DNA of 45,935 nt from Planctomycetota bacterium. Its GTDB lineage: Bacteria; Planctomycetota; UBA11346. Position 1 is the stretch's first letter, and every line of letters begins with the position of its first letter. Made by a program: the position numbers and the translations under genes. The notes below the pieces were generated by a model. The model ran no database searches, had not been told where the DNA came from, and saw nothing but the letters and a program-made list of their open reading frames with translations. This document shows, one piece after another, positions 1 through 45,935 of the stretch. The stretch spans positions 1 through 45,935 of the forward strand of contig JBBRLJ010000041.1 in NCBI GenBank assembly GCA_038231435.1, written 5' to 3'.

Positions 1-92
1 GACGGGGTCACACCCGTTCCCATTCCGAACACGGCCGTTAAGCCCGTCTGCGCCGATGATACTCGTAAGGGGAAAGTAGGTCGTTGCCTGGA
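1..92 (+). rRNA. rrf: 5S rRNA (5' end truncated by the window edge)
   Basis: Conserved 5S motifs CACCCGTTCCCATTCCGAACACGG, GTTAAGC, GCCGATGATACT and GAAAGTAGGTCG. The 3' end is approximate. Confidence 0.95.
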
Positions 93-105
93 TTTTTTTC
101 TGAAA

Positions 106-139
106 CACCCGCTGTGAATAACAGCGGGTGGTTCTTTTT
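106..139 (+). terminator. Rho-independent terminator of the rRNA operon
   Basis: Perfect 10-bp stem CACCCGCTGT/ACAGCGGGTG with a GAATA loop, followed by GTTCTTTTT, directly after the 5S gene. Confidence 0.85.
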
Positions 140-246
140 GTGAACCAGGTCATCGGCACGCCACGCCACGCCCCGCAAAGGCGCCTCCGTGCTCGCTGTC
201 TGTACGTCGTGCCCATCGCTGAAGTACCTCGGCGCGAGTCGAGCCA

Positions 247-1581
247 TCAGTTTTTAAGGGCGAGGATCTCCGCCGCCATGTGGCCGGTCTGCGATGTGGG
301 CGAGAGCGCCTTCACCAGATCTGCGAGAGGCGCGGCCTTGTCTGGGACCAGCGTAGGGCTCGTACCCCCGCCACCCAGCAGAGCGGGAAACAATTTCACG
401 AACTCATCGTGCGCGCGCAAGGACAGCTGAAAGGATTTGTCCTTCCCGGCGGTGGCGAAGAGCGCGCGCAAATCCTTCTCTATCGGAGTCCCCTTGCACT
501 CGGCCAAGTAGATCGGCAGGTAGAATGCGGTGAGGGTCGGATCATCTGCCGCGAGCTGCTTCGCGAGAGCCGAAATGGCTCCGGTGCGTGCATCGATCTT
601 GGCCTTCAGGGCCTCCGCCTTGTCCTTGAGCGGCGCGGTGATCCCTGCCTTGCTGGCGAGCTTGTCGAGTGCGGACGAAGCGGAGCCCAGCTGCAGCGCG
701 TTCGCCGCCGCGACGATGTTTTTCAGCTCGGGCTCGTTGAAGTCCGGCGCGTAGACGAATGGCGCGAAGGCGAGATCGGAACGCGGAAATGCACGTGCCG
801 ATTCCGCCACGTCCTCGTCGAGGACCTGGTGGCCTTTTCCCTTGATGATCTTGAAATGGAGATCCGGAGGGGCGCCATTCTTGAGCGCCGCGTAGAGCTC
901 CTCGGTGCGGTGGGTCGCGTCGATGCCGAGGTTGGCGCCGGCGAGATTCCATTCGTCGGTGCCGACGCCGATGTACCAGCTCATGGCAGCGCCTTGGCTG
1001 GCATCGACGCGGTAATTGGATGAGTAGAGCGCGGTGTGGCAGAACGGCCACGTCGGCCCTCTGCTCTTGGATTCCTTGGTCGCCAGTAATCCATGGGGCA
1101 GGCCGCCACCCGAGAACGAACAGATAACTCCGCGTCCGACGATGATCTTGTAGTCGGCGATGGTCTGGGCGAGGGCCTCCTGCGCGGCCGCGACCTTACC
1201 ATCGGTGTCGGCCATGTTGTCGCCGTCCATGTACTGCATGTTGATGCCGATGAGGTTGTGCTTCTGCAGGAAGTAGGTGTCCCATTGGGTGAACCATTCG
1301 GCTCCGCCCTGCCCGTGCTGACCATGAAAGAACAGGTGCAGCCCCGCAGGATTGGCTTCCCCATACGACGCTGGCACCGAGACCCAGTATCCATAGCCCT
1401 TCTTTTTGCAGTCGACGTGGTATTTCCCCGATTTGCCCTGGTTCGCCGACGGCTGGAGGCCGCTCTGGCCCTTGTCCTTCGCAAGTTCCGCTGCCCGCGC
1501 GCTCACTGCGACCATGAAAACCAGAAAGCAGCCGCTGACGATCGCGACCAAGGCTCGGCTGGCGGACTCGACGATTCGCAT
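247..1581 (-). CDS. Secreted alpha/beta-hydrolase-fold protein (esterase-like) with helical C-terminal region
   Basis: ATG at 1581 preceded by GGAGGA. N-terminal signal peptide ending SARA-AE. LHLFFHG oxyanion motif, nucleophile-elbow-like CSFSGGG, and GKGH His motif. Confidence 0.65.
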   Translation of the reverse strand: MRIVESASRALVAIVSGCFLVFMVAVSARAAELAKDKGQSGLQPSANQGKSGKYHVDCKKKGYGYWVSVPASYGEANPAGLHLFFHGQHGQGGAEWFTQWDTYFLQKHNLIGINMQYMDGDNMADTDGKVAAAQEALAQTIADYKIIVGRGVICSFSGGGLPHGLLATKESKSRGPTWPFCHTALYSSNYRVDASQGAAMSWYIGVGTDEWNLAGANLGIDATHRTEELYAALKNGAPPDLHFKIIKGKGHQVLDEDVAESARAFPRSDLAFAPFVYAPDFNEPELKNIVAAANALQLGSASSALDKLASKAGITAPLKDKAEALKAKIDARTGAISALAKQLAADDPTLTAFYLPIYLAECKGTPIEKDLRALFATAGKDKSFQLSLRAHDEFVKLFPALLGGGGTSPTLVPDKAAPLADLVKALSPTSQTGHMAAEILALKN

Positions 1582-1795
1582 GTATCCTCCTGGCGATCTG
1601 GATGTCCCAGGGGATACCCGGGGAAACCCGGGGCGTTCACACAGTCGAGGCGAATGATACAATCCATGCTGATGTCCTCGGCCGTCGCGGTGGGAATGGA
1701 CGAGGTGTGCCACAGGCGCGTCGTCGTAAACGCCTTCCGTCACGAGGTTGCCCCTGGAATTCATCCCTCGGGCCCATTCAATCCCGGGTACGCCC

Positions 1796-3253
1796 ATGGC
1801 TGAGACGCTGCAAGAATCCGAGCCTGTCGCTGAACAGCCGCTGATGCGAGGCTCGGCCGAGGGCCGCGACCTGTTCGAGGTCGTCAAGCTCCTGAACCGC
1901 ACGCGCAAGACTGGCATCCTCAACGTCCAAGGCCCCGAGAACCGTGGCGAAATCTACGTGAAGGACGGCGCCATCGTGGGGTCGTTCTATAATGATCTCT
2001 CCGGTTCGTCCGCCTTGACCAGGGCCGTGCTGATGGGCAAGGCGACCTATCAGCTCGAGCGCCATGCCGGGCGCTTCCCGCACAACGTCACCCAGGACAC
2101 CGCCTTCATCCTCGAGTCGATCGAGAAGATCCTTTCCGAGTTTGGCGACCGGCTGTGGGGACAGGACGGTCAGGCCACGGCGTTCGGCGACGACGAATCC
2201 GATGACAGCGATGGCGATGACCTGTCTCCCAGCGATTCTCCGCGCGATCCCGAGACCCTGTTGATCGCAGCCTTCAGCCCGCCCGAGACCGGCCGCGTGC
2301 TGGGCAAATGCCGCCTCGACCAGGAAATCGGCCGCGGCGCCAGCTCGGTCGTCTACAAGGCCTTCCACCGCTCGTTGAACATCGACGTGGTGGTCAAGGT
2401 GCTGATGCAGGGCTCCGAGAATGCCGACCAGCATCGTGGCATGACCCGCAATGAGGCGCAGCTCCTCGCCCGACTCAACCATCCGAACGTCCTACGCATC
2501 TTCGATTTCGATGACCGCGGCCATTTCCCGCACCTGATCATGGAGTTCGTCGACGGCCCGTCGCTCGGAGGTCTGATCGGCGAGTACGGAGCGCTCGACG
2601 TCGACGTCGCCCTGCCATTGTTCTGCCAAGTCGCCGAAGGCCTCGCCTATGCCTACTCGGCCATCGGCATGGTCCACTGCGATCTCAAGCCGACGAACAT
2701 CCTCATCACCAAGGGCATGCAGGCTAAGGTCGCCGACATGGGGCTGGCCCGCGCAACGCGCATGACCCAGACGCAGCGGTTGACCAAGGCAGGGCTCGAC
2801 AAGGGCGTCGCTGGCACACCCACCTACATTGCGCCCGAGCAGGTGATGGACGGCCTCGACAGCGTCAACCACCGCTCCGACGTGTATTCGCTCGGCGCCA
2901 CATTCTACCATGCGTTCACCGGCCGTCCGCCATTCGAGGATCCGGATCCGATCGAGCTGATGGCGATGCGCCTGAAGGTCGACCCGATCCCCCCGCACGT
3001 CGCCAACTCAGCGCTCGATCGCTCGCTCTCGGACCTGATCATGTCGATGATGGTCCGGGATCCGGTCCATCGCCTGCATACGTGCGAAGACGCCCTCAAC
3101 GTGCTCACCGCCATCATGGAGAAGCGCGACGAGGACGAGCAGCGTCGCACTGGCGATGGCAAAATCATCCGCCGCCGCACCTCGTTCTGGAATCAGGTTC
3201 CGGCGCAGCTGTTTCGCAAGGCCACCGCGAGCGATCGCGGCCAGGTCGGCTGA
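1796..3253 (+). CDS. Ser/Thr protein kinase with N-terminal DUF4388/PATAN-like domain
   Basis: IGRGASSVVY, VVVKVL, HCDLKPTN, DMG, GTPTYIAPE, DVYSLG. N-terminal LFEVVKLLNRTRKTGIL...GEIYVKDGAIV resembles DUF4388. Acidic linker. Confidence 0.9.
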   Translation: MAETLQESEPVAEQPLMRGSAEGRDLFEVVKLLNRTRKTGILNVQGPENRGEIYVKDGAIVGSFYNDLSGSSALTRAVLMGKATYQLERHAGRFPHNVTQDTAFILESIEKILSEFGDRLWGQDGQATAFGDDESDDSDGDDLSPSDSPRDPETLLIAAFSPPETGRVLGKCRLDQEIGRGASSVVYKAFHRSLNIDVVVKVLMQGSENADQHRGMTRNEAQLLARLNHPNVLRIFDFDDRGHFPHLIMEFVDGPSLGGLIGEYGALDVDVALPLFCQVAEGLAYAYSAIGMVHCDLKPTNILITKGMQAKVADMGLARATRMTQTQRLTKAGLDKGVAGTPTYIAPEQVMDGLDSVNHRSDVYSLGATFYHAFTGRPPFEDPDPIELMAMRLKVDPIPPHVANSALDRSLSDLIMSMMVRDPVHRLHTCEDALNVLTAIMEKRDEDEQRRTGDGKIIRRRTSFWNQVPAQLFRKATASDRGQVG

Positions 3254-3614
3254 ACTGTCAGTTGGGGGCTACTTCCTGCGGACGTCTGCTGCCCCACAGG
3301 GCATCTGAGATCGCTTCGCGATCCCCCCAAACATCGGCCTGCCCCTACCGACCGGGGACTCCCGCCGGCCGGCCCCTTGAAAGCAGGAAACAGGGCTTGA
3401 GAGACGGGCTGCTGTCCCGCTGAAGTCGCGTGAGGAGTGATCATTTGGCGCCCGGCAATAAGCCGAGGTCGCGCGTCCGACGTTGGACACCGCATCCTCA
3501 ACCTGGTTCGGCATATCATCTGATAGGTGCATATCGCCGTAGACGACGGACGACGCCACGCGGACGCTTTCCCTGGGACTGTGCCCCCGCACGCCACCCC
3601 ATACAACCTCGTGC

Positions 3615-4532
3615 ATGAACTGGCTGCTCGCTGTCATCGCCGCCGCGATCCTGGGTTTCCGTGCGTACCTGCTGTGGTCGAATCGGAACGAGCGCGGCTG
3701 GAAGTGGTGGGCCGGCTGGGTGGTTCCCGTGTTCGCCGGAATCGTCCTTCTTGCCGAGCTAGGCAGCCTGATCGAGATCAAGAAATTCATCGGCCATCTG
3801 CTGATGCCGGCCGGTCTGGCCTGGTTGGGGTTGGCTGGCGCGGTTACGTGGTCGGCGCTGCGACGGCAGCGGGGGCTCGCCATTCTCTGTGGCTGCGTAT
3901 TCGTGCTCTACTCTCTGGCGGGGAACGCTTGGATCGGCGGGCTGCTGATCCGCAGCCTCGAACGCGGCACCGCGCCAGTGGATATCGCCAAGCTCGCCGA
4001 CCACGGCCCTGAGCAATTCGACGTGGTCTGCGTTCTCGGCGGTGGCACGGATCGCGCCCCAGATGGGCGCGCCGAGGCTTCTGTGGGCGGAGACCGCGTG
4101 GTCATGGCGGCGCAACTGTTCCTCGCCGGCAAATCCAGGGCCCTGGTATCATCCGGCTCGACCGTGGACGGCATGGAGCTCAAGCGCGATCTCGCCGAGG
4201 AGACGGCTGCGATCTGGCGCGGCCTAGGGGTGCCGGGCGAGGCCATCGTCACCCTGCCGGGTCCGCGCGTCACCAGCGAGGAGATCGCGGCGTACCGCGC
4301 GGAACGGAAGGAACGGATGTGGACCCGGGTGGGCCTGGTCACCTCCGCCTGGCACATGCCGCGTGCGCTCAGGCTCTGTCGTCGCGCAGGTCTAGACGTC
4401 GTGCCCATCCCGTGCGATTTCCGCGGCAGCGTACCCGGCTGGTCCCTCGTCTGGCTGGTTCCTCAGGAGCGCGGCTTCCAGCGCGTGCAGCTCGCGATGT
4501 GGGAATACCTGGGCCTGCTCACTGGCAGTTGA
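3615..4532 (+). CDS. YdcF/ElyC (DUF218) family membrane protein
   Basis: N-terminal TM helices, VCVLGGG, LVSSG, LVTSAWHMPRA, PIPCDF and WEYLG motifs. Confidence 0.85.
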   Translation: MNWLLAVIAAAILGFRAYLLWSNRNERGWKWWAGWVVPVFAGIVLLAELGSLIEIKKFIGHLLMPAGLAWLGLAGAVTWSALRRQRGLAILCGCVFVLYSLAGNAWIGGLLIRSLERGTAPVDIAKLADHGPEQFDVVCVLGGGTDRAPDGRAEASVGGDRVVMAAQLFLAGKSRALVSSGSTVDGMELKRDLAEETAAIWRGLGVPGEAIVTLPGPRVTSEEIAAYRAERKERMWTRVGLVTSAWHMPRALRLCRRAGLDVVPIPCDFRGSVPGWSLVWLVPQERGFQRVQLAMWEYLGLLTGS

Positions 4533-4588
4533 CTGGCGATTGACCGAGCAGTCGATCCGCAGTCGATCGGCAGCAGCGGAGGCTCAGG

Positions 4589-6001
4589 TCAGCCGCTCGG
4601 CTGTTCTTCGTCCTCTTCCTTGGGCATCTCGATTGACAGCGACATCACCGTCACGTCGTCCTCGAGCACGCCGGAGGCGAACTGACGCGCATCGCGCACC
4701 AGCGCCGACACGACCTCGTCGTAGGGCTGCTCGATGTTCCCGATCAGGGTGCCCATCAGACGCCAATCTCCGTACTCGGCGCCGCGGGCGTTGTGCACCT
4801 CGCTCAGGCCGTCGGTGTACATGATCACCGTGTCCCCGGGCTCGAGCGTGATCGGCATGGGCCTGAGCGAGCGCTTGAACATCTCACCCGACATCAAGCC
4901 CAGCGCGGCGCCTTTGTTGCCGATCTTCTCGAGCACCGTCTTCTTGCTCATGCTGACGAAGAACGACGGGTGGTGCCCGGCGCAGACGCATTGCAGCGTC
5001 CGGGTCTGCACGTCGAGGATGCCGGCGAACATGGTGATGAACTGACCGGTCAGCAGGTCGGTGCGGACTTCATCGTTGAGACGGGTGAGGATCTCGACGA
5101 GCCCGCGCTCCTGCTTCAGGATGAAGCGCAGCGCTTTCAGGGCCGCGACCACCACCATGGCGCCCTGCACGCCATGACCGGTGACGTCGGCCAGGCACAG
5201 GAAGAATTTCCCGGGCTCGATCTCCTTGCACTCGTAGAAGTCGCCGCCGACCTGCGAGTGCGGCTCATAATGGACCGTGAATCCGAAACCAGAGATCGCC
5301 GGTAGCGGCGCGAGCATCTTCTCGATGATGCGCTCTGCCTTGTCCATGTCGTCGTTGAGGCTGCCGGTCTCCGCCTTCTTGGTACGGGAGGTGGTGTCGG
5401 CGCGCGAGCCAGACACCTTGGTGGTACCGTGGGTCATCGAGTCCATCGGCTGGATCTGCTGCTGGCTGCTGAACCGCGTCGAGCGGACGGCCTCGTCCAA
5501 CTTGAACTTGTCGAGCATCTTGCCCGATTGCGCCTCGGGACATTTGCTGAGCACCAAGGCGAGTTCCTGCATCATCTCGGCGGTGACCGCCCCATCCTTG
5601 CGCGAGAGCCTGACCCATTGCGCGTTGAAGGCGTTGAGCCAGCGCCCATCGGCGTTGAAGATGCGCAGGCTCGGCTCGAGCTCCATGTTCTCCTTGAGGA
5701 ACAGCAGCCAGCGGAACTGCTGGACCTCGTCCACGGTCTTCTGCTTGGCCTTGGTCCACGGCTGGTTGTCGAGCAGGTATTCCTTCGCCGGCTCAGGGTA
5801 GCCGAACGGGGCCTGGATGCGCGTGCCCGTGTACGGGCAGATCCAATGGATCCCATCGACGGTCATGACCTTGAACGCGGGGTCGGTCTCGAGCACCTTC
5901 TCGAGTTTCTGTGCCAACAACGCCCTGGCCGCTGCCGCCTTCTCTTCAGGCGTCGGCTCGACGTTCACCGGCTCGGGCGGCTTCTTCTCGAACCAGGCCA
6001 T
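4589..6001 (-). CDS. SpoIIE/RsbU-type PP2C protein phosphatase with unrecognised N-terminal domain
   Basis: VGGDFY, ADVTGHG, FITMF, AGH, YTDGLSE and DDVT motifs in the C-terminal half. Confidence 0.92.
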   Translation of the reverse strand: MAWFEKKPPEPVNVEPTPEEKAAAARALLAQKLEKVLETDPAFKVMTVDGIHWICPYTGTRIQAPFGYPEPAKEYLLDNQPWTKAKQKTVDEVQQFRWLLFLKENMELEPSLRIFNADGRWLNAFNAQWVRLSRKDGAVTAEMMQELALVLSKCPEAQSGKMLDKFKLDEAVRSTRFSSQQQIQPMDSMTHGTTKVSGSRADTTSRTKKAETGSLNDDMDKAERIIEKMLAPLPAISGFGFTVHYEPHSQVGGDFYECKEIEPGKFFLCLADVTGHGVQGAMVVVAALKALRFILKQERGLVEILTRLNDEVRTDLLTGQFITMFAGILDVQTRTLQCVCAGHHPSFFVSMSKKTVLEKIGNKGAALGLMSGEMFKRSLRPMPITLEPGDTVIMYTDGLSEVHNARGAEYGDWRLMGTLIGNIEQPYDEVVSALVRDARQFASGVLEDDVTVMSLSIEMPKEEDEEQPSG

Positions 6002-6087
6002 GCTCTACGATCATCCCCCGACAGCAGCTGAGTGCCAACCCGATTTTGGTTCATGGACAGTGCATTGGCAATGCATCAGCCCCATGC

Positions 6088-6939
6088 TCACCATGTAGTC
6101 TCCGGCTTTCGCGCCGCCGCCGGCGCGTGCCGCCACTTGGCTGGGCTCAGGCCATGATGCCCACGGAAGATGCGGATGAAATAGTTGGCGCTGCTGAACC
6201 CGCAGGCCTGGGCGACTTCGGAGACGGTCAGGTAGGAATTGCCCAGGAGCTTGCGTGCGAGCTGCAACCTCAGTCCCTGTTGGTATTTGAGCGGCCCGCA
6301 TGCGAATCGCTCGCGAAACAGCGCGGTCAGGTGGCTGACGCTGACGCCGGCGCTGCGCGCGATGTCCTGCGCACGCAGCGCGTCGAGCTGGCGGCGCTCG
6401 ACGTAGCGCACCGCCCGCGCCAACGGCGCCGGCAGGTCCCGCGACACGCCGAGACGGTGTTCGAGTTGGTTCAGGCGCTCGAGCACCGCCAGCAGCAGCC
6501 CGGCCGCCACGGCATCGGGAACCGGTTCGGGACTCTCGAGCAGCCGGCACAGATCCTCGAGCCACGACAGGCAGCGTTCGTCGGCGCCGACCGGGATGGT
6601 GCGCGGTCGGGACGAGAATCCCAAGGGCGTGGAATGGAACACCAGGTAGCTGGTGCGGGTGAGGCCCCCCACGTTCACCTGGTTGTGCTCGACGTCCTCG
6701 GGCAGGACGAAGACCGTGCCGACCTCGCCTTCGAGCGTCTCCCCGGCGACCTCGATGCGGCATGCACCGGCGGTCACCAGCACCAGCTCGATGCCGCCAT
6801 GGCGATGGAAGGCCACGTCCTGCGTCGACGCGAAACGCCCGGCGAACGACGCGCGCGGCAGGGTCGCGATCGCCAAGCCGTGGCGACGGGGCTTGTTGGC
6901 CGGGCTTGCACCAGGGGTGGACTTTGCGGGCGGGACCAT
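6088..6939 (-). CDS. AraC family transcriptional regulator (cupin + HTH)
   Basis: Cupin motif FHRHGGIELVLV. C-terminal VSEVAQACGFSSANYFIRIFR...SPAKWR. Confidence 0.9.
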   Translation of the reverse strand: MVPPAKSTPGASPANKPRRHGLAIATLPRASFAGRFASTQDVAFHRHGGIELVLVTAGACRIEVAGETLEGEVGTVFVLPEDVEHNQVNVGGLTRTSYLVFHSTPLGFSSRPRTIPVGADERCLSWLEDLCRLLESPEPVPDAVAAGLLLAVLERLNQLEHRLGVSRDLPAPLARAVRYVERRQLDALRAQDIARSAGVSVSHLTALFRERFACGPLKYQQGLRLQLARKLLGNSYLTVSEVAQACGFSSANYFIRIFRGHHGLSPAKWRHAPAAARKPETTW

Positions 6940-7006
6940 CGTTTCGTGCTATTAGATCATCGTCCGCTGCTCTGCAATCTGGGAAATCCAGGGTTATGCT
7001 GTGGTC

Positions 7007-7915
7007 ATGAGCGCCAACGCGATAGCTGCTACTCCCGTCCTGGACGCTGCCGCAGCGGATGGTCGTCCGGCCTGGCAGGGGGATTTCCACCGCGACGGCT
7101 TCGCCGTCATCGACGGGATCATTCCCATGGCCGAGATCGAAGCCCTGCGCAGGGCCGCCGACAGCAGCGAGATCACCGGCGAGCTCACGCGCCAAGGAGC
7201 CGACACGCAGGCCGTCCATCTGCTTGGGCTCACCGGCCGCGATCCGGCCTTCCTCGCGCTCGCTCGCGATCCGCGCATCCTCGACCTGGTCGAGGCGGTG
7301 ATCGGCGCCGACATCCAGCTGCAGCACGCCAAGCTCGCCATCAAGCCGACGCTCAAGGGCCATGGCGCCTATGCCTGGCACCAGGACTTCGCCTTCTTCC
7401 CCCACACCAACACCAGTCTGGTCGCGGTGATGGTGATGCTCGACGACGCCACCGAGGACAATGGTTGCATGCGCGCGGTGCGCGGCAGCCATCGCCTCGG
7501 TCTGCTCGAGCACCGCGTGCGCGGCGCCTTCGCTGGCGGCTGTCAGGAGCGGGCGCGCTGGGGCGAAGGGGCAGACATCGCGTCGATGACGCCCAAGGCC
7601 GGGGGCATCAGCATCCACCACTGCCTGACGCTGCACGGTTCGGCGGACAACCGTTCCGGCCTGCCGCGCCGCGGCGTGGTGTTCCAATATCGCGCCGACG
7701 ACGCCCACCAGCTCGCCGATTCGGTGTTCGACGACACTGGCCTGCTGGTTCGCGGGGTCCGCCGCGGCGTGGTGCGCTGCGAAGCGGGCAGCTGGCTGCT
7801 GCCCACGGTGCCGTCGCGCACGCCGGCCTTCGGCAATGTCTGGAACCAGGAAGGCGAGCGCGCCCGGGCACTCAACGCCCCGGTCGAACAGCCCGCCACC
7901 ATGCCCCGCGCCTGA
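7007..7915 (+). CDS. Phytanoyl-CoA dioxygenase (PhyH) family Fe(II)/2OG oxygenase
   Basis: FHRDGF, WHQD (HxD), LDDATEDNGCM...GSH, distal His in LHGSADN, and R. Confidence 0.9.
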   Translation: MSANAIAATPVLDAAAADGRPAWQGDFHRDGFAVIDGIIPMAEIEALRRAADSSEITGELTRQGADTQAVHLLGLTGRDPAFLALARDPRILDLVEAVIGADIQLQHAKLAIKPTLKGHGAYAWHQDFAFFPHTNTSLVAVMVMLDDATEDNGCMRAVRGSHRLGLLEHRVRGAFAGGCQERARWGEGADIASMTPKAGGISIHHCLTLHGSADNRSGLPRRGVVFQYRADDAHQLADSVFDDTGLLVRGVRRGVVRCEAGSWLLPTVPSRTPAFGNVWNQEGERARALNAPVEQPATMPRA

Positions 7916-7976
7916 ATCCTCCGACGCACCATCCAACGCACCTCCGACGCACCATAAGACACTCCCTGGAGAGCCC

Positions 7977-8957
7977 ATGACCACCCGCACCAAAGTGATC
8001 CTCGACACCGACATCGGCGACGACATCGATGATGCCCTCGCCCTGGGCCTGATCCTGGCGAGTCCCGAGCTCGAGCTGGTCGGCGTGACCACGGTGTTCG
8101 GCAACGTCCTCGCCCGCGCGCGCCAGGCGCGCTCGATCCTGGCCAAGGCCGGCGTGCGCGGCATCCCGGTCGCGGCTGGATGCGGCGCGACCATGGCCTC
8201 GCGCCTGGTTGCCGGAGACCCGCGCAAGGCGCTGCTCGAGAACCATCTCCCCAACCAGGACGCCGCCTGCCTGCCCGAGTCGGAGCTCGAGCCGCTCGAC
8301 AGGCGCCACGGCGTGGACTTCCTCATCGAGACGATCATGGCTGGGGCCGGCGATATCGTCCCCATCACGATCGGTGCATTGACCAACTTGGCGATGGCCC
8401 TGGTCAAGGAGCCGCGCATCGCGGCGAAGATTCCGCGCATCGTCGCGATGGCGGCCGAGGTGCGCCGACCGATGGCGGAGTGGAACATCAAGTGCGATCC
8501 CGAGGCCGCGTTCATCGTCTTCAACAGCGGCATCCCCATCGACGTCACCACCTGGCACATCGGTGACGTCGCCAAGTTCAGCGACGAGGACCTGGCGCGC
8601 ATGCGCGCCGCCACCGCGCCTCTGGCCAAGCACCTGTCGCTGACCATCGACGAATGGCGCAAGGGCTGGGGTCATCTGCCGAGCCTGTTCGATCCGCTCG
8701 CGGTCGCGACCATGATGAAGCCCGAGCTCTGCACCTGGAAGCAGGGCACCATCACCGTGGAGCTGCGCGGCGACAGTACCTACGCCATGACCATGTTCGC
8801 CGAGGCGCCGGCGAAACCCGAGGCGGGCAAGCCGGCCGCGCCGCATCGCGTGGCCTGGGACGTCGATCGCACCGCGGCGCTGGATTTCTTCCTCGGCCGT
8901 ATCCTCACCCACGCTTCCGGAGCGGGAAAGGCGGGCGCCGCGAACGCCAAGCGCTAG
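7977..8957 (+). CDS. Inosine/uridine-preferring nucleoside hydrolase family protein
   Basis: ILDTDIGDDIDDALAL, VTTVFGN, IGALTNLA, EWNIKCDPEAA and FDPLAV. GGAG upstream of the ATG. Confidence 0.9.
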   Translation: MTTRTKVILDTDIGDDIDDALALGLILASPELELVGVTTVFGNVLARARQARSILAKAGVRGIPVAAGCGATMASRLVAGDPRKALLENHLPNQDAACLPESELEPLDRRHGVDFLIETIMAGAGDIVPITIGALTNLAMALVKEPRIAAKIPRIVAMAAEVRRPMAEWNIKCDPEAAFIVFNSGIPIDVTTWHIGDVAKFSDEDLARMRAATAPLAKHLSLTIDEWRKGWGHLPSLFDPLAVATMMKPELCTWKQGTITVELRGDSTYAMTMFAEAPAKPEAGKPAAPHRVAWDVDRTAALDFFLGRILTHASGAGKAGAANAKR

Positions 8958-9020
8958 GTCTGCGTCCGATCCGCCTCTTGACCGGCAGCAGAGCGGCCTC
9001 GATCCGACATGGCGGCCTGC

Positions 9021-9632
9021 TCAGCGGGCCGAGCACAGCGGCGCGAGCCGCTCCCAGATCGCCGCCTCGATGCCATCCGGCGACAGGCGGCCGTCGATGC
9101 GGATCAGCTCGCCGGCCTCGGCCATGCGCTGATAGCCTTCGTGCACGCGCGTGAGGTATTCGAGTCCGCGCGACTCGATGCGGTCCTTGGCGCGCACCGC
9201 CTCGCGGCGGCGCTGAGCCTCGGCAGGATCCAATTCGAGCCACACCACCGCGTCGGGCAGGATATCGCCGATCGCGAGGGCGATCGCCGACCGCACCAGC
9301 GCCGGATCGAGACCGAGCCCGTACGCCTGGTAGGCGAGCGTCGAATGGTAGAAGCGGTCGAGGACCACCATCTCGCCGCTCGCCAGCGCGGGGTTGAGGA
9401 TCTCATCGCACAGCTGGGCGCGCGCCTGCAGGTAGCCGAACAGCTCCGCCACTGGCGAGGCCTTGGTCGCCGGGTCGAGCAGCAGCCGGCGCACCGCCTC
9501 GCCCAGCGCCGTGCCGCCGGGTTCGCGCAGGCGCCGCATCGGCATGCGCGCGCGCTCGAGCCGGGCGCACAGCCGCTCGACCTGCGTGGTCTTGCCGCAG
9601 CCGTCGATGCCCTCGAAGACGATCAGCGGCAT
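9021..9632 (-). CDS. tmk: Thymidylate (dTMP) kinase
   Basis: FEGIDGCGKTTQ P-loop, REPGGT, LDRFYHSTLAYQ. Confidence 0.95.
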   Translation of the reverse strand: MPLIVFEGIDGCGKTTQVERLCARLERARMPMRRLREPGGTALGEAVRRLLLDPATKASPVAELFGYLQARAQLCDEILNPALASGEMVVLDRFYHSTLAYQAYGLGLDPALVRSAIALAIGDILPDAVVWLELDPAEAQRRREAVRAKDRIESRGLEYLTRVHEGYQRMAEAGELIRIDGRLSPDGIEAAIWERLAPLCSAR

Positions 9633-9635
9633 CGG

Positions 9636-10487
9636 TCAGTGGCCCGGATGGACGTCGTCGGCGCTGATGAATCCGCGCCAGATCATCAACGCGAGCAGGA
9701 GGCCCGCCGCGATGCGGTACCAGCCGAAGCCGGTGAAAGTGTGCTTGGCGACGAAGCGCAGGAGCCAGTGCACCACCCCGAGCGCGACGATGAACGAGAC
9801 CACGAAGCCGATGGCGATGAGCTCGAGGCCGTGGGTGGTGAGATCGGCGCGGTGCTTGAGCAGATCGTAGCCCGAGGCGGCGAGCATGATCGGGATGGCG
9901 AGGAAGAACGAGAATTCGGTGGCCGCGACGCGGCTGACGCCGATGAGCATGGCGCCGATGATGGTCGCGCCGGAACGCGAGGTGCCCGGCAGCAGGATGG
10001 CGAGGCACTGGAAGACGCCGATCGCGAGCGCGACGCGCGCCGGCAGCATCGCCGCATCCTCGTGCACGGGCTTCCAGGCGCGCCGTTCGACCGCGACCAG
10101 GATGGCGCCGCCCACCGCCAGGGTGGCAGCCACCACCTCGGGGCGCAGCATGTGCTCCTCGACGTAATGGTGCGCGAGCAGGCCGACCACCGCCGCGGGG
10201 ATGAATCCGAGCACCAGGTTCCAGGTCAGCCGGCGCGAGCGTGGGTCGCTGGGCAGGGTGGTCGCGACGTCGAGCAGCCGCCGGCGGTAGTACCAGCACA
10301 CCGACATTATCGCGCCCAGCTGGATGACGACCAGGAACAGGTCCTTGGTCGGCTTGCCGACATCGCCACCGAATCCGATCAGGCGGTCGGCGACGATCAG
10401 ATGGCCGGTCGAGGACACCGGGATGAACTCGGTGAGGCCTTCGACGATGCCGAGGATCACGGCCTTCGCGGCGAGGATGAGGTCCAT
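9636..10487 (-). CDS. uppP: Undecaprenyl-diphosphatase (BacA/UppP)
   Basis: GIVEGLTEFIPVSSTGH, PGTSRSGATI, EFSFFLAIP, FGWYRI. The start could alternatively be at 10508. Confidence 0.95.
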   Translation of the reverse strand: MDLILAAKAVILGIVEGLTEFIPVSSTGHLIVADRLIGFGGDVGKPTKDLFLVVIQLGAIMSVCWYYRRRLLDVATTLPSDPRSRRLTWNLVLGFIPAAVVGLLAHHYVEEHMLRPEVVAATLAVGGAILVAVERRAWKPVHEDAAMLPARVALAIGVFQCLAILLPGTSRSGATIIGAMLIGVSRVAATEFSFFLAIPIMLAASGYDLLKHRADLTTHGLELIAIGFVVSFIVALGVVHWLLRFVAKHTFTGFGWYRIAAGLLLALMIWRGFISADDVHPGH

Positions 10488-10649
10488 GGGGCTCCGGGTC
10501 GGCGCCATGCTTGCGGCCCGGAGGTGGGTCGCAAGGGGAGCGGGAGCGAAGTCTCGCCACCCCGAGGCACCTGTGCCCTAAAATGTCCACACGGCAAAGG
10601 AGCGTCGCGGGCTGGTTTCCCGGCCCGGGCCGCGCGGTACGCTGTCCGG

Positions 10650-11759
10650 GTGCGCATCGTCCACGTCATCGCGCGCCTCAACGACGGCGGTCCGGCCCGG
10701 GTGATCGCCGCCCTCGGGCGCGGCATGGCCCAGCGCGGCCACCGCGTCAGCGTACTGTCCGGAGACTGCGCCCCCGACGAGCCGGACCTCACCGCAGCGG
10801 TCCGCGCGGCGGGGGTCGAGGTCGAGCGGGTACCGGGTTTCCAGCGCCGCGTCGGGCTCGGCGGCGATGTCGGCGTGCTGCGCGCGCTGCTCGAACGCCT
10901 GCGCGCCGCGGCTCCGGACGTGGTCCACACCCATACCGCCAAGGCGGGCGTGCTCGGCCGTCTCGCCTGCCGCCGGCTCCGGCTACCCTGCCTGCACACC
11001 TACCATGGTCACGTGCTGCATGGCTACTTCTCATCAGCCGGAAATGTCGCGGTGCGCGTGATCGAGCGCGCGGTGGCTGGCAATGCCTGGCACCACGCCC
11101 TCACCCCGAGCCAGGCGCGCGATCTGCGCGATGTCGCCGGCATCGGCAGGCGGCGGCGCTGGGCGGTACTGCCGATCCCGGTCGCGCCGGTGGCGAAGCG
11201 CGAGGCGCGCTGGCACGCCCAGCTCGTTCCCGGAATCCCCGTGGTCGGCTTCCTCGGCCGCTTGGCGGCCGTGAAGGACGCCGGGCTCTTTCTCGAGACG
11301 CTCGCCGAACTGGGACGCGGGCACCGCGTGCAGGGAGTCATCTGCGGCGATGGCCACGAACGCGCGGCGCTCGAGGCGCGCGCGCGCACGCTCGATGTCC
11401 CGGTGCTGTTCACCGGCTTCGTGCCGGCCGCCGAGGCGCTCGGCGCGATGGATGTGCTGTTGATGTCCAGTCGCAACGAGGGCCTGCCGCTGGTGGTGGT
11501 GGAGGCGGCGAGCGCCGGCGTGCCGGTGGTGGCTCCGCCGGTCGGGGGCCTCGCGGATGTCATCCGCCAGGGCGGCGCGCTCGGCGCGCGGCGTACCCCG
11601 GTGGCCCTCGCCGCGGCGTGCGCGCGGCTGCTCGACGACACGCCGCTGCGCGCCGCGCTGATCGCCTCGGCGCGAACCTCGGCCGCGGCGGCCAGCCTGG
11701 AAGCGCTGGCGCCCGATTACGAGCGGCTATACCGGCTGGTCATGGATCGACGCGCATGA
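10650..11759 (+). CDS. Glycosyltransferase family 4 (GT-B)
   Basis: GTG start RIVHVIARLNDGGPAR, HTHTAKAG, HTYHGH, FLGRL..VKD, SRNEGLPLVVVEA. Confidence 0.9.
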   Translation: MRIVHVIARLNDGGPARVIAALGRGMAQRGHRVSVLSGDCAPDEPDLTAAVRAAGVEVERVPGFQRRVGLGGDVGVLRALLERLRAAAPDVVHTHTAKAGVLGRLACRRLRLPCLHTYHGHVLHGYFSSAGNVAVRVIERAVAGNAWHHALTPSQARDLRDVAGIGRRRRWAVLPIPVAPVAKREARWHAQLVPGIPVVGFLGRLAAVKDAGLFLETLAELGRGHRVQGVICGDGHERAALEARARTLDVPVLFTGFVPAAEALGAMDVLLMSSRNEGLPLVVVEAASAGVPVVAPPVGGLADVIRQGGALGARRTPVALAAACARLLDDTPLRAALIASARTSAAAASLEALAPDYERLYRLVMDRRA

Positions 11760-13576
11760 CCACCCGCGCCGCCTCCCCGTGCATGTTCCGCGCGTTAGCG
11801 CGCTCGCGCTTGGCTGGATGGCGCCTCCGGCTCGCGCTCCTGGGCCTTCCCTGGCTGATCGCCTGGATGATCGCCGGAAGCGCCGTGGCCGTCGACGTCG
11901 TGCCGCCCGCTCCCGGGGCCTGCGGCGACGTGTTGACCTGGGAGATCCGTGGCGCGCCCGCCGCCTGGTCGGACGCAGACGTGACCAAGACGCCATGCCT
12001 GGTGGTGATCGGCCCAGACCACAAGACGTGGCGCAGGCCCGCGTTCGCCTATCGCGCCTACCGTGGGCATCCGCCGAGCGCGGACACGCCCGCGGTCGAG
12101 CCGCCGGTCGAATTCGATCCCGTCGGCGAGGCCATCCTGCAGGCACGGCACACCGCGCGCATCGCGGGTACCCATGCGTGGACGCTGCTCGCGCCCGACG
12201 GTTCGACCGTGGCGCACGGCGAGATCCTGATCGCGGCCGGCGCCGGCAAGCAGGGACCGCTGCGCATCTGCCGCGACAACAAGCGGCTGCTGTCGTTCGC
12301 GGATGGCACCGTCTTCATCCCGATCGGCCCGAACATCGCCTGGGCCAACGGCCCCGACCGTCTCGCGCGCTTCGACGCCTACTTCAAGGCGCTGAAGGCC
12401 GCCGGCGGCAACCACTGCCGGGTGTGGATGTCGAGCTGGTGCGGCCAGATCGAAGGCCCGCAGCAGGATGCGTGGCGGCTCGACCACGCCTGGCTCTTCG
12501 ACGAGATCTTGCGGCTCGCGCGCGCGTCGGGCCTGCGCGTCACGGTGGTGCTCGACAACTACTACGATCTCGTCAACGGGCACATGTGTCCGTACGGCCA
12601 GAGCGCCGAGGAGCGGGTGAAGACGTTCATCTCAGCGGATCCTCCGGCCGCATACCAGCGGCGCTTGCGCTACGTGTTGGCGCGCTGGGGCGCCGACGAC
12701 TCGATCCTGGCCTGGGAGCTGTTCAACGAACTCGACATGGCGCAGCCGGTGCGCGAGAAGTGCATCCCCTGGGCGAAGGCGGCCTCGGCGATGCTGCGGC
12801 GCATCGACACCGACGGCAGGCTGCGCACCTTGAGCTGGTGCGGCGACGATTTCGATCGCGTGATGGGACTGCCGGACATCGATCTCACCCAGGTGCACGG
12901 CTATGTGCTCGAATGGGCCGATCCGGGCGGCACCAAGAAACCGGCGACGCGCGACGGAGTGCGCATGTTCCTCGAGTTCGCCGAGAACGCGGCCTCGCTC
13001 GGCAAGCCGTTCTGCATCAGCGAGGTCGGGTACCAGGAGGGACAGGATCACGACAATCCCGGCAACGAGCGTGATAAGGAGGGCCTGTTGCTGCGCCAGC
13101 AGGCGTGGGCGGGGTTGATGCTCGGCGGCTACGGCTCGGGCATGAACTGGTGGTGGGACACCTACATCGATGCCGGTACGCTGTGGCCGCAGTACCGTGG
13201 CCTGGCGGCGACGGTGGCGCGCGTCGACTGGCAGGACCGCGACCTGGCGCCGCTGACCCCGAACAGCGTCGGCGACAAGGCGCTGGTGATGGGCTGGCTG
13301 TCGCCGTCGCAGGCCCTGATCTGGCCGCAACCGCGCGCCGACACCTGGCACGCCCACATCGTCGACGGCAAGGCGCGCGCCACGCTGCCAGCACCGATCC
13401 GTATCGGGCTCGCGGGCTTCAAGCCCAGCACGCCGTTCACGCTGCATTACCTCGACATGGTTGGCGGCGGCGAGCGCCAGCGCGGCGAGACGGTGTCCGG
13501 CGCCGATGGCACGCTCACCATCCTGGTGCCGCCACTGGTGCTCGATCAGGTGGTGTGGGCGGAAATCAAGAAGTGA
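11756..13576 (+). CDS. Secreted clan GH-A (GH5-like, DUF5060-associated) glycoside hydrolase
   Basis: Hydrophobic N-terminus, WELFNE acid/base motif, HGY, ISEVG nucleophile, WWWD. ATGA overlap with the GT4 stop. Start is uncertain. Confidence 0.7.
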   Translation: MTTRAASPCMFRALARSRLAGWRLRLALLGLPWLIAWMIAGSAVAVDVVPPAPGACGDVLTWEIRGAPAAWSDADVTKTPCLVVIGPDHKTWRRPAFAYRAYRGHPPSADTPAVEPPVEFDPVGEAILQARHTARIAGTHAWTLLAPDGSTVAHGEILIAAGAGKQGPLRICRDNKRLLSFADGTVFIPIGPNIAWANGPDRLARFDAYFKALKAAGGNHCRVWMSSWCGQIEGPQQDAWRLDHAWLFDEILRLARASGLRVTVVLDNYYDLVNGHMCPYGQSAEERVKTFISADPPAAYQRRLRYVLARWGADDSILAWELFNELDMAQPVREKCIPWAKAASAMLRRIDTDGRLRTLSWCGDDFDRVMGLPDIDLTQVHGYVLEWADPGGTKKPATRDGVRMFLEFAENAASLGKPFCISEVGYQEGQDHDNPGNERDKEGLLLRQQAWAGLMLGGYGSGMNWWWDTYIDAGTLWPQYRGLAATVARVDWQDRDLAPLTPNSVGDKALVMGWLSPSQALIWPQPRADTWHAHIVDGKARATLPAPIRIGLAGFKPSTPFTLHYLDMVGGGERQRGETVSGADGTLTILVPPLVLDQVVWAEIKK

Positions 13577-13650
13577 GCGCACCTGGCGGTGGCGCTGTGC
13601 CGTCCAAGTGATCGGGCTCGATGCCGATCACGGGACAGGCATGCGGACGG

Positions 13651-14244
13651 TCAGGGCGCGAGCACCGGCTGGATGCCGCCCATCGCCGTGATCGCGGCCA
13701 GGAATTCGCCGCGATGCGCGGCATAGTGCTCCTGGTCGCACGAGCAGGTGATGTAGACCAGGGTGCGGTTCGAGGCGGTGACGAACAGCTCCTGCTCCCA
13801 GGCGATCTGGCCCACCTCGAAGGTGTAGTGGATGCGCTGCCAGGCGCGGCCACCGATCATCAATGAGCCGAAATTGCAGTCGTCGAGCGGATGGAAGCGC
13901 GTGAGCAGCCGGTCGAGATCCTTGTAGCCGTCGTAGACCAGGCCGGCCTGCGTCTCGCCCGCGGAGATGGCGCGGGTGGCGACCGCGATCGAAGGACGCG
14001 CGCGGTCGCTCGCGCCAGGATCCACTCCAGGTTCGGACGCCACCGGCGCGCGCAGGACCATCGAGGCCCCGTCGACGGCCCGCGACACCGTCCATTCCGA
14101 GGGCAACGGTATGCTCAGATCGGTGCCGGCGATCGGAAGAGTGCGGTCGACGACGGCGTTCGACGCCGCGCTCGCGGCCGGCGGCAGCGCCGCCACCACC
14201 AGCAGCAAGGTGATCAGCGCCGCGAGATGGGACCGCACCGGCAT
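13651..14244 (-). CDS. Secreted hypothetical protein (possible PsbP/DcrB-like fold)
   Basis: Signal peptide, SIPLPSEW motif, and C-terminal LVYITCS...Y..H..EF pattern reminiscent of Mog1/PsbP-like proteins. Confidence 0.55.
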   Translation of the reverse strand: MPVRSHLAALITLLLVVAALPPAASAASNAVVDRTLPIAGTDLSIPLPSEWTVSRAVDGASMVLRAPVASEPGVDPGASDRARPSIAVATRAISAGETQAGLVYDGYKDLDRLLTRFHPLDDCNFGSLMIGGRAWQRIHYTFEVGQIAWEQELFVTASNRTLVYITCSCDQEHYAAHRGEFLAAITAMGGIQPVLAP

Positions 14245-14341
14245 GGCGGAGACGGTACCCGGATGGCCTGGAATGGTAGCTGCAGTGAACCCGAATTTGA
14301 CCTGTGCGTTAAGCCAAGTGGTCCTCCAAGAGGTGTCGTCC

Positions 14342-15454
14342 ATGAGTCAGGTCGTCTCTCCCTGCGTCGCGCTGCTGCTGTTGGCGATCACCTTGGGCGG
14401 TGCCGCTCTCTGGGGCGAGGAGGGGGACGTACCTCCAGCGCCAGCCGTCGAGATGCGGAAACCCACCTTCTTCACCCAGCATCAAGAGGCCGACGGGCAT
14501 TGGTCGGTGTCAGGATTCGCGGCGCATTGCACATCCACGCCCGGGTGCGGGGCAGGGGCGGTATCCGACGCCGCGGATGTCGCGGTCACTGGTGAGATCC
14601 TGCTCGCGTACGAACACTCAGGTTATGACCACGTGGCCCCGAGTCGGCATCGGTCGATGCTGAAAAAAGCCGTCGTGTGGCTGGTCGCCCGACAGAAAGC
14701 CGACGGATCCTTCGCCGATACCCTCGAGGCGGACTGCTGGGCTTCGGCTGGCCTCGGCGAGGCGTACTCGCTGAGCGGCGATGCGGAGCTGAAGGCGCCG
14801 GTCACCCGGGCGTTGGCATCGCTGCTGGAAAGGCGCGTACGCGATCCGGAGGGGCATCCATGTGGTTGGGGCGATCAGGACAGTGGGTGGATCGATAGCC
14901 GGCTCACCTCGTGGGCCATATTGGCTCTGCGCGCTGGCCTTGCCGGAGGTGTGGTCGATGCCGTCGAGCTGCGCCGTTCGCTCACCTGGATCAATGCGGC
15001 GAATAGCCAGGTGAAGGCTCCGGGAAATTTCCCGATCCGTTACAACATTCGCAGCCATCAGGGCGACGTCGGCGGTGGAGCGCCATTCGCCGCACTCGCG
15101 TTGGCCGCGAGCGGTATGGCGAAGGACCCGATTCACGATGCGCTGCTCGACGCGGCCACATCGCCCGATCCGAACCTTGTGACGGATCTCAGCGGCCTGT
15201 TCGCCACGACCGAAGCGCTGTTCTTCGCCAAGGCGCACGACCCCATGCGGTGGGGCGACGCGCATGTTCATTGGAAGGCGCTGAAGGACCGGCTCGAACG
15301 AGAGCAGATCCACAACGACTCGTGCGCCGACGGGACCTGGGACCCGGCGACCTGGCCCGAGACGCGCGGACGACTGGAATCAACCACTTTGGCGCTGCTT
15401 GTACTCGATACATGTACTGATCAGCGCTCGCCGGTGATCTCCGTGTCGCCGTGA
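14342..15454 (+). CDS. Secreted prenyltransferase/squalene-oxidase (QW)-repeat alpha/alpha-barrel protein
   Basis: GAGG upstream of the ATG, signal peptide, repeats QEADGHW, QKADGSF and ADGTW, C-terminal GRLESTTLALLVL. Confidence 0.65.
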   Translation: MSQVVSPCVALLLLAITLGGAALWGEEGDVPPAPAVEMRKPTFFTQHQEADGHWSVSGFAAHCTSTPGCGAGAVSDAADVAVTGEILLAYEHSGYDHVAPSRHRSMLKKAVVWLVARQKADGSFADTLEADCWASAGLGEAYSLSGDAELKAPVTRALASLLERRVRDPEGHPCGWGDQDSGWIDSRLTSWAILALRAGLAGGVVDAVELRRSLTWINAANSQVKAPGNFPIRYNIRSHQGDVGGGAPFAALALAASGMAKDPIHDALLDAATSPDPNLVTDLSGLFATTEALFFAKAHDPMRWGDAHVHWKALKDRLEREQIHNDSCADGTWDPATWPETRGRLESTTLALLVLDTCTDQRSPVISVSP

Positions 15455-15490
15455 AGACATCTGGAGACGAGTAGGAGACCAATGACAAAC

Positions 15491-15522
15491 AGATGGCCCG
15501 CCGCATATGCGGCGGGCCATCT
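15491..15522. terminator. Perfect 32-bp palindrome between convergent genes, probable bidirectional terminator
   Basis: AGATGGCCCGCCGCATATGCGGCGGGCCATCT is its own reverse complement. It lies between the stops at 15454 and 15570. Confidence 0.7.
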
Positions 15523-15569
15523 TCAACACGTCGATCAGCGAGCCCTGGTACGGGGACTCGGCGCGCCTA

Positions 15570-16775
<1,206 letters not shown>

Positions 16776-16825
16776 TGCGGTTGGTCCTTCCGCCCGGATG
16801 GGCGCGCGAGGTAACTGACGGGAAA

Positions 16826-16886
16826 CACCCATCGCTCTATGACGATGGAACGATGGGTGAGTATAACGGCCACCCGCGCATGTAAA
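16826..16886 (-). promoter_or_regulatory. Putative metK promoter (-10 TATACT, -35-like TTTACA) with adjacent inverted repeat/operator
   Basis: Minus-strand TATACT at 16860-16865 and TTTACA at 16881-16886 (15-nt spacer, short). Inverted repeat at 16826-16859. Confidence 0.45.
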
Positions 16887-17021
16887 GCAGCTGCGGTCGT
16901 TCTCGTCGGCCATGGCGGCGAAGCCTCGCCCTCGTTGCAGATGCAGGAGAGGGAGAACTACGGTAGCGAACGGTGCATGAGGACGCAGCCGGAGGCTGCC
17001 AGATGCAGCGCCGATTCGGCG

Positions 17022-17345
17022 TCAGACGTGCATGGTCCCGCGGACCACGCCCAGGGCCATCAGCTCGAGCAGGCAGCCGGAGACCACGAACAGCGTAGCC
17101 AGGATCGGGTTCTGCACCCGGATGGCGGCGAACACGCCGATGATCGCCATGGCGGCGCAGCTGACCTGCGCGAGCGTGCCCTTGATCTCGAGCCCGATGT
17201 AGGGGCCGAACGCGAAGGCGACATCGATCGCGAGCAGCACTCCGCACAGGATCTTGGTGCCCTGGTCCTTGGCCTTGGCCAAGGCGATGGCGGCGGCGAC
17301 GCCCTGGATGAGGCAGAGCGTGGAATCGATGGGGAGTGAGTTCAT
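17022..17345 (-). CDS. Small integral membrane hypothetical protein
   Basis: 107 aa with about four hydrophobic segments, co-oriented directly after waaA. Confidence 0.6.
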   Translation of the reverse strand: MNSLPIDSTLCLIQGVAAAIALAKAKDQGTKILCGVLLAIDVAFAFGPYIGLEIKGTLAQVSCAAMAIIGVFAAIRVQNPILATLFVVSGCLLELMALGVVRGTMHV

Positions 17346-17376
17346 GCCCGCATCGTGAGGGTCTGATCGAGGTTGG

Positions 17377-18861
17377 CTAGGCAGATCCGTTGAAGATGGC
17401 GCGCAGGCCGCCGATCGCCTCCGCCACCCGGGCGGTGGCGCCGAGGCCGGTGCGCCAGGCGCGGACCCCGGCCGCGCCCACGCGCCGGCGGCGTGGCTCG
17501 TCCACCGCCAGGGCCGCCAGGGTGGCGTCGAGGGTTGCGCGCTCGAGTTCGACCACGCCGCACTCGCGGCGCAGCAGGGTCATGGAATCCGGCTGGCTGC
17601 GCGTGTCCCAGCCGACCACGGTGCAACATCCGGCGGCGGCGGCCTCGAGCATGTTCTGACCGCCCCGTCCCGAGCCGAGGCTGCCGCCGACCACGGCGAT
17701 GCCGGGCGCGCGCGGGTCGGCCGCGAGCGCGTACAGCGCGGCGAGCCGGCCGATCTCGTCGACCACGATCGCGCCTCCGCGCGCGGGCCTGCTTCCCGAC
17801 GATGTGTCTCCAGCCGACGCTCCAGTCGCCCCTCCAACCGCTCCTCCAGAAAGAGCAACGAGCGAGGTACGCACCGCGGGAACGCCCAGGCTCTCGCACA
17901 TGCGCGCGATCTCCTCGCCCCGCTCGGGATGGCGCGGGCAGATCACCAGGCGCCAGCGCGGTCGCCCCCAGGTCTTCCAGCTCTCGACCAGCTGGCGTTC
18001 CTCGCCAGCCGAGGTCGAGGCGGCGAGGAACAGCGGGACATCACCGTCACCTGGGCCGTCACCGAGCCCGAGCCCTAGCCGCGAGCGCTCGGCGGCGACC
18101 TGCGCGGGGGTGGCGGTGACGACGATATCCGCCTTCATCGAGCCGCACACGCGCAGGCGCTCGGGACGTACGCCCAGGCGCGACAGCCGCGCCGCATAGA
18201 CGCTGTTCTGGGCCAGGACCAGCGTCAAGGCGCGGAACAGCGGGCGCATCGCCGAGCCCGCGGCCATGAAGCGTTTCCAGCTGCGCTCGCTGATCTTGGC
18301 GTTCACCAGCACGACCGGGATGCCGCGCGCCAGGCAGGCGCAGAGCAGGATAGGCCACAGCTCGAACTCGAGCAGCACCACCAGCCGGGGTTTCGCGCGG
18401 CCGAGGAAGCGGTTGACCGCCCAGGGGACGTCGAGCGGCAGGAAGGCGCGCTCGTGGCCGGGAAAATGCTTGTCCAGACCCTGCTTGCCGGTCTCGGTGG
18501 TGGTGGTGAGCAGGCAGCGCGCGGGCATGCCGCCGCTCGCGAGCGCTTGTTCGAGCCGCGGCACCAGCGGGCGCATGAGCGTCACCTCGCCGAGGCTGAC
18601 GCCGTGGACCATGATCTGGCCCGGGCTGATCGCCTTGCTGTCTCCGAACACCTGATCACCGAACAGCTTCTCGTCGAGCCCCACCAGCGCGCGGCGGCGT
18701 AGCCATAGACGGTGCGCGAGCACGCCCGCCACCACCGGCGCCGCGGCCAGGTACAGCAGCGAGAACGCCGCGCCACGCGAGCGCCAGCGACGGCGTTGGG
18801 CTCCGCGTTCCTCTCTCCGGGCGCTGGTAGAGCCCTTGGCGATCCGCGTGCCTGGGGTCAT
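17377..18861 (-). CDS. waaA: 3-deoxy-D-manno-octulosonic acid (Kdo) transferase
   Basis: HGVSLGEV, TTTTETG, LPLD, EFELWP, NAKISERS, AASTSAGEE, PRHPER, GGSL..GGQNMLEAAA. Start is approximate. Confidence 0.92.
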   Translation of the reverse strand: MTPGTRIAKGSTSARREERGAQRRRWRSRGAAFSLLYLAAAPVVAGVLAHRLWLRRRALVGLDEKLFGDQVFGDSKAISPGQIMVHGVSLGEVTLMRPLVPRLEQALASGGMPARCLLTTTTETGKQGLDKHFPGHERAFLPLDVPWAVNRFLGRAKPRLVVLLEFELWPILLCACLARGIPVVLVNAKISERSWKRFMAAGSAMRPLFRALTLVLAQNSVYAARLSRLGVRPERLRVCGSMKADIVVTATPAQVAAERSRLGLGLGDGPGDGDVPLFLAASTSAGEERQLVESWKTWGRPRWRLVICPRHPERGEEIARMCESLGVPAVRTSLVALSGGAVGGATGASAGDTSSGSRPARGGAIVVDEIGRLAALYALAADPRAPGIAVVGGSLGSGRGGQNMLEAAAAGCCTVVGWDTRSQPDSMTLLRRECGVVELERATLDATLAALAVDEPRRRRVGAAGVRAWRTGLGATARVAEAIGGLRAIFNGSA

Positions 18862-18874
18862 TGGTCCCGGCGGC

Positions 18875-19396
18875 TCACTCGGCGAGCGCGGCGGCGAGCG
18901 TCTCGGGCGCGGCCATCGCGCCGACGCCGCTTTCACCGCAGGCGAGATCGCCCGCGATCGGCATGGCGAAGCGCGCGCCGCGGCTCTTCAGGGTGGCGAC
19001 GTGCGCCTGTACCGCCGGCTTGTTCCACATCACCGTGTTCATGGCCGGAGCCAGCAGCACCGGTTTCTCCGGTTCGAGCGCGATGAACAGCGTGGTCAGC
19101 AGATCGTCGGCGAGGCCCAGCGCGAACTTGGCCAGGCAGTCCGCGGTCACCGGTGCCACCAGCAGCGCTCCGGCCCAGCGCGCGAGCTCAATGTGCGGCA
19201 TCGAGCCGTCGTGCGGCCACATGGTGGAGGCCACCGGCTGGGCCGACATCGCCGCGAGCGCGTCGGGGGCGACCAGACGCGCGGCGTTCTCGGTGAGCAC
19301 GCAGCGCACCGCGTGGCCGGACTTGCGCAACGCGCGCACCACCTCGGGCGCCTTGTAGGCCGCAATGCCGCCGCTGATGCCGTAGAGCACGTTCAT
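18875..19396 (-). CDS. coaC: Phosphopantothenoylcysteine decarboxylase (stand-alone CoaC flavoprotein)
   Basis: GISGGIAAYKA, HIELARW, APVTAD, GLADDLLTT, APAMNTVMW, GDLACGESGVGAM. No CoaB domain follows. Confidence 0.88.
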   Translation of the reverse strand: MNVLYGISGGIAAYKAPEVVRALRKSGHAVRCVLTENAARLVAPDALAAMSAQPVASTMWPHDGSMPHIELARWAGALLVAPVTADCLAKFALGLADDLLTTLFIALEPEKPVLLAPAMNTVMWNKPAVQAHVATLKSRGARFAMPIAGDLACGESGVGAMAAPETLAAALAE

Positions 19397-19466
19397 GCCG
19401 GCATTGTCATCCGCCCCCGCCGCGTTTCCAGCGCGGGCAGAAGGACGACCGCCCCGTCATCAGGCC

Positions 19467-20534
19467 TCAGTTCGCGTGGGCGGCTTTCGACGCTGTGGCG
19501 AGCAGCTCGCGCTTCAGGCGCTGCGCCCAGCACAACGCGCTGAGGTTCTGGTGCAGGTTGCCGTAGGCGTCCATGCGGTATTCGTCCTCGACCTCGATGA
19601 ACTCGGTGGAGAAGCGCGCGATCCCGCGCTCGGGATGGGTGATCTGGTGCGCGAATGCCTGGCGGTAGAGCTCGCGCCACGCGGCGGTGCGGCTTTCGTC
19701 CCAGGCTCCATGGAAGCGCAGCTGCCGCCTGCCCGGATCCGCGCCGGGCTCGCCCGCGGGATCCGCGAGCGGGTACTGGATCGAACCCTTCCCAGGAGCC
19801 AGGTCGTTCGGCACCGCACAGCGCAGGTGGCCGTAGCCGACCAGGCCCGCTGCGATGATGCGCGTGCTGATGATGTTGCCGGGATCGAAGGGATCCATGC
19901 GCAGCGCGCCCGAGCGCAGATCATCCCAGTTCGAGCCATGGCTGTTGCCGAGCTGGTGCACGTAATGCGAGAAGTCCGCGCCGACCTGCAGGCCGTACGC
20001 GCCCGAGCTGTCGGCGAGCAGGCGGTCGTGCACCGCGAGCAACCGGCGCGGATCGTAGGTGAAGCGGTTGATGTGGGTCTCGGTGAAGACGCCGATCGCG
20101 TACGGTTTCGCCAGGGCGTAGGCGGCGTGGTAGAAGTCCGCCAGGCGGTCGAGCGACGGTTCGGTGCGCGTCCCCCACACCTGCATGTTCAGCGCGGTCA
20201 CGGTGCCCGAGGCCGCGGCGCGATCGAGGTTCTGACGCAGGCGCTCGAGCGCGTCGGGCTGGCCCGGTCCACCGCCGACCATGTAGAAGTCGGTGAACTG
20301 CCGGTACGGCATGCCGAGATCGAGCGCGATCGCGCAGTTCTCGGGAGTCGAGCATCCTTCCAGGAAATCCACGCGCGCGAGCGGATCGAGCGCCCGCGCG
20401 GCGTCCTGGATCGCGCGCAGGTAGCCCGCGAAGCCCAGTTCCGGCGCGGATTCGAGCCCGCGCAGGTCTCCGCCGATGCCGAATTCAAGATTGGCTCCAC
20501 GCGCGGCGGTGGTCGTCGCGCCAGCGCTGCTCAT
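19467..20534 (-). CDS. Sugar-phosphate isomerase/epimerase-like TIM-barrel protein
   Basis: ETH..RFT, ADFSHY, H.R and TEF metal-ligand-like motifs. ATGA overlap with the upstream PhyH gene. Confidence 0.6.
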   Translation of the reverse strand: MSSAGATTTAARGANLEFGIGGDLRGLESAPELGFAGYLRAIQDAARALDPLARVDFLEGCSTPENCAIALDLGMPYRQFTDFYMVGGGPGQPDALERLRQNLDRAAASGTVTALNMQVWGTRTEPSLDRLADFYHAAYALAKPYAIGVFTETHINRFTYDPRRLLAVHDRLLADSSGAYGLQVGADFSHYVHQLGNSHGSNWDDLRSGALRMDPFDPGNIISTRIIAAGLVGYGHLRCAVPNDLAPGKGSIQYPLADPAGEPGADPGRRQLRFHGAWDESRTAAWRELYRQAFAHQITHPERGIARFSTEFIEVEDEYRMDAYGNLHQNLSALCWAQRLKRELLATASKAAHAN

Positions 20535-21346
20535 CGCGCGCTTCCGGCGAGCGCGGGCGTGCGCCACACCAGCGGATTCTCGGCTTCGTCGTCGAGCGAG
20601 TCGCCGATCTTCAGCCGCGCCAGGCGCTCGGCGGGCAGGATGTTGGCGTTGCCGTTGAAGGTCGAACCGATCGGCATGAAGCCGCAGGTCATCGCGCGGC
20701 GCCAGCGCGGAGTCATGTTGGGGCCGGCGCCATGGGCCGTGAGCCCGTTGTGGAAGCCGAGGGTGCCGGGCTTCATCGGCGCGGCCACCGGCTCGATCTT
20801 CGCTAGCTGCGGATACAGCTCGAACAAGCTGTCCATGTTCTGGCCGATGCCCACGTTGTCGAAGTTCACCAGATTGTGCGAGCCCGGCAGGTAGTACATG
20901 CAGCCGTTCTGCAACGTCGACTCGTCGAGCGCGATCCACACCGAGATGGCGTGGCGCGACGAGTACGACCAGTAGGGCACGTCGAGGTGCCAGCTGGTCG
21001 GGTTCGCCCACGGCTTCTTCTGCAGCGTCTGGTCGTGCCACACGCGCATGCCTTCGACGCCGGCGAGCTCGGTGGCCATGCGTCCGATCTCGGGCCCGAG
21101 CATGTAGCGTTTCACCGTCGGCTCGACCTTCCAGAGGTTGAGACGCTGGACGAAGACCTTGTCGTAGAACGAATCGCCGTCCTTCCAATCCGATCCGGCG
21201 AGCTTGGTGGTGCCCATGGTGGCCACGCCACGCTCGACCCCGGCGGCGAGCTCGGCGACCTCGGCGGGGGACAGCGCGTCTTCGATGACGATGAAGCCGT
21301 CACGCTGGTAGGAGGCGATCTGGGCGGCGGTGACGGTCGAGCGCAT
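20531..21346 (-). CDS. Phytanoyl-CoA dioxygenase (PhyH) family Fe(II)/2OG oxygenase
   Basis: YQRDGF, WHLD, WIALDESTLQNGCMYYLPGSH, HNGLTAHGAGPN, RRA. GGAGA upstream of the ATG. Confidence 0.92.
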   Translation of the reverse strand: MRSTVTAAQIASYQRDGFIVIEDALSPAEVAELAAGVERGVATMGTTKLAGSDWKDGDSFYDKVFVQRLNLWKVEPTVKRYMLGPEIGRMATELAGVEGMRVWHDQTLQKKPWANPTSWHLDVPYWSYSSRHAISVWIALDESTLQNGCMYYLPGSHNLVNFDNVGIGQNMDSLFELYPQLAKIEPVAAPMKPGTLGFHNGLTAHGAGPNMTPRWRRAMTCGFMPIGSTFNGNANILPAERLARLKIGDSLDDEAENPLVWRTPALAGSAR

Positions 21347-21440
21347 GGGGTGTCTCCGTTGGACAATATACGCCTATCAACCGCAGGTTTCTTGGATGAT
21401 ATTGATCCGCGATCTGGAGTGCATATACCTATCTGGAGCC

Positions 21441-22346
21441 ATGCAGATCTCCCACCTGCTCGTGAAGGATTGGCTCAACCGCTTGAATGGCATGGGCTTC
21501 GGGGTCCAGCACTTCCCCGCCTACGTGCGCCGGACGGAAGCCCTGCACACCCACGACGTGGTCGAGCTGAACTACGTGGTCTCGGGCTCCGGAACGCACC
21601 ACCTGGGCTCGCGGGCCTACCCCACCGGGCCGGGGTCGCTCGGCATCGTCCACTACACCCAGCCGCACGATATCGACATCGGCGGCGAACCGATGTCGGT
21701 CATCAACCTCTACCTGGATCTCGCGCGCTTCCAGCTGCCCGACCTGGGCGAGGAGCTGTCCAAACCGCTGTACCGCATCCTGCCCATGGACCCGAGCCTG
21801 CGCCACCAGCGCAACCAGTTCGTGCACCTCCAGTTCACGCCGGGTGGTGAGCAGGAGGCCCATCTGCACGCCATGCTCGCCGAACAGGAGCGCGCCGAGC
21901 CGGGCTACCGCGAGGCGATGCGCAGCCAGCTGCGGTTGTTCCTGATCGCCTGTGCGCGCCAGGCGCTGCGCCAGGACGCGTATCCGCTGCTCGCCGATGC
22001 TGCCGACGGAGGCGAGCGCTAACTGCGCATGGAGGAGCTGCGGCGCTCGCTGGATGCCGATCCGGCCCAGGCGGTCTCGCTCGCCGACCTCGCGGAACGA
22101 TTCGGCTGCAGCAAGCCGCACCTCTGCCGCGCGTTCAAACGCCACGCCGGGACCAGCATCCTCGGGTACCTGCTGCGCCAGCGCATCAACGCGGCGATGG
22201 TCGCGCTGCGGTCGTCGCGCGACAGCGTGCTGCAGGTCGCCATCGACTGCGGTTTCGCCGACCAGTCGTTCTTCAATCGCAAGTTCCGCGCGCTCGTCGG
22301 CATGACGCCCACCGATTACCGCGAGCGCGCCGGCGCGGGGCTATAA
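21441..22346 (+). pseudogene. AraC family regulator interrupted by an in-frame TAA at 22020-22022
   Basis: The cupin part (LHTHDVVELNYV) ends at the TAA. The same frame continues LRMEELRR... into an AraC HTH (VLQVAIDCGFADQSFFNRKFR...TPTDYR). Confidence 0.8.
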
Positions 22347-22358
22347 GTACGGGGGCTG

Positions 22359-22537
22359 TTTGTGCGGGGGCTCTGCCCCCGGTCCCCCACGACCTTTGTC
22401 GCCCTTACATCCTGGCCCCAGAGGCCAGGATGTTTGCGTGATGGGCTTTGCCCATTTTATCACGCAACCAGGACTCGGCGGTCGGCGAATCCGCCGCGGA
22501 TTGATGTCAGACCCTGTACAAGGAGCCCACGCACAAA
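22359..22537. repeat. Structured intergenic element, copy A (multi-hairpin, 15-bp imperfect terminal inverted repeat)
   Basis: TTTGTGCGGGGGCTC (22359-22373) versus GAGCCCACGCACAAA (22523-22537), 14/15 complementary. Internal hairpins are collinear with 45668-45885. Confidence 0.7.
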
Positions 22538-22575
22538 GTGCAGGATCGGGGCGATGGACGCGTTAGGATCGCGGC

Positions 22576-23223
22576 ATGACGGCGGTGCGCAGCGTGGGGT
22601 ATGGGGAGTCGGTCGAGGTGCCGACGCCTCCGGTGGGGTTGCGCGTGGTGCGCGAGGAGACGTGCGTGCGCATCGTCTCGGGGTTGCCGCGGCATCGCCT
22701 GTTGGCGGTGGGGTTGCTGATGCTGACGGTGCTCGCGGTGGCGACGGTCATCGCCGCGTGGAGCGTCCGACCAGATCACGTCGTCGCGCTGATAGCGTGG
22801 TGGACGATCGTGCCGGTGTCGGTGGCGGTGGCGCTGGTGTGTCCGCCGCTCGCGGCGCTGGCGTTGGCGATGCGCCGGGTGGTGGTGCTCACGCCCGGGG
22901 TGCTGGTGGTCCGCGAGGGCCTCGGTCGGCTGCGCAACGAGGGCAGCTGCCTGCGTTCGTCGGTGCGCACGGTCGATGCGGATCTCGCGCCAGACGGTTC
23001 GAGCATCTCGGTGCGCGTCGAGGCCGAGCTGTCGCCGACAGCGCTGCGGTTGCTCGGCGCCGATCCCGAATCCGTCAGGCTCGAGGACGACGAGACCGTG
23101 GTTGCGCTCCTGCCGGTGTGCAGCGGCGAGCGCCGCGAGGTCGGCGAGTTCCTCGGTCGCGTGATCGCCGACTGGGCCGAGGTGCCTTTCGCGCTCGACC
23201 CTGGCGGGGTCGGCTCATCGTAG
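22576..23223 (+). CDS. Hypothetical membrane protein
   Basis: 215 aa with two hydrophobic helices. AGGA upstream. Its stop lies 5 nt before the GH43 start. Confidence 0.55.
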   Translation: MTAVRSVGYGESVEVPTPPVGLRVVREETCVRIVSGLPRHRLLAVGLLMLTVLAVATVIAAWSVRPDHVVALIAWWTIVPVSVAVALVCPPLAALALAMRRVVVLTPGVLVVREGLGRLRNEGSCLRSSVRTVDADLAPDGSSISVRVEAELSPTALRLLGADPESVRLEDDETVVALLPVCSGERREVGEFLGRVIADWAEVPFALDPGGVGSS

Positions 23224-23228
23224 CTGAC

Positions 23229-24125
23229 ATGGCCGCTCCACCCGCCCGCGCCCGCGATCAGATCCAGATGCGCGATCCGTTCGTGCTGCCGGTGTCCGCC
23301 GAGCGCCGCTACTACCTCTTCGGCACCACCGACACCAACGCCTGGAGCGGGCTCGGCACCGGCTTCGATTGCTATGCCAGCGCGGATCTGCTCGCCTGGG
23401 AGGGACCGATCCCCGCGTTCCGCCCGCCGGCTGGATTCTGGGCCAATACCCAATTCTGGGCGCCGGAAGTGCACGTCTATCGCGGGCGCTGGTACATGTT
23501 CGCCAGCTTCGCGGGGCCCGGCCGGCGCCGCGGCACCCAGGTGCTGGTCGCTGACGCGCCGGCAGGCCCGTACCTGCCGCACAGCGATGGTCCGGTCACC
23601 CCTGGCGCGTGGGAATGCCTGGATGGATCGCTGCACATAGATGCGGCCGGCCGGCCGTGGATCGTCTACTGCCACGAATGGGTGCAGATCCGCGATGGTG
23701 GAATGTACGCGCAGCGCCTGGCCGACGACTTGTCGCGCGCCGTCGGCGAGCCGCTGCTCCTGTTCACCGCCTCGCAGGCACCGTGGACCAACGGCTTCCC
23801 GGATCCCCGCTCGCCCGGGATGAACTTCGTCACCGACGGACCGTTTCTGCACCGCGCCGCCGACGGCTCGCTGCTGATGCTGTGGTCCTCCTCGGGGCGA
23901 GAGGGCTACGCGATGGGCGTGGCGCGATCGACGGGCGGCGTCACCGGTCCGTGGTTCCACGCCGAACGGCCTGTTTTCGCCAAGGACGGCGGTCACGGCA
24001 TGCTCTTCCGCACCTTCGCCGGAGCGCTGATGATGACCCTGCATGCGCCGAACGACACTCCGCGCGAGCGCCCGTGCTTCATACCGGTGCGCGAGGTCGC
24101 GGGCGGATTGGTCATCGACGCTTAG
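23229..24125 (+). CDS. Glycoside hydrolase family 43 (five-bladed beta-propeller)
   Basis: MRDPFV, YYLFGT, WAPEV, CLDGSL, HEWVQ, VTDGPF, GGHGMLF. No signal peptide. Confidence 0.9.
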   Translation: MAAPPARARDQIQMRDPFVLPVSAERRYYLFGTTDTNAWSGLGTGFDCYASADLLAWEGPIPAFRPPAGFWANTQFWAPEVHVYRGRWYMFASFAGPGRRRGTQVLVADAPAGPYLPHSDGPVTPGAWECLDGSLHIDAAGRPWIVYCHEWVQIRDGGMYAQRLADDLSRAVGEPLLLFTASQAPWTNGFPDPRSPGMNFVTDGPFLHRAADGSLLMLWSSSGREGYAMGVARSTGGVTGPWFHAERPVFAKDGGHGMLFRTFAGALMMTLHAPNDTPRERPCFIPVREVAGGLVIDA

Positions 24126-24194
24126 CGGTCGAAGGGGCGATCCTCGGCGGCGATCCATTGCCTCGCGCGGCGCGGCGCGAAGGTATGCCCCTCC

Positions 24195-25841
24195 ATGAGC
24201 GACCAGACCGCAGTCTTGAACGCCGATCTAGCCCGTGAGACCTCGCGACGCCGGACCTTCGCGATCATTTCGCACCCCGATGCGGGGAAGACCACGCTGA
24301 CGGAGAAGCTGCTGCTGTATTCCGGCATGATCCGCACCGCAGGCATGGTGAAGAACCGCAAGGGCGGCAAGCTCGCGACCTCCGACTGGATGGCGATGGA
24401 GCAGGAGCGCGGCATCTCGATCACCTCGTCGGCGATGCAGTTCCAGTACAAGGGCGCGGTCATCAACGTGCTCGACACCCCGGGCCACCAGGACTTCAGC
24501 GAAGACACCTACCGCACGCTCACCGCGGCCGACAGCGCGATCATGGTCATCGATGCCGCCAAGGGTGTCGAGACCCAGACGCGCAAGCTCTTCGCGGTGT
24601 GCAAGCTGCGCGGCATCCCGGTGCTGACCTTCATCAACAAGCTCGACCTGCCCGGACGCGATCCGCTCGAGCTGATGACCGAGGTCGAGGAGGTGCTCGG
24701 CATCCAGGCCTCGGCGATGAACTGGCCGGTCGGCTCCGGGCGCGAATTCATCGGTGTCGCCGAGCGCGGCATGCTCTCGGCCGACGGCAGCCGCACCCTC
24801 ATGCTCTTCACCAAGACCGCCAAGGGCGGTGCGGCCAAGGCCGACATCGCCCGCCTGCCGCTCGATGGCGCCGAGGCGGCGACGGCGCTCGGCGACGAGC
24901 GCGCCAAGAAACTCCGCGACGAGCTCGAGATGCTCGAGATCGCTGGCAACCAGTTCACCCGCGAAGCCTTCCTCGCCGGCCAGGTCTCGCCGGTGTTCTT
25001 CGGCTCGGCGCTGACCAATTTCGGCGTCGAGCCGTTCTTCGACGCCTTTCTCGATCTCGCCCCGCCGCCCAGTCCGCGCCCGGCGAAGACGCTCGACGGC
25101 GTCGACATCGCGGTCGATCCCATCGCCGCGCCATTCAGCGCCTACGTCTTCAAGATCCAGGCGAACATGAATCCGAAGCACCGCGACAGCGTGGCCTTCG
25201 TGCGCATCTGCTCCGGGCGCTTCGAGCGCGACCTGGTGATCAAGCACTACCATCGCGGCGAGTTTGTGCGCGACGTGCGGTTGTCGCGGCCGCATACGCT
25301 GATGGCCCAGGAGCGCACCACGCTCGACGAGGCGTGGCCTGGCGATGTGGTCGGCCTGATCAATGCCGGCTTCGCGATCGGCGACACCCTGACCGCGGCG
25401 ACAGTGAAGATCGGATTCGAGCACAAGCCGCTGCCGCAGTTCCCGCCCGAGGTCTTCGCGCAGGTGATGCCGGCCGACCTCACCAAGCGCAAGCCCTTCG
25501 ACAAGGGCATGCTCCAGCTCGCGCAGGAGGGCGCTGTCCAGGTGCTGCGCTCATGGGACAATCCCCAGGCCGATCCCTTCATCGCCGCGGTCGGGCGCCT
25601 GCAGTTCGAGGTGCTGCAGTACCGGCTGAGGGACGAGTACAACGTCGAGACCACGTTGCGCCCGCTGCCATACCAGTGCAGCGGTTGGCTGGTCGGTGAT
25701 CCCGCGACCTTCAAGCCCACGCCGGGCACGCTGCTCGCGCGCGACGCGCGCGGCCGGGCGGTGGTGCTGCTGCCCAGCGAATGGGATAAGCGCTACTGCC
25801 TGGGGCAGAATCCCGGACATCAGATGGTGGAATACGCGTGA
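24195..25841 (+). CDS. prfC: Peptide chain release factor 3
   Basis: RRRTFAIISHPDAGKTTLTEKLLL, SDWMAMEQERGISI, DTPGHQDFSEDTYR, FKIQANMNPKHRD. Confidence 0.97.
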   Translation: MSDQTAVLNADLARETSRRRTFAIISHPDAGKTTLTEKLLLYSGMIRTAGMVKNRKGGKLATSDWMAMEQERGISITSSAMQFQYKGAVINVLDTPGHQDFSEDTYRTLTAADSAIMVIDAAKGVETQTRKLFAVCKLRGIPVLTFINKLDLPGRDPLELMTEVEEVLGIQASAMNWPVGSGREFIGVAERGMLSADGSRTLMLFTKTAKGGAAKADIARLPLDGAEAATALGDERAKKLRDELEMLEIAGNQFTREAFLAGQVSPVFFGSALTNFGVEPFFDAFLDLAPPPSPRPAKTLDGVDIAVDPIAAPFSAYVFKIQANMNPKHRDSVAFVRICSGRFERDLVIKHYHRGEFVRDVRLSRPHTLMAQERTTLDEAWPGDVVGLINAGFAIGDTLTAATVKIGFEHKPLPQFPPEVFAQVMPADLTKRKPFDKGMLQLAQEGAVQVLRSWDNPQADPFIAAVGRLQFEVLQYRLRDEYNVETTLRPLPYQCSGWLVGDPATFKPTPGTLLARDARGRAVVLLPSEWDKRYCLGQNPGHQMVEYA

Positions 25842-25896
25842 TAGCACGGGGTGCGGCGCGAGTGGTGCGGGGTGCGGCGACGAAGAGAGACGGCAC

Positions 25897-26361
25897 GTGA
25901 GTCGCTGCGTGATCTCGATCGTCAATCAGTCGGGGAGGAAGCCCGAGTTCGACCTCAAGAAGATCCAGGCGGTGGTCGACACCGCGCTCGCCGAGGATCG
26001 GCTCGACAACTGCATGCTGACCGTCTTGCTGGTCGAGGACTCGGAATGCGCGCGCCTCCATGCGAGCCACTTCGGCGATGACGAACCCACCGACGTCATG
26101 ACCTTTCCCGACGGCGCCACCGATCCGGAGAGCGGGCGCCGGCACCTGGGCGATCTGGCGGTCGGTGTGGACGTCGCCAGCCGCGTGGCGGCAGAGAAGG
26201 GCCGCGCCGAGGCCGACGAGGTCTGCCTCTACGTCCTGCACGGCGTGCTGCACCTGCTCGGCTACGACGACGAGGACGAACGCGATCTGGCCGAGATGTG
26301 GGGCGTACAGCGCCGCCTGCTCGCGACGGTCGGCATCGACCTCGAGGCCGAACCGGAATGA
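25897..26361 (+). CDS. ybeY: rRNA maturation endoribonuclease YbeY
   Basis: PTDVMTFP, LGDL, HGVLHLLGYD. The third His of the usual HGxLHLxGYDH motif is replaced by D. GTG start assumed. Confidence 0.85.
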   Translation: MSRCVISIVNQSGRKPEFDLKKIQAVVDTALAEDRLDNCMLTVLLVEDSECARLHASHFGDDEPTDVMTFPDGATDPESGRRHLGDLAVGVDVASRVAAEKGRAEADEVCLYVLHGVLHLLGYDDEDERDLAEMWGVQRRLLATVGIDLEAEPE

Positions 26362-26478
26362 CCTGGCTCGGATGATCCGGATGGGACAGCTCATGTGTCG
26401 GGGGGTGCGCGATCCGTCGTCGACAGCCGACGGCCAGACGGATTGGCGGGCAGCGGACGGCGTCCAAGCCGGGTCCGG

Positions 26479-27195
26479 ATGAAGCGGCTCGGCTGCCTGG
26501 TGGCGCTCTTCGGCCTGTTGCTCGGCTCGATGAGCGTGTTCCTCTTCGGCGCCGCGGTGTGGCGGCTGGTGCACCGCGACGACGGCATCGCCTACGCGAT
26601 CCCAGCCGGGGTGGCGGGCGAGGAGATGGACATCTCCGTGTCCCGGGACGTGGGGCATCGCCTGGTGTATCGCGCCCGGATCTCGTCGTCCGATGGGCGC
26701 AATCGCATCGATATGCAATGGCGCATCCGCGCGCGCGACGGACGGGTGATCATCGAGGGGACGGGCGCGGTCTCGAGCGATGACGGGAAGCCGACGCTCG
26801 GCCTCCCTGCCGAGGAGCCTGGAGCCCAGGTGCTGATCGAGCATCCGCTCGGCACCATTCCCGCTGGGGTGGACGGTGAGGTGAAGGCCTGGATCGCCGC
26901 GACGCCCGATACGGCAGGCGGAGCACGCATCGAGAGTGCTTGGCTGGTGGTGCGCGACGACGAGAGCGATCCAGGACGTCTCGCGCTGGGCGGAGCGGCG
27001 CTGATGGCGCTCGGACCGATGCTGGTGGCGATCGGCTTCGGGCTGCTGCTCTACGGCTTCATCGGTCGACGCAAGGCGCCAGCGGAGACGACCGCGCCAC
27101 CACCAGCGACACCAGCCGAGCCACCAGCCGAGGACGAGGCTGAGCCGGTGGATAAGCCCCGCCGGGCGAAGCGCCGCAAGCGGCCGGAGCCCTGA
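26479..27195 (+). CDS. Hypothetical protein with two TM helices and a Pro/basic tail
   Basis: N- and C-terminal hydrophobic helices flank a soluble domain. Confidence 0.6.
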   Translation: MKRLGCLVALFGLLLGSMSVFLFGAAVWRLVHRDDGIAYAIPAGVAGEEMDISVSRDVGHRLVYRARISSSDGRNRIDMQWRIRARDGRVIIEGTGAVSSDDGKPTLGLPAEEPGAQVLIEHPLGTIPAGVDGEVKAWIAATPDTAGGARIESAWLVVRDDESDPGRLALGGAALMALGPMLVAIGFGLLLYGFIGRRKAPAETTAPPPATPAEPPAEDEAEPVDKPRRAKRRKRPEP

Positions 27196-27223
27196 TACTC
27201 CGGCGAGTCCTGAAGGCGAAGCG

Positions 27224-30193
27224 TCAGATCTGCTCGACCGTCCAACCGAGCGTGCTCGTGGCGACGGTGTCGGCGCTGGTCACCACCGCCAACGTGCCGC
27301 CCTCGGCCGGCAGCCAACGCGCCGCGGCGCGACGCACATCGTCGACTGTGACCGCGAGGATGCGCTGGCGGTAACCGTTCAGGAGCGCCGGGCCCATGCC
27401 CTTGAGATCACCGGTGAATCGCGAGCGCGCCTCTCCCGCCGGGCTGCCGGGGGAGTCCAGGCCGGCGATCACGCCGAGCACCGCCTCCTTGAACAGCCGA
27501 GCGTCGTCGGGGCACGCGGCCAGCCAGCCGAGCGCGCCGCGCATGTCCGCGTACGTGGCGTCGAGGCGTGGATCGCGGTAGCTGGTGAGCGCGAACACCG
27601 CGTTCGATCCCTGGTAGCTGGCCCCGCCGCCATACGCGCCGCCTTGTTCGCGGATCTTCGGGTGCAGCACGTTGTTGGTCAGCAGGGGGCCGGCGACGGC
27701 GAGCGCCGCGGCGTCGGCATGCGCGAGCGTGACCGCCGGGAACACCAGCGCGCAGTAGTTCACCGCGGTGGCCGTGGCGTAGGCGGTTGGCGGGCTCGCG
27801 GCAGGAGCGGGCGCCTTGAAGGGCACGGTCGCGCTGGTGTCGACCGGTTCCGGAAGCGCCCACGACTGCTTGAGCGTGGCGAGCACGTCCGAGCGTTCGG
27901 CGGCATCGCCGATCACCGCGACGTGGCGCTCAGCGCCGACCAGCCGCGCGAGCAGGTCGCGCAGGCGCAGGCTGAGCTCGGCCAGGTGCATCTTGGCCTT
28001 GGGGTTCTCTTCGGCGATGTCCTCGCCGAGACGCTTGAGGTAGGCGAGGCGGCCGAGCCCGCCCATGCGGTGGTGCAGCGCGCCCGCTCCGCCGAAGCCG
28101 CGCATAGCCGCGCGCGCCGCGAGCTGGTTGCCGCGGTGCTGCACCGAACCCTGCAGGCGCTGCAGACCTTCCTCGATGAGTTCGCGCAAACGCGCGTGCT
28201 CGTCGAACCGGCATTCGTGCAGGGCCTCGGACAGCAGCGGCATGAAGTCGCCCTGGCGGCTCGCCAAGCCCTTGATCTCGGCGAACATGAAGCCGCGCAC
28301 GCGGCGTTCGTCCTCGGGATCGGCGACCACGTCGGTCCAGGCCCACAAGCCGCCGCAGGTCGCATTCAGTCGCGCCGCCTGCTCGGCGTAATCGAGCTTG
28401 CCCACGCCGAGCTGGCCGACCAGCCGGCTGACCAGCGGGAGCAGATCGAGCTCGGCGTCGCTGAGCATCGGCAAGTGATAGGCAACGACCTGGTGCAGGA
28501 GGCCATTGGTCCCGGCGGTGAAGGTGGTGACGCCATGCTCGCGCTGAGTGCCCTCGGCCCAGCGCCGGAGCTTGGGCACGTCGCCGAGTTCGAGATCCGG
28601 CAGCACGGTCGGGTCATCCTGGCGCGCCTGGCGCTCGGCCAGCGCCTTGGCCTGCGCGCGCAGCTCGCGCTTCGCATCATCGGCGAGGAGCGCAGCCTCG
28701 GTCGCCACCTGCGTGCGTTCAGCGTCGCCCATGCGCGCGTGGAAGCCTCGATCGGGCCTGGCGCGCATCAGCAGCCGGCGCCGGTTGGCGACCAGGCGCG
28801 CGTCGACCTCACGCGTCGCCCATTGCGGATCGCGGGCGCGCTCCTTCAGCCGCTCGATCGCCTGCGATTGGTCCAGAAACGGCAGCGGATCGACACCGTG
28901 ATTCCAGGGCGCGAGCATCCGGAAGCACAGCTCGAGCCCATACGGATACTGGTCGCCGCTGATCTCGCGGCGGGTGAGCTCGACTTGGTGCAGCGCGGCG
29001 TCGATCTCGGAACGCGCGAAGCCGGACTTCGCGACTTCGCGCAGGCAGCCGTCGACCAGCGGCGCGAAGCGCGCGTAGTCTTTCGGATCCACGCCTTCGA
29101 GCTCGGCGGTGAAGAGTCCGTTGCGGTAGCTCGAGCTGTAGCCGCTCGATCCCGTCGAGCGTCCGAGCCCGCTCGCCTCGAGCGCCTTGCGCAGCGGCGC
29201 GCCGGCGTGGCCGAGCAGCAGGCGGTCGATCAGCTCGGCCGAGAGCGCCTCGTCGAGATCGGCGCTGTCGGACCACACCCAGGTGATCGAGACGGCGGTG
29301 GCATCGAGCTCGTCCTGGCCGTCGGCAAGCGGCACTGGCACGTCGAGATCGGCGAACGGGCCGGTCGCGTGCGACACGGTCGGTGGTGGCAGCGGTTGGC
29401 CATCGGCTTCGCCGCCGACGATGTAGGCGGCGAAGGCCGCGTGCAGCTGCGCTGGCTGGGCATTGCCATAGGTGACGAAGCAGGCGTTGGCGGGGCGGTA
29501 GCAGCGGCCGTGAAAATCGAGCAGATCACGGTGCACGAGCTTCGGGATGTCCGACGGTTCGCCGCCGGAGTTGTGGCGGTAGATGGTGTCGGGCAGCAGC
29601 ACGCGCTCGCGCGCCGCCTCCATCTGCGCGTCCGTCGAATCCATCGCGCCCTTCATCTCGTTGAAGACCACGCCCTTGCGCTCCCAGCTTCCGGCATTGG
29701 ACGCGTCATTGGACGCGGCTTTGGACGGGTCCGGGGACTTGCCCTTGGTGGTCGCGTCGGGGGCGGCGGGTTCCAGGCGGTGGCCTTCCTGGGCGAAGTC
29801 GAGCGGGTGCAGGTTCGGCGCGAACACCGCATCGAGGTACACCGCAAGCAGGTTGTCGTGGTCCTTCGCCACTTGGCTGGCGAACGGATACGCGGTCATG
29901 TCCGGGAAGGTCATCGCGTTCATGAAGGTCTGGAGCGAGCGACGCAGCATCTGGAAGAATGGATCGCGCACCGGATAGCGGCGGCTGCCGCAGAGCGTGG
30001 TGTGCTCGAGGATGTGGGGCAGGCCGGTACTGTCCGCCGGCGGCGTGCGGAAGGCGACCGCGAAGGCGCGGTGCTCGTCGGACGAACCGAGATGCCAGTG
30101 CTCGGCGCCGCAGGGATGCCGGTAATGCGAGACCTCGAGCCCGAGGGCGGGAACCGGGCGGCGGTCGATCAGAGCGAACGAGGAAGCGATCAT
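27224..30193 (-). CDS. Insulinase-family (M16C, presequence protease PreP-like) Zn metallopeptidase
   Basis: TGLPHILEHTTLCGS..YPVRDPFF, FMNAMT, GVVFNEMKGA, IREQGGAYGGG, SYRDP. Confidence 0.93.
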   Translation of the reverse strand: MIASSFALIDRRPVPALGLEVSHYRHPCGAEHWHLGSSDEHRAFAVAFRTPPADSTGLPHILEHTTLCGSRRYPVRDPFFQMLRRSLQTFMNAMTFPDMTAYPFASQVAKDHDNLLAVYLDAVFAPNLHPLDFAQEGHRLEPAAPDATTKGKSPDPSKAASNDASNAGSWERKGVVFNEMKGAMDSTDAQMEAARERVLLPDTIYRHNSGGEPSDIPKLVHRDLLDFHGRCYRPANACFVTYGNAQPAQLHAAFAAYIVGGEADGQPLPPPTVSHATGPFADLDVPVPLADGQDELDATAVSITWVWSDSADLDEALSAELIDRLLLGHAGAPLRKALEASGLGRSTGSSGYSSSYRNGLFTAELEGVDPKDYARFAPLVDGCLREVAKSGFARSEIDAALHQVELTRREISGDQYPYGLELCFRMLAPWNHGVDPLPFLDQSQAIERLKERARDPQWATREVDARLVANRRRLLMRARPDRGFHARMGDAERTQVATEAALLADDAKRELRAQAKALAERQARQDDPTVLPDLELGDVPKLRRWAEGTQREHGVTTFTAGTNGLLHQVVAYHLPMLSDAELDLLPLVSRLVGQLGVGKLDYAEQAARLNATCGGLWAWTDVVADPEDERRVRGFMFAEIKGLASRQGDFMPLLSEALHECRFDEHARLRELIEEGLQRLQGSVQHRGNQLAARAAMRGFGGAGALHHRMGGLGRLAYLKRLGEDIAEENPKAKMHLAELSLRLRDLLARLVGAERHVAVIGDAAERSDVLATLKQSWALPEPVDTSATVPFKAPAPAASPPTAYATATAVNYCALVFPAVTLAHADAAALAVAGPLLTNNVLHPKIREQGGAYGGGASYQGSNAVFALTSYRDPRLDATYADMRGALGWLAACPDDARLFKEAVLGVIAGLDSPGSPAGEARSRFTGDLKGMGPALLNGYRQRILAVTVDDVRRAAARWLPAEGGTLAVVTSADTVATSTLGWTVEQI

Positions 30194-30364
30194 GCGGCGA
30201 GTCTCCGGCGAGGGGCATGCGCGCAAGACGTGACTGTCGAGGCTGATGCGGCTACAGGCCGCCGCTCGAGCAGTGCCTCTCTGGGTAGGTTCATGGGAGT
30301 GCCGCGTTGGTGTGCATCGAGGCGCGCATTGAAAGGAAGCACACGCGGGATAGCATCCAGGCGG

Positions 30365-30769
30365 ATGCTCAGGCTCATCGCGTTGTTCGCCGTGCTGATC
30401 AATCTCCTCGCCGGCGCCTTGCCGTCGGGAGCGGTGCTGCATGTCGCGAAGGATGGCCGCCTGGCGATCGAGCCGTCGGCGTGCTGTGCGATGCCCGCCG
30501 ACGGTCCCGACCTGGCCGTGGTCCACGGGCAGTCGCGTCCGATGCAGTGCTGCTGCTTCACCGGCGTCTTGATCGGCCACGACGACCTGCATCCGGGATT
30601 GCCGACCGGCTGCGAGCTGCCCGTACTGCCACCAGTCGATGCCTGGTGGGCGGCAGGCCTGTTCGAGCATGTCCGCGGTGCATCGCCGGGAGCGCTGTCG
30701 CGCGCGCGGCATCATCCGCCGCCGCCCCTCGGGGCGTTGCGCCCGGATACCGTCGTCATCCGTTGTTGA
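30365..30769 (+). CDS. Small exported Cys/His/Pro-rich protein, candidate metal-responsive leader ORF
   Basis: Hydrophobic N-terminus, CC and CCC clusters, HDDLH and HHPPPP. First ORF before the cusCBA-like genes. Confidence 0.6.
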   Translation: MLRLIALFAVLINLLAGALPSGAVLHVAKDGRLAIEPSACCAMPADGPDLAVVHGQSRPMQCCCFTGVLIGHDDLHPGLPTGCELPVLPPVDAWWAAGLFEHVRGASPGALSRARHHPPPPLGALRPDTVVIRC

Positions 30770-30859
30770 GTCTGGTCGAGTGAGATCGGCCGCGGCGTCG
30801 CCGCGGCCGACACGTCTCCACTCGCCCATCTCGACTCTCCACCTCGACACGGAACCGCC

Positions 30860-32395
30860 ATGTCCACCCGCGCCAGCGCGGCGTCCCCAGGGACGCCGTC
30901 ATCGATATCATCGTACGCTCACCCAGGTCACGGATTGCGCTCGTCCGGTCTGCTCGCATGCCTGGCCATCGGCTTCGCCGGTTGCGACGCGCATCGACGC
31001 GCTGAGGTGCATGCCGCGGATTCACCGCGCGTGTCAGCGGCGTCCGCACCGCTCGCGCCGCTGACAGCATCGCCATCAACGTCGCCATCAGCATCGCCGG
31101 CCTCATCGGATACTCCGCGGCCCGGGTCGACGGACTTGTTCGCCGGCCTCGAATGGCTCACCGGCGACGCGCTGCTCGACGCCATCCATCTGGGCAATCC
31201 CACCCTGGCGGCGCGCCGCGCGGGCGTGCGCGCAGCGCGCGAACGCGTGCCGCAGGCGTCGGCGCTCGACGACCCGACGCTCTCATACCAGATCGCGCCG
31301 TGGAGCGTCGGCCGCGGTCACGAGCCCGGGCATATCGCGACGCTGTCGCAGGCGGTGCCGTGGCCGGGCAAGCGCGCCGCGCGCGGCGGCGCCGCACAAG
31401 CCAACCTCGATGCCGAGGAGGCGGACCTGCTCGAGGAGGAGCGCCACCATTTGCTGGAATCGCGCATGCTGTTCGCCGAATACTGGCTGGCCGATCGCCA
31501 GATCGTCATCGCCCGGACCTCGTTGGCGCTGGTACGGCAGCTGCGCGCCACGGCGATCAGCGCCGTGGCCTCCGGAGCCGCGAGCACCGACGCCTACGAG
31601 GCGGCGATGGGCGAGGCGGAGGCCGAACGCGTCCTCCTGCGCGCCCAGCGCGAGCGCGAAGTCAAGGCGGCCGAGATCAACGCCATCGTCGGGCGCCCCG
31701 CGGAAGCCGCCGTCCCGCCCCCGACGGTAGTCCTGACCAAGGTGTTCCCCATGCCTGACCAGGGTCTGCTGCTGCGTCTGGCGCAGAGACGCCCGGCGGT
31801 AGCCGCGGCGCGCGCGCGCGTCCGCCAGGAAGAGGAGCGGTTGACGCTCGCCCGCCGCAACGCCTTCCCCGACGTCACCGTGAGCGTCGGCTACACCAGC
31901 ATGGACGAGCGCCACCAGGAGGACGTGTTCGTCGGCGCCTCGATCAACGTGCCGCTCAATCAGGAACGCCGCCATGCCGCGGTCGCCGAGATGGGCGCCG
32001 AGCTCGACGCGGCGCGTGAACGCCTGCGCGGCGCCGAGCTCGATGCCGCGCGCGAGGCCATGGATGCGCTGGCGCGCTTGCGCGAGGGCGCGAGCGCCAT
32101 CGCGCTCTTGCGCGACCTCGCCCTGCCCAACGCCCACCAGTCGGCCGAGGCCACCAGCGCGGCGCTCGCGGCGGGCACCGGACAGGTGGGCGCCGCGTTG
32201 CGCGCCCAGCGCGCGGTATTCGCCGCCGAGAGCCAACTCGCCGAGGAGGAGCACGAGTTCTACCATCAGCTGGGAAACCTCGAGTGCTGCATCGGCGTGC
32301 CGGTCGAGTCGCTGTCCGTCCCGGTCATCGACACCCTTCCCGAGCGCGAGCCGAAGCCCGAGCCCGCGGCCGAGCCGCACGGAGTCCAGCCATGA
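30860..32395 (+). CDS. TolC/CusC family outer-membrane efflux lipoprotein
   Basis: Lipobox-like FAGC, NPTLAA, LDDPTL, SQAVPWPGK, RRPAV, FPDVTV, INVPL. Confidence 0.85.
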   Translation: MSTRASAASPGTPSSISSYAHPGHGLRSSGLLACLAIGFAGCDAHRRAEVHAADSPRVSAASAPLAPLTASPSTSPSASPASSDTPRPGSTDLFAGLEWLTGDALLDAIHLGNPTLAARRAGVRAARERVPQASALDDPTLSYQIAPWSVGRGHEPGHIATLSQAVPWPGKRAARGGAAQANLDAEEADLLEEERHHLLESRMLFAEYWLADRQIVIARTSLALVRQLRATAISAVASGAASTDAYEAAMGEAEAERVLLRAQREREVKAAEINAIVGRPAEAAVPPPTVVLTKVFPMPDQGLLLRLAQRRPAVAAARARVRQEEERLTLARRNAFPDVTVSVGYTSMDERHQEDVFVGASINVPLNQERRHAAVAEMGAELDAARERLRGAELDAAREAMDALARLREGASAIALLRDLALPNAHQSAEATSAALAAGTGQVGAALRAQRAVFAAESQLAEEEHEFYHQLGNLECCIGVPVESLSVPVIDTLPEREPKPEPAAEPHGVQP

Positions 32396-33627
32396 GCCGC
32401 GCCATCTCCATCCTCGCCTTCATCATCGTCATCGCCGCCGCGGTGTTCGCCGCGGTCGTGTTCGTGCGCGGACGGACGCCATCGGAGGCGTCAGGCTCCT
32501 CCGGGACCGCCGCCGCGAGTCCAGCGGCCGCATCGCCGGCACCGGATGCGCCCGAGACCGCGTATTGGACGTGCTCGATGCATCCATCGGTGCGGCAGGC
32601 GCAGCCGGGACTGTGTCCGATCTGCAAGATGGAACTGGTGCCGGTACTCGCGAGCGATCTCAGCGGCGGCATGATCACGGTCGACGAGGGGCGGCGTCAG
32701 GTGATCGGCGTCAAGCTCGGGAAAACCGAGATGGTCGAATTGACGCGCGAACTGCGCGCGGCCGCGGTGGTGGCGATCGACGAGACGCGCCTGACCGAGG
32801 TCACGGTGCGCGTGGGTGGATGGATCCGCACACTCGCCGCCGACGCGCCTGGCAAGCGCTTCGCGAAGGGTGACGAACTGTTCACGCTTTACAGTCCCGA
32901 GCTGATCGCCGCGCAGAGCGAGTATGTCGCCGGCCGGGCGGCGGACCGGGATGGGGCGCTGACCCACGCCGCGCGGACCAGGCTCGCGCGCCTCGGCATG
33001 GCCGATGCCGGCGTGGCCGCGCTCGAAGCCGCCGGCGCGCCGCTCGAGCAGGTATCGATCGCAAGTCCGGCGGACGGCGTGGTGCTCGAGAAGACGGTGG
33101 TTGCCGGCGCCCGCGTCGAATCCGGCACGCGCGTGCTGAGACTCGCCGATCTGTCGCGGGTGTGGGTGGAGGCGGCGATCCATGAACAGGATCTGGGCCT
33201 GGTCGCCGTCGGAGCGCAGGTGGCGATCGAGCTGCCAGCCCCAGGCGCGGTGGCGACCGAGGGCACGGTCGCGTTCGTCTATCCCTACGTCGACGACGCT
33301 ACCCGCACCGGTCGCGTGCGCATCGAGGTGGCGAACGCCGACGGCGCGCTGAAGCCCGGCATGTACGCAACCTGCGTGATCCGCATTCCGCTCGGGCGCA
33401 GGCTGACGGTCCCCGAGGACGCGGTGGTCTATGCGGGCGAGCACCGCGTGGTGTTCCGCGATCTCGGTGGCGGCAAGCTCAAGCCGGTCGATGTCACCAC
33501 CGGTGCGCGCGCGCAGGGCAGGATCGAGATCCTGGGCGGCCTCGCCGATGGCGATGCGATCGTGGTGTCGGGCGTGTTCCTGCTCGCGTCTGAGAGCCGC
33601 ATCAAATCGGGAACGTCCCAGTGGTGA
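32392..33627 (+). CDS. cusB: CusB-like RND periplasmic adaptor with heavy-metal-binding domain
   Basis: WTCSMHP...PGLCPICKMELVP, YSPELIAAQSEY, LADLSRVWV, LKPGMY. ATGA overlap with the OMF gene. Confidence 0.9.
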   Translation: MSRAISILAFIIVIAAAVFAAVVFVRGRTPSEASGSSGTAAASPAAASPAPDAPETAYWTCSMHPSVRQAQPGLCPICKMELVPVLASDLSGGMITVDEGRRQVIGVKLGKTEMVELTRELRAAAVVAIDETRLTEVTVRVGGWIRTLAADAPGKRFAKGDELFTLYSPELIAAQSEYVAGRAADRDGALTHAARTRLARLGMADAGVAALEAAGAPLEQVSIASPADGVVLEKTVVAGARVESGTRVLRLADLSRVWVEAAIHEQDLGLVAVGAQVAIELPAPGAVATEGTVAFVYPYVDDATRTGRVRIEVANADGALKPGMYATCVIRIPLGRRLTVPEDAVVYAGEHRVVFRDLGGGKLKPVDVTTGARAQGRIEILGGLADGDAIVVSGVFLLASESRIKSGTSQW

Positions 33628-36600
33628 ACGACCGCGACCCTGCTGCCGGCCCGTCGTCCGAATCCCGGCTCGGGGCCATCCAGCGCCTGATCGGCTGGTG
33701 CGCGGCGAACCCGTTCCTGGTCGCGATGGGGGCGGTCGCCCTGGTCGCGTGGGGTGTGATGTCGTTGCGCGCGGCGCCGCTCGACGCGATCCCAGACCTG
33801 TCCGATGCGCAGGTGATCGTGTTCACCGAATGGAAGGGCCGCAGCCCCGATCTGATCGAGGACCAGATCACCTATCCGATATCATCTGCGCTGCTGTCGG
33901 CTCCGAAGGTGAAGCACGTGCGCGGACAGAGTGTGCTCGGGCTGTCATTCGTGAATGTGGTGTTCGAAGACGGCACCGACATCTACTGGGCACGCAGCCG
34001 CGTGCTCGAATACCTGAATTCAGCCCAGGGCCAGCTGCCCGCGGGGGTCTCACCGCGGCTCGGGCCTGACGCCAGCGGTGTCGGCTGGGTGTTCGAATAC
34101 GCGCTGGTCGACCGCACCGGCAAGCACGACCTTGCCGAACTGCGTGCGCTGCAGGATTTCCACCTGCGCTACGCGCTGTCGTCGCTCGAAGGCGTCGCCG
34201 AAGTGGCGACCATGGGCGGGCCACTGAAACAGTACCAGGTCACCGTCGACCCGGAGAAGCTGCTGGCCCACCGCGTGCCGATCGGCGAGGTGGTGGCAGC
34301 GGTCAGGCACGCCAACAACGACGTGGGCGGGCGCGTGATCGAAATCGCCGGCCACGAGCACACCATCCGCGGGCGCGGCTACATCCGCTCGAAGGAGGAC
34401 CTCGAGCTGGCGCCGATCCGCATGGGTGAAAAGGGAGTCGCGGTGCTGCTGCGCGACGTCGCGGTGGTGCAGTTCGGCGCCGAGATGGGCCGCGGCGTGG
34501 TCGAGCTCGATGGCCAGGGCGAGGCCGTCGGTGGTCTGGTAGTGATGCGCTACGGCGAGAACGCGCTGAACGTGATCGAGCGGGTCAAGGAACGCCTCGA
34601 CGAGGAGCGAGCGGCGCTGCCGGCTGGCGTCGAGCTGGTGGTGACCTACGACCGCTCGGATCTCATCAAGCGAGCCATCGCCAATCTCCAGCGCACCCTC
34701 ATCGAGGAGATGGCGGTGGTGTCGCTGGTGATCGCCCTGTTCCTGCTGCATGCGCGCTCGGCGCTGGTGGCGATCATCACCCTGCCGATCGCGGTGCTCG
34801 CCGCGTTCATCCCGATGACCGCGCAACACCTCACCGCCAACATCATGTCCCTCGGCGGCATCGCGGTGGCGATCGGTGCCATGGTCGACGCCGCCATCAT
34901 CATGATCGAGAACGCCCACCGCAGGGTCGCGGCGGTCGAGGGGGACGGGCCCGAGGCGGCCGTGGCGCGCCGGATGGCGTTGGTGCGGGCGATGCAGGAG
35001 GTGGGCCCGAGCATCTTCTTCGCGCTGCTGGTGATCACCGTCTCGTTCTTGCCGGTGTTCTCGCTGCAGGATACCGAGGGCCGTCTATTCAAGCCCCTGG
35101 CCTTCACCAAAACCTGGTCGATGGCGGCCGCCGCGCTGCTCGCGGTGACGTTGATCCCGGCCTTGGCGGTGCTGGCCATGCGCGGCAGGATGCGCGGCGA
35201 GGACAGCAATCCGCTCAACCGCTGGCTATCGGCGGCCTACGCGCCAATCGCCCGCTGGGTATCACGGCATCCACTGCCGGTCATTGGCGCCGCGGTTCTC
35301 GCCATGGTGGTGACCGTTGCGAGCATCCTGTACGTTCCGCGCTTTCAGTTGCAGAGCGAGTTCATGCCCGATCTCAATGAGGGCGCGATCCTCTACATGC
35401 CGACCAGCCCACCGGGGATGTCGATCACTGAAGCCACGCGGCTGCTGCAGGTGATGGACACCGAGCTCAAGTCCTTCCCTGAGGTGCAGTCGGTGTTCGG
35501 CAAGATGGGATCCAGCGAGACCGCCACCGATCCCGCTCCGTTGAACATGGCCGAGACAGTGGTGATGCTCAAGCCCGAGCGCGAATGGCGCCCGGGCATG
35601 ACCTGGCGCAAGCTCATCGACGAGATGCGTGCCAAGCTGGTCTATCCCGGCATGCCGTCGCAATTCTGGATGCCGATCCAGACGCGCATCGACATGCTCG
35701 CGACCGGCGTGCGATCGCCGCTGGCGATCAAGGTCTACGGCTCGTCGATCGACGAGGTCGAGCGTGCTGGCATCGACATCGAGAAGGCCCTGGGATCGGA
35801 CCCGCGCACGGCAGGCATCACCGAGAGCGTCTTCCTCGAGCGCTCCGCTGGCGGATTCTTCATCGACTTCGCCGCCAAGCGCGAGCAGGCCGCTCGCTTC
35901 GGACTGAGCGTCGACGACGTGAACGAGGTGGTGGAGACCGCGATCGGCGGCATGTCGGTGACCCAGACCGTGGAGGGCCGCGAGCGCTATCCGGTGAACG
36001 TGCGCTATGCCCGCGATTTCCGTGAAGATCCCGACGCCCTGGCGCGGGTGCTGGTGCCGACGCCGAGCGGCGCCCAGGTGCCGATGTCGCAGGTCGCCGA
36101 CATCCGTTTCGTGAAGGGCCCGATGATGATCTCGAGCGAAGCCGGCAAGCTGGTCGGCGTGGTGGTGGTGAACGCGAAGGCTCTAGGCATTCCAGACTAC
36201 GTCGCCAAGGCCCGTGGCGTGGTGGACGAGCATCGCCAGGGCACGCGCGTGGAATGGGTCGGGCAGTTCCAGCACTACCAGAGCGCCAAGGCGCGGCTGC
36301 GGATCGTGGTGCCGGTCACGCTGTTCATCGTGTTCATGCTGCTCTACCTGAGCACGCGCTCGCTGATCGAGACCGGGCTGGTGATGGCGGCGGTGCCGTT
36401 CTCGCTGATCGGCGCGGTCTGGATCTTGGTCCTCCTCCACTACAAGGTGAGCGTCGCCGTGTGGGTGGGGATGATCGCGTTGGCGGGACTCGATGCTGAG
36501 ACCGGGGTGATCATGCTGCTGTTCCTGACCATGGCGTGGCGCGAGCGCGTGGCGCGCGGCGAAATGCGTCATCGCGGCGATCTCGAGGAAGCCATCGTCG

Positions 36601-36827
36601 AGGGTTCGGCGCGCCGCATCCGCCCCAAGCTGATGACGGTCGCCTGCCTGCTGATCGGCCTGCTGCCAGTGATGTGGTCGGATGGCACCGGAGCGGATGT
36701 GATGAAGCGCATCGCCGCGCCGATGGTGGGTGGCATCGTCACCTCATTCCTGCTCGAACTCGCGGTCTATCCCGCCGCATTCCGACTGTGGAAGGGACGG
36801 GGGCTGCCCCTGCACGTCTCCGACTGA
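33624..36827 (+). CDS. cusA: CusA/SilA family heavy-metal (Cu/Ag) RND permease
   Basis: LDAIPDLSDAQVIV, GPDASGVGWVFEY, NIMSLGGIAVAIGAMVDAAI, FMPDLNEGAILYMP, TDPAPLNM, RIRPKLMT, MKRIAAPMVGG. Confidence 0.95.
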   Translation: MNDRDPAAGPSSESRLGAIQRLIGWCAANPFLVAMGAVALVAWGVMSLRAAPLDAIPDLSDAQVIVFTEWKGRSPDLIEDQITYPISSALLSAPKVKHVRGQSVLGLSFVNVVFEDGTDIYWARSRVLEYLNSAQGQLPAGVSPRLGPDASGVGWVFEYALVDRTGKHDLAELRALQDFHLRYALSSLEGVAEVATMGGPLKQYQVTVDPEKLLAHRVPIGEVVAAVRHANNDVGGRVIEIAGHEHTIRGRGYIRSKEDLELAPIRMGEKGVAVLLRDVAVVQFGAEMGRGVVELDGQGEAVGGLVVMRYGENALNVIERVKERLDEERAALPAGVELVVTYDRSDLIKRAIANLQRTLIEEMAVVSLVIALFLLHARSALVAIITLPIAVLAAFIPMTAQHLTANIMSLGGIAVAIGAMVDAAIIMIENAHRRVAAVEGDGPEAAVARRMALVRAMQEVGPSIFFALLVITVSFLPVFSLQDTEGRLFKPLAFTKTWSMAAAALLAVTLIPALAVLAMRGRMRGEDSNPLNRWLSAAYAPIARWVSRHPLPVIGAAVLAMVVTVASILYVPRFQLQSEFMPDLNEGAILYMPTSPPGMSITEATRLLQVMDTELKSFPEVQSVFGKMGSSETATDPAPLNMAETVVMLKPEREWRPGMTWRKLIDEMRAKLVYPGMPSQFWMPIQTRIDMLATGVRSPLAIKVYGSSIDEVERAGIDIEKALGSDPRTAGITESVFLERSAGGFFIDFAAKREQAARFGLSVDDVNEVVETAIGGMSVTQTVEGRERYPVNVRYARDFREDPDALARVLVPTPSGAQVPMSQVADIRFVKGPMMISSEAGKLVGVVVVNAKALGIPDYVAKARGVVDEHRQGTRVEWVGQFQHYQSAKARLRIVVPVTLFIVFMLLYLSTRSLIETGLVMAAVPFSLIGAVWILVLLHYKVSVAVWVGMIALAGLDAETGVIMLLFLTMAWRERVARGEMRHRGDLEEAIVEGSARRIRPKLMTVACLLIGLLPVMWSDGTGADVMKRIAAPMVGGIVTSFLLELAVYPAAFRLWKGRGLPLHVSD

Positions 36828-36954
36828 GGGGATCGCTCGGCGAGGAATGATGCAGATGTCTCAGGGAAAAGTCGACGGCCTTGTACAAGCTCGACGAGGG
36901 GGGATTTCCTGTGCAGCGGTCGGCTGCCGATAGTCGCCGGCAGGAGTATACGCC

Positions 36955-37731
36955 ATGCCGCGCGCCGCCACCTTGCTGTCCATCGCCATCCTCGCCTTGT
37001 TCTTCGCGAGCTGCGGCAAGAAGGCCGAGAAGCTCGGCGTGGATGTCGCCATCACCGGCACGCCCACGCTCACGCCCACGGCTCCGACCAGCGACGACAC
37101 CATCACCGTGCAGTTCTCGATCGGCAACATCGGCACCAAATCCGTCGGGCCGGTCGCCTGGACAGCGTACTTCGAGGATGATCCGATCGCGACCGGCACC
37201 ACCGCGGCGATCGATCCCGGGATGTCCGTGACCGGTTCGTTCACCTTGGGGAACGTCCAGAGCGGCAGCCACAACATCACCGTGTTGGCGGATTCGGATG
37301 GCGCTCTCCGCGAGGACAACGAGGCCAACAACGCCTTCACCTTCGTGCTGCCGATCATCTTCGCGGCGCCTAGGCTCGATCTCGATTTCAATCCCACCAC
37401 CTTGACGGTGACCCCGAGCTCGCCGATGAGCTCCAATGCCACCATCACCTTCGGCATCCGCAACACCTCGGCCGGCAGCGTCGCCGCCAACAACGTCCAC
37501 TGGCACATCTTCGATGGCAGCGTCGAGATCGGCTCGAACACCATCGCCAGCATCCCCGGCAACACCACCGCCGCGCAGTCGTTCAACCTGGTCGGTACCC
37601 CAGGCGGCACGCCAGGGTTCCATTCGATCACCGTGGTCGTGGATCCGAGTTCGGCGATCCACGAGACCGACGAGGGCAACAACACCACCCCGCCGCTCAC
37701 CTTCAACACCGCGTTCGGCTTCGCAGGCTGA
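36955..37731 (+). CDS. Lipoprotein with two CARDB (Ig-like) domains
   Basis: AGGAG RBS and lipobox FFASC. Two repeats ending ADSDGALREDNEANN and VDPSSAIHETDEGNN. Confidence 0.8.
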   Translation: MPRAATLLSIAILALFFASCGKKAEKLGVDVAITGTPTLTPTAPTSDDTITVQFSIGNIGTKSVGPVAWTAYFEDDPIATGTTAAIDPGMSVTGSFTLGNVQSGSHNITVLADSDGALREDNEANNAFTFVLPIIFAAPRLDLDFNPTTLTVTPSSPMSSNATITFGIRNTSAGSVAANNVHWHIFDGSVEIGSNTIASIPGNTTAAQSFNLVGTPGGTPGFHSITVVVDPSSAIHETDEGNNTTPPLTFNTAFGFAG

Positions 37732-38017
37732 GTCCGGCCGCCCAGGCCACGCCTTCGCCACTCGCTTCGAACCGTGCAACTGTGCCTAGGCGCCGGCGAA
37801 TGCAGGGCTGTCGCGCTGGACGCCGGCACACCGCTCGTTCGAACGGAGCCATGGATTTTTCCCGCGGATTCGCTCACTCGCACGAATCCACACGCCCGTA
37901 CAGAGGGCTCATCCGGGATCCCGGGACGCGCGTCCCCGATCCCGAGTCACCCACCTAAGTGCAATGGCGATGTGGCGTTGCCGATGAGGTGCGCATGGGG
38001 TATCCTTCCTTCGACCC

Positions 38018-41000
38018 ATGGCCACTTCGCAGGACCAGTTGATCGCCGGCCGGTACGACCTCATCCGAGAGATCGGCCGCGGCGTCACCGGCCACGTGTT
38101 CATCGCTTGGGATCGGCACCTCGAACGCGAGGTAGCGGTCAAGGTGCTCGACAAGCAGGTCGCCGAAGAGCCGGAGATCATCGCGCGCTTCGATCTCGAG
38201 ATCCGCTACACCTCGCGATTGAACCATCCCGGCATCGTCAGCGTCTTCGAGGCCGCCGAGACGCCCGACGGCACGCTCTGCTACGTGATGTCGCTCGCGC
38301 GCGGCATGGGCCTCGACCGGCGTCTCGACCAGCTGCGCGCCGTCGGCGACCACTGGCGCGAGATGTCGCTGATCGATCGCCTGACGCTGTTCCTCAAGCT
38401 GCTCGAGGTCATGTCCTACGCCCACAGCCAGGGCATCGTGCACCGCGATCTCAAGCCTGCCAACATCATGGTCGGCAATTTCGGCGAGGTCTGGGTGCTC
38501 GACTGGGGTTTGGCGCGCAGCCTGCGCGAGGAGCCGGCGCGCCTAGAGGAAGCCTACGACGAGATCTTCGACGAGCCCAAGATGGGCATCGAGAAGGCCA
38601 CCGTGATCATGGGCGGCGATGGCAAGCCGATCGGCTCGAAGAAAGTTCCAGACGCGGATGAGGCCAGCCTGGCGGCCGACGACGACACGCCGACCGGCGC
38701 CACCAGGCGCTCGACTTCGGCGCGCCTGACCGCGGTCACCAACCGCGGCCAGCGCAACCTCACCCAGCGCTCGTCCGGGCGCATGCGCGCCGCCGCCATC
38801 CCCGAAACCCCGGGAAATACCCAGAAACTGGCGCGCAGCACGCAGTACGGCCAGATCCTCGGCTCGCCCGCGTACATGTCGCCCGAGCAGGCGCGCGGTC
38901 ACGCCAACGAGGCCGACCAGCGTACCGACATCTATTCGCTCGGCGTGATCCTGGTCGAGTTGCTGACCCTGCACACGCCGTGCGAAGTGAAGAGCCACGA
39001 GAAGCTCAGTGAACTCTTGCAGCGCGTGCGTGATGGCCAACGCCAATCGATCAGCGACTACTGGCCCGAGGTGCCACAGGCACTGAAGGTGATCTCGGAA
39101 TGGTCGCTCGCACATGATCCGCAGGACCGCTACCCCGACTGCGAAGTGTTCTCGCAGGAACTGCGCACCCTGCTGTCGCAGCTGTCGGCGTCGTACAGCG
39201 AGCTCGAACGCCAGCGCCTGGCGAAGGAGCGCGAGGCGTCGTGGCTGCCGGTCGGGCTGTGGGATTTCGGCGCCTCGACCGATCTGGGGCCATTCTCGCT
39301 GCCCTCCACCGCCATGCGCGCCGAGCAGGTGGGCCAGGTCCATCATCCCGAGCTCGGCGGCATGCTGCTCGGGGGCTACGGCATGCAGCTGTATCCGCTC
39401 GCCGCGCGCGTAGGCGACGACGTACGCGTCACCATCACCGTCGACCTGATCAAGGGCGAGGAATTCTGGATCTTCGTGCGCGGCGTCCCGCCTGCGCAGG
39501 CCTATCAGTTCCGGTTCGGCGCCTATCAAGGCAAGTGGCTGTCGATCTGCCGAGGCGAGGGCGATGAGGGCTCGATCGCGCCCGGCTTCCTCACCATGCG
39601 TCCGCTGCGCGACCGCGAGACCACCACCAAGGAACTCAAGGAGACCCAGCACGGCAGCCAGACCAAGCGCCTGGTGATCGAGGCCGTCGGCTCGCGGCTG
39701 GTCTTCACCGTCGACGACCAGGAGCCGCTGGTGGTGCGTGACGTCCATCCTCTCGGCGCGCCGCTCGGGCCGCACGTGGCGGTGGCGACCTGGAAATCGC
39801 AGGTGCTGGTGCGGCAGCTGATGATCGAACGGCGGCGCAGTCCGCTGATGGTCGCTTCGTTCGCGATCGGCAACGAGCTCCTGCGCCAGGGCCTGCACCA
39901 GCAGGCGGTGGATTTCTACCGCGCCTTCCTCGAGGAACACAAAGAGGCCAGCGAGGCTGTCGAGGCCAGCTTCATGCTGTGCATGGCCCTGGTGCAGTCC
40001 GGGCAGGCCAAGGATGCCGAGCGCGAGATCCGCCAGTTCCTCTCAACGCACATCGAGCATCCGCTCGCGCAGGACGCGATGTTCGAGCTCGCCTGCCTGC
40101 ACCTGCAGAGCCCGCAGGGCGGCATCCGCCGTGCTGTCCAGGAGATCCTCTCGTACCAGGAATCCGGCGACTTCGTGCGCACGCGCTTCTGCCTGTGGCT
40201 GATGCCGTTCCTGAACCAGGATGTGGACCAGCGTGGCATCTCGAGCGAGCTGGAGCACGACCTCAAGATGCTGCGCTCGCTGATCCGCGGCTCGCCCGAC
40301 GAGGCGACGCTGCTCTCGACGCTGTCCGCGTCGCTCGCGACTTCGCTGCGCTTCTTCCTCAACCGCTTGGTCGACGCCAACGATGCTGCGGGCCTCTTGC
40401 AGTCGCGTGAGGCGATCGAGCGTTGCAAAGCGATGGGCTACAAGATCACCATCCGCGAGCAGCGCCTGCTCTCGGATTACGTATCGCTCGCCAGCCGCCT
40501 GGAGACGATCAACGATCCCGCCGAGACGGTGCTGTGCATCGGTCGCGGCGACGACAATCCCAACGCGCTGTTCGACTTCGTGCGCGATTTCCTCTCGCTG
40601 GTCAATCTCGGCTGCACCGAGCAGCTGCTCGGCGCCCTGCAAGGCGATGACCTGACTCCGGTAGAGCATCTGCTGCGCGCGGGCCTGCACCTGCGCTACG
40701 GGCAGACCGAACAGGCGAACGTCGATCTGCAGTGGTGCTTCCGGCTCACCGACGTGCTCGAGACCGAGCGCACCTCGCTGGTGATCCTGCTCGCCGCGCG
40801 CCTCGGATGCTTCGGTCTCGGCTACCTGCCGTGGGAGCTGGTCGAGGACGGCCTCAAGCCGATCGGCGACACCTTCCAGGGCAAATGCCTGGAGGCCATC
40901 GCCGCCTGGATGGCCGAGAGCCTGGGCCACACCGACATCGCCGCGAAGATGTACCGCTCGCTACTCGCTCCCGGATCCGGCCTGGTGCTGGTCGGCAAGC

Positions 41001-41029
41001 AGGGGCTCGAGCGCCTCGGCGCCGCCTGA
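38018..41029 (+). CDS. Large Ser/Thr protein kinase with C-terminal beta-sandwich-like and TPR-like regions
   Basis: IGRGVTG, VAVK, HRDLKPAN, DWG, GSPAYMSPEQ, DIYSLG. Helical TPR-like C-terminal part. Confidence 0.9.
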   Translation: MATSQDQLIAGRYDLIREIGRGVTGHVFIAWDRHLEREVAVKVLDKQVAEEPEIIARFDLEIRYTSRLNHPGIVSVFEAAETPDGTLCYVMSLARGMGLDRRLDQLRAVGDHWREMSLIDRLTLFLKLLEVMSYAHSQGIVHRDLKPANIMVGNFGEVWVLDWGLARSLREEPARLEEAYDEIFDEPKMGIEKATVIMGGDGKPIGSKKVPDADEASLAADDDTPTGATRRSTSARLTAVTNRGQRNLTQRSSGRMRAAAIPETPGNTQKLARSTQYGQILGSPAYMSPEQARGHANEADQRTDIYSLGVILVELLTLHTPCEVKSHEKLSELLQRVRDGQRQSISDYWPEVPQALKVISEWSLAHDPQDRYPDCEVFSQELRTLLSQLSASYSELERQRLAKEREASWLPVGLWDFGASTDLGPFSLPSTAMRAEQVGQVHHPELGGMLLGGYGMQLYPLAARVGDDVRVTITVDLIKGEEFWIFVRGVPPAQAYQFRFGAYQGKWLSICRGEGDEGSIAPGFLTMRPLRDRETTTKELKETQHGSQTKRLVIEAVGSRLVFTVDDQEPLVVRDVHPLGAPLGPHVAVATWKSQVLVRQLMIERRRSPLMVASFAIGNELLRQGLHQQAVDFYRAFLEEHKEASEAVEASFMLCMALVQSGQAKDAEREIRQFLSTHIEHPLAQDAMFELACLHLQSPQGGIRRAVQEILSYQESGDFVRTRFCLWLMPFLNQDVDQRGISSELEHDLKMLRSLIRGSPDEATLLSTLSASLATSLRFFLNRLVDANDAAGLLQSREAIERCKAMGYKITIREQRLLSDYVSLASRLETINDPAETVLCIGRGDDNPNALFDFVRDFLSLVNLGCTEQLLGALQGDDLTPVEHLLRAGLHLRYGQTEQANVDLQWCFRLTDVLETERTSLVILLAARLGCFGLGYLPWELVEDGLKPIGDTFQGKCLEAIAAWMAESLGHTDIAAKMYRSLLAPGSGLVLVGKQGLERLGAA

Positions 41030-41161
41030 GATTCCCCAGCTAGACGAATGCATCCCGGCGCATGTGCCGCCTGACCGCGCGGCGTCCCGGGGAGGTAGAC
41101 AGGTCGGCGCGTTTTGCATTGAGGGGATCGCTCCCGTGACGACGATCATCAGGGAGCACCA

Positions 41162-42193
41162 GTGAATCCCTATATCGCCGACATCCTTGCCCAGCCCTCC
41201 GTCGTGCGCGACACCATCGCGGGCCTCGGCTCCGGAGACGTGCAGCGCGGAGTCCGCGAACTCGCCTCTGGTTTCCGCACCGGACAGTATTCGCGCCTGG
41301 TTCTCACCGGCATGGGCGCGTCCAACGCCGCGTTGAACTATCTGCTGTTCAGGCTGACGCCGCACGGCTTCTGCCCACTGATGGTCGACACCAGCGAACT
41401 GCTCTACGACGCCGCCTCGGTGGTGAACGACGCCACCGTGCTGGTCATCGTCTCGCAATCGGGGCAGAGCGCCGAGATCGTGAAGCTGCTGTCGATGGTC
41501 GGAAGAATCCCGATCATCGCGATCACCAACACCGCCGACAGCCCCTTGGGCAAGGCCGCGCGCTTCACCTACCTCACCCGCGCTGGCTCCGAGCACTCGG
41601 TGCCGTGCAAGACCTACCTCGCAACCTTGGCGGCGATGGTCGCCTTCGCCGACGATTTCACCGCTCGCCCGAGCGCTGCCGACTTCGCCGCCCTCGACAA
41701 GATCGCAACCGCCATGAGCGCTTACCTCGAAGGGTGGGAGGCGAAAGCCCACGAGCTCGCCGACCGCCTCGGCGGAGCGAAGAGTCTGGTGGTGTGCGGG
41801 CGAGGCTATTCATTGTGCTCGGTGCATTGTGGCGCCCAGGCGATGCGCGAGGCCGCCAAGATCCACGCCGAGGGCCTGAGCGCGGCGCAGTTCCGTCATG
41901 GGCACATGGAGATGATCGCCAGCGGCGCCGCGGTGCTCATCTACCGCGGCGGCGAATCGACCGCGGCCCTTCAGGACAAACTCGCCGACGACATCCGCGC
42001 CAAGGGCGGCACAGTGGTGATGATTGCCAACCAGGGCGCCCAAGGCGCCGCGCTGGTGCCCTATACCGACATGCAGACCATGCCGTTTCTCGAAATCCTG
42101 CCCGCGCAACTGGCGAGCGCAGGCCTGGCGTGGAAGCAGGGATTCGAACCGGGCGTGTTCACCGCGCACCAGAAGGTATCGACGATCGAGTGA
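41162..42193 (+). CDS. Double-SIS domain sugar-phosphate isomerase/deaminase (GlmS C-terminal/FrlB/AgaS-like)
   Basis: GGGAG RBS and GTG start. TGMGAS, SQSGQS.E, ITNTADS.L, GRG, E...AQFRHGH. No glutaminase domain. Confidence 0.85.
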   Translation: MNPYIADILAQPSVVRDTIAGLGSGDVQRGVRELASGFRTGQYSRLVLTGMGASNAALNYLLFRLTPHGFCPLMVDTSELLYDAASVVNDATVLVIVSQSGQSAEIVKLLSMVGRIPIIAITNTADSPLGKAARFTYLTRAGSEHSVPCKTYLATLAAMVAFADDFTARPSAADFAALDKIATAMSAYLEGWEAKAHELADRLGGAKSLVVCGRGYSLCSVHCGAQAMREAAKIHAEGLSAAQFRHGHMEMIASGAAVLIYRGGESTAALQDKLADDIRAKGGTVVMIANQGAQGAALVPYTDMQTMPFLEILPAQLASAGLAWKQGFEPGVFTAHQKVSTIE

Positions 42194-42268
42194 CGGGTCC
42201 GCTTGCGCCCATGGCTGTCAGAGCGTTCAGGCGCTCGCCATCGTCTCATCCCCATCACTTCCTCCCCA

Positions 42269-43798
42269 TCACCCCATCGGCCGGTCGAGCACCCGATAGC
42301 CGATCGCTTCGCTGACATCCTCGAGCCCGACGTCGTCGCGGGCGTCGAGATCGGCGATGGTGCGCGCCACCTTCAATATGCGATCGTAGGCGCGCGCGCT
42401 GAGTCCGAGCTGATCCACCGCCTGTCGCAGCAGGGCGAGGCCCTCGTCCTGCGCGCGCAGATGGTGCTTGAGCCCGCGTGGCTCGAGCGCCGCGTTGGAG
42501 CAGCCCTGGCGCGCGAGCATGCGGCCGCGCGCATCGGCCACGCGCGAGCGCGCCTGCGCGGACGTCTCGCCCGAACCCGCTGCCGACAGCAGCTCCGGTT
42601 TCTGCGCGGGCACCTCGATGTGCAGGTCGATGCGGTCGAGGAGCGGCCCGGAGATGCGGCTGCGGTAGCGGTGCACCGCGTCGCGCCCGTCGATGCAGCG
42701 GCGCGACGGATGACCGAGGTATCCGCACGGGCAGGGATTCATCGCCGCCACCAGCATGGTGCGGCTGGGGAAGCGCAGGCGTCCGCCGCCGCGCGAGATG
42801 GTGAGGTGTCCGTCCTCGAGCGGCTGACGCAGCGTCTCGAGCACCGTGCGGCTGAACTCCGGCAGCTCGTCGAGGAACAGCACGCCATGGTGGGCGAGAC
42901 TGACGTCACCCGGGCGCGGAACCGAGCCGCCGCCGATCAGGCCGACGGTGGAGACGTTGTGGTGCGGTGAGCGGAACGGACGCGCACGCATCAGCCCTTC
43001 GCCAGGCGGCAGCATGCCGGTGACCGAGTGCACGCGCGTGACCTCGAGTGCCTCTTCGAGCGTCAACTCGGGCATCAGCCCGGGAAGCCGCCGCGCGAGC
43101 ATGGTCTTTCCCGAGCCGGGAGGACCCATCATGAGCAGGTTGTGCCCACCGGCCGCGGCGAGGATCAGCGCGCGCTTGGCGTGCTCCTGGCCGTGGACCT
43201 CGCAGAGGTCGGGGCCGACGTGGCATTCGATGGGGCGGGGGCGATAGGCGACGACCGGAGCGGTCGATAGACCGGCCTTCAGGTGCAGGCACAGGTCGGC
43301 GAACGTGGTGGGCGCGTGCACGATGATGCCTGAGACGACCGCCGCTTCCTGGGCGTTACCGGGCGCCACCACCACGCGCTTGAGTCCGGCTTCGCGCGCG
43401 GCCAGCGCGCAAGCGAGCGCGCCGCGCACCGGACGCAGCGCCCCGTCGAGACCGAGTTCGCCGAGGAAGGCGGTGTCCGCTGGCGGAGGCGGCAGGCCGT
43501 TAGCCTCGATGGTGGTGGCCAGGCCCAGCGCGATCGCGAGGTCGAAGGCTGGGCCTTCCTTGCGCCGATCGGCGGGAGCGAGATTGATCACCAGGTGGTC
43601 CGCTGGACGGTGCGACATGCCACTGTTGAAGAGCGCCGGGGTGACGCGGTCTATGGATTCGCGCACCGCCGCATCCGGCAGGCCGACGACGGTGGTGCGG
43701 CCGACGCCGTTGGTGGGCTCGGCGCGGCTGATCTCGACCTGGACCAGGTAGCCTTCGACGCCTTCGACGGCGGCAGCGAGGAGTTGGGCGAGTTGCAT
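42269..43798 (-). CDS. comM: YifB/ComM Mg-chelatase-like AAA+ ATPase
   Basis: VGLPDAAVRES, INLAPADRRKEG, GPPGSGKTMLA, RPFRSPHH, LFLDELPEF, AAMNPCPCG, SGPLLDRID, VARTIADL. Confidence 0.95.
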   Translation of the reverse strand: MQLAQLLAAAVEGVEGYLVQVEISRAEPTNGVGRTTVVGLPDAAVRESIDRVTPALFNSGMSHRPADHLVINLAPADRRKEGPAFDLAIALGLATTIEANGLPPPPADTAFLGELGLDGALRPVRGALACALAAREAGLKRVVVAPGNAQEAAVVSGIIVHAPTTFADLCLHLKAGLSTAPVVAYRPRPIECHVGPDLCEVHGQEHAKRALILAAAGGHNLLMMGPPGSGKTMLARRLPGLMPELTLEEALEVTRVHSVTGMLPPGEGLMRARPFRSPHHNVSTVGLIGGGSVPRPGDVSLAHHGVLFLDELPEFSRTVLETLRQPLEDGHLTISRGGGRLRFPSRTMLVAAMNPCPCGYLGHPSRRCIDGRDAVHRYRSRISGPLLDRIDLHIEVPAQKPELLSAAGSGETSAQARSRVADARGRMLARQGCSNAALEPRGLKHHLRAQDEGLALLRQAVDQLGLSARAYDRILKVARTIADLDARDDVGLEDVSEAIGYRVLDRPMG

Positions 43799-43818
43799 CG
43801 ATTCTAACGTAACTAATG

Positions 43819-43830
43819 AAACATATGTTC
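43819..43830 (-). promoter_or_regulatory. SOS (LexA)-box-like palindrome GAAC-ATAT-GTTT upstream of comM
   Basis: Lies in an AT-rich island 20 nt upstream of the comM ATG and matches GAAC-RNRY-GTTY. Confidence 0.55.
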
Positions 43831-44060
43831 CAAATGAAAACCTCGGGGGTCTTGATTCGCGAGTCAGGCGCGCACCATGCCCGAGCTCATGCGCAGCCCC
43901 GCCATCCATCAACGGCTCGGCCGACTTATCGAGGGGCGCCTGGCCTCCCGCTGAGGGAGTCCACGGTTCCCCGTGCGCCGCGGGTCGAGCGTCCGCTCCC
44001 CGCCTCCCGAACACCTCTTCCACTTCGCCGCGGCACCGCCGACCGGCAGCAGGATCGATC

Positions 44061-45659
44061 ATGAGCCCCAAGCCCGCATCCCCGTCAACCACCACCACGA
44101 CCGATCCCGATCGGGTCGTGATCTTCGATACCACGCTGCGCGATGGCGAGCAATCGCCCGGCGCGTCGATGAACCTCGGCGAGAAGCTGGAGATCGCGCG
44201 TACCCTCGAGGCCCTGGGTGTCGATGTCATCGAGGCCGGATTCCCCATCGCCAGCCCGGATGATTTCGCCGCTGTCCAGGCCATCGCCCGCCAAGCCACC
44301 CGCGCCCGGGTCTGCGGCCTGGCGCGCAGCCTCAAGGGCGACATCGACCGCGCCGCTGAGGCGGTGAAGCCCGCCGGCGCGCGTGCGCGCGTGCACGTGT
44401 TCCTGGCGACCAGCGCCATCCATCGCCAGTTCAAGTTCAACAAGGCGAAGCCCGAGATCGTCAAGCAGGCGCGCGAGGCGGTGGCGCACGCACGCTCGCT
44501 GACCGACGACATCGAATTCTCCCCCGAGGACGCATCGCGCACCGAGCCCGAGTTCCTGGCCGAGGTGGTCGAGGCGGTGATCGGAGCAGGCGCCCGCACG
44601 GTCAACATCCCCGACACCCTCGGCTACGCCTACCCGAACGACTACGCGGATCTGATCACCTATCTGCGCAAGCACGTGCGCGGCATCGACGACGTGGTGA
44701 TCAGCGTGCATTGCCACAACGACCTTGGGCTGGCGGTCGCGAACTCGCTGGCCGCGGTGCGCGCCGGCGCGCGGCAGATCGAGTGCACCATCAACGGCAT
44801 CGGCGAACGCGCAGGCAATTGCGCGCTCGAGGAGGTGGTGATGGCGATGCGCGTGCGCAAGGACCAGTTCAAGGGCATCAGCACCGGCATCATCAGCGAG
44901 CACCTGTACGGCGCCTCGCGTCTCGTCCAGTCGATCACCGGGCTGCCGCTGCAACGCAACAAGGCGATCGTCGGCGACAACGCCTTCGCGCACGAGAGCG
45001 GTATCCACCAGGACGGGATGATCAAGAATCCCGAGAATTACGAGATCATCACCCCGCAGTCGGTGGGCGTGCCGGGCACCACGCTGGTCCTGGGCAAGCA
45101 CTCCGGGCGCGCGGCGCTGGGCAAGCGCCTCAATGAACTGGGCCTGCCCATCCAGGAGAGCGACATCGGCAAGCTGTTCGACGCCTTCAAGGCGTTGGCC
45201 GACCGCAAGAAGGAGATCTACGATGGCGATCTCATCGCCCTGGTGGAAGAGGTGATCCGCGGTTCGGTGGTCAGCGCCTGGAAGCTGGACTATCTGCACG
45301 CGTCGTCCTCGTCCGGCGAAGGCGCCGGCACCTCCGCGCTCGCCACCGCCACGGTGAAGCTGACCAAGGATGGCAAGACGGTCACCGACGCCGCCACCGG
45401 CGATGGTCCGGTCGACGCGGTGGTGAAGGCGCTCAACCGCATCTGCTCGGTCGACGGCGTGGTCGAGGACTACCGCCTGCGCGCGGTGACCAAGGGCGGC
45501 GACGCCCTGGGCGAGGTCTCGATCCGCGCCAACGTCGGTGGCGTGGTGATCGGCGGCAAGGGCCTCTCGACCGACATCGTGCACGCCAGCGCGATGGCGT
45601 ATCTCGACGCCATCAACCGCGCCGGCATCCAGGTGAAGAAGGTCGACTACCATGCTTGA
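44061..45659 (+). CDS. leuA: 2-isopropylmalate synthase
   Basis: IFDTTLRDGEQSPG, EAGFP, EFSPEDASRT, HCHNDLGLAVAN, GIGERAGN, AHESGIHQDG, GDGPVDA regulatory domain. Confidence 0.97.
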   Translation: MSPKPASPSTTTTTDPDRVVIFDTTLRDGEQSPGASMNLGEKLEIARTLEALGVDVIEAGFPIASPDDFAAVQAIARQATRARVCGLARSLKGDIDRAAEAVKPAGARARVHVFLATSAIHRQFKFNKAKPEIVKQAREAVAHARSLTDDIEFSPEDASRTEPEFLAEVVEAVIGAGARTVNIPDTLGYAYPNDYADLITYLRKHVRGIDDVVISVHCHNDLGLAVANSLAAVRAGARQIECTINGIGERAGNCALEEVVMAMRVRKDQFKGISTGIISEHLYGASRLVQSITGLPLQRNKAIVGDNAFAHESGIHQDGMIKNPENYEIITPQSVGVPGTTLVLGKHSGRAALGKRLNELGLPIQESDIGKLFDAFKALADRKKEIYDGDLIALVEEVIRGSVVSAWKLDYLHASSSSGEGAGTSALATATVKLTKDGKTVTDAATGDGPVDAVVKALNRICSVDGVVEDYRLRAVTKGGDALGEVSIRANVGGVVIGGKGLSTDIVHASAMAYLDAINRAGIQVKKVDYHA

Positions 45660-45667
45660 GTTTTTCA

Positions 45668-45885
45668 GGGGCTTTGCCCCTACGGCCTGACGGCCTACCC
45701 CCCGGGCTTTGTCGGGGCTCGATGTCTTCGCTGCGCTACGACATCGTCGGCGGATGGGCTTCGCCCATTGTATCCGCCGACCGCCCCTCGGCGCCCGCCC
45801 CGTCGCGGAGCGACGGGGGCCCCCGCCCATATGGCGCGTTACCGCCCCGCCCCCGAGTCCAGGTCTGCCGGTACAAAGGGCGTAG
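45668..45885. repeat. Structured intergenic element, copy B (collinear with 22359-22537)
   Basis: Same order of motifs as copy A: GGGGCTYTGCCCC, C-run, CTTTGTCG, 27-nt hairpin, 7-bp stem + ATGGGCTTYGCCCAT + TKTAT, CTCGGCG, GTACAA. Confidence 0.7.
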
Positions 45886-45935
45886 ACCAACAAGCAGATA
45901 TTTTTGGCGCGCCGCGGGCCAAAATAAAGAAGAAC

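Follow-up and report, generated by a model that had tools for sequence, protein, structure and literature searches.

A multi-copy, REP/BIME-like repeat with a probable single-stranded DNA fold at gene ends in a Planctomycetota genome

The two structured intergenic segments (copies A and B) found in the window, by which the whole analysed stretch of 45,935 nucleotides is meant, are members of a large repeat family that is, on balance, probably a non-autonomous mobile element with REP/BIME-like behaviour and a likely single-stranded DNA (ssDNA) fold, spread by a putative HUH-type enzyme nicking at a CT dinucleotide. The element is without genes and its unit spans approximately 130-170 nt. It has a single fixed end, the head, which comprises a CT, approximately nine T-rich bases and a terminal hairpin (H1); the tail is loose and variable. 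The fixed end sits on stop codons and often replaces them. In the window, the following features could be distinguished:

22029..22346, plus strand: HTH half of an araC-family gene (Pfam HTH_18), with its stop TAA within the first head spacer of copy A
22341..22357, plus strand: aborted first head of copy A (a stutter), with CT, T-rich spacer and the 5' half of H1; a 15-nt direct repeat lies at 22337 and 22352
22356..22364, plus strand: second head of copy A, CT and variable T-rich spacer (the A-rich 3' end of the minus strand)
22365..22381, minus strand: terminal hairpin H1 of copy A, with loop AGA here (family loop GNA on the minus strand)
22394..22479, minus strand: three-way-junction core of copy A with the conserved CTTTGTC and TCGGC, resting on covariation and a covariance model match at 22386-22485 (97 bits)
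22401-22405 / 22470-22474, minus strand: helix P2 of the copy A core
22407-22433, minus strand: hairpin H3 (27 nt) of the copy A core
22434-22440 / 22461-22467, minus strand: helix P4 of the copy A core, with inner hairpin and 5-nt bulge
22483..22496, plus strand: variable tail hairpin of copy A, read from the sequence (tails vary between copies)
22523..22539, minus strand: remnant head of an inverted partner (CT spacer and half of H1), previously described as a terminal inverted repeat
44061..45659, plus strand: leuA, with its stop TGA within the head spacer of copy B
45655..45698, plus strand: head of copy B, with CT spacer, H1 (45667-45681) and a second small hairpin (45684-45695)
45699..45798, minus strand: three-way-junction core of copy B (B type; covariance model, 102.6 bits)
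45798..45818, plus strand: B-type tail hairpin of copy B
45846..45935, minus strand: inverted A-type partner, decayed or poorly assembled, at the contig end and containing GTACAAAGG (nhmmer, 23.5 bits)

An earlier note on this DNA had described two related segments that share six motifs. The relationship is real, but the segments are not a pair, since a profile search of the genome of the window (G000; 5.2 Mb, 88% complete) identified 320 matches at 194 intergenic loci, with 266 of the matches spanning at least 75% of the model. Motifs one to five occur where they had been placed, namely H1 (22365-22381 and 45667-45681), CTTTGTCG (22394 and 45707), the 27-nt hairpin (22407-22433), the 7-bp stem with its inner hairpin and 5-nt bulge, and CC-N4-CTCGGCG. 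A 5-bp long-range helix closing the three-way junction, formed by G-N4 after CTTTGTC with N4-C before TCGGC, had been overlooked. Each segment had been said to start about 10 nt after a stop codon; copy A actually begins 20 nt past the araC stop because it has two heads, the first of which (22341-22357) is aborted and contains the stop, with nothing of this first copy left downstream. The sixth motif, GTACAA(A)GG, is no family feature, being found downstream of only these two among 218 copies. In copy B it forms part of the decayed inverted partner, which the covariance model matches weakly (15.2 bits, E-value 0.49), and the proposed pairing of GTACAAAGG with CTTTGT is not conserved. Similarly, the terminal inverted repeat attributed to copy A exists as a 15-nt repeat, but it is present in one of 238 copies, and the MITE interpretation fails because this repeat is not shared. 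Both the inverted repeat and the sixth motif read as remnants of inverted partner copies. In the G002 orthologue of the araC gene the stop occupies the same codon position and the element is missing, and the leuA protein ends three codons earlier than its G002 orthologue. The araC gene as a whole (window positions 21441-22346) is split by an in-frame TAA at 22020-22022; the contigs of runs X2, X3 and X5 have a G at 22020, and this stop is therefore likely an assembly error or a strain variant. The contig starts with a 5S rRNA fragment (window positions 1-92).

Overlap between the G000 matches and called genes never exceeds 30 nt, based on our own codon-model gene calls. Copies A and B represent the two main subtypes, with a crude split of 87/145/6 among 238 full copies, and neighbouring copies are arranged in tandem (73), tail-to-tail (47) and in only six cases head-to-head. 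Covariance model R2 detected the element in 36 of 48 genomes of the same bacterial family (one to more than 84 copies, 84 being the scoring cap), with no copy found in the other twelve. The same model, applied to 26 candidates per genome, found none in 144/144 sampled genomes from other families of the phylum. In the part of the database collection that was scanned, the records containing the element are mostly Planctomycetota MAGs, and the viral contig, phage and plasmid collections gave no match. Comparison of orthologous loci revealed sites that carry the element in one species and lack it in another; a base-precise empty site was not obtained, the orthologues being approximately 75% identical. 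One insertion is shared with a relative that is approximately 92% identical, and some copies are therefore old. Among the best-supported joints from sequencing runs, none removes a whole element; no RNA run was listed as containing the element, and a contig from another run of the same study spans copy A with one difference. G006 contains an array (L249:9300-11750; contig C7) in which at least 17 units follow one another, the variants alternating and the spacers being almost the same throughout; no transposase-like gene adjoins it by eye. The sole copy found in the 94% complete genome G042 (L191 / L252; G042:C34:34708-34808) is associated with a tRNA-like 3' end and, at a lower GC content, has kept all helices. 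Other multi-copy repeats with a GGGGC-TNY-GCCCC hairpin and different downstream sequence are found in Alistipes/Rikenellaceae MAGs and in Streptomyces (L060, L066, L071, L133 and others).

Selection on structure, which the earlier note had proposed, is supported by covariation in the three-way junction. In alignment A3, comprising 39 copies hand-picked from G000 and other genomes with a pairing filter and thus leaning towards structure, 95.4% of the cells are paired, 23 of the 29 pairs show compensatory change, and the covariation score is 0.65, as against 0.15 for shuffled alignments and 0.07-0.11 for slid partners. The long-range helix, which was not scored in an A3-independent parse of 163 G000 copies, is paired in 136-152 of these copies per position and occurs in sixteen distinct perfect versions. 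Both segments fold better than shuffled sequences, whether as plus-strand RNA (z -4.66 for A and -2.44 for B) or as minus-strand DNA (z -6.39 and -5.17, respectively), and under DNA parameters the plus strand is the better folded in only 10 of 80 copies. The loops of the G000 copies are strongly strand-specific, with 479 GNA triloops on the minus versus 44 on the plus strand (n = 694), compared to 120 versus 129 in an intergenic control (n = 1080), and among 186 heads from other genomes the counts are 366 and 11, respectively (n = 483). RNA-type tetraloops are rare (GNRA and UNCG account for 19 of 85 tetraloops, both strands together). The G-A mismatches in H3 number 89 on the minus versus one on the plus strand, while G-T wobbles lean slightly the opposite way (15 plus, 8 minus). 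GCGNAGC and GNA mini-hairpins are described as exceptionally stable as DNA and far less so as RNA (PMC13037366). On the basis of the GNA loops and G-A mismatches on the minus strand, we therefore infer that the functional form is minus-strand ssDNA and not RNA. No Rfam family (release 15) matches at gathering score, the best E-value being 0.27. The earlier suggestion of a non-autonomous REP-like element is supported, with the element as ssDNA, and its alternative of a discrete ncRNA is disfavoured by the hundreds of clustered copies, the range from none to more than 84 copies among relatives, the DNA-type GNA loops opposite the mRNA strand and the near-absence of RNA tetraloops. DGR-like A-to-N change was also rejected, as the T positions of CTTTGTC are nearly invariant.

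At the head, CT is enriched approximately 11 nt from H1 on the strand opposite the GNA loops (31% at one position; 162 of 211 within a 7-nt window), and the T-richness of the spacer is not a property of ordinary gene ends. Among 198 outermost heads, 162 face a co-oriented stop (null 39%), and 143 of these 162 lie within 17 nt of it (null 11.5%). The remaining 36 face the start of a divergent gene and are not significantly closer to it than the null (p 0.23). Tails lie a median of 70 nt from convergent stops. Furthermore, heads abut the 3' end in five of 57 tRNA/tmRNA genes; four of these are A/B heads, and one belongs to the second repeat family described below. Where the stop is located inside the spacer, it is TGA in 30/90 cases versus 2842/3824 elsewhere (74%), and the last codon ends in T in 50/90 versus 315/3824; where it lies upstream of the spacer (n = 48), the counts are 27/48 for TGA and 6/48 for a last codon ending in T. 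For example, orthologue pairs with the junction in the last codon and the same protein end show gtc TGA versus gtt TAG (two loci), gcc TGA versus gct TAG and cac TGA versus cat TAG, and others differ in protein length in either direction; these pairs stem from different species, and single cases prove little.

The spacers are far less well conserved than the bodies they precede. Where copies at different loci have bodies that are at least 95% alike, the per-position identity of their spacers is 0.34-0.59, versus 0.31-0.44 for unrelated copies, and tandem pairs (n = 56) share a mean of 4.8/9 bases versus 3.4/9 at random. Of the mutually closest neighbours with bodies 98-100% identical, 3/22 share all nine spacer bases, by an ungapped hand count in which some neighbours are cut by contig ends. 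By contrast, the 17-unit array of G006 retains nearly one spacer. Stuttered heads, in which a spacer and part of the element are followed by a restart with a new spacer, are found in 13/203 first copies, including copy A, compared to 20/3759 control gene ends, and the 186 heads from other genomes add six more. In stutters the broken-off part stops within the H1 loop or close to it, and about half restart at a CT of the element.

A second, shorter repeat family (family C), with 132 heads, is present in G000; its body differs, and its end is of the same type. Its CT occurs at one position in 80% of the heads and is followed by four variable bases and a G-rich hairpin with the loop GTA on the minus strand. 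Fifty-seven heads lie at stops, with the CT directly following the stop in 30/132, and 24 stutters were observed (example loci L156:3735-3800 and L477-L484). G000 holds 106 occurrences of the exact core and six of 47 relatives hold one to four each; in these relatives the copies are mostly beside groEL/groES and rpsL, including orthologous groEL/groES and rpsL-rpsG sites in several genera. The window holds no family-C copy, and the low-copy loci have no Y1 or reverse transcriptase neighbour. The host genes of both families show a higher codon bias than controls (median 0.635 versus 0.592), a difference confounded with gene age. The combination of a different body with the same kind of end thus suggests that one machinery reads the head of both families.

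Neither the searches of G000 nor those of 241 element loci in other genomes identified a mobilising enzyme. Clustering of the neighbours of these 241 loci, a redundant set from which two loci near-identical to G000 were left out, yielded no recurrent transposase or other mobile neighbour. The assemblies are incomplete (88% for G000) and break at these repeats, and a flanked enzyme gene could therefore be missing from them. Three Y1-like loci were detected in G000 with a custom Y1 profile, none of them flanked by the element. One encodes a long Y1 transposase (348 aa; L001:685-1731, G000:C28) beside an integrase-like gene and tRNAs, with a second partial copy at a contig end (start of C38); the single match of a first Y1 search of G000, it was rejected as mobiliser, having its own short direct repeats unrelated to the element. 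The third encodes a single-copy Y1/TnpA-like protein with a nearly invariant C-terminal GLCGVWG (L254:2498-3334; G000:C25:40497-41336, plus strand), whose neighbours, named by eye, are lpxA on one side and a queG-like gene on the other. This protein has strong matches in 27/48 family genomes, element-free ones included, and was not found with this query in four genera. It too was rejected, as HUH and the catalytic Tyr are not conserved and its presence is not correlated with that of the element; it is likely a domesticated, inactive transposase fold. There are no matches for IS110, Rep_trans, TnpB or AEP primase in G000, and none for Y2 (PF04986), for which the control genomes gave none either. 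Reverse transcriptases (PF00078) have no match in G000, G002, G053, G054 and G055, all high-copy genomes that are 79-88% complete; element-free genomes do have them, and their presence is not correlated with copy number. In G009, a divergent element copy together with a partial second head (L033:860-1230; contig C236) immediately precedes a RAYT-like gene. This gene was dismissed as mobiliser, as it has palindromic repeats of its own, adjoins the element at one of 30 RAYT-like loci and was not found in G000-G002. The genes located between convergent copies in G000 are ordinary host genes and were likewise dismissed.

Non-autonomous derivatives of IS200/IS605 have a subterminal hairpin with a cleavage site approximately 10 nt away, and the IS91, ISCR and Helitron rolling-circle elements have one precise and one loose end, tandem multimers and a hairpin approximately 11 nt from the end. 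The element shares with the latter group one fixed and one variable end, tandem multimers and the hairpin position, but differs from it in the absence of a Y2 match (with silent controls), the hypervariable spacer and the strong gene-end bias. It is unlike IS200/IS605 derivatives in having one defined end, no fixed tetranucleotide target and no linked TnpA or TnpB, and resembles them in a hairpin approximately 10 nt from a fixed short end motif. A guide model for IS200/IS605 is given in PMC8266576, and a 3' hairpin is described for Helitrons in PMC4778049. With Rfam ncRNA motifs the element has in common a covarying multi-stem structure in intergenic DNA; it is distinguished from them by DNA-type loops on the antisense strand, very high and variable copy number and the lack of a family match.

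The closest resemblance is to REP/BIME/REPIN repeats and their TnpA-REP (RAYT, a Y1 HUH enzyme; PMC3333891, PMC8266576, PMC3733652 and PMC3116915). In both cases the copies lie outside genes and number in the hundreds; they form tandem and inverted clusters that comprise two subtypes and are joined by variable linkers, show ssDNA features specific to one strand, have a CT close to the hairpin, lie near stops and are patchily distributed among relatives. The REP unit is one 20-40-nt hairpin, whereas the element forms 130-170 nt with a covarying three-way junction. REP repeats also bear a GTAG (or CGTC) tag at the 5' foot of the hairpin; here, a comparison of the two copies showed a CTAC at 45680 in the B-type copy B, which is GTAG on the minus strand, and no GTAG in copy A. 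GTAG, hairpin and CT lie on one strand in the known REP systems, but here the CT is opposite the GNA loops and the B-type GTAG. Further differences are that no flanked tnpA-REP gene was found here (Y1 loci of G000; 1/30 RAYT-like loci adjacent), and that the heads overwrite stops and stutter. The element works like REP/BIME, yet since the tests of unit size and cognate transposase failed it is not classed as REP. PMC3733652 mentions GTAG/CGTC repeats in Planctomycetes, in passages that do not describe this element, and searches of the open-licence literature found no description of the family.

How REP-like repeats spread is still open according to PMC8266576. In PMC3333891 and PMC8266576, TnpA-REP cleaves at CT, and a BIME model is presented in which the 3'-OH primes the host polymerase and a second cleavage adds a unit, with variable linkers. 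Applied to the element, the folded minus strand would form the recognition surface, a putative HUH-type enzyme would cut at the CT approximately 10 nt outside the terminal hairpin, and the free 3'-OH would prime the host polymerase. When such events recur at the head end, the outcome would be further partial heads (seen as stutters), further whole units (tandems) or a flank cut back as far as a stop codon. Only junctions at which the T-rich spacer again provides an in-frame stop would survive selection, which would also remove heads that erode promoters. The published model, with CT cleavage and 3'-OH priming, accounts for the fixed CT head, the tandems and the stutters, and the flush heads and the orientation bias would follow from flank trimming if selection kept stop and promoter intact. 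However, exact rejoining by an HUH enzyme fails to explain spacers that differ between bodies 98-100% identical. The rewriting of the spacer and the position of the CT opposite the GNA strand are poorly accounted for, and target-primed synthesis therefore remains a live rival.

Such target-primed copying, which we consider unlikely, would begin when the AG-3' end of the folded minus strand base-pairs with a free 3' end located where a gene stops; a polymerase would then write the copy. The free 3' end could be that of an RNA or of a nick at a place where the terminating ribosome leaves ssDNA open in its wake, the first approximately nine nucleotides would be error-prone or untemplated, and synthesis would restart upon stalling at H1. 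The barely inherited spacers, even in tandem neighbours, fit this scheme, as do stutters that stop in or near the H1 loop and resume with a new spacer, the family-C heads joined exactly to stops, the abutted tRNA/tmRNA genes and the higher codon bias of the host genes, but gene conversion acting on the bodies could likewise let body and spacer vary independently, and the codon bias is confounded as stated. The scheme is further weakened by the lack of reverse transcriptase matches in the five high-copy genomes and their occurrence in element-free ones, the lack of an AEP primase match in G000, the 36/198 heads at divergent gene starts, where no RNA 3' end is expected, and the nearly identical spacers of the G006 array. 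Sense orientation and short distance to stops could instead reflect a host-kept 3'-UTR RNA element, the plus strand of which, within the mRNA, stabilises it or stalls the ribosome right behind stops, as proposed for E. coli REPs; effects on translation are reported for REPs within 15 nt of a stop in PMC12306157, and family-C copies occupy orthologous groEL/groES and rpsL-rpsG sites in several genera. This origin appears quite improbable, given loop and mismatch preferences that are of DNA type and on the non-mRNA strand, the scarcity of GNRA and UNCG tetraloops, the twelve family genomes without a copy, and stutters and nested copies that it leaves unexplained; a role in mRNA near stops may be a secondary effect. 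Least convincing, and in our estimation very improbable, is an ssDNA signal for priming or RNA polymerase (sso/Frpo-like) that is passively amplified by recombination. Priming sites on ssDNA and N4 promoters contain GNA mini-hairpins (PMC13037366), and in 75/163 parsed copies the minus strand of the B-type bulge is TACAAT, but A-type bulges are mostly AACAAT or AATAAT, no -35 lies at a fitting distance (by eye), and plasmid, phage and viral collections contain no match.

Beyond the probable REP/BIME-like mobile element, a more far-reaching interpretation can be formulated, to which we assign only a small chance. The repeats might constitute a class of gene-less, folded-ssDNA elements that use target-primed synthesis, where translated or structured RNA regions end, to write a fresh T-rich head at each event, and so recode the last codon and stop of more than 100 host genes, by means of an enzyme that is unrelated to the known RAYT, IS91 and reverse transcriptase families and serves at least two passenger families in G000. 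If true, this would represent a new insertion chemistry that targets gene ends. The readable traces, in the form of stuttered heads, fast spacers and rewritten stops at orthologous positions, make nick-and-extend models testable from genomes alone. Furthermore, a covariation-supported structure that resembles an ncRNA, yet has DNA-type loops, calls for caution in motif discovery.
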